Made by a program: the position numbers and the translations under genes. From a virus, in the IMG/VR virus record IMGVR_UViG_3300031608_000001, positions 2,663 to 66,662 of that record: a stretch of 64,000 bases of DNA. The stretch is one strand, 5' to 3'. This document shows, one piece after another, positions 1-64,000 of the stretch (the first letter of the stretch is position 1; every line of letters begins with the position of its first letter). The notes under the pieces were generated by a model. That model was not told the origin of the DNA. It saw only the letters and a list, made by a program, of their open reading frames with translations, and searched no databases.

Positions 1-206
1 GAAACTTGCTCTACAAAACCAAATTCGATTTTGTAGTATTTCTTTTGATGGTAAGTTCCTCTCTTGTCGCCATGTAACCAAAAAGTATCATCTTTGCCTT
101 GAACAGGAGTCATTACAGCACCTGTTGTAGCCTTAATAAACTTTTTCATATCGTCCGTGTGTTGATACTTTGAAGCAAGGACGGTTGTGTTTCTTTGCGT
201 AATCAC
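1..206 (-). CDS. hypothetical protein, truncated by window edge (not in ORF track)
   Basis: GTG at 206 overlaps upstream stop (TAGTG); open frame VITQRNTTVLASKYQHTDDMKKFIK... runs off the end. Confidence 0.55.
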   Translation of the reverse strand, partial: MITQRNTTVLASKYQHTDDMKKFIKATTGAVMTPVQGKDDTFWLHGDKRGTYHQKKYYKIEFGFVEQV

Positions 207-691
207 TATGCCACCTCTGCTTTAAGTTGAGCATCGTTGTGATCGAACCAACCATTAGCAGTCTTGAACTGACATTTGTAGTCAGAACGATCATTGCCTG
301 GAAGTGGAATCCACTGTTCAGCCTTACCAATAATACCACGTGCCCAAAAGTTATCATCGTCACGCGGAGTATGATTAGTCTGTGCTAACCATCTGTCACC
401 GCCCCAACGGAATTGGATTGGTGTTTCCCAATGCTCACATATTTCGCCTTTGCCGTCACCGTCTTTGCCTAGTTGACGAATTTCAAAATCTAAAATGTAT
501 TCTTGCGAACCACCATTGTTATATTCAATGATGTTGGTTAGACCCGGAATGCCGTCAGCCTCAATCTTAGCAACTTGCTTGTCAGTAAGATCATCAACAA
601 AGTACGTTGTACCGCCCTTGAACTTCCAATGTGGATTCTGTTCATCACCGTAATTTTCTTTGTATTGCGACTGGATAACTAATGTATGCAT
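206..691 (-). CDS. hypothetical early phage protein
   Basis: 161 aa ORF, GTAGGAG RBS and sigma70 promoter upstream. Confidence 0.8.
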   Translation of the reverse strand: MHTLVIQSQYKENYGDEQNPHWKFKGGTTYFVDDLTDKQVAKIEADGIPGLTNIIEYNNGGSQEYILDFEIRQLGKDGDGKGEICEHWETPIQFRWGGDRWLAQTNHTPRDDDNFWARGIIGKAEQWIPLPGNDRSDYKCQFKTANGWFDHNDAQLKAEVA

Positions 692-729
692 AATAAAAAC
701 TCCTACGTCTTTTGTTAAACTATGTGCAT

Positions 730-758
730 ATTATACTAAAAAACCGCCGTGAGGTCAA
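730..758 (-). promoter_or_regulatory. sigma70-like early promoter
   Basis: TTGACC(758-753)-N17-TATAAT(735-730). Confidence 0.85.
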
Positions 759-785
759 CCTTTTTTACCACTTTTTTTGGTATAT

Positions 786-1691
786 TTAACTATTTGATCG
801 CATTATTACATCGTTAACTTTAAGTTTAGATGTATTTTGTAGGAAAACCCCACGATTTTTGCCTTCTGGCATATAACGATAGCTCAGGCTGTCGTGTAAT
901 AACTGTATACCTCTTTCACCGTAATACTTCTTCAAAGGCCATTCTCTCATCATTTCTTCGTATGTATCTGAAGTAGGTTTTGCTAACTCACCTATATACC
1001 GACTAGGACTAGTATCTTCCTTTTGCCAGTCTTTTGAATACCCAAATGTATCAAAATCCCATTTGTAGAAATTATATAATACATCTAGTACTCTATCCCT
1101 ATTATCGCATTGCTCAATAACATTTTGCCACGGAAATCCACTGCTTAACTCATTTCTATGTGGCGTAGGATTTTGCATTGCTACAGGCTTAATGTAGCCA
1201 TAGTGTTCCATAAAGCGATGTCTAGTGTGCTCGTACATTTCTTCCATACGTTCAAAGCACCCAATGTAATCAACTCTTGGTGCTGTAGTATCATCTACTA
1301 GGTAATATATTTGTGGTGTTTTATGCATTGCCCATAAACTTGTTACAGTTACAGGATCTAGGTATGTCAATAGATTTGATACATCTTTAGGCTTACCAAA
1401 GAATCTCCAATTAACCCAATATTCAAACGACATATCTGATGCCGCCAACGGGCCTGCCATGCCCCATCTCCATAGACTAACTTCTCTATCATACGGATTC
1501 CTTACCATTGCCATTTTGTAGTTGGCATCAGGATTATCCATATAATGACAAGCCGTACTAACAGGACTATGGTTATCGAATATCTCTATATCAGTATTTG
1601 TACCATAGTTCTCTAGGAACATTTTAAAGGATTTACCACCGGTACGTGGTATGTGGATAAAGAGTAAATCTTGTTCCGGTAAGTAAAACAT
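786..1691 (-). CDS. sulfotransferase family protein (Sulfotransfer_2-like)
   Basis: FIHIPRTGGKS and VRNPYDREVS PAPS-binding motifs; C-terminal DFDTFGY. Confidence 0.8.
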   Translation of the reverse strand: MFYLPEQDLLFIHIPRTGGKSFKMFLENYGTNTDIEIFDNHSPVSTACHYMDNPDANYKMAMVRNPYDREVSLWRWGMAGPLAASDMSFEYWVNWRFFGKPKDVSNLLTYLDPVTVTSLWAMHKTPQIYYLVDDTTAPRVDYIGCFERMEEMYEHTRHRFMEHYGYIKPVAMQNPTPHRNELSSGFPWQNVIEQCDNRDRVLDVLYNFYKWDFDTFGYSKDWQKEDTSPSRYIGELAKPTSDTYEEMMREWPLKKYYGERGIQLLHDSLSYRYMPEGKNRGVFLQNTSKLKVNDVIMRSNS

Positions 1692-2011
1692 TATTTTAAG
1701 TTTGCGTTCTTAAAAAGTTCGTCAGTTCCAGCAGTAACAACTGCCTCGACTTTTGCTAAGTTAAGATAGATCTCAACTTTTTCAGTGTGCTTATTCCATA
1801 GCCTTGATAAATCAGAGGCGTGGTTAGGATCAAGCGGTATAGCACCTTCTATATCAGAACCCATTAGCTCAGACTCATTACCGCGTTCATCGGTAATAAT
1901 TAACTTGTCACAGTATTGACTTGGTATCGATGATGGAAATACTTCTTTAAGCATTTTATCAAAGTTACTTAGTTTGGAGTTATGGGTGAGAATTATTTTT
2001 CTCAGTGCCAT
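1691..2011 (-). CDS. hypothetical protein
   Basis: 106 aa ORF packed in operon. Confidence 0.7.
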   Translation of the reverse strand: MALRKIILTHNSKLSNFDKMLKEVFPSSIPSQYCDKLIITDERGNESELMGSDIEGAIPLDPNHASDLSRLWNKHTEKVEIYLNLAKVEAVVTAGTDELFKNANLK

Positions 2012-2015
2012 AACT

Positions 2016-2657
2016 CTACTTCTTCTTAACTGCTGAGTTTTTTGGTCTGCCTGGCTTAGGTGCTGGTTTTAACTCCGGCGCTCTTGCGTAGGCTTCTTCT
2101 CTTTTGCTATGTGCGTCAGCTCTCATCTGATTTTGGACACTATCAATATCTGATTCAATAAGGTCTGCTTGTCTTAGCAGTTGTTGAGCGATTTCTAACT
2201 GCTCTTCAGCCTCTCTTCCAGATAGTTGTTTTGGTCTTTCGATCTGATTAACAGCATCCATTACAGATGTATCAGCAAGAGTTGGTTTGTCCATCTCTTG
2301 ACCTTTCTGAATGTCACCGATAGCACTATTAAGATCACCTAAAGGTATTCTGTCTTTAGTGGTTGGTAGCATAACTACTTCACTGACAGGTACTTTAGTG
2401 ATTAATTTGTCTTCGTGTAACGCTTTTAGCATAATTCTACCATCACTAAAGTTTCTACCGTTTAGTACATTGGCTAAATCATTATTATTCTGTGCTTCTA
2501 GGCTTTCGACCTCTCTGACTAGTTCATCATGTTGAGTAATTCCTAGTTCACCTGACATCACAACTAATGCGTTTTCAGGCTCCCCAGGAACTTCTCTAAA
2601 TAAAACTAGACATTTACGATCGCGCCATTCGGCAACATGCTTCATTATGTCTGGCAT
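2016..2657 (-). CDS. hypothetical phage protein, coiled-coil/basic C-terminus
   Basis: 213 aa ORF in operon. Confidence 0.75.
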   Translation of the reverse strand: MPDIMKHVAEWRDRKCLVLFREVPGEPENALVVMSGELGITQHDELVREVESLEAQNNNDLANVLNGRNFSDGRIMLKALHEDKLITKVPVSEVVMLPTTKDRIPLGDLNSAIGDIQKGQEMDKPTLADTSVMDAVNQIERPKQLSGREAEEQLEIAQQLLRQADLIESDIDSVQNQMRADAHSKREEAYARAPELKPAPKPGRPKNSAVKKK

Positions 2658-2658
2658 A

Positions 2659-2976
2659 TTATTCCTCTACTGGTGCTTCTTCTTCTGCCGGTGCTTCACC
2701 TTCAACCGGTTGCTGAGCCTGTGCTACGGCACCCAAGAACATGGAAAGTTTATCATAAACTGCTCCAACTTGTGATGCTTCGTTGCCTTTAAAGGCTCCT
2801 CTTTGAACTGCTAAGTCTACAATCTGCATAAGCATAGAAAGTTCTTCCAGGCTAAGTGCCGGATCGGCTTGTTGCTCTTGCTCCGGTGCTTCACCTTCAG
2901 GCATTTCGCCTACGGTGTTACCTTCGTCCGGTGCGACTGTTTCTTCTACAATCTCTGTGTTTTCGTTGTCTGCCAT
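2659..2976 (-). CDS. acidic hypothetical protein (probable start MADNEN)
   Basis: GGAGG RBS before ATG 2976; core IVDLAVQRGAFKG; late-type box at 3013-3019. Confidence 0.7.
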   Translation of the reverse strand: MADNENTEIVEETVAPDEGNTVGEMPEGEAPEQEQQADPALSLEELSMLMQIVDLAVQRGAFKGNEASQVGAVYDKLSMFLGAVAQAQQPVEGEAPAEEEAPVEE

Positions 2977-3031
2977 TTTTTCCTCCAAATGGATAAATTT
3001 GTATTACAATAGTATTTATTAACTGGTGCTT

Positions 3032-3802
3032 TTATGTGAACGATAAAAAGGTGTCAATTGCAAGTTGGTCGTAAACATTAAAGGTTAACTTGGCTCCACT
3101 AAGGGTTCCACCTTTGCCGCTACCAGTATCCATAAAGATAACACGCTCTTCATTCTTAGTGTAGTACACCAAAGGCATCTTTAAGTTGTTTACAAAATCA
3201 GGCGCCGGTTTCAATGGCGAACGATCGTGTCCAACAAACACAATATGTCCTTTTGGTATTGCTTCAGCCCAATCATACACTCTATGAGCGTACGGCTGAC
3301 CTTGCCACATTACAGTATTCGTGTTATCAACCTGTCCGTATAAGAATACGTTTTCAATTGACTTCTTCGTGATCTTCTTCTCTGCCCAAAACTCAGGATG
3401 AAACCCGCCGTGAGTAAAAAAGAAGTTTTTAAACCATGCAAAATGAGGCATCCTAGGACCAACTTCTAACATAAGGTCCCTAAAAAGATCAATACCAAAG
3501 TCTACCCTTGCTAATGTATCTCTCTGTGCTTTGCCTAATTTAACATCATTGCCCTTTGCCCAACGATACATTTTGTTATCGTGGTTTCCTTGGATAATCA
3601 TGCCATGGCCGCTATCTAATATTTCTTTAGCAAGTAAAAGACTCTCTAAAGGTTTAGGACCATAATCAATGATGTCACCAAGTTGTAGGTAATATAGGTT
3701 ATTTTTACGAGCATAAGAGTAAGACGTCGCAAAGTCAGAGAATACAGAATGTACATCTCCTACTACGAGCAAACCTTTATAATTTTCTAATGGTAATTCC
3801 AC
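3032..3802 (-). CDS. calcineurin-like metallophosphoesterase (PPP/ApaH/PNKP-like)
   Basis: GDVH, GDIIDYGP, GNHD, THGG, GH and DTG motifs. Confidence 0.85.
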   Translation of the reverse strand: MELPLENYKGLLVVGDVHSVFSDFATSYSYARKNNLYYLQLGDIIDYGPKPLESLLLAKEILDSGHGMIIQGNHDNKMYRWAKGNDVKLGKAQRDTLARVDFGIDLFRDLMLEVGPRMPHFAWFKNFFFTHGGFHPEFWAEKKITKKSIENVFLYGQVDNTNTVMWQGQPYAHRVYDWAEAIPKGHIVFVGHDRSPLKPAPDFVNNLKMPLVYYTKNEERVIFMDTGSGKGGTLSGAKLTFNVYDQLAIDTFLSFT

Positions 3803-3832
3803 AACTTATACTCCTAACTAACCTATGTTGCA

Positions 3833-3861
3833 ATTATACTAAAATTGCTCTCATAAGTCAA
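3833..3861 (-). promoter_or_regulatory. sigma70-like early promoter
   Basis: TTGACT-N17-TATAAT. Confidence 0.8.
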
Positions 3862-3867
3862 GCGATA

Positions 3868-4941
3868 TTAACGCCAATAACTTTCTAATTTACCCTCTCT
3901 AACCAGGTCAGTACTCACACAATGTGGGCCTCCTGCTAGGGTTCTCATATGCCTCATTTGAACAGGCACTGGTGTGATTCCATGCTTTTCCATGGCTTTC
4001 ATCAATGGTACTTCTTCACTTGGTACTAATACATGTTGGGGATCAACACTTAATACATTCATACCAATCCAACTACTTGCTGGAGCATAGTCTTCTAAAC
4101 AAGGCTGACCAACACACATTTCTTCTGTGTACCAAATCTTATCCCAATTTTTGTATATCTCGGGTACTTTATCCTTATCGACTCTACTACCATTAAGAAT
4201 AACTAGACCAGGCCTAAGTGGCATAATGGTACTGTCAACATGAGCCCAACTGTATAGGTCCTTCATTTGGTGTACCCTAAAGTCGGGGCCTAGAGCGTTC
4301 TGTAACCACTTAGCACCCATCTCATTACCGGTGTTGGATATAAGATACAGTATGTCGTAACCCATGCGTATAAGGTTAGCAGGGTCTAGTATAGGTTCGT
4401 TATTGTTTACACTTGGGTCTCTGCCTGGTTGTATTTTAAATAAGTCATCTTGTAACATAGGCTTAGGCATCTGTAACCAATTAGCACCTTCCATCATCTT
4501 ATCCATAAAGAGGTCTCGGAATAAAAAGGTTTCATGGTACCTTGCTCTCAAACTCATAGCACCTTCGATGATCTTGTCACCTATTACAGTAACACTATCA
4601 CGTGGGCAGTATGCTTCGTATTGATCGGACTTCCAATGCCCGTTGCTAACGTCTGCTGTAAAGTCCACAGCATCAAGATTAGGTCTATGTACCTTAACAC
4701 CGAAATCGTTGCTTAGAACGTTGCACATTGCGTCTAAGTCCTCTTCTGCTTCGTGGTATACATGCTCTGGGTAACTACCCTTTGGCATCTTGGCATACTC
4801 TTCAGGACTTAAATTGGCATAGTTGGTAGCATGGTGAGAAAGGTCTCCATGCGGTATATTGGCACCTGTGGCAGTACCAATTATTACTTCTTTAAGTGGG
4901 TCCCATTCATTACAGGACCAAAGATCTTTATTCTGTGTCAT
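3868..4941 (-). CDS. amidinotransferase (glycine/inosamine-phosphate amidinotransferase family)
   Basis: NEWDPLKEVIIG, CPRD, HVDST and GGPHC (catalytic His and Cys) motifs. Confidence 0.88.
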   Translation of the reverse strand: MTQNKDLWSCNEWDPLKEVIIGTATGANIPHGDLSHHATNYANLSPEEYAKMPKGSYPEHVYHEAEEDLDAMCNVLSNDFGVKVHRPNLDAVDFTADVSNGHWKSDQYEAYCPRDSVTVIGDKIIEGAMSLRARYHETFLFRDLFMDKMMEGANWLQMPKPMLQDDLFKIQPGRDPSVNNNEPILDPANLIRMGYDILYLISNTGNEMGAKWLQNALGPDFRVHQMKDLYSWAHVDSTIMPLRPGLVILNGSRVDKDKVPEIYKNWDKIWYTEEMCVGQPCLEDYAPASSWIGMNVLSVDPQHVLVPSEEVPLMKAMEKHGITPVPVQMRHMRTLAGGPHCVSTDLVREGKLESYWR

Positions 4942-5260
4942 GTGTAGTATTTACTACAATTGACTCAATATGTGGTGCTAGTCCGGTTTCTTTGCCGGTT
5001 GCTTGGAATAGTTGCACGAAGGCATTACAGTCGCCTGTATTTTCAAAATAGATACGCCAAATATTGTCGCTACCTATCGTGGTCATATGGAATACGCCTT
5101 GAGCATTTACATCAAAGTGATCAAGTAATTCCCAAAGGGTATCATCGTCTTTGGCTGACTGAAACACTTCAAGTTTATTTTGTAACATACTTTCATAGGT
5201 AGGAGTACCAATTAAACCTTGGTACTCTATCCCTGTAAGTTTTTTACTTCTTTTAATCAT
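4928..5260 (-). CDS. hypothetical protein
   Basis: 110 aa ORF; WRIYFENxxDxxxF motif. Confidence 0.7.
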   Translation of the reverse strand: MIKRSKKLTGIEYQGLIGTPTYESMLQNKLEVFQSAKDDDTLWELLDHFDVNAQGVFHMTTIGSDNIWRIYFENTGDCNAFVQLFQATGKETGLAPHIESIVVNTTHDTE

Positions 5261-6483
5261 TATGCCTTGTACTTAACTGTTACGCCATATGGTGCTACTG
5301 GAGTTCTTCCACCGTAGCCTGCGCCGTGTACAATAAACAATGTATCGCAGTAATCTTCGTCACCCCAACTACCCCATGGGTAGCCATCTGTGAATACAAT
5401 TAGTTTCTGTGGTACAATGTCTTCTTCTTTAAGACGCTCAAACATACAATCAAACTCAGTACCGCCACCACCTTCGATTTGAATGTCGTGTATTTCATCA
5501 ACGTTACTAGCATCAAATTCGTGTATAGTGTAAGTGTCTGTATCAAAGAAACAAAGTCTTAATACAAAGTTTGTGTACTGCTCCATGATACCTTTTACTT
5601 CACTACAAAGATCTCTAAGCATATCGTCGCCCATAGAACCGGAACTATCAATAAAGCAAAATACATCTAAGTCTGTGTCGTAATCCATACCAGGAAGATA
5701 AACTTGTTCAGCAATACCTTTTCTAGCAGGTCTCATAAAAGTGTAATCGTTCTTAACAACACTTTGAATGTTCGTAGCAAGAAGGTCTCTCCAATCCAAC
5801 TCAGGATTAGTAAGTTCTTGTATCATCTTTCTAACGCCTCTTGGTACATCTTTATTACTAGCACCTTTAGACGCATTCATGATTGCTTCTTTCATCTCCT
5901 CGCGGATTTGGTTTCTTTCTTCCTCGGAGTATTCTGGTGGTCCATCTTCGCCGTCTTGTCCTGGAGCATTAGCTCTTGGACCAGTACCGTCACCATCTTC
6001 GTCACCGTCAAAGTCTAAATGCATGTCTAATGTTTCTTGGTTCTGATCACCGTTCTCAAACAAGTCATCGTATACTTCATCGGAAATCCAGTTCTGATAT
6101 TTGTAATCAAAACAGATATTAACTTTGGTAATCTTCTTACCAATGTTGTTTTCAACTAAGTCCATGTTCACAACATAGTCATTTGCTATGTTCCATAAAC
6201 GAGGTTCTCTGTTGCCTCTACGATCCATATGATCATAAACACAATGTAATACCTCATGCCCCATTAGGAAGATAAGTTCATCATCATCCAATGTGTTAAT
6301 AAATTCTGTATTATAAAAGAAATGTCTGCCATCTGTTGCGGCAGTCGGGCACCAACTAGATGCCTCTTGTAACTCTAACCTAGTAGCCAGGTTACCAAAG
6401 AAGCCATTATTCAAAAGTAATTGTACCCTTGCGGTAATCAATCTATCTTTTGTTTCTTCTGCTGTAAATGTTGCTATATTCAT
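5260..6483 (-). CDS. metallopeptidase-like (HExxH) plus VWA-like domain protein (DUF2201 type)
   Basis: TAATDG, HEVLH, acidic linker, MIDAS-like DSSGSM, GGGTEF, FTDG. Confidence 0.88.
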   Translation of the reverse strand: MNIATFTAEETKDRLITARVQLLLNNGFFGNLATRLELQEASSWCPTAATDGRHFFYNTEFINTLDDDELIFLMGHEVLHCVYDHMDRRGNREPRLWNIANDYVVNMDLVENNIGKKITKVNICFDYKYQNWISDEVYDDLFENGDQNQETLDMHLDFDGDEDGDGTGPRANAPGQDGEDGPPEYSEEERNQIREEMKEAIMNASKGASNKDVPRGVRKMIQELTNPELDWRDLLATNIQSVVKNDYTFMRPARKGIAEQVYLPGMDYDTDLDVFCFIDSSGSMGDDMLRDLCSEVKGIMEQYTNFVLRLCFFDTDTYTIHEFDASNVDEIHDIQIEGGGGTEFDCMFERLKEEDIVPQKLIVFTDGYPWGSWGDEDYCDTLFIVHGAGYGGRTPVAPYGVTVKYKA

Positions 6484-6512
6484 ATTGAAGTTCTCCTACA
6501 AACTATACTTAT

Positions 6513-6541
6513 ATTATACTAAAAAAACTGGGTAAGGTCAA
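6513..6541 (-). promoter_or_regulatory. sigma70-like early promoter
   Basis: TTGACC-N17-TATAAT; RBS TTGTAGGAG. Confidence 0.85.
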
Positions 6542-6554
6542 CCTACTTTTACTT

Positions 6555-6590
6555 AAAAAGGATGGGGGGACCGTTAAGATCCCCCCTATA
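6555..6590 (-). terminator. intrinsic terminator after MoxR gene
   Basis: GGGGGGATC-TTAAC-GGTCCCCCC then ATCC-TTTTT on minus strand. Confidence 0.7.
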
Positions 6591-6644
6591 GTCTGCGTCG
6601 CGTCGTTGTAGGTTGTAGGAGTAACTGGCGACACAGGAACTAAC
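6555..6644 (-). ncRNA. candidate 3'-UTR small RNA with anti-RBS loop
   Basis: stem CUGUGUCGC/GCGACGCAG (one G.U pair) enclosing ACUCCUACAACCUAC, followed by terminator; expression is inferred. Confidence 0.45.
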
Positions 6645-7724
6645 TTATGAGCCGATGTTCATATACTTGCCGTATCTTTCAACCCACTCGTCGATACGAT
6701 CTACATCAGCAAAATCTACGTCTATCTCGTACTCGCTAAGAGCAATCTTACATCCGAGTACGCACATTTCTGGTTCGAAATTGTCCATTAAGAAGTTAAT
6801 AAAGTTATTGAACGAAGTTGTAAGTGCCTTCTCGTCCTCTGACTCTTGAATGTTTTTCAACTCATAGCTCATACCTACTGTAAGAGCATACTTGGAAGAT
6901 ATTTCAAGTTTCTTAAGTTCTGTAACCTTACCTGAAAGTATTTCAGAAGGGTTAGGAAGTTTAGAAGCATTCTTCTTATGATTCATAAATTTGATTGCCA
7001 TACCTTCACCAACCAAACCTGTTACAATGTCCATCTCCTCATCATGAGTCATGTCACTGTCTTCAAGCATCTGGCTAACAAAAGCCCAACTTCTTGGAGT
7101 AGCAAAACTTCTGCTTGAACTCTTAGGATCAAAGTCAAAAAGGTCTTGTTTAGCAAAAGCCAAGTAACCAACAACATCAGCAAGGATGTTATTTTCAATA
7201 GCCCATGTCTGCCATACACCGTGGTTAACTTCTACTTCTAAGTGAAGGAACCTGTTAGCAAGTGGACTAGGCATTCTGTAAGTAACACCTTTATCAGTGT
7301 CTCTGTTACCAGCCGCCGCAAGTACTACATTATCAGGTAGTACATAGTTACCAACACGTCTGTTAAGGATCAACTGATAAGCAGTTGCCTGTACACTTGG
7401 AGGTGCTGAGTTTAATTCGTCTAAGAACAAGTAGACAGTTTCATACTGACTAGCAAGTTCTTCTGAAGGTAGTTCGGCAGGTGCCGCCCACTTCATTTTG
7501 TTATCTGTTTCGTCCCTGTACGGATATCCTTTGATATCAGTTGGATCTAATAAAGCCATTCTCAAGTCGATTAAAAGGTTGTTACCTTCTTCGGCTATCT
7601 GAGCTAGGATGTCGGATTTACCAACTCCTGGAGGTCCCCATATAAATACAGGACGCTTCTTAGCGAAGGCTCTCTTGATATGCTTCTTAGCACGATCGAG
7701 TTTAATTTTTCTTACATTTTCCAT
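6645..7724 (-). CDS. MoxR-type AAA+ ATPase
   Basis: Walker A GPPGVGKS, Walker B LFLDELN, AAGN, PLANRF, TPRSW; adjacent VWA partner. Confidence 0.9.
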   Translation of the reverse strand: MENVRKIKLDRAKKHIKRAFAKKRPVFIWGPPGVGKSDILAQIAEEGNNLLIDLRMALLDPTDIKGYPYRDETDNKMKWAAPAELPSEELASQYETVYLFLDELNSAPPSVQATAYQLILNRRVGNYVLPDNVVLAAAGNRDTDKGVTYRMPSPLANRFLHLEVEVNHGVWQTWAIENNILADVVGYLAFAKQDLFDFDPKSSSRSFATPRSWAFVSQMLEDSDMTHDEEMDIVTGLVGEGMAIKFMNHKKNASKLPNPSEILSGKVTELKKLEISSKYALTVGMSYELKNIQESEDEKALTTSFNNFINFLMDNFEPEMCVLGCKIALSEYEIDVDFADVDRIDEWVERYGKYMNIGS

Positions 7725-7761
7725 ATTTTATTGCTCCTACACAATTATTTAATATACAACT

Positions 7762-7790
7762 ATTATACTAAATTGTTGGGTTAAGGTCAA
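7762..7790 (-). promoter_or_regulatory. sigma70-like early promoter
   Basis: TTGACC-N17-TATAAT; RBS GTGTAGGAG. Confidence 0.85.
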
Positions 7791-8007
7791 CCTCTTTTTG
7801 AATCTTTTCTAATTCTTTTATTAAAGAGGGATTTGCGTCAATGTTCTTTTGTTCAACAAAAGTCATCTCAACTAGGTAACCCAACGACTGTAACTCTTCT
7901 AACCTTTGATGTACATCGGTATCAGTGTAATGCGTAGGATCAACAACCCAATCATGGTTGCCTGCCCTAGCACTAAACTTATCTAGATAACGAAGTAAAA
8001 ATATCAT
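7768..8007 (-). CDS. hypothetical protein
   Basis: 79 aa, TAATG coupling to upstream gene. Confidence 0.65.
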   Translation of the reverse strand: MIFLLRYLDKFSARAGNHDWVVDPTHYTDTDVHQRLEELQSLGYLVEMTFVEQKNIDANPSLIKELEKIQKEVDLNPTI

Positions 8008-8483
8008 TATGCTACCAATTCTGCTTCGATAACTAATGATGTGATATCAACAAACCCAAACCCGTCAACTATGTGGAATGACCCACTAACTTTGTCTTCG
8101 ACAATGTCACCAACTGATAGTGAATGCATATTTCTAAGTTCAGTTACTTTTTTAGTCTTCTTGTTTAAGTAAGTCCTCATAGTAAAACCACTAACGAAAG
8201 CATCAAACGTTTCGTCTGTGTCAGTGTCTTCGTTGTAGTAGTAACCATTTAGGATTTTGAATACTTCTTCTAACTTATTACCTTCAGTAACAAACTCTGC
8301 TACCTGGCATACGTTAGTGTAATGTTGAAACATATCAGCAGTAAAGCCTTTGGCGCCTTTGCCTGTTTCTAAACGAGCATTGTACTCTGGGTACTTATTT
8401 GCTGTATTTGTGTGGCCGCCATCTGGACCATTGACAAAGTCATAAACTTCTTCACTAACTTTGATTTGGTGTATATTGTACAT
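8007..8483 (-). CDS. YodL-like domain protein
   Basis: MHSLSVGDIV and VDGFGF resemble the YodL signature. Confidence 0.6.
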   Translation of the reverse strand: MYNIHQIKVSEEVYDFVNGPDGGHTNTANKYPEYNARLETGKGAKGFTADMFQHYTNVCQVAEFVTEGNKLEEVFKILNGYYYNEDTDTDETFDAFVSGFTMRTYLNKKTKKVTELRNMHSLSVGDIVEDKVSGSFHIVDGFGFVDITSLVIEAELVA

Positions 8484-8518
8484 AAAAACTCCTACGTTTT
8501 TGTTTAACCTATGTGTAT

Positions 8519-8547
8519 ATTATAGCAAAATACAGGGTCAAGGTCAA
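8519..8547 (-). promoter_or_regulatory. sigma70-like early promoter
   Basis: TTGACC-N17-TATAAT; RBS CGTAGGAGT. Confidence 0.85.
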
Positions 8548-8550
8548 CCT

Positions 8551-9141
8551 TTACCAGACGTTTCTTTGATTTATTTCGCCTGCTAAGTTGTTGAATTGAT
8601 TAGTAAAAGCAGAATATACTGTAACTCTTGTTAAATGCGAGGTATGTACTTCCATGCTATGTAGCAGTTGACCCGGAAAGATTACTAAATCGTTGTATTT
8701 GTTAGGTATATTAACGTCCTGCTCTTCACCAAGTACCAAGGAACCACCTTCTGTGTAGTCCCAATGTGGATTACCAAACCATAATGCTATAGTGTAGAAC
8801 TCGCTATCAGCAAGTTCATATCTATCCTTATGTGGTTTAAATGTTTGGTTAGATCTAATCGCATTTATGTACGATTTTTGATATGAGCTTTTCTTACAGT
8901 CAGGAGATATAACTTTGGCATGTTCGATTATATCGCTAACAGGAAAAATATTAATATAGTCTACTAAGTTTAAACCTGATGTAAAGTAATGCATATCAGT
9001 ATCCTGACGTCCACCACCACAGTTAAAGAATGGAACAGTAGTATAGTAATCTTCCCATTTGCGTAGGACAACGTCCGAGAACGCATCAGGTATGTGTACT
9101 ACTTGTAAGTCATCGATTGTGTAGGTCTTCATTTGAACCAA
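8551..9141 (-). CDS. 2OG-Fe(II) oxygenase
   Basis: HKD...H...R triad; GGSL and VIFPGQLLH. Confidence 0.8.
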   Translation of the reverse strand: MVQMKTYTIDDLQVVHIPDAFSDVVLRKWEDYYTTVPFFNCGGGRQDTDMHYFTSGLNLVDYINIFPVSDIIEHAKVISPDCKKSSYQKSYINAIRSNQTFKPHKDRYELADSEFYTIALWFGNPHWDYTEGGSLVLGEEQDVNIPNKYNDLVIFPGQLLHSMEVHTSHLTRVTVYSAFTNQFNNLAGEINQRNVW

Positions 9142-10037
9142 ATATAGATCTTGTCTTGTTTCTTTTTACCTGACTGCTGACCTAGTTGCTGTTTTAGATC
9201 CTCTTCATCCTCGCATACCGGAAGACCAAAGGATACAGCATCGTCATACATTTTAGGTGATATGTTAAAACAAATTGTGCCGCCTGGCTTGATATTGTCT
9301 ATACACTTTTGCCATAGCGGAATAAAGAATTCAGTATAAAACTTTTCATCTGATTCCCAAGGCTCCATGTGTTCATATATTTCTAAGTTTACATATGGTG
9401 GAGATGTTAATACAAAGTCATACTCTAGTTCACTAAAGTCTACATCGAGAGCACTTTGCCATAACATTTGTAGTTTAGGCTTTTCAAATACAGCAGGCGT
9501 CTTGTTATCAAGCATCTTAATCATGCTGTCGTATGCTGGCTTCATGTTTATATTTGTGTCAATACCAGTGTAGTCAATACCAAGTGCCCACGCACCTAAC
9601 ATTCTACCGCCCCAACCGGCTGTAGGATCTAACACACTTTCAGCATTATACTTTTGATATAAGTATTTGGCAGTTGTACTCTTAAACATTACAACAGAGC
9701 CTAAGTTAATCCTAAAGCATTCAAATACATTTCCTGCGGCAGATTTGCCACCTCTGTTACGTTTTCTTGCGGAGTCAATAAGTTTATCCCACTTGTCCTT
9801 GTCATTATAGATATCGTAAATAGTATCTCCGCCTTCGCGATGACATTGTAGTAAGTTCTTAAATTGATGATGGTATAGGAAAGGATTGCCATAGAAGTTA
9901 TTCCTGTTTTCACCAGAGTTAAAGCCGAACAAGTTGTTTAAGTCTTTGTTCAAATCGCTGGCAGAGAGAACCTTATGTTCTTCTATCTGCTCGATTGTTA
10001 CATCTTCTATATTTTTATTTACTGGTTTTAGTGTCAT
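9129..10037 (-). CDS. amino (N4C/N6A) DNA methyltransferase; probable start MTLKPV
   Basis: SAM motif VLDPTAGWGGR before catalytic TSPPY. Confidence 0.82.
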   Translation of the reverse strand: MTLKPVNKNIEDVTIEQIEEHKVLSASDLNKDLNNLFGFNSGENRNNFYGNPFLYHHQFKNLLQCHREGGDTIYDIYNDKDKWDKLIDSARKRNRGGKSAAGNVFECFRINLGSVVMFKSTTAKYLYQKYNAESVLDPTAGWGGRMLGAWALGIDYTGIDTNINMKPAYDSMIKMLDNKTPAVFEKPKLQMLWQSALDVDFSELEYDFVLTSPPYVNLEIYEHMEPWESDEKFYTEFFIPLWQKCIDNIKPGGTICFNISPKMYDDAVSFGLPVCEDEEDLKQQLGQQSGKKKQDKIYIWFK

Positions 10038-10704
10038 TAAATATTGTCTCAACTTTCCCTTCGCATAGTGCTCTGTTCTTATGTTTGAAGTAGTCAGTAT
10101 ACTTAGCACCGCCGGCGTGTGACCACATGTGTCTTTGGTAATAACTCATGCCTCTACCTTGCGTATCTAGTGCTTGTAGTTTAGCATTAAGTTCGTTGAC
10201 TAACGTTTCACTTTGCTTAGTAAACTCATCGATTACTTTTCTTTGTTCAGTATTAACAATGTCGTCACCTAAGTACATTGTAGACTGATTAGACTTCTCT
10301 GAACAGAACAAGTAAATGTATCCAATTTTAGGTAACCCGCCATTGTACATAGGATTATTGGATTTGCCACTCTTACACTCTATAAAAAACACTTTATTGT
10401 TTACTTTAAATATAAAGTCTGGAGAGTTATGTGTACCAGTAGGCTGACTAAAGTATACGTTATCAGGCATATTGTCTACAAACCTACCTTCTAGTAACGC
10501 ATCTCTAAACGTAATGACACTAGTAAAGTGTAGGCTAGTTGCTAATGCTTTAAAGTTGCTTTGAAGCAAGGAGTTGTTTTCAAGCACATCTTCTACAGCA
10601 TCTTCGTGGCTAGATAGATTGTGTACACTACCGCTAACTGCTTGGTAGTTTCTAAAATAAGGCAATGCGTTCAATTCCTTATGTATTTTTTGTGCTTTAT
10701 TCAT
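10015..10704 (-). CDS. PD-(D/E)xK endonuclease, putative restriction enzyme
   Basis: SPDF...FIECKS motif; overlaps the methyltransferase gene. Confidence 0.65.
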   Translation of the reverse strand: MNKAQKIHKELNALPYFRNYQAVSGSVHNLSSHEDAVEDVLENNSLLQSNFKALATSLHFTSVITFRDALLEGRFVDNMPDNVYFSQPTGTHNSPDFIFKVNNKVFFIECKSGKSNNPMYNGGLPKIGYIYLFCSEKSNQSTMYLGDDIVNTEQRKVIDEFTKQSETLVNELNAKLQALDTQGRGMSYYQRHMWSHAGGAKYTDYFKHKNRALCEGKVETIFNDTKTSK

Positions 10705-10738
10705 AATTTCAAACTCCTACATTCTTAACTTAACTTGC

Positions 10739-10767
10739 ATTATACCCTATTTCGTGGTAAATGTCAA
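10739..10767 (-). promoter_or_regulatory. sigma70 consensus early promoter
   Basis: TTGACA-N17-TATAAT; RBS TGTAGGAGT. Confidence 0.9.
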
Positions 10768-10808
10768 GTTTTATAGTTCACAACTCATTTAATGATGTGT
10801 TAATGATT

Positions 10809-10861
10809 GATAAATAGATGCTGTAACACGATTGTAACATACAGTTTGACAAAATGTAACA
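10809..10861 (+). promoter_or_regulatory. late-type box plus 11-bp-periodic TGTAAC direct repeats (Pho box/OmpR-family-like)
   Basis: GATAAATA 10809-10816; CTGTAAC 10821, TTGTAAC 10832, ATGTAAC 10854. Confidence 0.5.
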
Positions 10862-10928
10862 GAGCCCAATAGGGATGAAGTCGCACCAAACGTACTAGCA
10901 TTAATGCTACAAACAAAAGGAGAAACAC

Positions 10929-11066
10929 ATGGCGAATCCATTAGGAGTAGTAGCCAGGTTTGCCCATCTAACGATTGGAACGACATCTGACTACTTTAAA
11001 AAATTCGACTCATTAATGAAATCTGGTACTATGGAAAACATATTAGCAGGTGAGGTATACATTTAG
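10929..11066 (+). CDS. small protein, 45 aa (not in ORF track)
   Basis: AAGGAGA RBS 5 nt before ATG; MANPLGVVARFAHLTIGTTSDYFKKFDSLMKSGTMENILAGEVYI; own terminator. Confidence 0.7.
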   Translation: MANPLGVVARFAHLTIGTTSDYFKKFDSLMKSGTMENILAGEVYI

Positions 11067-11090
11067 GTATACATTTTAGGGGTTGTTGAT

Positions 11091-11113
11091 AAAGGGTCTT
11101 AGGACCCTTTTTT
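11091..11113. terminator. intrinsic terminator between convergent genes
   Basis: AAAGGGTC-TTAG-GACCCTTTTTT. Confidence 0.8.
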
Positions 11114-11498
11114 ATTCGGGTGTTTTTGGTTGTCTTAAACCATTCAACCACTTTTCTAAGTTTTGTCCTTTCAGTTTAAGAATAATCGAATCCTTTTCGC
11201 TAAACAGCACTAACTTTTTATTATCAATATAATAAGGCCACACCATAGTTCTATCCATTTTAACTACAGCCTTATTTGTAAGTAGGAAGTTATCTAACGC
11301 AAACGGATAACTAGTAAAACTCTTTTCCATTAGTTTTAGGCCAAACTTGGATAGCCGTACACCTGTTATACTGTTTTTGCGTATTCTAGCATTTTTAAAG
11401 ATAATTGCGATAAGTTCGGTAACGTCATACTCAGCAATATCGAGTTCTTTTTTAAGTTTGGATATTATTTGATATTGTAGACTATTTTTGAGACTCAT
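11112..11498 (-). CDS. conserved-type hypothetical phage protein (probable start MSLKNS)
   Basis: GVRLSKFG and WPYYI; overlaps upstream gene. Confidence 0.7.
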   Translation of the reverse strand: MSLKNSLQYQIISKLKKELDIAEYDVTELIAIIFKNARIRKNSITGVRLSKFGLKLMEKSFTSYPFALDNFLLTNKAVVKMDRTMVWPYYIDNKKLVLFSEKDSIILKLKGQNLEKWLNGLRQPKTPE

Positions 11499-11796
11499 TA
11501 CGGATGGCATCCTCTTGTACAATAGGCCCGCCTTCCATCTGAACAACACAGAACTCATCTGTGTTAAATTGTTTGTTTAATCTTTCTGCTAAATTAAACG
11601 CATGTCCAGGATTAGAAAAACTTGTTTTCTTATATTTAGGGCCTGGGTAGTTTAGGTATGAATGCATGGTTCTAAGATTAATAGGATTGTCATTAAAAAA
11701 CACACTATAAACACTGGAAGCCGCCAAGACTTGCTCTGTTTTATAATTTGTGGTATCGTGATGTTCTAGAATCACTTTTGGCTTTGGTCTACTCAT
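11482..11796 (-). CDS. conserved-type hypothetical jumbo-phage protein
   Basis: MSRPKP...GPKYKKTSFSNPGHAFNLA; AGGAGA RBS; GATAAATA at 11815-11822. Confidence 0.8.
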   Translation of the reverse strand: MSRPKPKVILEHHDTTNYKTEQVLAASSVYSVFFNDNPINLRTMHSYLNYPGPKYKKTSFSNPGHAFNLAERLNKQFNTDEFCVVQMEGGPIVQEDAIRNESQK

Positions 11797-11855
11797 GTAT
11801 GTCTCCTGTATACTTATTTATCTAAAATACAGTTAAAACATACTTTAATAGAGAT

Positions 11856-12095
11856 TTAAACTAGTTTGGACCTTAGCAATTGGTCAAAACCACCAACAAG
11901 CTCGTCGTCTACGAGTATCTGTGGCAATGTAGACACAACTGTATTAAATGTTATTTCTATTGATTCGTACAGGCCTTGTATCTCATGAGGATCATTTACT
12001 ACCGTTTCGTCGTACTCGTAGTTGTTGATTTCTAGCCATTGCTTAGCCATACCACAAATTGGATTGTTAGTTTCTGTGTATATTTCAATCTTCAT
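11856..12095 (-). CDS. glutaredoxin-like protein with atypical NPIC site
   Basis: IEIYT...ICGMAK, TLPQI, VGGFDQL. Confidence 0.75.
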   Translation of the reverse strand: MKIEIYTETNNPICGMAKQWLEINNYEYDETVVNDPHEIQGLYESIEITFNTVVSTLPQILVDDELVGGFDQLLRSKLV

Positions 12096-12348
12096 CTTGT
12101 TTTAACATAAACCATGTAAATTTGCCTAAGTCTCTCTCTGTTTTAAAACTAACAAATGCTCTGTCGTTTTTATTGGGTTGATCTATGTAAGGTGCTGACC
12201 TTTCAAACCACCAACCGTATCCATCCGTAATATTATCTTCGCACCACATCAAGTAACCGTGATTTATAGCATGACCAGTCATTCTGTAGTTGTACTCATA
12301 CTTCCGGTTATACTCACCAATCTTAATGCTATTTGAATTGGCCACCAT
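12085..12348 (-). CDS. hypothetical protein (start uncertain)
   Basis: WC..N..GYGWWF and FVSFKTERD motifs. Confidence 0.65.
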   Translation of the reverse strand: MVANSNSIKIGEYNRKYEYNYRMTGHAINHGYLMWCEDNITDGYGWWFERSAPYIDQPNKNDRAFVSFKTERDLGKFTWFMLKQDED

Positions 12349-12502
12349 CGACTTCCATGGACATACTCTGCTTCGCTACTACATCTTTTGTAGGAGTAAC
12401 TTCGCCAAGTGCTATTAGTAATTCACTAATGTCTAATGAAACTACAGTTGAACCTTTAGATTGATAGAACTTTAAATTTTCAATCAGCGTTTTTAATTTC
12501 AT
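12329..12502 (-). CDS. small hypothetical protein, 57 aa (not in ORF track)
   Basis: MKLKTLIENLKFYQSKG...MEVDGGQFK fills the gap between neighbours. Confidence 0.6.
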   Translation of the reverse strand: MKLKTLIENLKFYQSKGSTVVSLDISELLIALGEVTPTKDVVAKQSMSMEVDGGQFK

Positions 12503-13001
12503 TACGTTTGATCTTATTAAGTTCTTTAAGTCTAAACCTTAGTTCATCTTTAGTTTTAAATGGACCTTCGTAACCATATTGAAATAGGGTAGTTGCTTTA
12601 GGGCAATAACCATGTTTCCAACCTTTCTCAAAGTTAATAGCATACCAACCTGCGGCATACAACACATCGCTATTAGCAGTCTTGCTAAACAGCGGAATAT
12701 CTCTATTGTATTCAGAGTGATCACTAGCAACCAATTCTGGTGCTGGAAAGGGAATTTCGAATCCTGCGATAAACATTTTATCTGGGTGTACTACGTGGTC
12801 TGCTTCTTTCTTAAATACTTTCGCACCAAAGAACTTTTCAACATCGCGGTCTGAGTAAAACTCTTCCTTAATTTCATTAGATAGGTATTCATATGTTCCT
12901 TGAACATTTTGATATAAAACACCTACGTTACCTCGTTGCTGATCTATTACTAACCAACTACACTCATCAACCTTTTTAATTGTTGCTTTCTTACTCATCA
13001 T
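12480..13001 (-). CDS. conserved-type hypothetical phage protein
   Basis: PLFSKT...YAAGWY...CPK...YEGPFKT; GGAG RBS. Confidence 0.8.
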   Translation of the reverse strand: MMSKKATIKKVDECSWLVIDQQRGNVGVLYQNVQGTYEYLSNEIKEEFYSDRDVEKFFGAKVFKKEADHVVHPDKMFIAGFEIPFPAPELVASDHSEYNRDIPLFSKTANSDVLYAAGWYAINFEKGWKHGYCPKATTLFQYGYEGPFKTKDELRFRLKELNKIKRNEIKNAD

Positions 13002-13230
13002 TATCTCCTTCCTTTATTAACTCTCGTTTTCTTGTTATTTTACCAGTTCTACTATTGGTTGTTGTTGTACATTGAAATATTGTTCCGCCCTTATCGGGTG
13101 ATTCAAATGTAACCAATTTCGATTCTGGTCCGTACTTAATTGCATCCCAAATCTTCCTTATTGCTTCTGACATGCGTTTAATATCTCGCCGAACTCTGTT
13201 GCGGCATTTGTTAGTTTGGGCATGTTCCAT
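12991..13230 (-). CDS. small hypothetical protein (true start probably MSEAIRK)
   Basis: fills gap between RNase H and next gene. Confidence 0.55.
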   Translation of the reverse strand: MEHAQTNKCRNRVRRDIKRMSEAIRKIWDAIKYGPESKLVTFESPDKGGTIFQCTTTTNSRTGKITRKRELIKEGDNDE

Positions 13231-14150
13231 TGATTACAAAACTTCATAAAGAAGATGCCTACATTCTGTATCTTTTCTTTCTCTGTTGATTCAACAAACA
13301 CTTCTTTTACACCTTCTTTAATCTCATCCGGCTGTAGTGTTAAATCAATTAATATCCTATTACGCTCGTAGTCGTCAATGACTCTATGCTCTTGCTCTTC
13401 ATGGTCAACCCAACGTTGTAACATAAAGTTATTAAAGTCAAAGCCACCGCGTTCCATATCAGCGAATGCTTCTTGCATGCCTGTCTTGTTCTTACTGCCC
13501 TTCTTCCTAGCACCTGGAAAAGCACTAAAGATGTTATCACTTGTATCACCTCTAACACACTTTTCAAACAGTAACCATTTAGGATTAGGTATAGGCTTGG
13601 GCTCTCGTGTCTTGTTATCAATAGCACGTTTCATTGTTTTCATTTCAAATATGCCATCGTGCCTAACAACTTGATCAGTTACACCATTGTACTGGCTTAT
13701 ATTCTCGCTAACCAATTGATAAAAGTCGCTGTCTGTACTAATAATCACATGCTCGTCATCTGGGTGCTCTTGTGTCCACATAGCAATTAAGTCATCTGCT
13801 TCTGCCTGTGGGTGTCTTAATACAGTACAATTAGTTTTAGTTTTTAAGTATTCAATAAAATGGTCATATGCTTCAAAGAATATTTCATCTTCTTCTTGCT
13901 GATTAGGTGACCTCTGATCCATCGAAACCTTTCTATTCTTCTTGTAAGGTTCATAGAAGTCTTTACGCCAACTTCTACCTTCTAAACAGAATACAACATG
14001 ATCTCCATCGAACTGTTTCCATGACTTCTTAACACTATTAAACATAATGTGCATTGCCATACCAACTTTCATATCAATGTCGCTAGTACGAGCAGTTACA
14101 TGCTTCGCTCTAAAGAACATGTTCAATGTGTCAACTAAAATATATTTCAT
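13158..14150 (-). CDS. rnh: T4-like RNase H / 5'-3' exonuclease (FEN family)
   Basis: ILVD, SWRK..Y..YK.NR, EADD, STDSDFYQL, GDTSDNI. Confidence 0.9.
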   Translation of the reverse strand: MKYILVDTLNMFFRAKHVTARTSDIDMKVGMAMHIMFNSVKKSWKQFDGDHVVFCLEGRSWRKDFYEPYKKNRKVSMDQRSPNQQEEDEIFFEAYDHFIEYLKTKTNCTVLRHPQAEADDLIAMWTQEHPDDEHVIISTDSDFYQLVSENISQYNGVTDQVVRHDGIFEMKTMKRAIDNKTREPKPIPNPKWLLFEKCVRGDTSDNIFSAFPGARKKGSKNKTGMQEAFADMERGGFDFNNFMLQRWVDHEEQEHRVIDDYERNRILIDLTLQPDEIKEGVKEVFVESTEKEKIQNVGIFFMKFCNQWNMPKLTNAATEFGEILNACQKQ

Positions 14151-14566
14151 TACTTACCCTTTTTAACTTTTGCTATATCGTCATCAGTTACTTTAACAAC
14201 ATCAGACGGTGAACGATCACCTTCTAATCCAAAGTCCTGATCTGCATTATCTTGTAGCAGTATTGTTCTACATAAGTCGTTAAACCATGAATTAACTGTG
14301 TCCTCGTCGCTGTTTCCTGTATAACCATTGCTTTGCAACATTGTAACAAAATTATCATTAAAGTCAAGCTCTACAAAGCCTTTTTTAGGATTAATTGGAT
14401 CAACATCCATTTGTAGTACATTAACATAAGGTTCCTCGTTAATTGTTGCTAGTTCTTTTTCAAGTTCAGCACCTTCGAGGTCTCTCTTTGCTATCGCAAT
14501 CTTCTTGTCTTTTTCACTCTTGAACCATAACCTAGGGTCCATTGTATCTTTCATCTTATTCGCCAT
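14150..14566 (-). CDS. conserved-type hypothetical phage protein
   Basis: 138 aa, AGGAGA RBS. Confidence 0.75.
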   Translation of the reverse strand: MANKMKDTMDPRLWFKSEKDKKIAIAKRDLEGAELEKELATINEEPYVNVLQMDVDPINPKKGFVELDFNDNFVTMLQSNGYTGNSDEDTVNSWFNDLCRTILLQDNADQDFGLEGDRSPSDVVKVTDDDIAKVKKGK

Positions 14567-14708
14567 TCTCTTTCTCCTTTAATTCCTTTAACTCTGTAAA
14601 GTATGCTAAACTACACTCTGCCCCGCAGAATATTTTTGTTTTATCACCAGTATGATATTTTATTTCTTGTGGAAATACCATCTTGCTACATGTATGACAC
14701 TTATACAT
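14556..14708 (-). CDS. small zinc-finger (TRASH-like) protein, 50 aa (not in ORF track)
   Basis: MYKCHTC...IFCGAEC (CxxC...CxxxC). Confidence 0.65.
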   Translation of the reverse strand: MYKCHTCSKMVFPQEIKYHTGDKTKIFCGAECSLAYFTELKELKEKENGE

Positions 14709-15120
14709 CTTCTAATGCTTTAATATCCGTTACAATACATTTATCAATTCTACCAAAAGCATCAACTGTGTTGACTCTTAAGCCTTTTTGAATTCTTTCA
14801 AAATAAGATTGATTTAGTGGATTGCCAAGTATAAAAGCATTTGCCATATTTAAATTCCAACAAAATGATACAGTTAGTTCATACTTCTTTCTATCTCTCA
14901 TTTCGATTACTATTGTGTTATCATCTGTAGAATACGCATCTCTAACTTGCCCTGTAAAAATAATAATAGGCTCTTCTACTTCTACTATGTTTTCTACTAT
15001 GTTTATCTCATGCCCGTGATATGTAACGTTGTGGTCCTCTGCTAGAACAAATGCCGTCCATAACGGTAAACTGAGTACTATTGCTATTTTAACTATGTTG
15101 TCGTATAAAAATCTTTCCAT
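14701..15120 (-). CDS. exported/membrane-anchored protein (DUF6491-like)
   Basis: N-terminal hydrophobic segment, two Cys in C-terminal domain. Confidence 0.6.
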   Translation of the reverse strand: MERFLYDNIVKIAIVLSLPLWTAFVLAEDHNVTYHGHEINIVENIVEVEEPIIIFTGQVRDAYSTDDNTIVIEMRDRKKYELTVSFCWNLNMANAFILGNPLNQSYFERIQKGLRVNTVDAFGRIDKCIVTDIKALEDV

Positions 15121-15121
15121 A

Positions 15122-15997
15122 TTATTTTCCTATTGCGTTACCGTAAATGTGTACGTGAACTCTGCTTGTATAATTGTAACCTCTTTGGATAGCCTCATCG
15201 GCAATGGTTGCCTCTGTTTGTACTAACCCTTCAAATGTACCACCAACGCCCATAATCCATACAGGAAAGTTACATCCTGCTTCGCGGAATAGTTTGGTGT
15301 TTTCTTCCACTTCTTTCCAACTTGCTTCAGTACCATTAACAACAAATTTCAACTGACCATTGTTTGATGCTTCTGCGTACTGCCCTATTACTTCTGGCTT
15401 GATTGCTTTCTTACTCATCTCTCCAGCAGTTGCCCAAAGTTTAGGACTAAGACTCCAATACCATTCACCTGGATACTCTTTAATGTATTCTACCATTTCC
15501 TGTTCAATTGGCCTAGTGCCGTTAGTTTCAACAGTAACATAGTTAGGCATGTTATTACGTTTCTTAAACTCTTCCATTATATTAATCATACCAGGCTGTG
15601 TCTTCTTAAGCATCGGCTCGCCGCCTGTAAACACCATGTGCACGTTTTGTTGTGTTAGTGGATGTACGAACTTACCCTTAGGTAGAAGTGCTGTTAGCTC
15701 GTCTACAGCCTCCTCTACTGTACGATCAGTAATAAGATGCTTGTAACGTTTACTCCAAGTGTAACTACTGTCACACCCTTTATCAAACACAGGCAAGTCC
15801 ATAACATCTGTTATGTCTGTTAGGTCTAACGTTTCGTATGGTAATACATAAGTGCTAGTATCAGTAGGATCCTTCTGTCCAAAGCCGTTACATTGAAGAT
15901 TACATAGGAAAAATCTCATCCACAAACTAGGTATACCAACGTATTGGCCTTCCCCTTGTGCTGAATAAAATGTTTCGCTATACTTTAAAGGTTTCAT
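15122..15997 (-). CDS. queE: 7-carboxy-7-deazaguanine synthase (radical SAM)
   Basis: FYSAQGEG, CxxxC...CDS, TGGEP, ETNGT, SPK, RVHVHIYG. Confidence 0.9.
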   Translation of the reverse strand: MKPLKYSETFYSAQGEGQYVGIPSLWMRFFLCNLQCNGFGQKDPTDTSTYVLPYETLDLTDITDVMDLPVFDKGCDSSYTWSKRYKHLITDRTVEEAVDELTALLPKGKFVHPLTQQNVHMVFTGGEPMLKKTQPGMINIMEEFKKRNNMPNYVTVETNGTRPIEQEMVEYIKEYPGEWYWSLSPKLWATAGEMSKKAIKPEVIGQYAEASNNGQLKFVVNGTEASWKEVEENTKLFREAGCNFPVWIMGVGGTFEGLVQTEATIADEAIQRGYNYTSRVHVHIYGNAIGK

Positions 15998-16689
15998 TAC
16001 TTGTCACATGCAAATTGTTGTTGAAGTTTAATATTATCCATAAATTCTTTCTTTGTACCTGGATCATCTTTGAACGCACCTTTTAGAACAGTTGTCTGTG
16101 TTAGACTGCTATGTGCCTTAACACCTCTATTCTCTACGCACCCATGTGTGGCTTGTATATAAACACCTAAGTGTTCGGCACCAGTTGCCTTCTGAATCTC
16201 TCTAACAATGTCGTTAGCAAGTTCTTCTTGTAGTGTTCCACGCATAGCACACCATTGTGCTATTCTTGTGTACTTGCTTAGTCCAATTAGTTTGTCACTA
16301 GCAATAATACCAATGTATGCTACACCTCTAACTATCTGATGGTGATGCGAACACATACTTGTAAGTTCGCTACGCACAACTAACATGCCTTCATAACGAT
16401 CGTCGCTATCATTTGGAAATGCTGTTGCGATAGGCATTGCTTCATACCTACCTGCCATTAGTTCGTTAATATACATTTTAGCAAGGCGTTTGCCTGTGCC
16501 CATGCTGTTAGGATCATTCTCAGTATCAATTACAAGTCCTTGTAATACATCTTCAAACTTAACTGCGAGTTCGTCAATCAGTTGTTGCTTTTCGCCTTCT
16601 TGTATGTGGTCAGATATATTATCGCCTGCCCAAAATCTTTTACCTGCGCCAATTAAACGTTTTTTAATTGTGTCACTAACTCCCATCAT
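15997..16689 (-). CDS. folE: GTP cyclohydrolase I
   Basis: SMCSHH, GLSK, QE, HGCVENRG. Confidence 0.95.
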   Translation of the reverse strand: MMGVSDTIKKRLIGAGKRFWAGDNISDHIQEGEKQQLIDELAVKFEDVLQGLVIDTENDPNSMGTGKRLAKMYINELMAGRYEAMPIATAFPNDSDDRYEGMLVVRSELTSMCSHHHQIVRGVAYIGIIASDKLIGLSKYTRIAQWCAMRGTLQEELANDIVREIQKATGAEHLGVYIQATHGCVENRGVKAHSSLTQTTVLKGAFKDDPGTKKEFMDNIKLQQQFACDK

Positions 16690-16876
16690 CTAACTCCTTA
16701 ATTTGTTCTCTTAGTTCTTCTATTTCTCTCTTAAGATTAAGTTTCTCAATCTTCTCATTTGCCAATACGGTATCATCTAAATGATGCTCGTAGTCATCTG
16801 TTATTTTACTATCTAACTCTCTATGTCTTTCTTCTAAGACTTTAAGATGGTTGGACAGACTTATTGATGTACTCAT
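16676..16876 (-). CDS. DUF465/YdcH-like coiled-coil protein
   Basis: LEERHRELDSKI...KIEKLNLKREI. Confidence 0.7.
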   Translation of the reverse strand: MSTSISLSNHLKVLEERHRELDSKITDDYEHHLDDTVLANEKIEKLNLKREIEELREQIKELDDGS

Positions 16877-17042
16877 TGTCTTCCCTCAATACACCGTTTT
16901 CCCAATTCTCGCAGACATCGTTAGCATAATGTATGCTCTTGTCTTTGACGTTAACTGTACCAAACGGTTCGTAATTCTTAAATAAGTGTACGACAAATCC
17001 GTTGTCTTCCACTACCTCTGCTTTTTTATAAACTTTAGTCAT
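16842..17042 (-). CDS. hypothetical protein
   Basis: 66 aa in operon. Confidence 0.65.
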   Translation of the reverse strand: MTKVYKKAEVVEDNGFVVHLFKNYEPFGTVNVKDKSIHYANDVCENWENGVLREDNEYINKSVQPS

Positions 17043-17045
17043 GCG

Positions 17046-17534
17046 TTATCTCCACCACTCTTCATATGGAAAGACAATCCATCTTTCCTGATCAGGTAAA
17101 ACATTATTTGCTGTATAACTAACTTTATCAAATTCGCTTGACTCTTTGTCAAATAATGTACAATACTTAAGGTCGTCATGACGGATAAACATATTGTTGT
17201 TATCCTTACTATCAAAGTCATTGATAATGCTGTCAATACCTATTAGTGTTGTACCTGTGTCGTTGATATCATCAACAACTAAAACCTTCTTGCCTATGTA
17301 TTTAGATAAAATGTGTCTAAGAGTGCCGGAATCTTCGATATGCCCGTCTCTTGTTTGCCACCTAAATGCTTCGAATGGAACTTCAAAGTAATGGCTCAAC
17401 ATAACACCAAATGGATATGCGCCTCTACCGGGGCCTATCACTACATCTGGATGATATGAATCATGGGCCATCTCTCTAACGATGTGTCTGCAGTCTCTAT
17501 TAAGGACGTCCCAAGTGTAATATAATTTGCTCAT
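17046..17534 (-). CDS. purine phosphoribosyltransferase (XGPRT-like)
   Basis: PRPP loop VLVVDDINDTGTT; WIVFPYE. Confidence 0.88.
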   Translation of the reverse strand: MSKLYYTWDVLNRDCRHIVREMAHDSYHPDVVIGPGRGAYPFGVMLSHYFEVPFEAFRWQTRDGHIEDSGTLRHILSKYIGKKVLVVDDINDTGTTLIGIDSIINDFDSKDNNNMFIRHDDLKYCTLFDKESSEFDKVSYTANNVLPDQERWIVFPYEEWWR

Positions 17535-17540
17535 GTGTGT

Positions 17541-17569
17541 ATTATACCATATTTTATGGCAGATGTCAA
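17541..17569 (-). promoter_or_regulatory. sigma70 promoter, likely leaderless mRNA
   Basis: TTGACA-N17-TATAAT ending 6 nt before ATG 17534. Confidence 0.8.
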
Positions 17570-18108
17570 TCGGAATCTAATAAAACTATCTCATTATTGT
17601 CAAAATGTTCTAAATCCAATAGAGCCATGTTGTCGTTGACATTGCGTTTTGTCATTTCTAAAAACATTTCGATCTCATTCGCAAATGCTTTATCTAGTAT
17701 AGGGTTCAGTGATTCTGCTTCCCCAATTTTACCTGTAATAAGCTCACAGGCATTCTTAAGTGATATTGTAAGACCTTCTACAAGCATTGCGTCAAACCCT
17801 TTCAATCGTTTATTAACAAATATAGAACGGTTCAGCATACGCATATAACACTCTGCTGATATCTCTTGTATTTTGATTTCAACTCTACACTCTGCGAAAG
17901 TTAAATTCTTAAATGTTAAAATGTGATATGGGTCAAATTCAGTGTACTTACAAAAGAACTGAATACAGTCAATGATGTCCTCTTCATTAACAGGATAGAT
18001 GTTTTGAATTTCTTCTAAGTCATACCCTGCTCCAATAGACTTGCATACTCCCATCATAGGAACAGCATGTCTTTCTGTTACATAAATCCCACGTCTTTTA
18101 CTGATCAT
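17566..18108 (-). CDS. hypothetical protein with N-terminal DUF433-like domain
   Basis: VP...GYDLEEIQNIYP..EEDIIDCIQF. Confidence 0.6.
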   Translation of the reverse strand: MISKRRGIYVTERHAVPMMGVCKSIGAGYDLEEIQNIYPVNEEDIIDCIQFFCKYTEFDPYHILTFKNLTFAECRVEIKIQEISAECYMRMLNRSIFVNKRLKGFDAMLVEGLTISLKNACELITGKIGEAESLNPILDKAFANEIEMFLEMTKRNVNDNMALLDLEHFDNNEIVLLDSD

Positions 18109-19094
18109 TTATTTTTAATTGCCTTTGATTTATTATCCAACCAATTCTTTGAATGTTCAAACATTTCGTCTAAACTAAATTGTGGTTTCCAATTAAGTAA
18201 TTCATTTGCCTTAGTAGTATCGGCACACAAATAGGATGGGTCGCCTGCTCTTCTCGGACCAACCACATATTCTAATTGCTTACCTGTAACTTTTTCGACC
18301 GAGGAGATTAGGTCATGGATACTAAATCCAACACCAGAGCCTAAGTTAAATATACCACTCTTGCCACCGTTATTAAGATACTCTACTGCTTTTAGTTTAG
18401 CATCAGCAATATCTTGTATATGACAATAGTCTCTAATACATGTTCCGTCTTTAGTATCGTAGTCACTACCACAAATATTAAATATCTTACCATTCATAGC
18501 ACAATCAATTAAGATTGGCATAACATGGCTAGCCGGTTCTTGTGTATATCCGTTAGTTGCTAAAGGATCAGCACCAGCGGCATTAAAATACCTAGTGCTA
18601 ACATAGTTTAAACCATATGCTTTATTATAGTCTTCAAGCATTAGTTCAGTCATGTACTTACTCATAGCATACGGACTCATTGGATTTGGTGTCAAATCCT
18701 CTTTAAATGGTTCTTGTGTATCTCTTTCACCGTATACACTACTTGAACCACTAAAGATAAAGTTCTGTACGTCATGTTGTACACACATATCTAACAATGC
18801 CTGTGTTCCAGACACATTGTTTCTATAATACTTACCTGGGTTATCAATACTGTCAGGTACAACATGACTGGCCGCTAAATGTACAACCGTTTTAGGTTTA
18901 AACATTTCTAATATGCCTGCTGTTGATTGTTTAGCAAAATCATGTGGGAATGATGTGAAGTCTTTCGACGCCCACTTCCTATTACCATTGTCAATAACTA
19001 TGACTTCATAGTTTGCCTTGGCAAATGTTTTGCTTACCTGTGTTCCTATAAACCCGGAACCACCTGTGATAACAACTGTTTCTTTATCACTCAT
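18105..19094 (-). CDS. galE: UDP-glucose 4-epimerase
   Basis: TGGSGFIG, YAMSK, RYFNAAGA, DYDTKDGTCIRDYCH, RRAGD. Confidence 0.93.
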   Translation of the reverse strand: MSDKETVVITGGSGFIGTQVSKTFAKANYEVIVIDNGNRKWASKDFTSFPHDFAKQSTAGILEMFKPKTVVHLAASHVVPDSIDNPGKYYRNNVSGTQALLDMCVQHDVQNFIFSGSSSVYGERDTQEPFKEDLTPNPMSPYAMSKYMTELMLEDYNKAYGLNYVSTRYFNAAGADPLATNGYTQEPASHVMPILIDCAMNGKIFNICGSDYDTKDGTCIRDYCHIQDIADAKLKAVEYLNNGGKSGIFNLGSGVGFSIHDLISSVEKVTGKQLEYVVGPRRAGDPSYLCADTTKANELLNWKPQFSLDEMFEHSKNWLDNKSKAIKNK

Positions 19095-19254
19095 CTTCTT
19101 CTCCTTTGTCTTCGTCTGTAAACAGACCGCCCCTATCTTCTACTTCGTCGATAGTGTCACTTAATCCTTGAGCAGGTTGTGACTTGGTCGGCTGAATTAC
19201 AGTCTCTTTGTCACCTCTCTTTTGTATGAAAGGTATACGTTTTATATTAGGCAC
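19087..19254 (-). CDS. small hypothetical protein, 55 aa (not in ORF track)
   Basis: GTG start; VPNIKRIPFIQK...; fills gap with overlaps on both sides. Confidence 0.5.
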   Translation of the reverse strand: MPNIKRIPFIQKRGDKETVIQPTKSQPAQGLSDTIDEVEDRGGLFTDEDKGEEDE

Positions 19255-19429
19255 TATTTTTTGCTTCTTGGATTTCGTTTCTTCTAGTTTTACATAGTTT
19301 AGTGATTTCCATTAATGCCTTTCTTGCTCTTGTGGCTGAGGCTTTGATACCTGTGCCTTCTTTAAACTTCTCGTTCTCGTTTACATATTCTTCGAATAAT
19401 GCTTTTAATTTAATATGTGCTTCTGTCAT
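19247..19429 (-). CDS. histone H1-like Hc1 family small DNA-binding protein
   Basis: KASATRARKALMEITKLCKTRRNEIQ; AAGGAG RBS. Confidence 0.75.
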   Translation of the reverse strand: MTEAHIKLKALFEEYVNENEKFKEGTGIKASATRARKALMEITKLCKTRRNEIQEAKNSA

Positions 19430-19447
19430 GATTTTCTCCTTATGTGT

Positions 19448-19915
19448 TTAATCATCGAGCCCTGGGACATACGTCTCCTGAGCATCGTCTTTGTGCGGAT
19501 TACCACCTTCATACCAACTGCCCTCTTTGGCTTGCGTTACTGGTATTGGTTCATGGTATTCCATTTCACAGCCGTTTTCATTATCCTCGGCTACGGATAT
19601 CTTTATATAGCGATCAGGATACTTTGCTTGTATCGTTAATGCTAAATCGTCAGCGATCATCTCGCATGACTTAAAGTCTAGTTGGAGTTCTGCATTTCCA
19701 TACAGTTTCTCCAACCATCTTTTAAATTGTATGAACTCTATATCTCTATCATCATGGAACACTTCAATCCACACTTTAAAGTGGAATGTGTGTCTATGCG
19801 GATAGCCTAGGAAACTGACGTCGTACTCGTCGCCAGTCGCCAAGTTAGGATCAGTTAATGCCGCAGGATACTTATGTATACCTTCTTTACTAAATGTTAC
19901 CCAAATACTTCTCAT
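19448..19915 (-). CDS. QueD-like T-fold protein (6-carboxytetrahydropterin synthase or paralog)
   Basis: EGIH, HRHTFH, DRDIEF, SCE, V.ED.E.G; position in folE/queE/dpdA cluster. Confidence 0.7.
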   Translation of the reverse strand: MRSIWVTFSKEGIHKYPAALTDPNLATGDEYDVSFLGYPHRHTFHFKVWIEVFHDDRDIEFIQFKRWLEKLYGNAELQLDFKSCEMIADDLALTIQAKYPDRYIKISVAEDNENGCEMEYHEPIPVTQAKEGSWYEGGNPHKDDAQETYVPGLDD

Positions 19916-19923
19916 ACTATTCC

Positions 19924-20121
19924 TTAAACAATATTACTTGCTTGTGGGCCTTTCGGTCCTTCTTCAAGATCATACGTCACTTTTTGATTTTCTTCTAGTG
20001 ATGTATATCCGTCTCCTTTGATTGCCGAAAAATGTGCGAACACATCTTTGCCACCTTCTTCCGGTGTAATAAATCCAAAACCTTTAGATGTATTAAACCA
20101 TTTTACTGTACCATTTGCCAT
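19924..20121 (-). CDS. cspA: cold-shock protein
   Basis: GTVKWFN, KGFGFI, DVFAHFS, GPKGPQA. Confidence 0.95.
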
Positions 20122-20137
20122 TTCTTTCTTCTCTCTA

Positions 20138-20331
20138 TTATGAAGTCTTACCTTCGTTATTAAATTCTAAAGGTAATTCCTTCAAAATGCGAAACTTATT
20201 ATTAAGTCTCTTATATCCAACTCCCAACGTATTACGTTGTTCATCTTCAATTCGTTTATTTGAATCTTTTATGATCCAAATCCTAACTGGCCTTTAATCC
20301 AGTCATTAATTTCTTGTTGTGTCAAATCCAT
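20138..20331 (-). pseudogene. frameshifted ~64-aa ORF
   Basis: ATG coupled to upstream TAA; frame shifts near 20290; 194 nt, one short of a whole number of codons. Confidence 0.45.
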
Positions 20332-20744
20332 TATGCCTCTTTGTTTGGGTTCCAAATAGTTAAGTTTTTAGTCTTAAGTCTATTAGCAACAATACTGTAT
20401 CTGTTTTGTTCTGCCTTCCATTCCTTTAACCACTTGTGGCCATCGCGTTCAGCATCAATAAAGATAGCATTAGTAAATGCTAATGGTAGTAATACCCCAA
20501 CATGAACAAAAATGCTTATGAGTGTATTGTATCCAAACAAACCTAAATAGTTTGCCGCTATAAAACCAAAGAACACACTCCATACAGTGAACAGCACTAA
20601 CATAAAGTAAGTCTGTAGACTTGGGTCCGGTATGTATTTCAATGGATTGTATTTCACATCCATAACTCTTCTCCAACTATTTACAAGACTGAACATGGTT
20701 CGTCTAAATAAACTTGGCTTTTTCATAATTGGTTCAATCTTCAT
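20331..20744 (-). CDS. membrane protein (2 TM)
   Basis: hydrophobic segments; YNPLKYIPDPSLQ. Confidence 0.75.
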   Translation of the reverse strand: MKIEPIMKKPSLFRRTMFSLVNSWRRVMDVKYNPLKYIPDPSLQTYFMLVLFTVWSVFFGFIAANYLGLFGYNTLISIFVHVGVLLPLAFTNAIFIDAERDGHKWLKEWKAEQNRYSIVANRLKTKNLTIWNPNKEA

Positions 20745-20836
20745 TCTGTATGCTCTCTTATATATTCTTTAACTACATGCATCCCATAAGATGCCCATGT
20801 AATTACTATTAAACTCCATATTAACAATTCGATCAC
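20741..20836 (-). CDS. small membrane peptide, 31 aa (not in ORF track)
   Basis: GTG start; MIELLIWSLIVITWASYGMHVVKEYIREHTE; GTGA/ATGA overlaps. Confidence 0.55.
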   Translation of the reverse strand: MIELLIWSLIVITWASYGMHVVKEYIREHTE

Positions 20837-21501
20837 AGCTCTAATTCAAAGCCGAATGTTAGTATGTTTTCTTTCTTATAACTATCTGTATGCTGATTTG
20901 ATACATTTATACTAAATTTATCACTAACCTGATATGCTAATTCTGTTTCTATACGAATGTATGCTTCTTTGCTAGTTTCGTATAGTGCCTTATTTGTAAT
21001 ACTAATACGTTCAGACATCATGTATGCTACCCACAAACTATTTCTTAAAATAAGTTCCGTGGTGTCACCTTCTAAATATGCTAGTGATACTTCGTTACTG
21101 ACTTTCCACTTGTCGCTTTTGTATAGTTTACGACCGTACCCTGCGCCTAGTACACTTCTTATATCGTAGTCTCGTATCTCATCGTAGTCTACTTGAAGTA
21201 CTGTTAGGAAGTAACTTTCATCTGTTAGGTCTTTGTTTAGTTTAAATTGAGTGTAAAGGTCATGGAATTCCACGTCACCGTTTTCACTGGCATAGTAGTA
21301 ATCGCTTTCGAATACATACTGCCAACCATTTTCTAATTCAGTTCGATGATCAAAGTCTAAATTGACTGTAACTTCGTCCTTGCCACTAGCGAATATTTCA
21401 CCGCTACCACCTATAGTTGTTTGTGCCGCTACTTGAACAGTACACAACAAAAGGAATACTATTACAAATATTGATATTACTGATTTCTTAACTGTACTCA
21501 T
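20833..21501 (-). CDS. outer-membrane beta-barrel protein (DUF481/YdiY-like)
   Basis: signal peptide ending VAA, amphipathic strands, LGAGYG, C-terminal FGFELEL. Confidence 0.7.
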   Translation of the reverse strand: MSTVKKSVISIFVIVFLLLCTVQVAAQTTIGGSGEIFASGKDEVTVNLDFDHRTELENGWQYVFESDYYYASENGDVEFHDLYTQFKLNKDLTDESYFLTVLQVDYDEIRDYDIRSVLGAGYGRKLYKSDKWKVSNEVSLAYLEGDTTELILRNSLWVAYMMSERISITNKALYETSKEAYIRIETELAYQVSDKFSINVSNQHTDSYKKENILTFGFELEL

Positions 21502-21713
21502 TTAAAACCTAGTTCCTTTAATGCTTGTTGTCTTGTCTTGCCCATTTTTTCTAATGCTTCGTTTATTTCAAAGTCGTAGTAAGCACCTGTAAGTTTTCTA
21601 AGTGCCGATCTTTCGCTTAACATTACACTACTGATCCAACAGCCGTATAACATAAACCCTAGTAGTACTATAGTAAATACTGTATTAAAAATTAATGCCA
21701 TAATCTCATTCAT
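21498..21713 (-). CDS. small membrane protein
   Basis: N-terminal TM helix. Confidence 0.65.
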   Translation of the reverse strand: MNEIMALIFNTVFTIVLLGFMLYGCWISSVMLSERSALRKLTGAYYDFEINEALEKMGKTRQQALKELGFK

Positions 21714-22935
21714 ATTTTTGCTTCGCTACTTTTCGTCTGTAGTATTGTCTATCTCTTTGATACTCTAATCCTAATCCTGCCATAACCTTTAATGTTCTTT
21801 CAATAGTACCATTCTGATAATCGCTGATCTTACCTAAGTTATATCCATCTAAATTGTGTGCCGATATGTCATCGAACATGTTTTCTAATTTACTTATAGC
21901 GTCTTCTAAACTCCAAGGAACGTATAAGTGTCTACCGTTGTTAGCAAATACTTCTGGAAAACTTCTATATGCTGGATATAGTGTAAGTGTGCCAAGTGTG
22001 TCTGCTTCGCTAACAGTATTGCTTACCCAATCTTGTAAAGCACAATTAAACAACACTTTGCTATCTGCCAAGTAGTTGTAGTAATCATTCTTCTTTAAGC
22101 CTGTGTATATTTTAAAGTTAGCCGTATTGCCTTCTTGTAATGCCATAGCACGATCTACATACTCTTGGTCTGAACTCTTTAGTTCAGGATGTCCACAAAA
22201 TATAGCAAACTCTGTGTTTGGATCTATTTTATAGTATGCTTCTGCTAAGTCCATATAGAAATGCGGTTGTTTCTCGTCGTCCCAACGTGCCGCAAATCCA
22301 ACTCTATTTGATCGTTCATGTAACGGCTTTAGTTCTGGAACTCTACTTTGTACTTCTTCTTTACCAAACGGTAAACCTGTTACATATATTGGCTTTTTAA
22401 AGCCTGCTGTTCTTAAATGTGCTACAAACTCCTCTGAGGCTACACAGATGCCATCAACAAATTCATCTACCATTTGTTCATATCTACGCATCCAGTCAAA
22501 CATACCTTCCCTAATTAAGAAGTCATCTGGGTCTGTTGTTTGTGCTAAGAATCTAAGGAATACTTTAGGTCTGTACTCCGGTGGGGACTGATCCATGATA
22601 TACGGTAAACATTCTAAACCAGGTGTGTACATATCTTCATAAAAGATAACATCATCACTAGTTATTTCACCGTTCTTCATTTTTTGTACTAAGTTCATTG
22701 TTTGACTTAGACTGTAATAACTTCTACCATGTGCGTCTAACACACTACCTGTAACGATTGCTTTACTATTATCAAGTTCTTCACCTTCGATAATTTCGTA
22801 GTCTAACCCGTACTCTTTAAAAACACGTTCGTTCCATTCCTGTAACTGAAGTGTGTACCTTGCTTCATAAGACTCTAGTCCCATGTAAAACAATTTACGA
22901 ATACTATTATTAATTAAACCGTTATCTTCTATCAT
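21706..22935 (-). CDS. glycosyltransferase, GT-B (group 1/GT4-like)
   Basis: AARWDDEK, QDWVSNTVSEA (ExxxxxxxE-like), YRSFPE. Confidence 0.8.
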   Translation of the reverse strand: MIEDNGLINNSIRKLFYMGLESYEARYTLQLQEWNERVFKEYGLDYEIIEGEELDNSKAIVTGSVLDAHGRSYYSLSQTMNLVQKMKNGEITSDDVIFYEDMYTPGLECLPYIMDQSPPEYRPKVFLRFLAQTTDPDDFLIREGMFDWMRRYEQMVDEFVDGICVASEEFVAHLRTAGFKKPIYVTGLPFGKEEVQSRVPELKPLHERSNRVGFAARWDDEKQPHFYMDLAEAYYKIDPNTEFAIFCGHPELKSSDQEYVDRAMALQEGNTANFKIYTGLKKNDYYNYLADSKVLFNCALQDWVSNTVSEADTLGTLTLYPAYRSFPEVFANNGRHLYVPWSLEDAISKLENMFDDISAHNLDGYNLGKISDYQNGTIERTLKVMAGLGLEYQRDRQYYRRKVAKQKYE

Positions 22936-22959
22936 ATCTCTCTATCCTCATTATCTACT

Positions 22960-22988
22960 ATTATATCACTTTTTGTGGCTAATGTCAA
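22960..22988 (-). promoter_or_regulatory. sigma70 promoter
   Basis: TTGACA-N17-TATAAT. Confidence 0.8.
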
Positions 22989-23101
22989 CCTTTTTCTATT
23001 TCTGTAAATGCTTCATGTCCTTCAAAGAACATCTGTATCATTACATATACTGCTACGTTAACAAACGTTAGTGCCGCAAACAAAATCCATGTAGTCAACA
23101 T
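22985..23101 (-). CDS. small membrane peptide, 38 aa (not in ORF track)
   Basis: MLTTWILFAALTFVNVAVYVMIQMFFEGHEAFTEIEKG; TAATG coupling. Confidence 0.55.
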   Translation of the reverse strand: MLTTWILFAALTFVNVAVYVMIQMFFEGHEAFTEIEKG

Positions 23102-23607
23102 TAATCTATAACCTCGTCTTTTGTGTATTTGGTCCAATCTGTAAATGTCTCTCTTGTTTGTAAATCATGTAAACTATGACACCATACACCTGGGTTTGTT
23201 GCCTTAAAGTCTTTGTCATCTAGTTTAATAGTAGTATTGTAATTGAACTGATTCATGTATGGCAACTTAACACTTATCATTGGTATGAATGTTGCGTACT
23301 CTGTCATACCGCATTCCAGTACTTGTTCTGCTAATGTTACATCAAAGTCTAGTGTTAACCAGATACCTTCCTTGAGCATGTCATTAAGTAATGTATCCCA
23401 AGCCGCCCATGCTTCTGCGTCTTTAGGATGGAAACTTTGATTGGCTCCTAAGTAAATATGCGGACAAGCATTGTTTAATGCTCTAGCAAGTATTTCTTCT
23501 TTGGGCTGATACCCAACTACAAATAACGTCCTTTGACCATAAGCAGGAGTATGCTCTACTTCTGTGCCTATAAAAAACTTTGTATCCACGTGACCTTCTC
23601 TATCCAT
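23101..23607 (-). CDS. conserved-type hypothetical protein in dpdA cluster
   Basis: EVEHTPAYG, HIYLGAN, KLDDKDFKATNPGVW. Confidence 0.8.
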   Translation of the reverse strand: MDREGHVDTKFFIGTEVEHTPAYGQRTLFVVGYQPKEEILARALNNACPHIYLGANQSFHPKDAEAWAAWDTLLNDMLKEGIWLTLDFDVTLAEQVLECGMTEYATFIPMISVKLPYMNQFNYNTTIKLDDKDFKATNPGVWCHSLHDLQTRETFTDWTKYTKDEVID

Positions 23608-23608
23608 C

Positions 23609-24292
23609 TTAATTACCTATTCCAAAATCTGTGTGTAATTGCTTTTTTAATTTTTCCATAACAAATGAATCTTTGTGTAATGCGTTTTTCAATTGAGAAG
23701 GGTCAAAGTATAAATCTTTTTCTTTTCCTTCCTGCTTCTGAAATCCAATGTACACTGATAATCTTACTTCGCTTTTATTAATTACTTGTTGTATTTGATG
23801 AAATAGGGTACCTGGGAATATAACACATCTATTAAACTTATGCTCAATTAGTGTTGCTCTATCTTCTCCTAAATAAAAGCCACCGCCTTCATCTTTAAAA
23901 TATGGATTACCAAACCAAAGAAATATTAAAATATCTTTTGTAAGATGATCAACATGCCCTTCAAAAGTATCGCACTCTTGTGTGAGATTAACATGACATC
24001 TTACGCAATCTGTGTATTTAAAATCTGTTCCATGTTCTTCATTCCACTTTGTTACATAAGGAAGTATTGTAGTTGACATCTTAAATACATCTTCAATATC
24101 TTCTTTGGTCAATCCTTTTGTAAAGTAAAAAGAACTTTCCCCTTCTGCGTCTGGATAAGGATTCTCTACAGCACTTAATACAAAACCACTTTTCATATAA
24201 TATCTAAGCCAGTCGCTACACATTTCTTTGCTGAAAAAGTCATCAACAATTAGTACTGGCTTATCTTCAACAACTAGTGATTGCGTATTCAT
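23609..24292 (-). CDS. 2OG-Fe(II) oxygenase
   Basis: HVD...LFH...R; LWFGNP shared with 8551-9141. Confidence 0.8.
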   Translation of the reverse strand: MNTQSLVVEDKPVLIVDDFFSKEMCSDWLRYYMKSGFVLSAVENPYPDAEGESSFYFTKGLTKEDIEDVFKMSTTILPYVTKWNEEHGTDFKYTDCVRCHVNLTQECDTFEGHVDHLTKDILIFLWFGNPYFKDEGGGFYLGEDRATLIEHKFNRCVIFPGTLFHQIQQVINKSEVRLSVYIGFQKQEGKEKDLYFDPSQLKNALHKDSFVMEKLKKQLHTDFGIGN

Positions 24293-24486
24293 TAGTAACT
24301 AATGTAACCCCATTCAACTAATTGTGCTTGAAAGAATGTTGCTTTCCTTACACTAAAATCCATCGGTGCTTGTATTTTACCATCCTTGGTTTCGATGATT
24401 GTTACACCTGTATCAGTTACTTCAAAGTTCACGTCATGTCCTTCGTGTGTATAAGTACCACTGTATACTGTTTTACTCTCCGTCAA
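24292..24486 (-). CDS. hypothetical protein
   Basis: 64 aa in operon. Confidence 0.6.
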   Translation of the reverse strand: MTESKTVYSGTYTHEGHDVNFEVTDTGVTIIETKDGKIQAPMDFSVRKATFFQAQLVEWGYISY

Positions 24487-26014
24487 AGTCTGCCCTCATT
24501 ATGTCTTCTTGCATGTCCATTTCGCTGTCACCAGCGTCGTATTCGTCAGTTTCAAACAAAGAACCAAACGTTGATTGTTCAGCACTACCATCTGAGAAAC
24601 TAATTTCTTTTAAGAACTCTCTACCATCTTCTAGCATTTGTCTTGCGTTAGTGTTTGCTGGGTCTAATACTTCTTCGGCAAAACTATCAAACATAAGTAT
24701 GGTACCGGGTACATAAGGTGATGTTTCATTGCTTACACTACTGCCTTTAACCTTTTTCCAGTTCTTCCAATGTGTTGGTGTTCTATATTTTTCCATATCA
24801 GCCAGTCTATTTGCTTCTTGTGTTGCTGTAATATGATTATAAACACTATGACCCATGTAAAGAGCATAACTAAGGGTGTCCCAACTAGTTGTACATTCTT
24901 TACCATTTCTATTTGTATCACCGTGTCCTAAAACACAGATGTCGCCGACAGTAAGTCTTTCCATTATAGGGGAATGAGCAAAAGGCATAGGCATTGTAGA
25001 ACCTTTCATGTCTTTGTTATCGAATGCTCTATCCATAAAGTATCCAAATCGCTTTGCTCTAAACTCATTATGTGTGTAGGTCTGACCATATGCTGTATTA
25101 ACAAAAGGTGATGCCGCATCATACGATACTGTAACATTAGGATTATCATGTTTTCTTAACTGTCTTTGAATACTGGTGAGGTGACATGCCCAATTTAGGC
25201 GTCCAGTACCCAAGAAGTGAATCCAATCCTTTCCTTCAAGTAGTCCATCGTCTCTAAGATCTAATATTCTACTTAACACACTATGCATGTGTTTCATATT
25301 GATACCAGCGAATGCGTAACCTTCTAAGGCTCTGTTCTCATCACCGTATGCTTCTTGCACAAAACTTGGATTAGAAAAATGCTTTACAGCCTCATACCAT
25401 TCTTTGCTATTTTCTTCATTGCTACCACTTAGTACATTTAGGAACTTAGTAGCACCTGGGTTTCTATTTCTTAGAAAGTAGTCTAAATTTAATAAACTAA
25501 TATCTAATGTATCTCGGAATTCAGTTAGTCCGGTTCTTTCGCTCAGTTTGCCTACTGCCGCAAACGCCGGAACGTCAAGTGTCATACTCCAGTCTGCTGT
25601 ATGCTCTAGCCATGTAAGTATCTTATTACAGAATGCTGTTCTAACAGGGTCATTAGGATCTTTAGCATTGCTCCAGTCCATTTTAATAACACCAGTAGCA
25701 AGTTGGAATCCACCCGAGTCACCAAGTATCATTGTTTGGCTACGGTCTCTGCCTTGTATCATTGGCTCACGTTCATCACTCTTTACAGGATCTAACTGTG
25801 CGTGACCACCTGAGTATAGTCCCCATGGATAAAAGTAATAACTATCTTCCGGGTCTAGGAAGTTCATGCCAGCAGTACCTTTCTCAAAGCCTGCCGGGCA
25901 TCTCCATTCTGTTGGATTAGTCGCCATCTTTTGTAATTGTGTTACATAGAAGCCACTAATAGCAGGTAAGTATACTGCCCAATCCTGATGCTTCTTTCCT
26001 AGATCTACTGTCAT
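24473..26014 (-). CDS. dpdA: TGT-fold DNA 7-deazaguanine transglycosylase (DpdA2-like)
   Basis: GDSGGFQ, MTLDVP, NVLSG, IHFLG, SYD; next to clamp and polymerase, clustered with folE/queE. Confidence 0.82.
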   Translation of the reverse strand: MTVDLGKKHQDWAVYLPAISGFYVTQLQKMATNPTEWRCPAGFEKGTAGMNFLDPEDSYYFYPWGLYSGGHAQLDPVKSDEREPMIQGRDRSQTMILGDSGGFQLATGVIKMDWSNAKDPNDPVRTAFCNKILTWLEHTADWSMTLDVPAFAAVGKLSERTGLTEFRDTLDISLLNLDYFLRNRNPGATKFLNVLSGSNEENSKEWYEAVKHFSNPSFVQEAYGDENRALEGYAFAGINMKHMHSVLSRILDLRDDGLLEGKDWIHFLGTGRLNWACHLTSIQRQLRKHDNPNVTVSYDAASPFVNTAYGQTYTHNEFRAKRFGYFMDRAFDNKDMKGSTMPMPFAHSPIMERLTVGDICVLGHGDTNRNGKECTTSWDTLSYALYMGHSVYNHITATQEANRLADMEKYRTPTHWKNWKKVKGSSVSNETSPYVPGTILMFDSFAEEVLDPANTNARQMLEDGREFLKEISFSDGSAEQSTFGSLFETDEYDAGDSEMDMQEDIMRADFDGE

Positions 26015-26017
26015 GTT

Positions 26018-26761
26018 CTAACTCTTTGCTGGTAAAATGTATGTGTACTCGCCTAAGCCACTGTCAATAACAATCTGCATTGCTCCAGCATTAGCAAAAC
26101 TTACAGTACAATTAGCACTATCACTAAGTCTTAAAATACTTAATGCTTTATCAATTTCCCACTTCCAGTTACCTGACAGTTCGCCTTCAACATTGTTGTT
26201 GATAGGTAGTTTACTTTTGTCTCCAGCACCTTCGCCAATGCTAAAGAATAAAGCACCGTCTTTGGTACTTGGGGAGAACACAGGTTCAAATCCACCTAAC
26301 ACACCATTGAAGTAACCTAAGTCCTTTAAGTTCTTCTGCGTAGGTTGAATACTGACATCCCATGGAATATCTTTCATCTTAACAGACTTCAGTTGCTGAT
26401 TAATAACATCTGCTAACATAAATCTGTAACTACCTGTATGACCTTCAGCACTAGAAAAACTAATTTCTACTGGAATGTCATTACCATTTCTTTCTTGAGT
26501 CTTTACTTCAACGTTACTACCTTCATCTCCAAACCCTGGAAACTTTAAGTAGCCGTCTAGTACACTCATTCTGCTTAGACCAACTGTTTGATCTACAAAG
26601 TCTGCTACAGGGTTGTGTAGTTTGCCTTTTAGAATAACAGTTTTATCTGCGTCCATCGCCTCAATCTCAGTACCTTCTGTAGTACCTGTAATTTTAACCA
26701 TTTCAATGAAGCCTAAAGCATGGGTATGCCTTAACACGTCTTTAAAAATATCTTTTATCAT
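26018..26761 (-). CDS. sliding clamp (T4 gp45-like)
   Basis: 247 aa directly downstream of polB; C-terminal YTYILPA. Confidence 0.7.
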   Translation of the reverse strand: MIKDIFKDVLRHTHALGFIEMVKITGTTEGTEIEAMDADKTVILKGKLHNPVADFVDQTVGLSRMSVLDGYLKFPGFGDEGSNVEVKTQERNGNDIPVEISFSSAEGHTGSYRFMLADVINQQLKSVKMKDIPWDVSIQPTQKNLKDLGYFNGVLGGFEPVFSPSTKDGALFFSIGEGAGDKSKLPINNNVEGELSGNWKWEIDKALSILRLSDSANCTVSFANAGAMQIVIDSGLGEYTYILPAKS

Positions 26762-26851
26762 CTCTTGTCACCTCTTTGTGTAAAGTAATTATTTAGGTCT
26801 TTTCGCCTAAAAAGTTTATAAATCCTGGCCGTTTGATACCTAACGACCATC

Positions 26852-29560
26852 TTAATCATCGAATTCAAACAAACTATGGAATGTACTAGTAGTGTCTGTC
26901 GCTGACAGATCCCACTTTAACACACCTAATAAGTTTTCTACCTTCTTATCGATGACTGCTTTTTCCATTGCGTCCTCGTCAAAAGGCATTTCTTTGAACC
27001 AATCTGGTAATTGTAATTCGTCTGTAGGATAAGCAATGCTGGTATAACCCATATTGTTACTCTTAAGTCGACATACAATCACTTTCATACCATCAGTAAT
27101 TGGCATACTGTAGGCATCACTATTTGCTAATAACATGTTATTCCAATTAATACTTGCTCTAACATGTCCAGGTATCATTACCTTAGTGTTCTCATCTTTT
27201 AGTTTCTCTAACTTATACAGACTAGCACTCTTATTCATAGTAAATGCTTTGTTGTATGCTTCTGTATAATGTGTTAGGTTGTTTACCCTCTTTGGCATTC
27301 CTTTCATCCAAGGGTCCATTACTTTGAAACCGTTTTTAAATTCTCTTACAGTTGCTAGTACATCATTTTCTGTACCGCCATCTAGTGTTAATGTTAATAC
27401 GTCACTTAAGAAGTCTTGTACAAACTCAGGCGTATCAGATCTTTTAATATCTAGACCCATAACTTTTAGTTTACCACCCGGTGGTTGGTACCCTTCAATG
27501 TCCAGTACATTAATCGCATAACGCTTCTTGGTAATAAACAAGCCTGCTCTACCAACTACTTCTCTACCTGCTTTTAATATATCACCTGATGACTTTGGAA
27601 TGTTAAATGCCTGCTTGGCAAACTTTGGAAACGAATCACTAACTGTATCGGATATGTTATCATAAAGTGCGATAGCACTATCCATATCTAATTCTAAATT
27701 TTGTTCTTTGCTGATTGTGTCAGCACTAAAGTATACAGAGTCAGTGTCGCCATACACAATAGTATCGCCTGTATGGTCATAACTACCAGTCATCATCTTA
27801 TTTGTTTCAGCACCCATGTGTCTAGTAATTGCTCTACCAGTAAGTGTAGTTGATTGTCCAATCCTATGATCAAAGAATCTACTACCTGGATTACAAATAG
27901 CACCGTATGTACTGTTAAGTAAAATCTTTCTAACCAACTGCCTCTTATCCCAAAAGGCTATATCAGCCGGGTCAGTTGCTTCTTTCTTTTTCTTTTGTAG
28001 TTGCTGTCTTTCGCTGTACCAACGCTCTAGCAGTCCTGGAATAACACCTTGTACGTCTGTTCTAAAGATTGTACCATTAGCACTAATACACCAAGGCTCT
28101 TTGCTGTTAAACAACATGTTATACACGTCGCCACCTGTTACATTAACTTCGGTTCCGTCTTCTAAATCTAATACAATCGGCCTATCAATGTCTTTGCTCA
28201 TTACTAGTTCGTATTCATTACTGCCAAACTTGCCAGCCCACGCATCAGCAAACGATTTCTTGTCTAGTTGTATGCTTGACTTAATTTCAGAGTTAGTATA
28301 CTCTTGTCTAAGTTGCCCAACTACTGTTTCGGGTGCCATATTCAATGCTCTAATAACACTAGGATACAAGGAGTTAATGTCCATTGATCCTATCCACTGA
28401 TGTATGCCTTTCTTAGGGAATGCCACATAGGCACCTGCTACTGTATGCCCCCATGGGTTATCGGAGTCCTTGCCTCGTTTCCTATCTGGTATAACCATGT
28501 TACGTCTATGTGCTTCGTTGATAATAGCCGAGTCAATTGTTTGTACCGCTCCCATTGTTACTGGAAGTAAAACTGTATTCTGATGTGCTATTTCACTAGC
28601 AAGACTAATAAACTGTAACTTGTCATCAATCTTCTTAAGCAACATTGTATCTTGTATGTTATATTCTAAGAACATTTCAAAGTCATGATTATAAAGTCTA
28701 TCTAAACTACCTTCGTATGGAACTTTCTTTTCACCAACTTCCATTTCGCCAATGTAATCTAATCTGTAACTGTGACGTTCTTCATAGTTATATTTTCTAT
28801 AAAGTTGTAAGTAGTCTAAGTGTACACGACCAACTAAGTCATATGTCTGTGTGTCTTTGCCATACATGATGTATTCACGTTTAACTACGTTCTTATCTAG
28901 TAAGCATAGACGCCTTGTTTCGCTTTTGCCAAGTACCTTAATGATTCTATTAACAGTATAAGGGATATCATAACCCTCACTGTTCCAGCCACTAAGCACA
29001 TCAGCATCTTCAATAAGCGACAAGAACGCATCTAGCATACCTGCTTCGTCTTTAAACAGTATAGTGTTGCCTACCTTCTTTGCTATCTCTTGTGCCTGTG
29101 TCCAGTTTAATGTCTTAGGCGGAACTGCTACACAAATAACTTGATCCATCCAGTCTAAGTATACACTGATACTAGTAATAGGTGTAAACGCATCTTCAGG
29201 TGAACTGTAACCCTCTTCTGGATCAAAGTCTACCTCAATATCAAAGAAGCACTTATGTAAGGCAGGAGCCTCTTCGCCTAAGTACTGTTCTGCCAACACT
29301 CTGTTAACAGGCTTAATGTCGCTTTCGTATGTTTGTCTATTTTGATATAATGCGGTATTACGTTTAAAGTCTTTCCAGTTAGATGCTACGACCTTACTGA
29401 CAGGATTACCATGGATGCTACGTTCTTTGCCTTTTGGATCATCTATATAAAAATAGTATCGCATAGGATGATCAATGATCTTTCTTTCGCCACTCTTAGT
29501 GCGTTCTACCACACGAACAATGCCGTTTTTTTGATCAAATACTGCGTCAACGTAACTCAA
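26852..29560 (-). CDS. family B DNA polymerase
   Basis: ExoI FDIE, ExoII WNSEGYD, DINSLYPS, KILLNSTYG, YGDTDS, KKRY; TTG start. Confidence 0.97.
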   Translation of the reverse strand: MSYVDAVFDQKNGIVRVVERTKSGERKIIDHPMRYYFYIDDPKGKERSIHGNPVSKVVASNWKDFKRNTALYQNRQTYESDIKPVNRVLAEQYLGEEAPALHKCFFDIEVDFDPEEGYSSPEDAFTPITSISVYLDWMDQVICVAVPPKTLNWTQAQEIAKKVGNTILFKDEAGMLDAFLSLIEDADVLSGWNSEGYDIPYTVNRIIKVLGKSETRRLCLLDKNVVKREYIMYGKDTQTYDLVGRVHLDYLQLYRKYNYEERHSYRLDYIGEMEVGEKKVPYEGSLDRLYNHDFEMFLEYNIQDTMLLKKIDDKLQFISLASEIAHQNTVLLPVTMGAVQTIDSAIINEAHRRNMVIPDRKRGKDSDNPWGHTVAGAYVAFPKKGIHQWIGSMDINSLYPSVIRALNMAPETVVGQLRQEYTNSEIKSSIQLDKKSFADAWAGKFGSNEYELVMSKDIDRPIVLDLEDGTEVNVTGGDVYNMLFNSKEPWCISANGTIFRTDVQGVIPGLLERWYSERQQLQKKKKEATDPADIAFWDKRQLVRKILLNSTYGAICNPGSRFFDHRIGQSTTLTGRAITRHMGAETNKMMTGSYDHTGDTIVYGDTDSVYFSADTISKEQNLELDMDSAIALYDNISDTVSDSFPKFAKQAFNIPKSSGDILKAGREVVGRAGLFITKKRYAINVLDIEGYQPPGGKLKVMGLDIKRSDTPEFVQDFLSDVLTLTLDGGTENDVLATVREFKNGFKVMDPWMKGMPKRVNNLTHYTEAYNKAFTMNKSASLYKLEKLKDENTKVMIPGHVRASINWNNMLLANSDAYSMPITDGMKVIVCRLKSNNMGYTSIAYPTDELQLPDWFKEMPFDEDAMEKAVIDKKVENLLGVLKWDLSATDTTSTFHSLFEFDD

Positions 29561-29833
29561 TTACCAATTCCTCTTGTAGTCTAGATCATTTATCTGATCT
29601 GAAAACTTTAGCATAAACTTCATTTGACTTGCCTCTGATATAAATTGTGCGTACACACTAGCAGTAGGTCTGTAACTGCTTTCAAAGTCAACCACTTTAC
29701 TAAATGTAGTGTTTTTAAAACTAAAGAATGGTATCATCGCATCATGTAATCGCTCTTCATATATATGTTCGTAGTCCGCATCTTCAGTCCACGGCATATC
29801 GAATAAATGTACTTTGTCTTTAGTCAGATTCAT
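29561..29833 (-). CDS. hypothetical protein
   Basis: 90 aa; promoter TTGACA-N16-TATACT at 29841-29868. Confidence 0.65.
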   Translation of the reverse strand: MNLTKDKVHLFDMPWTEDADYEHIYEERLHDAMIPFFSFKNTTFSKVVDFESSYRPTASVYAQFISEASQMKFMLKFSDQINDLDYKRNW

Positions 29834-29891
29834 ATTGCACAGTATAACAGATAGATCTGTTTTGTCAACCTATTTTTCAGTTAAGTGTTGT

Positions 29892-30158
29892 TTATAATTT
29901 GTCTTTACCGACGGCGGCTAAAATAGTTTCTAGTGCGTCGAACTTATCGTACTCATCAGTAAACGATGCCTTGTGAGCAACTTTAACCGCTTTCATAAGT
30001 ACAGCAGGTTTGAGATCCATTTCTTCAGCGATTGCTTTCACTGTCTCTCTTAAACCTACTTGTAGTGAATCAACTTCATAAAGAACTTGATCACCTTCTT
30101 TGATTAATTTGTCAAGCCTTGCGACTTCTTCTGTATTAAATGTTTTATTAAATGCCAT
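29892..30158 (-). CDS. T4 DsbA-like dsDNA-binding protein
   Basis: helical, LRETVKAIAEEMDLKPAVLMKAVKVAHK. Confidence 0.65.
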   Translation of the reverse strand: MAFNKTFNTEEVARLDKLIKEGDQVLYEVDSLQVGLRETVKAIAEEMDLKPAVLMKAVKVAHKASFTDEYDKFDALETILAAVGKDKL

Positions 30159-30176
30159 AAATTTGTTTCCTACATA

Positions 30177-30223
30177 TATTTATTTGGAATAGTTAGTATA
30201 GCATCAAATTACGGCTAGGTCAA
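30177..30223 (-). promoter_or_regulatory. tandem early and late promoters
   Basis: TTGACC-N17-TATACT (30223-30195) and ATAAATA (30183-30177). Confidence 0.65.
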
Positions 30224-31396
30224 GAACTTTTGTAAAAATTGTTCCCATTCGTCTAAAATTATGTGGTGACTATATAAAATATTACTGTTGTGAATACATT
30301 TTTCTAATGTGTTGTTGTCAATACACTCACTGTCAAAGTTAAGAACACTAGAACAAATGCTGTCAAATTGATTATCATACGGGTCATGTATTTCATCAAA
30401 CAGTTCAAAGCCTAAATCTTGTAAGTAGTTAGGGTTACCCGGCGCATCAAAACTTATGAATGGATGTCCGTATATCATTGGTGTATATGTTTTTTCTGTT
30501 ACAAGGTAATCAAATGTACAATCCTCTTTACCACCGTATGCTGTTTCTGGTATTACTGTAAAGTAACTATTATTATATACAGTGGTTTTCCACCTATTCA
30601 TATTATAGAAATATTCATGTGGGTATTCAGTTAGTGTGTATTTTTCTGCTAAGTCTTTAATATGGTCTTTGAGTCGTTCGCGCCAATTGGCATTCCCCAG
30701 CATTGGAGCATCGCCGATAGATATATAGTTGTCATCTATGTTATTATCAATACAGTAGTTTAGGAAATCCATGCGGTATTGCCTATGGGGTGCACCTAAA
30801 CATGCTATAAAGTTTTTATTTTTCTCTTGGTTGAATTGCGATGTTATATGCTTGTCGCTGTATACTTTTTTAAAATCATCTGTGCCTAAGTAACCAACAT
30901 TACTAGTAGCGTCTACTCTATTGAGTAACCAAAAGTTTAAGTCCTGATTATGTATAACACCAAAGTTTGAAGTATCTATACCTTTGTCATTTAACACCTC
31001 TTTAAACTCACTTAACAAAACATCGCTGTCATATGCTTCGTCTACGTCATCAAACAGCACTACGGACCCTTGTAGTGCTTTACAATGCTCTATAGTCAAG
31101 TACCTTAGTTGTGTGTACTCAATGACAATAATGTCGCAACTACTTACATGATCAATAAGTATTTTATCAACACTGATGCGATGATATCTATTTAGAAAGG
31201 GTAGGTATTTTTTTAATAAGAATGTTGTGTTGGGTTCATAGTGTAAGGCATGTCTATTGTAATGATAGCCTTTAAGATGTAAGTTAGGCTCTTGCTCTAT
31301 AGTTCTTACTTCTCGCCCACCATAGAATTGGTTGTGCTTTACATCATTACTTAAATTACTAACAGGCGAGAAAACACCTATTTTTAGTTCAATCAT
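30215..31396 (-). CDS. putative glycosyltransferase-like protein (probable start MIELKI)
   Basis: C-terminal FTVIPET...VTEKTY.P...HPFI...YLQDLGFELF. Confidence 0.55.
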   Translation of the reverse strand: MIELKIGVFSPVSNLSNDVKHNQFYGGREVRTIEQEPNLHLKGYHYNRHALHYEPNTTFLLKKYLPFLNRYHRISVDKILIDHVSSCDIIVIEYTQLRYLTIEHCKALQGSVVLFDDVDEAYDSDVLLSEFKEVLNDKGIDTSNFGVIHNQDLNFWLLNRVDATSNVGYLGTDDFKKVYSDKHITSQFNQEKNKNFIACLGAPHRQYRMDFLNYCIDNNIDDNYISIGDAPMLGNANWRERLKDHIKDLAEKYTLTEYPHEYFYNMNRWKTTVYNNSYFTVIPETAYGGKEDCTFDYLVTEKTYTPMIYGHPFISFDAPGNPNYLQDLGFELFDEIHDPYDNQFDSICSSVLNFDSECIDNNTLEKCIHNSNILYSHHIILDEWEQFLQKFLT

Positions 31397-31701
31397 TAGT
31401 TTTCTGTGCTGGCTTCGAAATCCCAATTTTCAACGTTAAGTTCGTCAGCAAGTATATCCGCAATTTGCGTACCTTCTTGTGCCGATATGTCTTCCTGGGT
31501 AAGTACTTCGTATACTTGCACGTCGTCTGATTCATAGTGGATAACTTCTGCTTTAACTTTGTTACCACCTCCGTCAAAGGATGAAAACACTTTTGTTGGT
31601 GTTACACTTTGAACAATATCAAAAAAGTCGACAATATCAGCACGTGATATTTCGTTCTCTGTGACGATTCTTACAAAGTGTTTTCTAACCTTATCTACCA
31701 T
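31396..31701 (-). CDS. hypothetical protein
   Basis: 101 aa acidic ORF. Confidence 0.7.
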   Translation of the reverse strand: MVDKVRKHFVRIVTENEISRADIVDFFDIVQSVTPTKVFSSFDGGGNKVKAEVIHYESDDVQVYEVLTQEDISAQEGTQIADILADELNVENWDFEASTEN

Positions 31702-31706
31702 ATTAC

Positions 31707-32033
31707 TTACTTACCTTTACTATATGCTTGTGAACCAAAGAACGCGGCTACAATACCAGCAACTGCTACAAAGTATGTAGCGGCCATATCACCAAGTATA
31801 GCACCTGCTGAATCTAACCCTGCCAATAATGCTAATACCACAGCAAATGGATATAATAATAATCCGCCTAACGCAAACCATGTCATGCTTCTTTGAGCAT
31901 CACGCATCGCATCAGCATCTTCGAGTTCTTTTCTTTTGAACTCCATGTACATTGCTTCTTCGGCCTTTGAAACTTTTCCATCACCATTTGTGTCAGCGGG
32001 ATGATGTATCGCTGTATTACTTTCCTCTGCCAT
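31707..32033 (-). CDS. EF-hand-like plus 2-TM membrane protein (holin candidate)
   Basis: DTNGDGKVSKAE loop, two hydrophobic helices, basic C-terminus. Confidence 0.6.
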   Translation of the reverse strand: MAEESNTAIHHPADTNGDGKVSKAEEAMYMEFKRKELEDADAMRDAQRSMTWFALGGLLLYPFAVVLALLAGLDSAGAILGDMAATYFVAVAGIVAAFFGSQAYSKGK

Positions 32034-32046
32034 TTATGTTCTCCTA

Positions 32047-33591
32047 CTAACTTATGACTGCTCTGTCTGTTACTCGTCTCCAACTAGTGCCATCGCTAAA
32101 TGCCATTATTGGACCACCATTTTCATTTGACACATAAATCATGTGCCCTATGTAGGCAGAAGCATCAGGAACCCCTGATACTGTATATCGTGGAAACTCA
32201 ACTGGTCCTCCACTACTTTCAACTACACCATAGTCGCTGTTGACTAATGCTGTAACTGATTCTGTTAAATTACCATAGTCAACACTATCTGTTGCTGTGG
32301 TTGAAATTGCTCCGTAATCACTTACGGTTTCGAATAAGATTGATGATACAGTACCACCGACTGTTACTTTGGCTTCTGCTTCATCATATGTGAATGAGCC
32401 ACTACTTCCAAGTACTCCCTCATCATTGTATTGTACATGCGTGTTGCTTCCTGCTGGTGGTAACGTTTTAGCATCAACGTATGCTTTGACTGATTGCTGT
32501 GAAGGAAGTCTAGTAGCACTATTGGATGACAAGGTATCCTCGTCAATTAGTGTTGCTGTTATTCTAGCATCTGCCCTAGCGTCTGTGTAGTACTTGTTAG
32601 TACCTTCAGTAATATTAGTTGTGCTAGGTGTCGTAAATGTTACTCCACCGGAGCCGTTTGTTGTTAATACTTGGTTAGCACTACCATCGCTAGTAGGAAA
32701 ACTATAAGCACCGTTTACATTAACAGTACCTGTAACTGTTATACCTGTAGCAGTTGTAATAAATTTTATGCTACTGTTATGATTTAATTGTTGTCCACCA
32801 CCGGAACTAAATATTGCTGATGTTTTACTACCTGCTAAGTTAGTTATTGTAAAGGCACCCGATCTTAATCTTATAGATCCTGTGCCGGCATCGTCGATGT
32901 AACTGTTACTACCATCATGATATATTTGTAAGTCGTTACCAGTACCAAAGTTTAGTTTATTGTTGTCTCCAAACTTGGCAGATGATGTACCACCAGTGAC
33001 GATTATTGTATTTGCTTTAACAGTATTTGCCGCGCCATTTGGTTGAATGCTACCTGTTACAGTACCACTTAAATTACCAATGAATGTACCAGCACTTAAC
33101 GTATCACCGTTAACTGTCCATTCACCTTCATCTTCGTCCCAACGTATAAACACATTACTTTCAGCACCCCTGTTTACAAGTATGCCTGCGTTTGCTGTGG
33201 CTTGTTGATTTGATGCTAAGTCGCTGTTTAAGACAATTTCGTTATCGGCTATATTGAGAGTTTCTGTATTGATTATTGACTGTGTACCATTAACTGTTAA
33301 GTTACCTGATATTACAACATCATCACTAAATGTAGATGCCTGGTCAACTCTTGCAAAACTTGTACTATTAACACCGTCTACTGTACCTGCGTCAAGCAGA
33401 TTCCATGTGACACTTTCGCCACTCACCGTTGCTATTTTTAGTAATGTATTACTAGAATCGAACCAAAGGTCTCCTGTTGAGATTGCACTAACGTCACTAG
33501 GGGCGTCAGATGTCCCGTATATTCTAGAACCACGTCTTCCAATTCTAAAACTACTTTGCGAGGTGCCTTTGGCATTCATAATGATTGCCAT
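32047..33591 (-). CDS. virion fibre/structural protein
   Basis: G/S/T-rich; GDLWFD, GNLTVNGT, DLQIYHDG, FSDGTSWRR modules. Confidence 0.8.
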   Translation of the reverse strand: MAIIMNAKGTSQSSFRIGRRGSRIYGTSDAPSDVSAISTGDLWFDSSNTLLKIATVSGESVTWNLLDAGTVDGVNSTSFARVDQASTFSDDVVISGNLTVNGTQSIINTETLNIADNEIVLNSDLASNQQATANAGILVNRGAESNVFIRWDEDEGEWTVNGDTLSAGTFIGNLSGTVTGSIQPNGAANTVKANTIIVTGGTSSAKFGDNNKLNFGTGNDLQIYHDGSNSYIDDAGTGSIRLRSGAFTITNLAGSKTSAIFSSGGGQQLNHNSSIKFITTATGITVTGTVNVNGAYSFPTSDGSANQVLTTNGSGGVTFTTPSTTNITEGTNKYYTDARADARITATLIDEDTLSSNSATRLPSQQSVKAYVDAKTLPPAGSNTHVQYNDEGVLGSSGSFTYDEAEAKVTVGGTVSSILFETVSDYGAISTTATDSVDYGNLTESVTALVNSDYGVVESSGGPVEFPRYTVSGVPDASAYIGHMIYVSNENGGPIMAFSDGTSWRRVTDRAVIS

Positions 33592-33675
33592 TCGTTGCTC
33601 TCCGATATATAACCTGTCTAGCAGTAATGCTAGTCTAAACTTAAAGTCTAGTCAAATCCAATATGGACTTAACTA

Positions 33676-33697
33676 TATTTATCATTTTCCATAAATA
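33676..33697. promoter_or_regulatory. back-to-back late-type boxes
   Basis: GATAAATA (minus, 33683-33676) and ATAAATA (plus, 33691-33697). Confidence 0.6.
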
Positions 33698-33702
33698 TAT
33701 GT

Positions 33703-34371
33703 ATGAGTAAAGAATATACATACTATACAGTAGACAAGATTATGAATACTCCGCTTATCGACACCGATAAGATGTTTGTAATGAATGTTACAGAATTTAT
33801 GCATCCTGAATTGTATGCCAATGTAATGGAAGAAGTACAGGCATTAACTGATTGGCGGGCACCTGAAATAACAGGCAGAAAGAACTATCATATAGGACCA
33901 GATCAACAGCACCCACACTGGATTCAAATAGCAAGAGACACAACTTGGAAGAATGAATTAGTCAATGATGCAATACAATCAAGGTTCGATCTCCACGAGG
34001 ACATTATTCTTGGGGAGCCATTGATGTGGCAAGACGATAACACCAACGGCATCAGTGATGTACATGTTGATAGTCCGGCATACTATTATACATATCAACA
34101 TTGTCTAGCAACAGACAACGAATTTGCTCATACTGGTACTAGGTTTTGGGAGGTTGATTGCGAATACAATCAGGCAATTGATGAAGGACTAGATCCATGT
34201 TTTGGTGAGGATAGCACGTTAGTGAAAGAGGGATTACAAATGCCTTATGTACCTAACCAAGCATACATATTACCACGTGGTAGCCGTGGCTGGCATTCAT
34301 GCCCTGATCTAACACTTGAAGCGGACCATATGGAACGCACGATGGTTTATATGATTGTTACGAAGGCGTAA
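33703..34371 (+). CDS. 2OG-Fe(II) oxygenase-like protein
   Basis: HVD...GT.F...GWH...R; one of few plus-strand genes. Confidence 0.7.
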   Translation: MSKEYTYYTVDKIMNTPLIDTDKMFVMNVTEFMHPELYANVMEEVQALTDWRAPEITGRKNYHIGPDQQHPHWIQIARDTTWKNELVNDAIQSRFDLHEDIILGEPLMWQDDNTNGISDVHVDSPAYYYTYQHCLATDNEFAHTGTRFWEVDCEYNQAIDEGLDPCFGEDSTLVKEGLQMPYVPNQAYILPRGSRGWHSCPDLTLEADHMERTMVYMIVTKA

Positions 34372-35116
34372 CGAATTTCACTCTATTAAGATAAGTTTCC
34401 GGACCACCTGACTGTTTGCCTATGGTGTGGTCTTTTACATAACCAGTAATGGTAGCGGTATCGCCTTTCTTCTGTCCAACTTGTGATGAAAAGAATTTAA
34501 CAAGATTTGCGTCACTGTCTTTAGCAACAAACAAGTAACTAGCACTTCTCCAAATATACTTAACATGTATAAACTCTAAAGAAAATGATCCTCTAGTATT
34601 CAGTTCACCAACATGTTTGCTATCTTTAGCAAGTTGCTTTTCTGTTTTATTAAATGCTTTCTGCTTCTGACCGTTAGCATACACATTAGGTAAACTAGCA
34701 ATTACACCTACGTCTTTGTACTGGACATACTCTTTGCTGATTAGGCCTAAAATTGTTTGCTCAAAGTCACTGATGCTTCTTTTGATTGCTTTAAGACTTA
34801 GTCCTTTAAAATACCTTACCATGTGATCGACATTAGTATAGTCGTCATCGATGACATCAACAGTAGGGTAATACTTAGTAAGTGAATGCTCAATGCTTTT
34901 GCTCTTGAACTTTTCAATACCCATTGTGTTATTGATAATAAACAAGTTAGGTAACTTCTCAGCATCACCGTCCTCGTCTTTTTCGTACATAGCATCCTTC
35001 TTGATGTATCCACCGTTAATTCGATTAACAGCAATAGACAAGGTAAGAAGATCTTTTAAATTAAATTGATCTTCAAACCACTTGCCCGAAGGTGCTTTTA
35101 TTTTTTGTACTTTCAT
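34358..35116 (-). CDS. hypothetical protein with C-terminal OB-fold-like domain
   Basis: HVG...VKFF...ITGYVKDH...ETYLNRV. Confidence 0.7.
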   Translation of the reverse strand: MKVQKIKAPSGKWFEDQFNLKDLLTLSIAVNRINGGYIKKDAMYEKDEDGDAEKLPNLFIINNTMGIEKFKSKSIEHSLTKYYPTVDVIDDDYTNVDHMVRYFKGLSLKAIKRSISDFEQTILGLISKEYVQYKDVGVIASLPNVYANGQKQKAFNKTEKQLAKDSKHVGELNTRGSFSLEFIHVKYIWRSASYLFVAKDSDANLVKFFSSQVGQKKGDTATITGYVKDHTIGKQSGGPETYLNRVKFVTPS

Positions 35117-35373
35117 TAAACAGCCTCGATCATGCTCAATGGAACATTGTAAGAACGGCCACGCATATCAACGACTGCTTTCTTGATATTCACTTTGGTA
35201 ACTATACCTGGAGTACGTTTTGTTTTTTGTACTACCCAAACATTATCACCAACTGAAATGCTACCCTTTGCGTTAAGTGTCTTAACCGTGTTAACAAATG
35301 ATGTTAACTCATTAAGTTCTGCTAGGGTGAAATCACCTGTTCTAATTGCTCTTTTAATCTCTATCATGTTCAT
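35116..35373 (-). CDS. small SH3/KOW-like early protein
   Basis: ISVGDNV...GIVTKVNIKKAVVD...YNVP; GTAGGAG RBS. Confidence 0.7.
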   Translation of the reverse strand: MNMIEIKRAIRTGDFTLAELNELTSFVNTVKTLNAKGSISVGDNVWVVQKTKRTPGIVTKVNIKKAVVDMRGRSYNVPLSMIEAV

Positions 35374-35408
35374 ATAAAACTCCTACCTTTTTGTTAAACT
35401 ATGTGCAT

Positions 35409-35437
35409 ATTATACCACATTTCGTGGCAGAAGTCAA
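35409..35437 (-). promoter_or_regulatory. sigma70-like early promoter
   Basis: TTGACT-N17-TATAAT; leader nearly identical to 692-736. Confidence 0.85.
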
Positions 35438-35438
35438 C

Positions 35439-36026
35439 CTAATTTACAATTAAATGGTAGATTTCTTCCCAATTTTTAACTACTGTAGCGTCACCTGTGT
35501 AGTCCATATTGTGTCCATGCTCGACTAAAATAGCCTTGAGACCTGCGTCTGTACCCCAATCAGCATTCTGTGGCTTGTCTTCAATCCAGTATGCTCCAGG
35601 GTATTTTTTACCGTACTCTTGTAGTATTACATCCTTGTCAGCACCTGTGTCTAAACATACTACTTCTTTGAACGCATCGCCCATTAGTTTGTTAAGATTA
35701 CGTTCTCTTAGATGTTGAGCATAAGGATCTTTGCTTAGGCTTGTAATTGCTACAAAGTGATATTGATGCTTTTCATGTAGCAGTTTCATATAATACTGTG
35801 CGTCTCTCAGTGGAGGCAAGAAGCCTATTGCGGCACTTTCATTAAACTGCTTAACTAATTTATGACCTTGGTTACGGCTAATGCCATACCTATCACCAAT
35901 GCTGTACATGAACTGTGCGCCTTCGACTTTCTCATGTCCGTGATGCTCCATCCAAATGCTGAAGCCTTCTTCCCAATCTAGACATACGCCATCGCAGTCT
36001 GTTAATATTACTTTGTTATTTCTCAT
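35439..36026 (-). CDS. HAD-family 5'-nucleotidase-like protein
   Basis: LTDCDGV, ITS, K, WIEDK. Confidence 0.8.
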   Translation of the reverse strand: MRNNKVILTDCDGVCLDWEEGFSIWMEHHGHEKVEGAQFMYSIGDRYGISRNQGHKLVKQFNESAAIGFLPPLRDAQYYMKLLHEKHQYHFVAITSLSKDPYAQHLRERNLNKLMGDAFKEVVCLDTGADKDVILQEYGKKYPGAYWIEDKPQNADWGTDAGLKAILVEHGHNMDYTGDATVVKNWEEIYHLIVN

Positions 36027-36051
36027 TGTCTTGTCCTCACTATAATTGCAT

Positions 36052-36080
36052 ATTATACAGGATTAGTTAGGATATGTCAA
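36052..36080 (-). promoter_or_regulatory. sigma70 promoter
   Basis: TTGACA-N17-TATAAT. Confidence 0.8.
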
Positions 36081-36807
36081 GTGAATTATATAACTCTACC
36101 TCTATGTCTAGTTTGTTATTCTTTAGTAAAGTGTTATACTTAACAGCACATTCTGATCTAAAACGTGTTATTTCTAATTGTGTTTTATCCCATTGTTCAG
36201 GATCAGACTCGCGTGTATAATCTGTGTATTTTCTGGATTCTAAATCAATGCCTTTAGTCCAGAACGGAACACTAGGCACATGCTTTGCTTTTATATTGTA
36301 ATACTCTTGTATAATATTATTAATGTTTTTAATATCTGTAAACACACAATCTAAGTTTTTAATTTTATTTAAATAATGTCCAGCATGATAATCGTAGTCG
36401 GTTAACTCACATGCTTGTGACCATAACTCCTCTAGAGTTACTTCGTTGTTATGATACTTTTCCCACATGTCAGGCAGGAACCAACTTATTAATGTTTCAA
36501 ACGCACTAACACGTCTGTCAACAGGATCTCTACAAAATACATAATGCTTAAAGTTAGGTTGCGTGTATAACTTTCTAAACATTAGATATGAATCAGCAAT
36601 AGGCAATGAGTAATAAAACTCTTTGTTCTCCAACAGGTCTTGTATCTGTGCTGGTATAGTGTTACTGGATATCACCTTTAATCGTTGGGCTCTAAAGAAC
36701 TCGTTAGGTTCAGTTGTTAAATGCTGTAAGTTATATGCTAGTGCTGTAGAGCCACACTTGCCTGGAGCAAATAAAGTTAGTTGTCTGTCGTAATCAATGA
36801 TTAGCAT
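36067..36807 (-). CDS. sulfotransferase-like protein
   Basis: PGKCGSTAL and CRDPVDRRVSAF. Confidence 0.7.
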   Translation of the reverse strand: MLIIDYDRQLTLFAPGKCGSTALAYNLQHLTTEPNEFFRAQRLKVISSNTIPAQIQDLLENKEFYYSLPIADSYLMFRKLYTQPNFKHYVFCRDPVDRRVSAFETLISWFLPDMWEKYHNNEVTLEELWSQACELTDYDYHAGHYLNKIKNLDCVFTDIKNINNIIQEYYNIKAKHVPSVPFWTKGIDLESRKYTDYTRESDPEQWDKTQLEITRFRSECAVKYNTLLKNNKLDIEVELYNSLDIS

Positions 36808-36821
36808 ACGAATTACTTATC

Positions 36822-36850
36822 AAAAAAAAGCACTCCGAAGAGTGCTTTTT
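36822..36850 (-). terminator. intrinsic terminator with C(UUCG)G tetraloop
   Basis: GCACTC-TTCG-GAGTGC-TTTTTTTT. Confidence 0.9.
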
Positions 36851-36891
36851 CCGTTTGTTTTTGATTAGTCTAAATCAAATCCATACATCAA

Positions 36892-38748
36892 TTATACATA
36901 CTTGTATTCAACCACGCCTATAACAACACCTGCTGTAGGGGTTGCTGAGGTAGAACCATTTGACTGTACAAATTGTACTTGTACTGTCGCGTTCTTAGTG
37001 AGTGCACTTGCGAATGGTAAATCAATTACATAAGTTCCAACTGCGATATCTGTTGAAGTAGCCGCTACTAGTGTATTACCACTACCACCGTTATCTTTTA
37101 CAATCATACCATCAATTGAACCACCTGATAATGCTGTAGTAACATTTAGAACAACTCTACTTGCGTAATATGTTCTTCCTGATACGTTAGGTATTGTACC
37201 ACAATCAAAGTTTGCGTCACTGCTATCTGCTGTGAAACTTGCTCTAAGTGTAAGTCCGTCACCACCGTTATTATCTACATAGTCTTTGACTGCCGCTGAA
37301 GTTGGTAATGAAGTATCATTATCTGAACTTGCAATACCTTCTGCTTCGTCTACAAACTTAGTTACAGCAATACTTTCGCCACTGTCAGTTAAAGTACCAA
37401 ATGATACGATTCCTGAAGCAGTTACGTTAACAGCACCTGTTAAACTACCAGCATTTAAACTTGCAGTTCCGTCTGTTAATGTTGTTGAAGTAACACTTGT
37501 TAAACTAGTAAGACTTGAATTCAAGTTAAACGTTACGTCATCCGCTGTGTTGGTTGAAGTAATGTTTGTTCCACCTAATAGTTTAAGTTTGTCAGTTGCT
37601 AATGCTACAGTATTATCCGATGCGTCATCAGACTGGATAGTCAATGATGTAGCAATGGAGGCTGTACCTGCCGCTGTCAATCTTCCTTGTGCGTCAACTG
37701 TGAAAGTTGCAACAGAAGTTGCTGAGCCATATGCGCCTGCTGAGACGGCTGTATTATCTAGACCTAATGTTACACTACTTGCGCCGGAGGCTGATGTTAT
37801 ACCAGTTCCACCTGCGATAGTTAATGTAGCACTATCTAAGTCTAAAGTTCTGCCAGTTGCGTCGTCACCTGTAAATGCTAGGTCATCGTCTCTATCCAAA
37901 GCATCAACGTAGGCTTTCAGTCCACTGTTAGCCGTTGTTATTGCTGTGTTTAAAGTAGATACTGAACCATCTACAAATGCTTTTACAGATTGCTGTGAAG
38001 GTAACTTAGTAGCACTATTAGAAGACATGTTGTCTTCGTCAATTAATGCGTTAGTAATTCTAGCGTCTGCTCTCGCATTCGTGTAATACTGGTTAGTTGA
38101 ACCTTCTGCTACGTCGTCAGTATCGACTGCGTCGACGTATGTTTTGACTGCTTTTTCTGTTGGGACTGCTGTATCACTGTTGCCTGCTAGTGTTCCGTCA
38201 GTACTAAATTCAGTAACTGATGCACCAGAAGCGCCTGTGAAAGATGAGCCCAATATGCCAGCCGCTTCAAAATCAGCAACTGTCATTGTTAAAGAACCAG
38301 TACTTGAACCTGTAAAGGTTCCTGTTCCGACTCTTACTTTATCTTCGCTTTCGTCCCAACCAATAAATACATTATTGCTGTCACCACGTTCGATTACTAA
38401 ACCGACGTCGTTTGCTGGCGTACCAGTTGTACCCGTTGCTAGTTCTAGCAATGAATCCGCAATAGTTGTGTTTGTTGATGAGACAGTAGTAGTAGCACCG
38501 TTAACAGTTAAATCACCAGTGATGGTGGCGTCGCCGTTAATTGAGATACTAGTTGATGTGATGTCATTTGAAAGTAGTGTTCCTTGAACATCCACGTTGG
38601 CGGCTCTAATTGCCTTAAGAGTTGAACCGTCTGATCCAGTAAATTCGTAACGATCACTCGCACTTACCCACTTAAATCTTCCGCCACTCTTACCTAGTTG
38701 AACGTCGTTGGAAACTCCTTTTAGACCAAAATTCTTTACATCTGCCAT
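36892..38748 (-). CDS. virion fibre/structural protein
   Basis: G/S/T-rich; GDLTVNG, three P[ST]xx[AS]VKx[YF]VD repeats, VDAQGRLTAA. Confidence 0.82.
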   Translation of the reverse strand: MADVKNFGLKGVSNDVQLGKSGGRFKWVSASDRYEFTGSDGSTLKAIRAANVDVQGTLLSNDITSTSISINGDATITGDLTVNGATTTVSSTNTTIADSLLELATGTTGTPANDVGLVIERGDSNNVFIGWDESEDKVRVGTGTFTGSSTGSLTMTVADFEAAGILGSSFTGASGASVTEFSTDGTLAGNSDTAVPTEKAVKTYVDAVDTDDVAEGSTNQYYTNARADARITNALIDEDNMSSNSATKLPSQQSVKAFVDGSVSTLNTAITTANSGLKAYVDALDRDDDLAFTGDDATGRTLDLDSATLTIAGGTGITSASGASSVTLGLDNTAVSAGAYGSATSVATFTVDAQGRLTAAGTASIATSLTIQSDDASDNTVALATDKLKLLGGTNITSTNTADDVTFNLNSSLTSLTSVTSTTLTDGTASLNAGSLTGAVNVTASGIVSFGTLTDSGESIAVTKFVDEAEGIASSDNDTSLPTSAAVKDYVDNNGGDGLTLRASFTADSSDANFDCGTIPNVSGRTYYASRVVLNVTTALSGGSIDGMIVKDNGGSGNTLVAATSTDIAVGTYVIDLPFASALTKNATVQVQFVQSNGSTSATPTAGVVIGVVEYKYV

Positions 38749-38892
38749 TTTATTTCTCTCCTTGGAGTTTTAGTTGAGGTTATTCAATCCTCATACAATT
38801 TTTACATTGTTCCGGAATAATGTGTACTGTCACGATGTGTTGTAACTATATTTATCGTTTGGGCCAGAAATTATGGTGTTAGGTTGTTTTAA

Positions 38893-40905
38893 TTAAATGT
38901 ATGTTACTTTGACAGTAACATTGCCAGCGGTTGCGGCATTATGATTTATTCGTAAGTTTATTTCTAGTTCTGCTGTGTTGCTTGTTGGCCATATGTATTC
39001 TGGATTACTAATGTAACCACCTACTGAACCTGGGTCGTTGTCGTCTGGTCCATGTAAGAGATCAGTGTCTCCAGTAGTACCTACTTCAATTGTAGCATCT
39101 GATGAACCACCAGTGAATGCTGTGTGTACATCTAAACTAACACTTTGTATTTTACCACCCGGTGATACATTACCTAAGTCATAGTTTTGACTGTTACCGA
39201 ACCCGCTAATTGGTGCTGTTACGTTCAACGTAAGCGTCTGTGCGTCGGTATTAGCACTATCTTGGTCACTTACCTTAGTCCAAGCACTACCATCATATAA
39301 GTATAAGGCCCATTCGCCTACACCGTTATCTAGTACATAAGCCTGGTCACCTGTTGCTGGTGATAATGAGTTTCTAGAGGCTATGGTTGCAACCACTGTA
39401 ATACTTGCGGCTCTTATACCTTGCTCTACATTCATTGCTAATGGAAACATACCATTGTGTACACTATAGACACCAAAGCCGTTTTCAAAATTACCTGTGT
39501 TATCAAATATATTAATAGGTCCGCCATCTGCTCGAGCAAGTTTAAGTTTGTTACCTGTACTTGCTACTGTGGATGCTTTTAATCCTGACACATTACTTGA
39601 TCCTACATAAGGATTACCATTGGCATCATCTGTGCCAGTATATATATTAATAGCATTACCGTTTGCTTCTGTGAGTGTTAACACACTACTTGTAAATGTT
39701 GCTGTTAAGTTTGGAATACTTGCGGCATTAATATCAGTTGCCATGTCTTCTGGAATAGCAACGTCAATACCATAAGCGGCCTTGCCCGCGGCATTAGTTG
39801 TAAAAGTTACAGTAGTATTACCACTGCCTCCATTAAAGATAGCACTAAAGTTAGTGTATCCACCTACTAGTCCGTAAGCAGTACCACTAGCACTTGAATT
39901 TACTGTTGTTGGTGCCGGTGTTGTACTTGCTACTATACTTGTACCACTAAGTGCGTTTATCTGACTTACTGATTCAGTTAACGTGCTACTAAATCCTGCT
40001 CCGTTAAACGTATGACTAACACTATTAAATATAACTGTTGTGCCGTCTGCTATTGTTGGATTAATTGCTGAACCAATAGTATTTGTTTCTATAGCATTTG
40101 CTATTTTTAAAAACATTATCTTACCAGTGTCAGTTGTAGTTAAGTCTCCATCTGTATCTGCGTAAATAAAGTCTCCTGCGTTACCTGGTATTGCTGGTAC
40201 GAAGTCTATAATTCTGTTGTTTGGTGATACCATAAATGAATTTGGTCCTGGACCCGATTCAACTACTACACCAAATGCCTTACTAACAAGAGCGGCATTA
40301 GCCTTAACAAACGAACCTGTGTCTGCTACAGCAATAACATCACCTATAGTAAAACCGTGTGCAGTTTTTTCTAGTAAGTAATTTAGTTGTGGGTTTAAGT
40401 ATTGGAATCTACTATTGACGTTAGCATAAAAGTCTGAACTAACAATACCACTTGGTAGTGGATCTAGCATTGGATGTCCGCTTTCGTTTAGTGTAAATAT
40501 AACACAACTACCAGTACCGAATATACCATTACCAACATTACTTCTAAATGTATTGTAACGTGCCACATCTTCTACAACCGCTGTTACGGCTGATGCGGTT
40601 TTAGTTGTTATTGATGTAATTTTTAAACATTGGCCTGTGGTAGCACCTGCTATCCAGTCGCCAACAGTTACGTCTAATCCATTAAATTGTCTATCTTTTC
40701 TTGTTAAGTGAGAACCGTGATCTTGTGAAGTTACAGTAAATGATATTGTCCATTGATAGTTCTTAGGACTTGCTCCGCCTGATGCCCATCTGTCTGCTGA
40801 ACCGTTTTGATATGCCCAAATGGCTTTACCTGCAATGCTACTAACACTTACACCTAAAACTTTATTTGGTACATTGAGTTCAACTTGACTAGTCTTATAC
40901 GACAT
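38893..40905 (-). CDS. virion structural protein
   Basis: 670 aa beta-rich; HGFTIGD, YDGSAWTK. Confidence 0.78.
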   Translation of the reverse strand: MSYKTSQVELNVPNKVLGVSVSSIAGKAIWAYQNGSADRWASGGASPKNYQWTISFTVTSQDHGSHLTRKDRQFNGLDVTVGDWIAGATTGQCLKITSITTKTASAVTAVVEDVARYNTFRSNVGNGIFGTGSCVIFTLNESGHPMLDPLPSGIVSSDFYANVNSRFQYLNPQLNYLLEKTAHGFTIGDVIAVADTGSFVKANAALVSKAFGVVVESGPGPNSFMVSPNNRIIDFVPAIPGNAGDFIYADTDGDLTTTDTGKIMFLKIANAIETNTIGSAINPTIADGTTVIFNSVSHTFNGAGFSSTLTESVSQINALSGTSIVASTTPAPTTVNSSASGTAYGLVGGYTNFSAIFNGGSGNTTVTFTTNAAGKAAYGIDVAIPEDMATDINAASIPNLTATFTSSVLTLTEANGNAINIYTGTDDANGNPYVGSSNVSGLKASTVASTGNKLKLARADGGPINIFDNTGNFENGFGVYSVHNGMFPLAMNVEQGIRAASITVVATIASRNSLSPATGDQAYVLDNGVGEWALYLYDGSAWTKVSDQDSANTDAQTLTLNVTAPISGFGNSQNYDLGNVSPGGKIQSVSLDVHTAFTGGSSDATIEVGTTGDTDLLHGPDDNDPGSVGGYISNPEYIWPTSNTAELEINLRINHNAATAGNVTVKVTYI

Positions 40906-40911
40906 TAGTTA

Positions 40912-43900
40912 CTACTCCGCCATCACAAACGTTATCCAAGCATGGGTGCTTGTTCCAAACGATCTACTTGCTCCTGTAATGGCTTCCGTTACTTTTAAGT
41001 CTACATTAGCCACAGTAGAGAAACTACCGAATGCTGTTGGAGAGCCTATTGAACCACCGCCATCTACAGTTCTAACTGTCCAGTCACCAGCAACACCGTT
41101 CATCACATATTTGTGATTACTGTAATCATAACCATGAGCCATAACTGCTATTGGTGGATAACTAAATCCTGTAAATTGTACTTCTATTTCAGCACCTGCG
41201 GCACTTGTAACTGTTGTTGCGTTAATTCCTGCTGTGCTATCTGATATACTTGTTAGTGTACCTGATGTGCTGTAGTTTAATTTTAATCTTTCATAAGTAC
41301 CCGGTCTGGTTGATCCGCCACCGCCACTTGAAACAAACGTAACAGTATCAGTGCCAGCGTCTGTAGTAATAGTCATACCACTACCGCCAACTAATGTTAG
41401 TGTATCTGTTGCCGCGTCTGCGACTACACTACTTTGTCCTGATACAGCAATAGTTTTAAATACTTCTGAACTACCACCGCCACCTTCACCTTTGTCACCT
41501 TTGTCACCTGCCGCTCCAGCCGATCCATTTGATCCAGCACTACCAGTTGGTCCTGCGACCGTACTGTTATCACCTTTCTGTCCTTTATCACCTGATGGAC
41601 CTTGTGCGCCATCGCTACCGTTACTACCAGTACTACCTTGAGCTCCTTGCGGTCCTATTGAACCAGTTGCTCCCTTATCACCAGTTGGTCCTGTTGGGCC
41701 ACCTAGTTCTCCTTTTTGTCCTTTATCACCTGTTGGTCCATTTGATCCTACGTTACCTTGCGGTCCTAATGGTCCTGTGGCTCCTGCTGGGCCTGTTCCA
41801 CCCGCATTACCTGTTGTTCCTTGTGAACCCTGTGGACCTGTTGGTCCTTGTGATCCTATTTCTCCTTTTGATCCTGTTGATCCATCTGATCCATTTGAAC
41901 CAGTTGTACCTGCAGTTCCTTGTAATCCCTGAGCACCCTGTGATCCTTGAGCTCCTTTATCACCTGCTGGACCTGTTCCACCAGCACTACCAGTTGGTCC
42001 TACTACTGTACTATCTGCTCCAGTGGCTCCCTGAGCTCCTTTATCACCTGTTGTTCCTTGTGGTCCTGTTGGTCCATTTGGTCCTACTACAGTACTATCT
42101 GCTCCAGTGGCTCCTTTGTCGCCATTTGATCCATTTGATCCATTTGATCCTGCTGGTCCTGTTGAACCATTTGGTCCTGTTGGTCCGGCACCACCTGTTG
42201 ATCCTACTTCACCTTTGGCACCTGCGGCCCCTGCACTACCAGTTGTACCTGTAGTACCCTGTGGGCCAATTGCTCCTTTGTCGCCTGTTGTTCCTGTACT
42301 GCCGGCTGGTCCAGTAGGTCCTTCTGAACCTGTTGATCCTGCTGGTCCTACTGAACCAGTTGTACCTGCTGTACCTTGAGCTCCTTGAGCTCCCTTATCA
42401 CCTGCGCCGCCAGCCGCTCCAGCCGGTCCAGTACTTCCTGCCGCACCTGCACTACCAGTTGCTCCAGTACTTCCGCCTGCTCCTACTTCACCTTTTGATC
42501 CTGTTGCTCCATTTGATCCAGCACTACCAGTTGCTCCAGTGGCTCCTTTAGAACCGCCACTTGCTGTAGCATCGATAGTAATTGTGTTTGAAGCATTGTC
42601 GGCTGTTATTGTTGCGTTAGCACCAGCCGTAAATGTTAATGTTTCGCCTGTTCCTGTTGCTACTACACTATTACCACCTGTTACACTAACTGTTTTAAAT
42701 GCTTCAGTGGCTCCGCCACCTCCGCCACCTGCTGAGTTAGTGATAATAACTTTATCTAATGATGTATCAGTTGTTAATGTAATACCCGAACCTGCTTCAA
42801 ATGTTAACGAGTCTGATGTATTCTCTGCTACGATAACGTCTTGCCCAGCCACTACTACATTTTTAAATGAGTCTTGTGGTTGATTTGAATTAGTAATTGT
42901 TACTGTATCGCCTGTGACTGCTGTTGTTATGCCCGAACCACCGATAACATTAAATGTGTCATCTTTAGTACTTGCTGATGTTGAACCTGTGTCACCTGTT
43001 ACAGTTTTATAAAATCTTAATGCGTCAACGTTAGCACTAATATATGTGTTAACTTGACTTTTTGTATATTTGTCAATAGAAGCATCATTTAATGTTGCGT
43101 CAATGACAACACTATCAGTACCAGCATTTGGTGTAAAACTAATGTTAGCACCACTGGTAAATGTCATAGTGTCTGAGTTAGTCTCTGCTACAACATAAGT
43201 ACCATCGAACACTAAGTTCTTAAATGTACCTGTTATCGCATCAGACTTGGAAATTTGTATTGTACTGTTAGCCGTGTATTGATTTAAACTAATACCATCG
43301 CCACCTTCGAATCTAATTGCTGATGTGGCTGTTGCGGCATTAATTGTGTTGGCTGAACCAACTACATTAACTTGGCTAATAGAATTTTGTAATTGTGCTG
43401 ATGCTATATTGGCATCAACTTGTGCTTTACTGTAAACACTTAAATTTGTTCTTGCTGTACTTTTAGATGCCAAGTCACTTAGGTTAAGTGTTTTGTTTGA
43501 CATGTTAGCAAGTGTAGTATAGTCTAAGTTAGTTCCACTAGTACCAATTCGTAGAGCGTAATCGGCTGTACCTTTAAAGTTACTAGCATAAATGTTTAAG
43601 TATACTTTAGATGAACTACCAATGTCGTACGCCTGTGTTGTACCTGGTGTACTAGATGCGTTCTTAGGAATATAATTTGCTAAGTTGGCTGTTAGTTCAC
43701 TCGGTGATACACCTGACAATGATACTGATGTCCAACTAAGGCTACCACTACCGTCTGTTTTTAAAACTTGTCCAGTAGTACCATCTGATGTTGGTAATGT
43801 AAATACATTTGAAACTGTTAAACTTCTGTTAGCATTAATTTTTAATGCTGGTGTAGTACTTGAACTACTGCCTGCGTAAAATACTGTACTGTTAGCACTT

Positions 43901-44445
43901 CGTACTTCAATGTGCCCGTCTGCTGTACTAGTACTTAATATTAGACCATGTGCTGATTTTAACTCAACATCGGTCTGATCACTTGAACCAATTATAAATC
44001 TTGTTTTGGCATCTGATCCTTTGCTCTGACTATGTATTGGATAGTTAGCATCATTATAAACACCCGCATACGCATCAATATTAGCATTGTCTCCAAAGTT
44101 TCTTCCTCTGTAAACAAATGAGTTGGCGTTAGTGGCGGTTGTTTGTAATGTTGTGGGTAAACTATATGCTGTTGTTGAAACAGTAATGACATTTGATGCT
44201 TCTGTTATTGTAGTTGCGCCGGAACCTACAAACTTTTTAAATTTTAGTTGGTCTCCATCCTTCGCAGAAAACACACCAATTCCTGATGCTCCTGTGTTGG
44301 ACGCACCTGTTACTGCGGCATTGGCATCTGCGGCAAGGCTATTTTGTGCTAAAAATACTCCTTGTGCGGCATCATATACTAGTATCTGATTATCAGCAAT
44401 ACTATCTATATTAAATGTTAAATTTTCACCTGTTACGTTTGGCAT
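40912..44445 (-). CDS. collagen-like tail/capsid fibre protein
   Basis: about 119 Gly-X-Y triplets and six ~42-aa beta repeats; late box at 44479-44486. Confidence 0.88.
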   Translation of the reverse strand: MPNVTGENLTFNIDSIADNQILVYDAAQGVFLAQNSLAADANAAVTGASNTGASGIGVFSAKDGDQLKFKKFVGSGATTITEASNVITVSTTAYSLPTTLQTTATNANSFVYRGRNFGDNANIDAYAGVYNDANYPIHSQSKGSDAKTRFIIGSSDQTDVELKSAHGLILSTSTADGHIEVRSANSTVFYAGSSSSTTPALKINANRSLTVSNVFTLPTSDGTTGQVLKTDGSGSLSWTSVSLSGVSPSELTANLANYIPKNASSTPGTTQAYDIGSSSKVYLNIYASNFKGTADYALRIGTSGTNLDYTTLANMSNKTLNLSDLASKSTARTNLSVYSKAQVDANIASAQLQNSISQVNVVGSANTINAATATSAIRFEGGDGISLNQYTANSTIQISKSDAITGTFKNLVFDGTYVVAETNSDTMTFTSGANISFTPNAGTDSVVIDATLNDASIDKYTKSQVNTYISANVDALRFYKTVTGDTGSTSASTKDDTFNVIGGSGITTAVTGDTVTITNSNQPQDSFKNVVVAGQDVIVAENTSDSLTFEAGSGITLTTDTSLDKVIITNSAGGGGGGATEAFKTVSVTGGNSVVATGTGETLTFTAGANATITADNASNTITIDATASGGSKGATGATGSAGSNGATGSKGEVGAGGSTGATGSAGAAGSTGPAGAAGGAGDKGAQGAQGTAGTTGSVGPAGSTGSEGPTGPAGSTGTTGDKGAIGPQGTTGTTGSAGAAGAKGEVGSTGGAGPTGPNGSTGPAGSNGSNGSNGDKGATGADSTVVGPNGPTGPQGTTGDKGAQGATGADSTVVGPTGSAGGTGPAGDKGAQGSQGAQGLQGTAGTTGSNGSDGSTGSKGEIGSQGPTGPQGSQGTTGNAGGTGPAGATGPLGPQGNVGSNGPTGDKGQKGELGGPTGPTGDKGATGSIGPQGAQGSTGSNGSDGAQGPSGDKGQKGDNSTVAGPTGSAGSNGSAGAAGDKGDKGEGGGGSSEVFKTIAVSGQSSVVADAATDTLTLVGGSGMTITTDAGTDTVTFVSSGGGGSTRPGTYERLKLNYSTSGTLTSISDSTAGINATTVTSAAGAEIEVQFTGFSYPPIAVMAHGYDYSNHKYVMNGVAGDWTVRTVDGGGSIGSPTAFGSFSTVANVDLKVTEAITGASRSFGTSTHAWITFVMAE
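41482..42555 (-). repeat. collagen Gly-X-Y coding repeat
   Basis: 9-bp periodicity; 37-bp near-duplicate at 41994-42030 and 42078-42114. Confidence 0.9.
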
Positions 44446-44501
44446 AGATTTTTCCCATTAAACTCTTTATTACTTGAGTATTTATCAAAAATTGATAAAA
44501 A

Positions 44502-44861
44502 TTAATTACTCAATGATATTTGAGAAATTGCACCATAAGCGGCAAGGTAGTCGACTCCGTTTCCAACAGCAGATCTATCTATAACTGCCCTTAAATAAAC
44601 GTAATTACCTTTGAATGTATGTATCTCAGTACTAGTGTTCGATGTTGCTTTAGTAATAAGTTTGATGTCTCCCCAATCTGCGTCAGCAGGATTGAGGCTC
44701 AAGGTTGCTTGTAGTTTGACTGTTCCAACAAAGTTGCTGTATTTAATACTTACAGAATGAATCCCATCGGTATAGCCATAATAACTATCCGCTTTTGCTT
44801 TGTCACCGGTCTTATTCATGGTAGACCCGGTATTTGCTAAAATTTCAATACTTCTTCTCAT
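44502..44861 (-). CDS. conserved-type hypothetical late protein
   Basis: GDKAKADSYYGYTDGIH; late box at 44877-44884. Confidence 0.75.
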   Translation of the reverse strand: MRRSIEILANTGSTMNKTGDKAKADSYYGYTDGIHSVSIKYSNFVGTVKLQATLSLNPADADWGDIKLITKATSNTSTEIHTFKGNYVYLRAVIDRSAVGNGVDYLAAYGAISQISLSN

Positions 44862-44910
44862 AGTGTCCTCAATTAGTATTTATCTAATTGAGTCTTGAAA
44901 AGAATGTTTG

Positions 44911-45378
44911 CTATACTGCTTCTAGTCTTGCCATAAGTCTTTCAGCACGGTTAGTAACTTGTCGGTACCACTTACTGTCTCTGCCTTCAGTACCTGCCTT
45001 TGCCCAGTCACCTTCGTCCAGTGCTTTCTTAAAGTTTTTAAAGCCACTTAGTCTAGGTCTGCCCATGTTGAACATCATATTAACTAGTACTTCTTGTACT
45101 TCGCCTGGCATATTATCAAAGTCTTCATACAACACTGAACATTCTGATATAGCAGTATCTAAGTCTTTCTCAAAACAGTCGTTAACTCTGTCTTCGTCAA
45201 TAGGCGTGCCAACTGGTTGACCAAACTCTGTGTCTGATTCCAGTACAAGATGTCCTACACCGAATGTAGGCAATCCTAGATGATCGTGATATACTTCGTA
45301 TACTACACCTTCATCAATTTTCATTTGTTCAAATACTGCTTCTCTATCTAAACCTTTGTCTCTATTAAAAAATCCCAT
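44911..45378 (-). CDS. T4-type lysozyme (GH24)
   Basis: DEG...Y.D..G.PTFGVGH, NMMFNMG, DSKWYRQV..RA.R. Confidence 0.92.
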   Translation of the reverse strand: MGFFNRDKGLDREAVFEQMKIDEGVVYEVYHDHLGLPTFGVGHLVLESDTEFGQPVGTPIDEDRVNDCFEKDLDTAISECSVLYEDFDNMPGEVQEVLVNMMFNMGRPRLSGFKNFKKALDEGDWAKAGTEGRDSKWYRQVTNRAERLMARLEAV

Positions 45379-45379
45379 T

Positions 45380-45976
45380 CTATTTCTCCGTTATAGTTTC
45401 ACTATATAGTTTACAGACTTTTAAGTCTTTTACTGATTCCTTTTTAAGGACCAGTTTAATTTTTGCGATATCATGCTTTTCATTTGTATATACAATATGT
45501 GTATAACCTGATCGGCTACGATGTATTCTATTAGAACCCCGCTTGTATAAGTTAGTGACAACACTATCGATCTTTGTAGATTCGTTGTTGTTACTTCTCC
45601 AATGCCTTGATAGTTCTACTCTATATCTATATTTACCAAAGTATAGTTTCTCCCTACAGTCAAATACGCCTCTAAGCATTTCTTTATAAACTGCTTCGTT
45701 ATATGGACTGTGGACTTCATCTACTAAGTCATCAAACGCTACTACAAATTTCTCAGCATCAATTTGATTTTTAAAATAAATGCTTAACTTTTTACGTTGA
45801 ACTCTAATAGTGTCTTCCCATGTGTCATACAGATTTGCGTGTAGCCATTTAAATATTTCTTCAAAACGCATAGCATCGTGTTCCCACTGATTGCCATGTA
45901 CTGTAACTTTAAAAGGATATGAATTGTAAAATATTTTAGCACTAGGTATAGTATCTAAACTTGTAATCTTAAGCAT
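45380..45976 (-). CDS. hypothetical protein, two-repeat
   Basis: repeated unit FYNSYPFKV / YFGKYRYRV. Confidence 0.7.
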   Translation of the reverse strand: MLKITSLDTIPSAKIFYNSYPFKVTVHGNQWEHDAMRFEEIFKWLHANLYDTWEDTIRVQRKKLSIYFKNQIDAEKFVVAFDDLVDEVHSPYNEAVYKEMLRGVFDCREKLYFGKYRYRVELSRHWRSNNNESTKIDSVVTNLYKRGSNRIHRSRSGYTHIVYTNEKHDIAKIKLVLKKESVKDLKVCKLYSETITEK

Positions 45977-48155
45977 CTGTATTCTGTATAAACACTATGC
46001 CGTCAATGACATTGTGATCAACTGTAATAGTTCCGCTGACTGCTTCGTCAAACAATATTTTCTTACTGAGTGGCTTCTTGACTTCTTCTTCAAACAGCCT
46101 CTTTAATGGTCTTGCTCCCATGGTAGGATCGTATCCTTTTTCTGCTAAGTATTTCTTAGCCGCATGTGTAAGTTTAATTTTCATCTTAGTATCGTTTGCT
46201 TTGAGTAGTTCATTTGTGTCTTTAATTGTTCTAGTAACAATAGACATAATCTCTTTAGGACCTAGCACATTAAATCTAATAAACGCATCAATCCTATTTC
46301 TAAACTCTGGTGTAAAGAATTGCTTAGTTGCTTGTATGTCAGCATCACTGTGAGTCTTTTCGCCAAAGCCTATCTTAGCAGTATCTAGTTTTGCGGCTCC
46401 TAAGTTACTTGTCATTAGTAGTATTACATTAGTAAAGTCTACAGTTTTACCTGTGGCGCCTGTTAGCCTACCGTCGTCCATGACTTGTAGTAATACTTGT
46501 AATACTTCTGGGGCGGCTTTTTCTACTTCATCTAGCAATAAGATACAATTAGGATTCTTATCTACTTCAGATAGCAACATACCTTGACCCATTTCGCCTT
46601 CGGCATGCCCAACGTATCCAGGAGGAGCACCAATCAGTTTACTTACACTATGTCTTTCCATGTACTCCGACATGTCGAAACGTATTAGTTTTACATCCAT
46701 TGTTTCTGCCAATATCTTTGCTGTTTCTGTTTTACCAACACCAGTAGGACCAACAAATAAGAAACTACCAATTGGCTTGTTAGTGTCTCTAAGTCCTGCT
46801 TTGCTAACTAGTATGCTTTCAACTAGTTTATCTACTGCTTCGTCTTGCCCAAACACTTTAGATTTAATGTCCTTGTCTAGTGTTTTAAATCCTTTTGTAT
46901 CTTCGATGTCAATAACATCTGCTTTCATCTTAGCAATTTTGGCTACTTGCTGAAGAATAGTTTCCATTGTTACTTCTTTGTTTTTTGCTATTTTAGTTAC
47001 AGCACCCGCGGAATCTATAACGTCTAATGCTTTATCAGGGAACAGTTTGTTCTTAATATATCTATCGCATAATTCAACTGACCTTTCTACTAATTCTTTT
47101 GTATACGTTACACCGTGGAAGTCTTCATAGTGACTCTGTAGGCCTAAACATATCTTCATTGTATCTTTTAAAGATGGTTCTAATATGTCTAGTCTTTGGA
47201 ACCTACGCATTAATGCTCGATCCTTTTCAAAGTTAGTCGCCCATTCATCGGGTGTAGTAGCACCAACACATAAAAGTTTACCCTTACCGAGTAAAGGCTT
47301 TAACATGTTTGCCGCATCTACATTACTTCCACCGGCACTACCGGCACCCATTATCATGTGTATCTCATCGATAAACAAAATGGCATTAGGGTCATTTTCT
47401 ATTTGTTCTAGTACAGTTTTTAAACGTTCTTCAAAGTCGCCCCTATACTTTGTACCAGCCAACATTGTAGCAATGTCTAACTGATAAACTGTTTTATCTA
47501 ATAGTATCTCTGGTACATCCTTATGTACAATCTTGTACGCCATGCCTTCGGCGATAGCAGTTTTACCTACTCCTGGTTCGCCAACTAAACATACGTTATT
47601 CTTTTTACGTCTAGCAAGTACTTCAATAACATCTGTTACTTCTTCGACTCTACCAATGAGAGGATCGATTTGATTGTTACCTGCTTCAATATTTAAATTC
47701 TTTAAGTAGTCTACATCGCCAAACTCACCTGAAGCAGTATCTGAAGATAAGTGCTCAATAAGTTTTTGTCTGTCTAGACCGTTAATAGCAATAAAGTAGT
47801 TAGCATGACTTTGTAATTCGTTAGTAATACTTACAAGCACATCAATAGCATTAATTGTTTCTCTGCCATTAAAGATACTTTGAGCAAATGCTCTTTGAAA
47901 TACACGTTCAACTGCCATTGTTTTCTTTGGGTCGCCTGTGCTACCTGCTTCTGACTTTAGATTATTAAATTCATAATCTTCTAAGTACTGCTGTAGGTCA
48001 GTCCGTAATGTATTAACGTCAATTTCTAGTGCTGTACACACATCAATAATCTCTTGTTCGTCTAAAAGAACTAGAGCAATATGCTCGATGGTTACATACT
48101 CATGACCGTAGTTGATTGCCTGTGTTACTGATGCTTCTAATACTTTATCTATCAT
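45969..48155 (-). CDS. clpA: ATP-dependent Clp protease ATPase subunit
   Basis: N-domain, GEPGVGKT, KYRGDFEE, GPTGVGKT, IGF loop, GARP; no ClpB M-domain. Confidence 0.92.
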   Translation of the reverse strand: MIDKVLEASVTQAINYGHEYVTIEHIALVLLDEQEIIDVCTALEIDVNTLRTDLQQYLEDYEFNNLKSEAGSTGDPKKTMAVERVFQRAFAQSIFNGRETINAIDVLVSITNELQSHANYFIAINGLDRQKLIEHLSSDTASGEFGDVDYLKNLNIEAGNNQIDPLIGRVEEVTDVIEVLARRKKNNVCLVGEPGVGKTAIAEGMAYKIVHKDVPEILLDKTVYQLDIATMLAGTKYRGDFEERLKTVLEQIENDPNAILFIDEIHMIMGAGSAGGSNVDAANMLKPLLGKGKLLCVGATTPDEWATNFEKDRALMRRFQRLDILEPSLKDTMKICLGLQSHYEDFHGVTYTKELVERSVELCDRYIKNKLFPDKALDVIDSAGAVTKIAKNKEVTMETILQQVAKIAKMKADVIDIEDTKGFKTLDKDIKSKVFGQDEAVDKLVESILVSKAGLRDTNKPIGSFLFVGPTGVGKTETAKILAETMDVKLIRFDMSEYMERHSVSKLIGAPPGYVGHAEGEMGQGMLLSEVDKNPNCILLLDEVEKAAPEVLQVLLQVMDDGRLTGATGKTVDFTNVILLMTSNLGAAKLDTAKIGFGEKTHSDADIQATKQFFTPEFRNRIDAFIRFNVLGPKEIMSIVTRTIKDTNELLKANDTKMKIKLTHAAKKYLAEKGYDPTMGARPLKRLFEEEVKKPLSKKILFDEAVSGTITVDHNVIDGIVFIQNTDA

Positions 48156-48163
48156 AATACTAT

Positions 48164-48979
48164 TTAACTGTTACGTTTCCTTTCTTGTTGAATTTGTCGT
48201 AACAAATCTTGATGCCGTTGCTCCAAGTTTTCTACTGGACAAACTTTTATTAAAATTAGGAAGTCACCTACTATGCCACTGTTAGCCATAATAAATCCTT
48301 GCCCACGAAGTTTAAGTCTTGAGTCCGGTGCCGAACCAGGCGGAACCTTAACGTCTAATTTCTTACCCGATATGTGATCGAGTGTTACTGTTGTACCCAT
48401 AATTGCTTGTATATAATCTATTTCAATAGCACCAATTAGATTAGGCCCGTCTCTTCCAAACGTAGGATGCCTACTAATTTGTAGCCTAACTCGTAAGTCG
48501 CCTGCGGGTAAGTTATTATCCTGTATAGGAGCCTTGCCTGGTATGTTATATATTGTATTATCACGCACACCTCTAGGTACTTGAATATCTAATTGCCCTG
48601 TACCAACATCAATTCTTTTAGTAGTACCAAAGTATACATCCTCTAACGAAACATCAATATGAGTTTCCGCATTAAAGTTCTGCGGTCGTTGTCTTTGTTG
48701 CCGTTGTCCATTCTGAAAGATGTCACCAAACATATCAGCAAATGGATTGCCTTGATTGTTAAATGGGTTACCACCTTGATTCCTAAACGGACTAGGGTTA
48801 TCGTACTCATGTTTCTTTTGTGGGTCGCTTAATGTTTCGTATGCGGCTTGGATCTTTTTAAACTCGGCTTCGTCGCCACCTTTGTCAGGATGATGCTTAG
48901 AGGCAAGTTTTTTATATGCCTTCTTGATCTCATCTGGTTGAGTGGTGTGATTAACACCTAGGGTTTCGTAGTAATCCAT
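48164..48979 (-). CDS. DnaJ/CbpA-type co-chaperone
   Basis: J-domain HPD, G/F-like linker, C-terminal domain, no zinc finger; promoter 48987-49014. Confidence 0.9.
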   Translation of the reverse strand: MDYYETLGVNHTTQPDEIKKAYKKLASKHHPDKGGDEAEFKKIQAAYETLSDPQKKHEYDNPSPFRNQGGNPFNNQGNPFADMFGDIFQNGQRQQRQRPQNFNAETHIDVSLEDVYFGTTKRIDVGTGQLDIQVPRGVRDNTIYNIPGKAPIQDNNLPAGDLRVRLQISRHPTFGRDGPNLIGAIEIDYIQAIMGTTVTLDHISGKKLDVKVPPGSAPDSRLKLRGQGFIMANSGIVGDFLILIKVCPVENLEQRHQDLLRQIQQERKRNS

Positions 48980-49015
48980 AAAGTGTATTATACAGGATTA
49001 TACAGGTTTGTCAAG

Positions 49016-49426
49016 TTATTCTGTATCAGAAAGTCTGTCTAGGAAACTACTTAAAGACGACTTAGTTTCTGCTTTAGTCTGCTCTCCTTCGTAGTATTTT
49101 TTGTATTGCTCTACTTGGAATCTAAGTTTTTGTAATTGACTGTTAGAAAGTTGCATATTCATTTGTAATGCTTGCCAGCCTAAGTCAGTAAAACCAAATA
49201 TAACAGGGTCAATGCCTTGTTCTTCAAGTCTAGCAAATACTTCTCTTTGATTTTTACTTGATACGATTATAACTTCTATCTTAGCCATAGATTCTACACT
49301 AATAGGATCTAAGTTAAGACGTTCTCTTTCTACTTCAGTTTTAAAAATTTCTATATTCTTAACGCCCATGGAAGAACAGCCTGACACTAGCAGTACTAAT
49401 AGGATTGGTGCGAATAGTTTTTTCAT
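49016..49426 (-). CDS. lipoprotein, putative o-spanin
   Basis: lipobox VSGC; coupled to TM/coiled-coil gene. Confidence 0.65.
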   Translation of the reverse strand: MKKLFAPILLVLLVSGCSSMGVKNIEIFKTEVERERLNLDPISVESMAKIEVIIVSSKNQREVFARLEEQGIDPVIFGFTDLGWQALQMNMQLSNSQLQKLRFQVEQYKKYYEGEQTKAETKSSLSSFLDRLSDTE

Positions 49427-49914
49427 TAGTTTGCCTCGTAGTTTGGATTAGCAGTAGGGGAACACATTGCGTTGTAGCCTAGATCTGTTTTTAGTTTAAC
49501 TGCTACTTCTTGTTCAGTTAATGGACTGCCCTGTGCTATTTCGTTACAACGAATCATGTTGTCCCAATCATTATTTAATATCCTTTCTACACTTACTGGT
49601 CTATTAACGGCTAAGTCGCCAAGGTCTCTTCGTTGGCCATCTGCGTTTGTTTTAGTAAACCGTGTTGTTAAGAATTTTTTATCTTTTTCTAGTTGTTTGT
49701 TCATTGCGTCTAACTGAGCATACATTTTCTTTTGTGCGTTGAAGTCTTCTTCGCGTTGCTTCATTACTTTCTTTTGTTCTTCGATGCCGTCTTCTAATTT
49801 AGCATTGTTGGCTTCTGATAAGGCTAGGTTAGCCTGTAGATTTTTGACATAAAGTACACCGCCTCCTGCTGTTCCAAGGACGATCAGTAAAAAGAATAGT
49901 TTAATTTTCCACAT
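49426..49914 (-). CDS. putative i-spanin
   Basis: N-terminal TM, long coiled coil, two C-terminal Cys. Confidence 0.65.
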   Translation of the reverse strand: MWKIKLFFLLIVLGTAGGGVLYVKNLQANLALSEANNAKLEDGIEEQKKVMKQREEDFNAQKKMYAQLDAMNKQLEKDKKFLTTRFTKTNADGQRRDLGDLAVNRPVSVERILNNDWDNMIRCNEIAQGSPLTEQEVAVKLKTDLGYNAMCSPTANPNYEAN

Positions 49915-50131
49915 TGTGCTTCTCGACTAGATCCAAAACTTGTTGTACCGTCTGTACATCAAAAGTTTCTTCCTCAGGAATTGTTATACCCAGTGCTTCT
50001 TCAAGTTGCATGAAGATATCCACTACGTCTAAGTCATCCGCGCCTAGGTCGTTAAGCATGTTAGTTTCTGGAACTATCTCTTTGTCGCGACCAAAATGGC
50101 CTTTTAATGTGTTTAATACTGTCTCATTCAT
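49901..50131 (-). CDS. acyl carrier protein-like, lacking pantetheine Ser
   Basis: DLGADDLDVVDI...LEEALGITIPEE...TVQ. Confidence 0.8.
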   Translation of the reverse strand: MNETVLNTLKGHFGRDKEIVPETNMLNDLGADDLDVVDIFMQLEEALGITIPEEETFDVQTVQQVLDLVEKHNVEN

Positions 50132-50892
50132 TATAATTTTCGTAGTAATAGTATTTTATCACTCTGCTCTTTTGTTATGGTGAATCTTTGGTCTGAAAAA
50201 TTATTCACTGTATAATCTTTACCCAGACATCTTTCTAAAAATAAGTCGTCAGTTGCTCTATCTAAGATTGGCTCCTTGGATATATCTTCCATGATCTCTG
50301 CTTCACCGAAATTAACAATTTCGTAGTTAAATGCCTTACGACCATTGTTAATTGTAATTGTATTCTTATGCTCGTTCTCGTCTAACGTGACATTAGATAC
50401 TAAACTTTCTAGGAAAAAGTTTCCTATGTTATTATTGTATTGTTGTTTTTCTTCTTTCATTTTATTCTCTTGAAACTCTTCTCTAGTTACATACTTATCA
50501 GGATCTGTTATAACATAGTTCTTCCAACTAGTATCCTCTGCTGTAAACTCTTTATCTGAATAGTAAGGCTTATACATCCAGCCATCTATTTCCATTATGT
50601 TCTTTAAATCTGCTACAACTGTTTCTGCTAAGTCAAAGAAATCACTTGATCGTTTAACTTCAACAAACACCATATAGTTGCCGTCTTCATTTGTTGCTGG
50701 ACTGGCCTCTACATCTAGTACATCGTATGGACCTGTCTCGATAAAATGCGATAAGTCTTTTGCTGGCTCTTTATCTTTAACATAAAATCCTAATACAATA
50801 ACTTCGTTGTTCTTACCTGTCTTAGGTGCGAACTCGTCTATGCTAACTTTAGGTAACACTAGGTCTTCTAGTTCATTATATTTCAATGTCAT
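50131..50892 (-). CDS. conserved-type hypothetical phage protein
   Basis: VSIDEF.PK.G...PAKDL..FIE...LDVEAS. Confidence 0.78.
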   Translation of the reverse strand: MTLKYNELEDLVLPKVSIDEFAPKTGKNNEVIVLGFYVKDKEPAKDLSHFIETGPYDVLDVEASPATNEDGNYMVFVEVKRSSDFFDLAETVVADLKNIMEIDGWMYKPYYSDKEFTAEDTSWKNYVITDPDKYVTREEFQENKMKEEKQQYNNNIGNFFLESLVSNVTLDENEHKNTITINNGRKAFNYEIVNFGEAEIMEDISKEPILDRATDDLFLERCLGKDYTVNNFSDQRFTITKEQSDKILLLRKL

Positions 50893-51442
50893 TGCCTAGA
50901 TCTCCTGCTTGTGGATTCAATTCCATATTGTTTGAATCTAAACCACCTGTTAAGTTGGCTCCTGCTTCAGCGTCTTCGACACTAACGTTATCGTCATCGT
51001 TTACCAAGTAGTCTGCTTCTATCTTTTCTACAAACTTTCTAGGTATCTTTAACTCTACTAACCAAACAGGGTCTTCGTTTATCTTAGTCTTTCTATAAAC
51101 TCTATTCTTTTTAATTTCTATTGTAATATCTTCTGGACTTGTTATCTTTTTTGGATATTTGTATACATCTTCAACAAATTTAACTTTGATATCCTTTTTA
51201 GTAAGCCTGAGTCCGCCTTCTGGGTCTGGCATTTCGTCTCTTTCGTACATTAAAGTAAGGTTTACCCAATATTTGCTAGGTCTACCGACTTCAACAATCT
51301 TACCTTTGATCCAGTTCTTATATGCGTAAACGCCTAGATGTTCAAAAAGACCATCTACTTCCATTATCATGTCCAACAATTTCTTGTCTTGATTGATTAA
51401 TCTTATAGTATTGTTAATATCTTCCGATGTATAGTTTGCCAT
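50876..51442 (-). CDS. conserved-type hypothetical phage protein (probable start MANYTS)
   Basis: YAYKNW..G, MPDPEGG.RL; late box 51448-51455. Confidence 0.78.
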   Translation of the reverse strand: MANYTSEDINNTIRLINQDKKLLDMIMEVDGLFEHLGVYAYKNWIKGKIVEVGRPSKYWVNLTLMYERDEMPDPEGGLRLTKKDIKVKFVEDVYKYPKKITSPEDITIEIKKNRVYRKTKINEDPVWLVELKIPRKFVEKIEADYLVNDDDNVSVEDAEAGANLTGGLDSNNMELNPQAGDLGNDIEI

Positions 51443-51582
51443 ACAACTATTTATCAAAAAGATAGCGAAGGCTTTGTTTACTTGAGTATAAAAGTTAACT
51501 GAGTTGCTAACTTATAGTGGTTTATTGCTAAATATTTTTGCAATGATTTATAACCATTTAAAAAGTTATTTCACCCATAAGC

Positions 51583-51618
51583 ACCGTAAGGCGAGGAAAC
51601 TCACTTACGGTTTTTTTA
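51583..51618 (+). terminator. terminator-like hairpin in phoH leader
   Basis: ACCGTAAG-GC-GAG-GAAA-CTC-A-CTTACGGT followed by a T run. Confidence 0.5.
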
Positions 51619-51640
51619 TGATCACAAGAAGGAGACAAAC

Positions 51641-52381
51641 ATGTCACGTAAAAAACGAAAGGAAAGAGAATTCAAGGCGAGCATTCGCCAACTACAAACG
51701 GAGGATTTAATATTGAAACTTGACACCAGATACTTGAACAAAACGGCAAACGTAATAGTTGTACCTAAGAATATAACGCAGGACACATTACTAGAATCTT
51801 TAGAACATACGGCAACCAGTATAACCTTTGCTGTAGGACCAGCAGGCACGGGCAAGACGTATATAACGACAAAGAAGGCCATTCAAGCATTAACGTCAGG
51901 AAGAGTTTCAAAACTAATCATTACTAGACCAGCAGTAAGTGTAGACGAACAACACGGATTTTTACCAGGAACACTACAGGAGAAAATGGCACCCTGGACA
52001 AGACCGATCATCGACATTCTCGAGGAACACTTCACACCAAGTCATATTGAAACCATGATTGAATCGAATATTATTGAAATAGCACCATTGGCATACATGC
52101 GTGGTAGAACATTTAAGAATGCTTTTATTATCGCAGACGAAATGCAAAATGCGACAGAGGAGCAAATGAAGATGCTATTAACAAGAATAGGAACTAACAG
52201 CAAATTAGTTGTAACAGGCGATTTGAATCAACATGATAGAGGTTTCGGTGACAACGGACTAAAGGACTTCTTAAATAGAATTAAAGACAAAGACTCAAAT
52301 TATATTAAAACAATTACATTCACTGCCAAGGACATTGAAAGGCATCCAGCAGTTGCCGAAGTACTCAGTTTTTATGATTAA
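51641..52381 (+). CDS. phoH: PhoH family ATPase
   Basis: GPAGTGKT, TRPAV, GFLPG, PLAYMRGRTF, DEMQN, LTRIG, GDLNQ. Confidence 0.95.
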   Translation: MSRKKRKEREFKASIRQLQTEDLILKLDTRYLNKTANVIVVPKNITQDTLLESLEHTATSITFAVGPAGTGKTYITTKKAIQALTSGRVSKLIITRPAVSVDEQHGFLPGTLQEKMAPWTRPIIDILEEHFTPSHIETMIESNIIEIAPLAYMRGRTFKNAFIIADEMQNATEEQMKMLLTRIGTNSKLVVTGDLNQHDRGFGDNGLKDFLNRIKDKDSNYIKTITFTAKDIERHPAVAEVLSFYD

Positions 52382-52596
52382 GAGTTTTGTATCTTATGTA
52401 AGATAATATCACTGATATGACCGACTTGTGAATGTTCAACATCATACAAGTCGGTCATTCTATCAACAGCACTTTTAATAGCAACTAACGGGTCACTCTT
52501 GCCTTGTTTAATATGAGTATGTACAAATCCACCTGGCTTAAATTCCGCCTCGAATTTTAACATCTCACTTGCTACTGATTGTAAGTCGTGTTCCAT
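52378..52596 (-). CDS. hypothetical protein
   Basis: 72 aa. Confidence 0.6.
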   Translation of the reverse strand: MEHDLQSVASEMLKFEAEFKPGGFVHTHIKQGKSDPLVAIKSAVDRMTDLYDVEHSQVGHISDIILHKIQNS

Positions 52597-53141
52597 ATTG
52601 ATAAATCAAAGATCTCATATTTGTGTGGGGTGTCTATCATCCATTTGACTAGGTCTGCCATATGTTCTGTAGTCATCATTTCTCTTGCTGGTGGCTTTAT
52701 GCCGGGATCGATATCGAGTGCCGCCATTTCAGTGTCAACATAACCTGGGTTCAAGTTCATAACTCTACATTGTTTATTGAATCCACCTTGCTGTCCAAAT
52801 GTTATATGCTCTACCGCATGTTCCAAATGTCTTTTATCAGCAGAGTATATGCTACCTGAAAAGTTATGCTCGTATCTTGCTCTACTACCTAAGTTAATAA
52901 TTGTTTTAGGTTTGTCAAACCAATGTTTAAATATAATTTCAAACAACCTTGATTGATATGTACTTAGGTATGCGTTATTGATAAACACATCGCATGGCAC
53001 TATCTTCATAGCACACATATTAGTCTGCTCTATACTAAAGCCATTGCTTCTACTTAATCCTACTATCTCGTGTTCTTGCCCAAGCAAGTCCGCACAGGCT
53101 TTTCCTATTCCTTTAGTGTGCCCTGTTATTGCGATTTTCAT
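52572..53141 (-). CDS. short-chain dehydrogenase/reductase (start MKIAITG)
   Basis: TGHTKGIG, INNA, YSADK, NPGYVDT. Confidence 0.85.
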   Translation of the reverse strand: MKIAITGHTKGIGKACADLLGQEHEIVGLSRSNGFSIEQTNMCAMKIVPCDVFINNAYLSTYQSRLFEIIFKHWFDKPKTIINLGSRARYEHNFSGSIYSADKRHLEHAVEHITFGQQGGFNKQCRVMNLNPGYVDTEMAALDIDPGIKPPAREMMTTEHMADLVKWMIDTPHKYEIFDLSIWNTTYNQ

Positions 53142-53365
53142 ACTATTAATCCTAATATATAAATGATTGTTAGTCCGACGTTCATTGTCCAGACTGTTGT
53201 TTCCTTCCATAGCAGACCTACTATTACCCATAAACTGTTAGCAGTTATAAATGCGTAATGGTGATATGATAGTTCAGGTACAAAACTTGCTAGGCAGGCC
53301 GCTGATACAAGAATCGCTGTAGCAATCCAGGCAAGTATTTGATATGGTTTTTCGTTTTGTGTCAT
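53138..53365 (-). CDS. small membrane protein
   Basis: three hydrophobic segments. Confidence 0.7.
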   Translation of the reverse strand: MTQNEKPYQILAWIATAILVSAACLASFVPELSYHHYAFITANSLWVIVGLLWKETTVWTMNVGLTIIYILGLIV

Positions 53366-53781
53366 GCTGATGCCGTATGTTGTTTTGCTATGTACTTCAT
53401 TCTATTGAATACACTCATCATACCAAGTTGTCTTTGCATACTTAATTGTGCGCCAAGTGGTATCTTTTGTATTGCTGAAGAAGTAAAGTTTAGCATTTCG
53501 TTAGGTGTGTAACCACTGAATGCTTCTGTAAGAATAAACAGTAAGCCTTTTACTAATTTACTTTCTGAGTATGCGTAAAACTGTAACGTGTTTTCGTTGT
53601 CCTTAATATAGTGTACCCACACTTCGCTTTGACAACCTGACACAAAGGTTTGCTCATTGCGTAATTCCTTGTCTTCAATTAGTTTTAAGTCATTGCCCAT
53701 TTCAATTATGTATTCGTATTTGTCTATGTCTGTTTCTAATGTTTCCAGTACGTCGACGTATTCTTCTATTGATGCTATCAT
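53362..53781 (-). CDS. sufE: SufE Fe-S sulfur acceptor
   Basis: VSGCQSEVW, SESKLVKG, LSMQR..G. Confidence 0.88.
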   Translation of the reverse strand: MIASIEEYVDVLETLETDIDKYEYIIEMGNDLKLIEDKELRNEQTFVSGCQSEVWVHYIKDNENTLQFYAYSESKLVKGLLFILTEAFSGYTPNEMLNFTSSAIQKIPLGAQLSMQRQLGMMSVFNRMKYIAKQHTASA

Positions 53782-54581
53782 CTTAGTTTCTTATTTTTGT
53801 TAACTGCTTTTTCTAACAGTGAGAGTTTAATATTTTTAGACTGTGCGTAATGTATTAATGCTTCTGTGTCTTTAGGAAAACAATGTCCACCAAAGCCAAA
53901 CTCTCCATCTGGTCCTGGTACTTTCATATGACTACTGCCCATGCGTGGATCTCTGGTTAGCATGTCTGTGAACTGTTCCCAACTTACCATACTGCTACTT
54001 GCTTGTTGTAGTTTGAATAGTTCATTAAAGAACACTACTTTAGTTGCTAACCAACTGTTTATTGTGTACTTGATTAAACTTGCTGTACTTAGATCAACTT
54101 TAAATGTAGGAACTACTCTTACATCACTGTATCGATTGTATGCTTTCTCTACAGTATCGCAATCCTTCCACTTGCCACCAAGCACTTGCATATTTGGATC
54201 TATAAAGTCTTGCGCCGCTTTGGCTTCTGTGAGAAACTCTGGGTTATAAACTATTTTTAGTTTGTATGACTTCTTGAATACATGTAAGTAGTCTGGTATG
54301 ATTGTACTTTTAACTACTACTATTCCTTTATAGTTGTGCGAGTCTAGTTGCTCTAGTACCTCAGTAACTATAGTAACGTTGACACTACCGTCTTCATTGG
54401 GCGGTGTTGGAACACAAACAAAAGTAAGTGGTGGATCGAATTCATTGACAAGTTTATCAATTGAGTTGTCTGCTGAAATTTTAGGATCCACCACATACTG
54501 CTCTGCTGTAGAGAAGCCACTGCTGACTGCACTACCTACAAACCCTTTGCCTATAATACCTAACTTATATTGTTGAGCCAT
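53778..54581 (-). CDS. UDP-glucose/GDP-mannose dehydrogenase (short form)
   Basis: GKGFVG, CVPTP, KST, NPEFL, GFGGHCFPKD. Confidence 0.88.
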   Translation of the reverse strand: MAQQYKLGIIGKGFVGSAVSSGFSTAEQYVVDPKISADNSIDKLVNEFDPPLTFVCVPTPPNEDGSVNVTIVTEVLEQLDSHNYKGIVVVKSTIIPDYLHVFKKSYKLKIVYNPEFLTEAKAAQDFIDPNMQVLGGKWKDCDTVEKAYNRYSDVRVVPTFKVDLSTASLIKYTINSWLATKVVFFNELFKLQQASSSMVSWEQFTDMLTRDPRMGSSHMKVPGPDGEFGFGGHCFPKDTEALIHYAQSKNIKLSLLEKAVNKNKKLR

Positions 54582-56068
54582 AACTTTTTATTCCTAATAT
54601 ACTTGTTTATATGTTTAAAACTGTATACTTTTAATTTATGATTCAGCATAGCAAATGTCATACCTTCGTGGTCTTTAACATCTCTCCATACTGACTTGTT
54701 ATCACCTATGCCCATAGACAGTACACTAGACCATGTAAAGGCATCAACCGCCACAAATACACTATTGGCCATTGCTTTGTTAACAAACTCGTTCTTCCAG
54801 TCTTTGGCTTCTTCCTCAGTCGTGTAGTCAGTTGACCAAGACCCATCGTCGTGTACATCGTATCCAAACTTATCTGGGTTGATGTCTAAGTCTGCTAACC
54901 AACCTTCGTCCCACACTACAGCCGACTTGGCTTCTGGGTGGTTGGCATGATATATCATTAACTCTGACATCACAAGGTTGTCTATTAATCCCTTACTGAT
55001 CATTAAGTTTATTTTACTTTTTAAATTTTCAAATGTGTCGCCTTTGAGTCCTACAATAAAACTACACGAACTCCAAAACTCAGGTATCTGTTTCTTTATT
55101 TCTGTGAGTGTCCTAACGTATTTTTCAAAGTTGTAGCCTTTCTTTATCTGCTTGGCTCCTTCCTTAGACAATGTTTCAATGCCAAAGTTTAAACTAACAA
55201 TGCCTGCCTGCTTTATCATTTCTATTTGCTCAGGCCTATTCATTATAACATCTAGTCTAGCATACGCAGATATCTTTGGCTTGAAGTCTAACTGCTGTAC
55301 AACTTTTACAAGTAGTTCTAGTTTCTCATTGCTTTCGTTTAGTGTGTCGTCTGCGGCAAAGAAGTTTGTTATGCCGTATTGTTCGTATGCCGTTTTAAAT
55401 GTGTACAGCATTGCTTCTTCTGTGTTAAGTACAACGTTCTTTGCGTTACGCATTGGGTAGTTACAAAAACTACAATTAAACTTACAACCTAGCGATACTT
55501 CAAAACCTATTACATCCTTTTCGTTTAAACAATCATCAGGCTGAAACAAATCAAACAGTACAGGCTTTTCTTTATCTAAATCGTAGTTAAGGTTTGTGAA
55601 TATATTATCGTCTTTGGTCCTATTGAATCGTGTCATGTCTACATTGGCAATCCAATCCCTAAGCATTTCATCTGCTCTGCCAATGAATACTCCGTCGATG
55701 TCTGTGTAAAGTTCTATTTGCTTTTCGTTGACTACTCGCATTCCGCCTATAATGATTCGTACATTATTGTGTGTGGACCTAACGGTTCTAGCAATCCTAA
55801 GCATCTGACCCATGGCACTATCTTCGTCATTGTCCCATGGACTTCGTATAGGTAAACTAATACCAATTACATTGTCGTCTGAGTCTTTAAAGAATGTGTT
55901 TAATAATTCGACTAGGTCTTCGTCTTTCCAATGTGTAGCATAGTCTATAACTGTTGCGTCAGCATCGTTGTCGTGAAAGATACGTTTGATTATGTGTGCG
56001 CCAAGACTCCTATAATTGTTATAGTAAGCACCATTATTGGTTTCCGTTAGGATTGCGGCTTTCATCAC
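54560..56068 (-). CDS. B12-binding-type radical SAM enzyme
   Basis: IIIGG, GCKFNCSFC, DDT, FGIET. Confidence 0.82.
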   Translation of the reverse strand: MMKAAILTETNNGAYYNNYRSLGAHIIKRIFHDNDADATVIDYATHWKDEDLVELLNTFFKDSDDNVIGISLPIRSPWDNDEDSAMGQMLRIARTVRSTHNNVRIIIGGMRVVNEKQIELYTDIDGVFIGRADEMLRDWIANVDMTRFNRTKDDNIFTNLNYDLDKEKPVLFDLFQPDDCLNEKDVIGFEVSLGCKFNCSFCNYPMRNAKNVVLNTEEAMLYTFKTAYEQYGITNFFAADDTLNESNEKLELLVKVVQQLDFKPKISAYARLDVIMNRPEQIEMIKQAGIVSLNFGIETLSKEGAKQIKKGYNFEKYVRTLTEIKKQIPEFWSSCSFIVGLKGDTFENLKSKINLMISKGLIDNLVMSELMIYHANHPEAKSAVVWDEGWLADLDINPDKFGYDVHDDGSWSTDYTTEEEAKDWKNEFVNKAMANSVFVAVDAFTWSSVLSMGIGDNKSVWRDVKDHEGMTFAMLNHKLKVYSFKHINKYIRNKKLWLNNIS

Positions 56069-56991
56069 TAGTGGGCATTCATCTCTAATTCAACTAAGGT
56101 CGCACTTAAATTAATTTCTGGGTCAGCACATGAAACACTCTTAACCATGCCATCTCTAATAATAACAATGCTCTGGTCTTGCTTCAGTGGATCTGTTCCC
56201 CACAGTTCTAAGTTACGATATAAGAATTTAAAGATGTCTTCATACTCTTCAGGCCTTGCTTGGTCACATATTAATGTCCTTGCTTTTTTATAATCGCCTG
56301 CTTTAAATAAGTCCACCATGGCTAACATCCAATCTTGTGTAGCACCGTCGCCTGCTTGTGGTTTCTGTAGGACGCCATCAAGTACATTCTGCTGTACTAA
56401 GTTAATACTTTTCCTTAAGTCAGGATAACTTGCTTGTACATAAGTGTCTAGTGTTTCTAAGTCTATCTCTACGCCTTCTGTTACACAGATAGTTGCGATA
56501 CGAGCCGTGAATTCATTTATGTCTAGTTTCTCAATATGGAAACCCTGTGACCTACTATGTAGTGCTGGTATAATTCGTTGTGGATAGTTACAAGTAAGTA
56601 TAAACCTAGCAGTTGTATGATACATTTCCATCATGCCACGTAAAGCCGCTTGACCGTTTGGTGTAATGTAATCTGCTTCATCAAGTAATACATACTTAAA
56701 GTCACCAAAAGGCATTGTGCTTACAAAGTTTGTAATACGATCTCTAATAATATCAATACCGTTTTCGTTACTAGCATTAATTTCTAGTACATCAAACGGA
56801 TCTACTTCTAAACTGTTTAGCAATAACTTTGCTAGTGTTGTCTTACCTGTGCCAGGTGCTCCGCTGAATAGTAAATGCGGTAATGCGCCATCGCCAATCC
56901 ATGCTTCAATTTGTCTACGTTGGTTAGCATCACGGAATACATATCCGTCTACTGTATTTGGTCGATATTTCTCTACCCATAATTCTTTCAT
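56068..56991 (-). CDS. clamp loader subunit (gp44/RFC-small)
   Basis: WVEKYRP, GAPGTGKT, INAS, LDEAD, LTCNY, SR. Confidence 0.93.
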   Translation of the reverse strand: MKELWVEKYRPNTVDGYVFRDANQRRQIEAWIGDGALPHLLFSGAPGTGKTTLAKLLLNSLEVDPFDVLEINASNENGIDIIRDRITNFVSTMPFGDFKYVLLDEADYITPNGQAALRGMMEMYHTTARFILTCNYPQRIIPALHSRSQGFHIEKLDINEFTARIATICVTEGVEIDLETLDTYVQASYPDLRKSINLVQQNVLDGVLQKPQAGDGATQDWMLAMVDLFKAGDYKKARTLICDQARPEEYEDIFKFLYRNLELWGTDPLKQDQSIVIIRDGMVKSVSCADPEINLSATLVELEMNAH

Positions 56992-57227
56992 TTAAGTACC
57001 TCTACTGTTGTATAGTCATGAAACGTTGTGTTCACAAAGTTCCTTATTTTTTCTATTCTTTTTATATTGCCGCAGTCGTCATAACAATATGTTACAAGTT
57101 TCTGTTTTATTATACCTTCGATTGCTCCTGGGTATAGGATCTCACAGTTCATGTGCCCTGGTAAGTGTGCTGATATCTCTGCTGGTTGCTCGATATACAG
57201 ATCGTCAAATAAGTCGCCTTGTTTCAT
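56988..57227 (-). CDS. hypothetical protein
   Basis: 79 aa; promoter TTGACA-N17-TATAAT at 57235-57263, leaderless spacing. Confidence 0.65.
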   Translation of the reverse strand: MKQGDLFDDLYIEQPAEISAHLPGHMNCEILYPGAIEGIIKQKLVTYCYDDCGNIKRIEKIRNFVNTTFHDYTTVEVLK

Positions 57228-57263
57228 ATACTATATTATAAACTAAAAGGGGAGTAATGTCAA

Positions 57264-58025
57264 CTACTTTGTGTAGCCAAAACATTCAAAATCCATATTC
57301 CAACATTCAGCGATCTTTTCCCTGTTGTTGTTATGGTCTAAAAGGTAAGCAAAATCGCTAGTACTCACTTTGTCATGTGGATGTCTGTGAGCGAATACGT
57401 TTGCTGTATGTAAGTCTGTGGACCTGCCTAGTATTGCTTGTGATACTGCTGGCCATTGTGTGGTAATGCTTTCTTGCTGAACAACATGATCAAAGAAATG
57501 TATGTTGTCTGCGTTATTGTTTAGGACTGTATGGAACAATGGTTCGTTGACCAAACTAACTTGCCACCAATACTTTGCGTTGGTGCCACTGTGATATTCA
57601 ACTAGGCTATCTAAGAAATTAGTAAAGCCTTCAATGTGTATGCTCTTGTCGTCTGTCATCTTGTACAAGGTCATGTCTAATTGTAGTTCAGGGAATATGT
57701 CGGTTGGAGGTTGGTTAGGGTGTGTTAGGTCACTGACGTTAACACCTATGTCTGGACCGTAGTGCCAAATGTCTGCTAAGTATCCTGCTACAATTCGTGT
57801 ATAAGGATTACGACAGAATGTTACTTTAGGTCCTGCGAGTATATCGTTTTCAATAATATCAAATAGGTCGTAGTTGATAAACGCATTGTCACCTGATAGG
57901 TCTAAGTAATTATCTTGACCAATGTATTCGCCAAGCCAGTTGTTTAAACTATTACTACCGCAACGTCTTGCTTTAACAAATACAAACGGTGTAGCAATAT
58001 GTTTCTTACCTATTAGTATTTCCAT
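57264..58025 (-). CDS. sulfotransferase-like protein (paralog 1)
   Basis: VKARRCGSNS, RNPYTRIVA, DFECFGY. Confidence 0.75.
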   Translation of the reverse strand: MEILIGKKHIATPFVFVKARRCGSNSLNNWLGEYIGQDNYLDLSGDNAFINYDLFDIIENDILAGPKVTFCRNPYTRIVAGYLADIWHYGPDIGVNVSDLTHPNQPPTDIFPELQLDMTLYKMTDDKSIHIEGFTNFLDSLVEYHSGTNAKYWWQVSLVNEPLFHTVLNNNADNIHFFDHVVQQESITTQWPAVSQAILGRSTDLHTANVFAHRHPHDKVSTSDFAYLLDHNNNREKIAECWNMDFECFGYTK

Positions 58026-58028
58026 TAT

Positions 58029-58100
58029 CTAATTACCCCAAGGAGCAATCCAGTGCTTATAAAAACTCTTGCCCCATTTGTTAATTAACTTCATTATCAT
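58029..58100 (-). CDS. possible 23-aa peptide
   Basis: MIMKLINKWGKSFYKHWIAPWGN fills the gap; TAATG coupling. Confidence 0.35.
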   Translation of the reverse strand: MIMKLINKWGKSFYKHWIAPWGN

Positions 58101-58894
58101 TATTTCTCATACCCAAAGCATTCAAAGTCCATGTTCCAGACATCAGCAATCTTTTCTCTGTTGTTGTTATAGTCTAGCAAGTACGAATAGTCTGGCTTAG
58201 TAGTTGATGTCAAGTGCCTGTCGTTAAACGTATTTTGTTTGTTTAGTGGTATAGGCTCTCCTAATATCTTTTCACTTACTATAGGAAATGCTGTTGCTAT
58301 TTCTTCTTGCTTAATTATGTAATCAAAGAATTGTACATTGTCTTTGTTATTATCTAATACTGTATGGAACAACGGTAATGTTACACTAGTGTTCTGCCAC
58401 CAGTAGTCAGTTAGTGTGTAAATGTACGAGTCGGATTTAGTTGTATCTACTTTTTGATTGTATTCTATTAACTTGTCTAAAAAGAATGTAAAGTTTTCTA
58501 CGTGAATATCTTTATCTTGTGTAAGTTTATACGAGTCAAACTTGACAACATCCTGCCAACCAATACTGTTATAGTCTGGTTGAGTTTTATGTGATGTGTC
58601 GCTAATGTTTGCTGGTAAGTCTTTGGCAAGATGCCATATGTCAACGAAGTAACTTGCTACAATTCTTGTGTACGGACTACGACTAAATGTAACCTTTGTG
58701 CCTGCTAGTATATCATCTTCAACAATATTAAACAGACTATAGTTATTACACCAGTTGTCTCCTGCCATGTAACAATAGTTATCTTTGCCTACATTATCAT
58801 CTAGCCAATGATTTAAACTGTTACTACCACAACGTCTTGCTTTAACAAATACAAAAGGATTTTTATAATCCTTATGGCTTACAATTATTTCCAC
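58100..58894 (-). CDS. sulfotransferase-like protein (paralog 2)
   Basis: VKARRCGSNS, RSPYTRIVAS, DFECFGY. Confidence 0.75.
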   Translation of the reverse strand: MEIIVSHKDYKNPFVFVKARRCGSNSLNHWLDDNVGKDNYCYMAGDNWCNNYSLFNIVEDDILAGTKVTFSRSPYTRIVASYFVDIWHLAKDLPANISDTSHKTQPDYNSIGWQDVVKFDSYKLTQDKDIHVENFTFFLDKLIEYNQKVDTTKSDSYIYTLTDYWWQNTSVTLPLFHTVLDNNKDNVQFFDYIIKQEEIATAFPIVSEKILGEPIPLNKQNTFNDRHLTSTTKPDYSYLLDYNNNREKIADVWNMDFECFGYEK

Positions 58895-59130
58895 TTACGT
58901 TTAAGTTCCTTTGATATAAGTAACTTCTTGTGTTCATGTAAGTAGTCATCTTCCTCGTGGTACACCGGAGACTTTTTAATAATCTCTTGGCATTGCCACA
59001 ATACTTCATAAACTTTCTTTTTACAACCAAAGCCATTGAAACCATCTATGTTGTTGTCGTGCATTACGCCTTCCCACTGCCATAGTTGTTCTCTAATTGC
59101 TTTGTTACCTGTTTTTTCAATGTACGGCAT
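58885..59130 (-). CDS. hypothetical protein
   Basis: 81 aa; DGFNGFGCKK. Confidence 0.7.
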   Translation of the reverse strand: MPYIEKTGNKAIREQLWQWEGVMHDNNIDGFNGFGCKKKVYEVLWQCQEIIKKSPVYHEEDDYLHEHKKLLISKELKRKWK

Positions 59131-59368
59131 TATTATCCTTCTTTTTAAAATATGATCTTACAAAATACTTTCTAACGATTGCTACCATAGTAAAGTTTAC
59201 TGTAAGGAATACAGAAGTCCAAAAGATTGTTTCGGCTTCTGTGGTTAAGTCGGGCAGGAAAGTTCTGTTTGCTACATATAACAAGAACATGTTTAACGGA
59301 AAGTTAATTACTAATGCTAGTGCTGTGTCGCTTACTGATTCAAAGAGTGCGTCTTTATCTAGGCTCAC
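59117..59368 (-). CDS. small membrane protein
   Basis: ES...two TM segments...RKYFVRSYF. Confidence 0.65.
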   Translation of the reverse strand: MSLDKDALFESVSDTALALVINFPLNMFLLYVANRTFLPDLTTEAETIFWTSVFLTVNFTMVAIVRKYFVRSYFKKKDNNAVH

Positions 59369-59865
59369 ACTTCGCCCGGATTCACGGTTTGAGTACTGGC
59401 TTGCTTGGCTGAGAACACTCTTTGTTGTTCATTCAACGCAGACGTCATTGCCTGTCCCTCAATATATTCATCGGGTAAATCGGTGCCCGGATAATATCCT
59501 AGTACACCGTCGTGGTAATCAACCTTCCAAAACAAGAATTCATGATTTGTTTTTGCTGAAGGATTGATTGTCATTTCTACTTCGTCAGTATCAACATGTA
59601 ATGTTTCTGCTAACTGGTCTCTATAATCATTTGTGTTTAGTCTTAAGTTGTTAGTCCATCTGCCATGCTTTACAACTACCCACCATCCTGGTTGTAGTGT
59701 GTCACTGACATCAGGTCCTACACTTAATACTTGGAACCATCTTGCTCTGATACCTGTTTCTTTGGCATCATCATTTAGTAGATAAATTCCACTTGCTAGA
59801 CGCTTCTCACCGAAGTCGCCATTTATACATAAAAGGTTGTCACCTATTGCTTTTAGTTTACTCAT
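59365..59865 (-). CDS. GroES-like co-chaperonin (probable start MSKLKA)
   Basis: LKAIGD, EKRLASGIYL, VLSVGP, LQPG. Confidence 0.75.
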   Translation of the reverse strand: MSKLKAIGDNLLCINGDFGEKRLASGIYLLNDDAKETGIRARWFQVLSVGPDVSDTLQPGWWVVVKHGRWTNNLRLNTNDYRDQLAETLHVDTDEVEMTINPSAKTNHEFLFWKVDYHDGVLGYYPGTDLPDEYIEGQAMTSALNEQQRVFSAKQASTQTVNPGEV

Positions 59866-60346
59866 TGTCTTCCCAGTCATCTTCAAATATTGGCACCATA
59901 TCAATGTCACCGTTTGGTAGTTCTACTTCTTTATAAGTAATTGGTTCTTTGCTTTGTGCCTGTGCTTTATTCTTTGCTATTTGTGTTGCAACTGCCACTT
60001 CAGGATCTATTTCGTTTTGTTGCTTGACTGGTTCAGGATCTGGTTTGATCTTTGATTCTGCTCTTGCTGTGGAGGCTGTCTTTGGAGCAGGTCCTCCTGG
60101 TACACTAATGTCACCCGATACTGGCTGTGTTGATTTAACACTAACGTTCTCGTCTACTGATGAGTCGGCATTCTTATAGAATTCTCTAGCACGTTCGTCT
60201 GCTGTTTTAATTACTTCACCACCCGGACCCAGTAAGTCTCCTCTAGCATTAACTCTCATGTTGCCTATCGCAATACTGTCGCCTTGCTGAGCAATGACTG
60301 ACTCCATGTCAATGACCTTGCCTTTACTTGTTATATGTTTACTCAT
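59858..60346 (-). CDS. conserved-type hypothetical phage protein
   Basis: GKVIDM...AIGNMRVNARGD.LG.GG. Confidence 0.75.
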   Translation of the reverse strand: MSKHITSKGKVIDMESVIAQQGDSIAIGNMRVNARGDLLGPGGEVIKTADERAREFYKNADSSVDENVSVKSTQPVSGDISVPGGPAPKTASTARAESKIKPDPEPVKQQNEIDPEVAVATQIAKNKAQAQSKEPITYKEVELPNGDIDMVPIFEDDWEDNE

Positions 60347-60881
60347 CTTTTAAAAATTCCTTAATGTCTAAATTGTATTTGAGGCTATCAACTTTATGTA
60401 CACCAAGTATATATAATACATAACTTGCTACACTACTGCCTCTTCCAACACCCCAGACTATATCATTACTTCTCATGGTATCAATAATATATATCAACAC
60501 TTGTAGTATAGGATATAGGTTTCTGGTTCTATACATCTCTAACTCTATACTTATCCTCTGGACTGCCTCTATGCGTACATCCTTTGGCAATCTTTGTGAA
60601 ATGTATTGTTCAATATCAATTGCTTTATATTCATCGGGTATGAACCATTTAGTTTGTTGTTGTGTGTGGTAAGTAGGAATGTCAATATCCATTTCATCTA
60701 ACACACCTAAAGGTCGCAAGTCCAAATGGTCGCATAATGTATTGTATAACCCTACATCATCGCTGTTTACAAACTCTGCGTCATCTAATGACTTGTTGTT
60801 GTACAACATTTCTATGCCATGATCGTCATCAATTAACGATCTGCTAAATTTGTCTGTGTTTATATTAACTTTGGTTTCCAT
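60339..60881 (-). CDS. DNA polymerase III alpha-like fragment
   Basis: RI..EL...VWGVGRGSSVASYVLY.LGVHKVD..KYNL...FL. Confidence 0.8.
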   Translation of the reverse strand: METKVNINTDKFSRSLIDDDHGIEMLYNNKSLDDAEFVNSDDVGLYNTLCDHLDLRPLGVLDEMDIDIPTYHTQQQTKWFIPDEYKAIDIEQYISQRLPKDVRIEAVQRISIELEMYRTRNLYPILQVLIYIIDTMRSNDIVWGVGRGSSVASYVLYILGVHKVDSLKYNLDIKEFLKDE

Positions 60882-61603
60882 GATTTATTCTTTTTAAATT
60901 CTTCTAAGTCGATTATCTCGCCTGATGTTTTAGAATCGCTCATTGCTTCTCTAATCTTACTGTCTAGTTCATTGAGCGGGTGTGTTACTGCTTCTTGTAC
61001 TTTATCAAAATGATTTTCTAAGTAAAAGTTATACTCTTCTTCGTCTTTAGCAGACCCATCAAACGTACTAATGTCGTTCCTAAACCACCAAGGTAGTTCG
61101 TGGAATGCTATTGTACCATCTAGTATCATATCCGTAATGCTAGGTAAAAAGTCGTATTCTGTTTCATCATCGTAGTAAGTATAACAAACTTTTGTCCTAT
61201 TGTCAATGATTTCCAGTCCGCCAATAAAACATTGATCAGTTATTGTATTCAGTTTAGCATGTAACATAATACCTAATGATGCTTCGCCTAAGTCCGGCGA
61301 CAGTAGTACATTATTATCAAACTCACTAAACAACCCTAGCATCTTGTCTGCTGTTTTAGGACTTACTAAAAACGATTCATTTATAATTGTGTCTAGGAAA
61401 AAGTTTACCTTATGAAAGTTTGTTGAATGAACTATGTTAATTTCTTTTTGGTTGTTTATTGCGTCAACTGGTGCGGCTGTTAACTCTACGTTAATAGTGT
61501 ACGGAACGTTCTCCATGCTATATAGGTCATCAAAGTAATGTACCTTGTTAAGTATTACTTCTTTGGTTATTCTTGTGTGGCTATTTTTTGGTGTCATATA
61601 CAT
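60860..61603 (-). CDS. hypothetical phage protein
   Basis: 247 aa; PWWFR, C-terminal WKPKLI. Confidence 0.72.
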   Translation of the reverse strand: MYMTPKNSHTRITKEVILNKVHYFDDLYSMENVPYTINVELTAAPVDAINNQKEINIVHSTNFHKVNFFLDTIINESFLVSPKTADKMLGLFSEFDNNVLLSPDLGEASLGIMLHAKLNTITDQCFIGGLEIIDNRTKVCYTYYDDETEYDFLPSITDMILDGTIAFHELPWWFRNDISTFDGSAKDEEEYNFYLENHFDKVQEAVTHPLNELDSKIREAMSDSKTSGEIIDLEEFKKNKSWKPKLI

Positions 61604-61910
61604 ATGATTGTGCTAATAGTTTTGTTACTGCTGTTAGCCTCATCTCCTCTTTTTCTTCTTCTGGAATTGGATCCGGATCAACTTTCATTTCACCTTGGCC
61701 TATTTCTATTATCTCGTCCCCTTCTTCTATATCTTTTCTGAATGCTTCTAGTTCTATTCTTTCGCCGTACTCGAACCTAGCATCATCAATATATGATTGT
61801 AGTTGTCGATAAGCAGGGTGCTGTGGATTGGCCGCGAATAGTTTCTTCTGTGCTGTTTCAATATGATCAAGCAATTCGCTGTCGTCGTATTTAGAAAAAT
61901 CATTAAACAT
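61581..61910 (-). CDS. hypothetical protein
   Basis: 109 aa acidic ORF. Confidence 0.7.
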   Translation of the reverse strand: MFNDFSKYDDSELLDHIETAQKKLFAANPQHPAYRQLQSYIDDARFEYGERIELEAFRKDIEEGDEIIEIGQGEMKVDPDPIPEEEKEEMRLTAVTKLLAQSYVYDTKK

Positions 61911-62175
61911 TTTTTTGTTTTAATACGAATTCGGCACACAAAACTTTGTCTTCGAATCCGATAGTTTTACCTCTAATCTGTGCTAAGTTCTCTCTTAAGT
62001 GTTTTTTCTTAAGAAAGGACTGTGCGTACTCTCTATTATTTATGGTCACCTTATGCTCAAAGTTGTTCCAATATGATAACAGTATATTAGTACGTTCTTC
62101 TAGAGTAGGGTTTGCGTTATCGTAGATGTCTAGTAGTTCTTTGTGGTTCCAAATACTAGGTATAAAATTTGTCAT
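61903..62175 (-). CDS. hypothetical protein (probable start MTNFIP)
   Basis: IGFED...AEFVLK motif. Confidence 0.6.
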   Translation of the reverse strand: MTNFIPSIWNHKELLDIYDNANPTLEERTNILLSYWNNFEHKVTINNREYAQSFLKKKHLRENLAQIRGKTIGFEDKVLCAEFVLKQKNV

Positions 62176-62974
62176 AGTTCGCTTGGCTGAGTGAGTTAAA
62201 GGCATAACGTTGACTAAAGATTATATCCACAGAAGGCAATGCTTCTTTGATACAAAATTCAATAGCATAGTTTTGTGTTCTGCCGCCTACTGATAATTTA
62301 TAATTATTAATAATACTTTCACTAAACCCGCCGGGTAACTTGGCATCAGTTAAGTCTGAGTAACCTGTGTCAACTGGCTCGTAGTCCTGTGATATTGCTC
62401 GAGACATCTGTGTTTTAATGTCCTTTACACCCACGTACACCGTCTGTATGCGGTTTTCATTACCATGGACGAACTTTAGCATTGTTCTGCCTTTGTTACT
62501 GGTGATTAAAGTGTACTCATTGTTCTCGTCTATGACGTCCCAATGCCAGTGCTCCAAGTAAAAACGTAATGTATTAGTTAAGTCTGTGGTTTCGTATACG
62601 ATAGCATAGAAGTTTATAAGTTCGCTAGGTGCCTGTGTATTGGTAACAGGGTCAAAGCATTCACTTAGGTAGTCGCCCATTGCTGTTGGTCCGGCTATAG
62701 TTATTTCCATTCCGTTTGGGTCTTCAATTATTTCAAATTCTTCATCGTTCTCACTACCAAAGCCTAAACCATATATGCCGTCTTCGTCTTCTAGGCATGT
62801 TTTTACATACATGATAGCACTACCAGAAGAAAACCAACTGGCAATATCATCTTTGTTATCGCTTATCTTGTGAAACCCTAATGAATTAAAGTGGCCTAAC
62901 TGATGTGTGTCGTGCTTGATCGCACTCCATTGGTATTTAAGAAATGTTAGGTCTATTCGTGACTTCGTTGTCAT
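62156..62974 (-). CDS. VOC/glyoxalase-fold (HPPD-like) protein; probable start MTTKSR
   Basis: LGF, GIYGLGF, DPNG, T..FY; GGAGA RBS. Confidence 0.6.
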   Translation of the reverse strand: MTTKSRIDLTFLKYQWSAIKHDTHQLGHFNSLGFHKISDNKDDIASWFSSGSAIMYVKTCLEDEDGIYGLGFGSENDEEFEIIEDPNGMEITIAGPTAMGDYLSECFDPVTNTQAPSELINFYAIVYETTDLTNTLRFYLEHWHWDVIDENNEYTLITSNKGRTMLKFVHGNENRIQTVYVGVKDIKTQMSRAISQDYEPVDTGYSDLTDAKLPGGFSESIINNYKLSVGGRTQNYAIEFCIKEALPSVDIIFSQRYAFNSLSQANYDKFYT

Positions 62975-63101
62975 TTGTTTCTCCTTCAGCCGTATCACAT
63001 TTTTGACAACATTCGTCTGTTCCACATTTATCATGTACAACTCCGTCCTCGTCCGCAAGTGTGTTTACTTCTGCTGGTTTAAAATATTTTAATTCGTCCA
63101 T
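62937..63101 (-). CDS. small Cys-rich protein, 54 aa (not in ORF track)
   Basis: MDELKYF...HDKCGTDECCQKCD; late box 63107-63114. Confidence 0.6.
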   Translation of the reverse strand: MDELKYFKPAEVNTLADEDGVVHDKCGTDECCQKCDTAEGETNDNEVTNRPNIS

Positions 63102-63123
63102 GCAGATATTTATCTGCTTTTTA

Positions 63124-63714
63124 CTATCGTCTGCTTACTATCTCGTCAATTAAGCCGTATTCTAGTGCTTCTTTGGCAGTCATGAATCTATCACGCTCAA
63201 TATCACTGTTAATTGTGGCAAAGTCCTTGCCCTTACTGTTATGCTCTACATAAATTTCAGTAAGTTCTGTACGCATTCTACTAATCTCTTTTGCGGCAAT
63301 TTCAATATCAGTTTGCTGTCCGCTAGTGCCACCGCTTGGTTGATGGATCATGTGTCTTGCTTTAGGTAGCATGTATCTCTTACCTGGTGCGCCTGCCTGA
63401 GCAAGTAAACTTCCCATGCTACATGCTTGACCCATTATGATCGTTGACACATCTGGTTTGATATACTGCATAGTATCGTAAATGGCCATGCCAGCAGTAA
63501 CAACACCGCCTGGGGAATTAATATAAAAGTTAATTTCATCTGGGCCTTCTGCTTCTAAGAAAAGAAACTGAGCACAAATACTATTTGACACTTGGTCATC
63601 AACTGGTCCATTAAGAAACACTATGCGTTCCTTTAACAGTCTACTATAAATGTCGTAACTACGTTCGCCGCCTGCTACTTTCTCTACTACATAAGGTACA
63701 AAATTCATTACCAT
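63124..63714 (-). CDS. clpP: ATP-dependent Clp protease proteolytic subunit
   Basis: [37 protein letters not shown]. Confidence 0.96.
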
Positions 63715-63908
63715 ATCTCCTTTTCTTTTTGTGTTGGTATAATATTATTTATTTTATTATCGTTTATTTCAATGATTTTCTTGTGTACCGTACTATGGAA
63801 TACATGTTCTTTAAAGTCATTGAAATTTAAGTTTAACATTGCTACTGGTATTTCTACTTGTCGCCACGGAAACACAAACAGATTATTTTCTACTGTTTGT
63901 AGTTCCAT
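63708..63908 (-). CDS. hypothetical protein
   Basis: 66 aa; late-like TTAAATA just upstream. Confidence 0.5.
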
Positions 63909-64000
63909 ATTATATTTAATAGCATCTAATATGTGGCATTTTGTTTTTATGATGTCTGTAAATTCATATTGCGGATATGTAACATCGCAATTATGATGAG

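What the first reader, a model, noticed from the sequence alone, without database searches (positions are those of the whole stretch)
6555..6644. Candidate phage small RNA displaying an antisense copy of the early-gene RBS
Seen: after the MoxR stop (minus strand) a 9-bp stem (6636-6628 with 6601-6593) encloses ACUCCUACAACCUAC, followed by a GC-rich terminator. Both stems contain G.U pairs that become mismatches on the plus strand, favouring a minus-strand RNA. The loop is the reverse complement of GUAGGAG(U), the RBS of genes behind sigma70 promoters: 699-706, 6493-6501, 7734-7741, 8488-8495, 10713-10721 and 35379-35386, with partial matches at 3809-3816 and 30168-30174. It also precedes the non-early gene at 32041-32047. 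Other genes mostly use AAGGAG/GAGG or are leaderless. The conserved GU before AGGAG is not explained by the usual 16S anti-SD. Inference: a 3'-UTR-derived RNA accumulates from an early transcript and blocks translation of the early regulon, including its own mRNA, acting as an RNA timer in the role T4 RegB/RegA play with protein. I know no direct precedent but cannot search. A 14-nt copy at 12388-12401 lies in coding sequence and may be chance.
Basis: partly seen in the sequence, partly recalled or inferred. Interest (0 to 1): 0.88.

Follow-up and report, generated by a model that had tools for sequence, protein, structure and literature searches.

The report
Anti-ribosome-site hairpin in phage mRNA tail
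The tail of a phage ATPase messenger RNA carries a conserved hairpin whose loop can pair with the ribosome-binding site of that same message and of similar promoter-proximal messages, most likely to limit their translation.

Summary
After the moxR-like ATPase gene (minus strand) lies a 9-bp hairpin (6636-6593) with loop core GUUACUCCUACAACCUAC, then an intrinsic terminator (6586-6555). The window is part of an 18%-complete uncultured marine jumbo-phage record.

The hairpin recurs after the same gene in 39 related viral contigs. There are 23 distinct versions and 14 stem types, and the stems always pair. The 18-nt core is identical in a clade whose ATPase is only 51% identical.

The loop is the reverse complement of an SD box (GUAGGAGUAA) found mainly in leaders behind sigma70-like promoters. 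The best-supported partner is moxR's own 5' leader, with 7-10 nt of Watson-Crick match in 28 of 28 distinct loci. A third clade has no hairpin, yet its 3'UTR and leader carry matching changes (UUGCUCCU/AGGAGCAA; UUGCGCUCCU/AGGAGCGCAA).

So this is most likely a 3'UTR anti-SD element like S. aureus icaR, possibly also acting in trans on the VWA partner gene and other leaders. No RNA ends or repression were shown. It is not in Rfam.

This scan noted the same family before in two other genomes (e1-6001215, e1-6119005). The 14-nt copy at 12388-12401 is chance.

The parts
7762..7790 (-). sigma70-like promoter of the moxR-like gene (TTGACC 7790-7785, 17-nt spacer, TATAAT 7767-7762)
   Evidence: a promoter precedes moxR in related loci too
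7725..7761 (-). moxR 5' leader. The SD box UGUAGGAG (7741-7734) is complementary to loop CUCCUACA (8 nt WC; duplex -16.5 kcal/mol)
6645..7724 (-). moxR-like AAA+ ATPase gene, 359 aa (PHROG 1297 ATPase, E 1.7e-97; Pfam AAA_5 21.8 bits, just under the 22-bit cut-off)
6593..6636 (-). 9-bp hairpin (CUGUGUCGC / GCGACGCAG, one U.G pair) with a 26-nt loop
6608..6625 (-). conserved loop core GUUACUCCUACAACCUAC, the anti-SD box. Identical in 14 of 14 close relatives and in L049/L051, whose ATPase is 51% identical
6555..6586 (-). intrinsic terminator (9-bp G+C stem with one U.G pair, loop UUAAC, AUCC, U5)
6513..6541 (-). sigma70-like promoter of the downstream gene (TTGACC 6541-6536, 17-nt spacer, TATAAT 6518-6513)
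6484..6512 (-). leader of the downstream gene. UUGUAGGAG (6501-6493) gives 9 nt WC with the loop. The reverse complement of the leader matches the loop over about 20 nt with one bulge and two mismatches. Duplex -18.5 kcal/mol, the best in the record
5260..6483 (-). partner gene, 407 aa: DUF2201_N putative metallopeptidase plus DUF2201 VWA-like domain
700..706 (-). GUAGGAG(U) SD box behind a promoter (candidate further target)
8489..8495 (-). GUAGGAG(U) SD box behind a promoter (candidate further target)
10714..10720 (-). UGUAGGAGU SD box behind a promoter (9 nt WC with the loop)
35380..35386 (-). GUAGGAG(U) SD box behind a promoter (candidate further target)
3809..3816 (-). UAGGAGUA SD box behind a promoter (8 nt WC with the loop)
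32041..32047 (-). GUAGGAG SD of an internal gene without a promoter

Best explanation
The last ~90 nt of the moxR-like ATPase mRNA form a conserved regulatory module: a hairpin that displays an anti-Shine-Dalgarno box (GUUACUCCUAC...) in its loop, followed by the terminator.

The box base-pairs with the SD box (GUAGGAGUAA-type) of the same gene's 5' leader. The pairing may be within one molecule or between molecules. It would occlude the ribosome-binding site, limit MoxR translation, and possibly create a nuclease substrate, as shown for S. aureus icaR.

The same SD box sits in the leader of the DUF2201/VWA partner gene and in several other leaders behind sigma70-like promoters. The terminated 3' end, or a fragment of it, could therefore also act on those in trans.

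Shown here: the structure, its conservation, the complementarity, and co-variation between leader and 3'UTR. Inferred: that pairing happens in vivo, the sign of the effect, and cis versus trans.
For: 1. Structure. The fold has z -4.56 on the minus strand only. I examined 34 sequences (the window, 8 window-clade relatives and 25 loci of a second search). They give 23 distinct hairpins with 14 stem types, and all 23 keep a 7-15 bp helix around the loop. Arms from different stem types paired crosswise reach 7 bp in only 7.2% of 456 combinations. A covariance-model alignment of clade B has 11 distinct rows, one of them a reverse-strand artefact. In it 7 of 11 pairs change on both sides and 94.8% of cells pair, against 22-48% when partners are slid. 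None of 500 shuffles reaches this. The window's 3' arm differs from that of its 14 relatives at two pairs by U-A/U-G swaps that keep the stem.

2. Selection. Among 9 distinct window-clade sequences, 75 of 100 third-codon positions vary in the last 300 nt of moxR. Only 3 of 30 columns vary in the 5' arm plus loop, and 0 of 18 in the core. The core is identical in L049/L051, where the ATPase is 51% and the partner 53% identical.

3. Pairing with moxR's own leader. In 28 of 28 distinct loci the longest Watson-Crick match is 7-10 nt (mean 8.89). Shuffles that keep the CUCC core give a mean of 5.42, and 0 of 1000 reach the observed mean. Mean duplex energy is -17.2 kcal/mol against -8.7 for shuffled loops, 0 of 200 as low.

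4. Co-variation. Clade C (5 distinct loci) has no hairpin. A single-stranded stretch before the terminator reads UUGCUCCU where the leader reads AGGAGCAA(C), and UUGCGCUCCU where the leader reads AGGAGCGCAA. In clades A and B the pair is UUACUCCU with AGGAGUAA.

5. Class specificity. Matches of 7 nt or more occur in 8 of 11 promoter-proximal leaders against 2 of 76 internal upstream regions in this record (p 1.2e-7). Pooled over 7 records the figures are 29 of 60 against 20 of 349.

6. The partner-gene leader stays complementary in 4 of 4 records where other DNA (1-1.4 kb) separates it from the hairpin.

7. Precedent. icaR 3'UTR/SD pairing blocks initiation and feeds RNase III (PMC3868564, abstract).
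Against: - No experimental or read-level evidence exists for the RNA's ends, abundance or any repression. Only contigs of RNA libraries were available.
- The loci are related, so the shuffle statistics overstate independence. Per-representative tests with the core kept give 1 to 120 of 1000 shuffles as good. L103 and L100 are weak at 120 and 104.
- Co-variation between clades A and B is one-sided. 14 of 15 A leaders prefer A loops, but only 3 of 8 B leaders prefer B loops.
- Any CUCCU-containing RNA matches SDs to some degree.
- Leaders behind promoters look like paralogous cassettes, so their shared box may partly reflect common descent.
- The element is absent after the homologous ATPase of PA5oct and of 9 other contig groups (L014-18, L020, L021, L040, L041). 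It is therefore not essential to the gene pair.
- In clade C2 the partner leader does not follow the moxR-specific change.
Confidence: 0.6

Rival explanations
1. A stable ~90-nt 3'UTR-derived sRNA accumulates and acts mainly in trans as a global anti-SD regulator. It shuts off the whole class of genes behind sigma70-like promoters as an RNA timer.
For: - 8 of 11 promoter-proximal leaders in this record carry matches of 7-9 nt.
- U precedes AGGAG in 7 of 7 of them, against 1 of 9 internal genes.
- A hairpin, an A/U spacer and a U-tailed terminator form the usual body of 3'-end sRNAs (established knowledge).
- The partner leader remains complementary when it is 1-1.4 kb away.
- There is only one copy of the hairpin per record, in 7 of 7 records searched.
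Against: - No discrete RNA was shown (one search gives contigs only).
- The co-variation follows moxR's own leader, not the other leaders.
- In other records only 2 of 6 to 5 of 9 leaders match.
- The temporal class of these genes is unknown.
Confidence: 0.2
2. The hairpin is a protein-binding, stability or termination-assisting element of the moxR mRNA 3' end. Repeated CCUAC motifs would serve as a protein site. Its complementarity to leaders is a by-product of descent from an inverted promoter-leader cassette.
For: - The loop carries 2-3 CCUAC repeats in all clades.
- It always abuts a terminator.
- The loop's reverse complement resembles both the -35 context (GTAGGTTG) and the leader.
Against: - A relic would not stay invariant while 75% of neighbouring third-codon positions change.
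- Clade C keeps the complementarity with no hairpin and no CCUAC repeats, and with compensating changes on both sides.
Confidence: 0.13
3. Cis sequestration in read-through transcripts, as recalled for T4 late genes read from early transcripts. The anti-SD upstream of the partner-gene promoter masks that gene's SD only in transcripts that read through the terminator.
For: The adjacent partner leader is the best match in this record: -18.5 kcal/mol, about 17 of 20 nt, arms ~115 nt apart.
Against: - A strong terminator lies in between.
- In 13 of the 25 loci of the second search the partner gene is not adjacent, yet the hairpin is kept. In the 4 records checked it lies 1-1.4 kb away.
- The MFE fold of the read-through RNA keeps the hairpin and does not pair the loop with the SD. 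Pseudoknots are not modelled.
Confidence: 0.05
4. Chance: an ordinary 3' hairpin whose loop happens to contain CUCCUAC.
For: CTCCTAC occurs 3 times on the transcribed strand of the record, about the chance number. The other long copy, at 12388-12401, is chance.
Against: Conservation, stem covariation and leader co-variation across three clades.
Confidence: 0.02

Closest known systems
icaR mRNA 5'-UTR/3'-UTR interaction, Staphylococcus aureus (PMC3868564; abstract read)
   Same: An anti-SD motif in the 3'UTR of an mRNA is complementary to the SD region of the same mRNA. The proposed outcome is blocked initiation and a double-stranded nuclease substrate.
   Different: Here the system is in a phage. 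The anti-SD is displayed in a hairpin loop directly before the terminator of a short 3'UTR, whereas icaR has a long 3'UTR with a UCCCCUG motif. The box is shared by several other leaders, so trans targets are possible. Nothing has been tested experimentally.
3'UTR-derived trans-acting sRNAs of bacteria (class; papers seen only as search listings, e.g. PMC8625941, PMC12704781)
   Same: The body is a hairpin plus a U-tailed terminator at an mRNA 3' end, with a conserved single-stranded seed and possible multiple targets at ribosome-binding sites.
   Different: No processed species or chaperone dependence is shown. The best-supported target is the parent mRNA itself.
Phage T4 RegB endoribonuclease and RegA repressor (PMC1702504, abstract start in the listing; PMC3014915 listing only)
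   Same: Post-transcriptional shut-off aimed at the SD region (GGAG) of a class of early phage mRNAs.
   Different: Those act through proteins, while this would act through RNA-RNA pairing. No RegB family match was found in the record, but the record is 18% complete and the control genomes gave no match, so this is uninformative.
SD sequestration of T4 late genes in early read-through transcripts (recalled from general knowledge; not checked in any call)
   Same: An anti-SD upstream of a promoter can mask the SD downstream of it.
   Different: Here a terminator intervenes, and the element persists where the target gene is not adjacent.
sRNAs mapped in jumbo Pseudomonas phages (PMC11512511; passages read)
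   Same: Conserved small structured RNAs in jumbo-phage intergenic regions or UTRs, of unknown function.
   Different: Those reported are intergenic or 5'UTR-derived premature-termination products. None is described as a 3'UTR anti-SD hairpin. Supplementary tables could not be seen.

Membership tests
icaR-type 5'/3'-UTR anti-SD interaction | Anti-SD motif located in the 3'UTR of the mRNA | tested here: met
   The loop box at 6625-6608 lies between the stop codon (6647-6645) and the terminator. The position is the same in 28 of 28 distinct loci.
icaR-type 5'/3'-UTR anti-SD interaction | Complementarity to the SD region of the same mRNA, beyond the SD core | tested here: met
   7-10 nt WC in 28 of 28 loci. 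0 of 1000 core-kept shuffles reach the mean. In the window: 8 nt, -16.5 kcal/mol.
icaR-type 5'/3'-UTR anti-SD interaction | The two sites co-evolve | tested here: met
   UUA/UAA, UUG/CAA and UUGCG/CGCAA extensions are matched in clades A/B, C1 and C2. The A-versus-B test is only one-sided.
icaR-type 5'/3'-UTR anti-SD interaction | Pairing inhibits initiation and/or gives RNase III cleavage | not testable with these tools
   Needs toeprinting, reporters and RNase assays.
3'UTR-derived trans-acting sRNA | A discrete stable 3' fragment exists | tested here: inconclusive
   Only contigs of RNA libraries could be laid. They cannot show ends or levels.
3'UTR-derived trans-acting sRNA | Conserved seed with several complementary targets | tested here: met
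   8 of 11 promoter-proximal leaders against 2 of 76 internal regions in this record. Pooled: 29 of 60 against 20 of 349.
Any described RNA family (Rfam 15) | Match at the gathering score | tested here: not met
   No match in the window or in 5 related loci. The E-value scan of 6440-6700 gives only sub-threshold chance hits.
Intrinsic terminator only | G+C stem followed by a U run, with nothing else conserved | tested here: not met
   The terminator is present. The upstream hairpin loop is separately conserved, with 0 of 18 core columns varying.

The most novel reading that the evidence does not exclude
A phage-encoded, hairpin-displayed anti-SD riboregulator released from the moxR mRNA 3' end acts in trans on a whole class of host-polymerase-transcribed phage leaders. 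These leaders carry a private SD dialect (GUAGGAGUAA) that ordinary genes avoid. In some relatives a late-gene 3'UTR carries a perfect 13-nt copy of the target box (GGUAGGGAGUAAC) and would act as a sponge. Together these would form an RNA-only circuit that times phage gene expression.
Probability: 0.2. Interest if true: 0.85.

Novelty: new variant of a known kind. Interest (0 to 1): 0.66.

Why it matters
Post-transcriptional control by phage-encoded RNAs is little explored, and jumbo-phage sRNAs reported so far have no known targets (PMC11512511, passages). Here comparative data alone define three things:
- a conserved RNA structure;
- its likely target site;
- compensating changes on both partners, across three clades of uncultured marine jumbo phages.

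That gives a directly testable case of 3'UTR-to-5'UTR anti-SD control in a virus. It also suggests why a set of phage leaders use an unusual extended SD. If trans action is confirmed, it would be an RNA counterpart of the protein-based early shut-off known from T4. It is also a candidate new RNA family for Rfam.

Tried and rejected
- **Phage similarity.** Megablast of the locus against 50,697 phage records found no match. At protein level the nearest ATPase is 50% identical (PA5oct group). The PA5oct 3'UTR has a plain terminator and no anti-SD.
- **Known RNA families.** Rfam and tRNA scans found nothing.
- **Alignment-based folding.** RNAalifold on a MAFFT alignment of 10 clade-B sequences predicted only the terminator, because the arms were out of register. 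I therefore built a covariance model from 3 sequences with a hand-given structure. It found all 12 clade-B loci given to it. With filters off it found clade A only at E 9.4 for 1 of 12 sources. For that reason all-clade stem statistics were done by script.
- **Host search.** No relative of the ATPase turned up in 185,579 bacterial and archaeal genomes. The 17-mer of the loop gave 5 matches, all in unrelated coding-like contexts with no hairpin. The host and its 16S 3' tail therefore stay unknown.
- **RegB family.** No match in the record, and none in the control genomes either, so the result is uninformative.
- **RNA evidence.** 14 of 20 listed runs are recorded as RNA. I laid 4 runs from 2 studies. 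Contigs of these RNA libraries cover moxR, and in some runs cover is thin or missing over 6454-6567. Contigs cannot show ends, strand or level, DNA carry-over is not excluded, and contig ends at 6596, 6584 and 6523 do not coincide. I draw no conclusion from this.
- **14-nt copy at 12388-12401.** It lies in a conserved 57-aa ORF, the 14-mer is not conserved, and the region is unstructured. Rejected as chance.
- **DNA-level reading.** I considered two inverted operator copies ~116 bp apart flanking the promoter. I rejected it because the stems covary as RNA (G.U pairs, entirely different stems) and because the spacing varies between clades.
- **A correction to my own reading.** I first thought the downstream gene differs among close relatives. 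tblastn showed it is the same DUF2201 gene (80-86% identity) with a variable N-terminus in 11 of 11 loci tested.
- **Supplements.** Supplementary files of the papers were not available. The sRNA table of PMC11512511 could bear on prior description.

Full report
**What the window is.** The window is 64,000 of the 66,662 bases of an IMG/VR virus record that CheckV rates 18% complete. Almost all genes lie on the minus strand. The family-B DNA polymerase is 41-48% identical to those of jumbo phages such as Phosso, Atu_ph07 and the GAP32/CBB group. No phage record is similar at DNA level. Runs that hold the sequence are labelled marine or seawater metagenomes. The host is unknown.

**The observation.** Reading the minus strand, the 359-aa ATPase gene ends with TAA at 6647-6645.
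- The hairpin arms are CUGUGUCGC (6636-6628) and GCGACGCAG (6601-6593).
- They enclose a 26-nt loop that contains GUUACUCCUACAACCUAC (6625-6608).
- After six nucleotides comes a 9-bp G+C terminator stem (6586-6564), then AUCC and U5 (to 6555).
- Next is a promoter (TTGACC 6541-6536, 17-nt spacer, TATAAT 6518-6513).
- A 29-nt leader follows, with UUGUAGGAG at 6501-6493, then the ATG at 6483 of a 407-aa DUF2201_N/DUF2201 (putative metallopeptidase plus VWA-like) gene.

The ATPase matches PHROG 1297 strongly. It matches Pfam AAA_5 only at 21.8 bits against a cut-off of 22, so 'MoxR-like' is a family-level label.

The plus strand does not: z -0.93.

**The SD box in this record.**
- GTAGGAG is enriched: 12 copies against 5.75 expected, and 0 of 100 shuffles reach 12.
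- Seven of the nine minus-strand copies in the record are SDs, and six of these sit behind TTGAC-N17-TATAAT promoters.
- AGGAG SDs behind promoters are preceded by U in 7 of 7 cases. Among internal genes the figure is 1 of 9, and A precedes in 7 of 9, as an ordinary anti-SD would favour.
- Pooled over seven records the contrast is weaker: 20 of 26 against 16 of 42, p 0.0026. Some 'internal' genes probably have promoters that my pattern missed.

**The hairpin is a conserved RNA.** A search of viral contigs with the ATPase gave 42 loci.
- Fourteen full-length relatives with about 90% identity all carry the element (L012 is cut short and was left out). The 18-nt core is identical in all 14.
- In these relatives the 3' arm reads GCGGCACAG instead of GCGACGCAG. 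This swaps U-G and U-A at two pairs and keeps the stem.
- Among 9 distinct sequences, 75 of 100 third-codon positions vary in the last 300 nt of the gene. Only 3 of 30 columns vary in the 5' arm plus loop, and none of the 18 core columns.

An exact 15-mer search gave 42 stretches. Most of them were either the known relatives or clear chance hits in coding sequence. Two hits, L049 and L051, were new. Their ATPase is 51% identical and their partner gene 53% identical to the window's. Yet the same 18-nt core sits at the same place inside a different stem, with an inner hairpin that itself covaries, before a terminator.

Searching with that ATPase gave 26 more loci. All 25 that reach the 3' end have the element.
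- The 34 sequences examined give 23 distinct hairpins and 14 stem types.
- The helix is 7-15 bp in 23 of 23. Arms of different types paired crosswise reach 7 bp in 7.2% of 456 cases.
- A covariance model for clade B gave an alignment in which 7 of 11 pairs change on both sides and 94.8% of cells pair. Slid partners give 22-48%, and 0 of 500 shuffles do as well. This alignment was fitted to the model and contains one reverse-strand artefact row.
- There is one copy per record in the seven records searched whole.
- No Rfam family matches the window or five relatives.

**What the loop is complementary to.** Across the clades, leaders behind sigma70-like promoters often carry an extended SD box. 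It is (G)UAGGAGUAA(U/C) in clades A and B1 and AAGGUAGGAG/AAGGUAGGAC in clade B2. The loop core GUUACUCCUAC is its reverse complement.

In this record 8 of 11 leaders behind promoters have a 7-9 nt Watson-Crick match to the loop, against 2 of 76 internal upstream regions (Fisher p 1.2e-7). The mean duplex energy of -12.45 kcal/mol is never reached by 300 shuffled loops. Pooled over seven records the figures are 29 of 60 against 20 of 349. Three of those records are close kin, so this is not seven independent tests.

The most consistent partner is the ATPase gene's own leader.
- Most relatives read CGUAGGAGUAAU, which gives 10 Watson-Crick pairs with UUACUCCUAC. The window reads UGUAGGAGCAAU, which gives 8 pairs plus 3 more after one mismatch.
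- All 23 distinct hairpin loci have 7-10 nt. Mean energy is -17.2 kcal/mol against -8.7 for shuffled loops, 0 of 200 as low.

**Co-variation.** A third clade (L022/23, L026, L039, L024, L025; ATPase about 52% identical) has no hairpin. The single-stranded stretch between the stop codon and the terminator reads UUGCUCCU, GUUGCUCCU or UUGCGCUCCU. The gene's own leader reads AGGAGCAA, AGGAGCAAC or AGGAGCGCAA respectively. That gives 7-10 nt of Watson-Crick match, with 0-4 of 300 shuffles as good.

So the bases next to the SD core differ between clades (UAA, CAA, CGCAA), and the 3'UTR carries the matching complement each time (UUA, UUG, UUGCG).

With the CUCC core held fixed, shuffling the rest of the element gives a mean longest match of 5.42 against 8.89 observed over 28 loci, and 0 of 1000 shuffles reach the observed mean. 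Per representative, 1 to 120 of 1000 shuffles are as good.

Against this:
- A-clade leaders prefer A loops (14 of 15), but B-clade leaders show no preference (3 of 8).
- In clade C2 the partner gene's leader keeps the C1-type box.

The co-variation therefore ties the 3'UTR to the ATPase leader specifically.

**Cis or trans.** The partner gene's leader is the best match in this record: 9 contiguous pairs, about 17 of 20 with a bulge, -18.5 kcal/mol. In four records where 1-1.4 kb of other DNA separates the hairpin from that gene, the leader is still complementary.

That finding and the strong terminator argue against a mechanism that needs read-through. They leave two options open: intramolecular 5'-3' pairing of the ATPase mRNA, and trans action of the terminated 3' end.

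Contigs from four marine RNA libraries cover the gene but cannot show ends or levels. The existence of a discrete small RNA is therefore untested.

**Comparison with what is known.**
- The closest described mechanism is the icaR mRNA of S. aureus. Its 3'UTR motif pairs with the SD region of the same mRNA, blocks the initiation complex and creates an RNase III substrate (PMC3868564, abstract).
- T4 RegB acts on GGAG in early mRNAs, but as a protein (PMC1702504, abstract start).
- Jumbo-phage sRNAs have been mapped, but those described are intergenic or 5'UTR-derived and have no known targets (PMC11512511, passages).
- My searches found no description of a 3'UTR anti-SD hairpin in a phage. These are full-text searches of open-access papers only, and supplements were closed.
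- This scan had already noted the same family in two other genomes with the same reading (e1-6001215, e1-6119005). Those are unchecked AI notes. I reached the icaR comparison before seeing them and tested the claims here.

**Verdict.**
- Observation: confirmed.
- A conserved, covarying 3'UTR hairpin that displays an anti-SD box: about 0.9.
- It works by pairing with the SD box of the ATPase leader and possibly others: about 0.6.
- The regulon-wide trans 'timer': about 0.2.

It is a new variant of a known kind (an icaR-like 3'UTR anti-SD element, here in phages, hairpin-displayed, with a shared leader dialect).

Noticed in passing
L131:8905-8965 (minus strand; record G009), also L138-L142: The 3'UTR of a 1095-aa gene in clade-B relatives carries CCUAGGGUAGGGAGUAAC between the stop codon and the terminator. 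Thirteen of these nucleotides are a perfect complement of the clade-B moxR loop. The box is conserved in 5 of 5 contigs found with the pattern, while the terminator stems covary (GGGCGG/CCGCCC against GGGCAG/CUGCCC). It could be a partner or sponge of the hairpin RNA.
   Followed up: partly
window 57227, 48979, 29833, 17534 (start codons, minus strand): Four genes start 6-7 nt after a TATAAT/TATACT -10 box behind a TTGACA -35 box, so their mRNAs are predicted to be leaderless. The same pattern recurs in five of the six related records scanned whole.
   Followed up: no
L096:2705-2860, and L097, L099, L110, L112: A non-coding stretch of about 150 nt directly after the moxR terminator is conserved in clade-B1 relatives and ends in its own hairpin. 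No Rfam or tRNA match was found.
   Followed up: partly
window 706-745, 8495-8535, 35386-35425 (minus strand): Three promoter-leader cassettes are near-identical over about 35 nt (TATAATAT(G/A)CACATAG(T/G)TTAA(A)CAAAA..GTAGGAGTTTT). Many leaders in all clades begin with AUAGGUU(G/A)A. That sequence is complementary to the distal half of the loop (CAACCUA), so the loop could contact both ends of a leader.
   Followed up: partly
window 12329-12502 (minus strand): An unannotated-looking 57-aa ORF (MKLKTLIENLKFYQSKG...) is conserved in length and at both termini in window-clade relatives, so it is probably a real small gene.
   Followed up: partly
window 6645-7724 and 5260-6483: The AAA+ ATPase and the DUF2201 (metallopeptidase plus VWA-like) gene form a conserved pair, each with its own promoter, in all clades examined. 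In some relatives 1-1.4 kb of other DNA has been inserted between them.
   Followed up: partly
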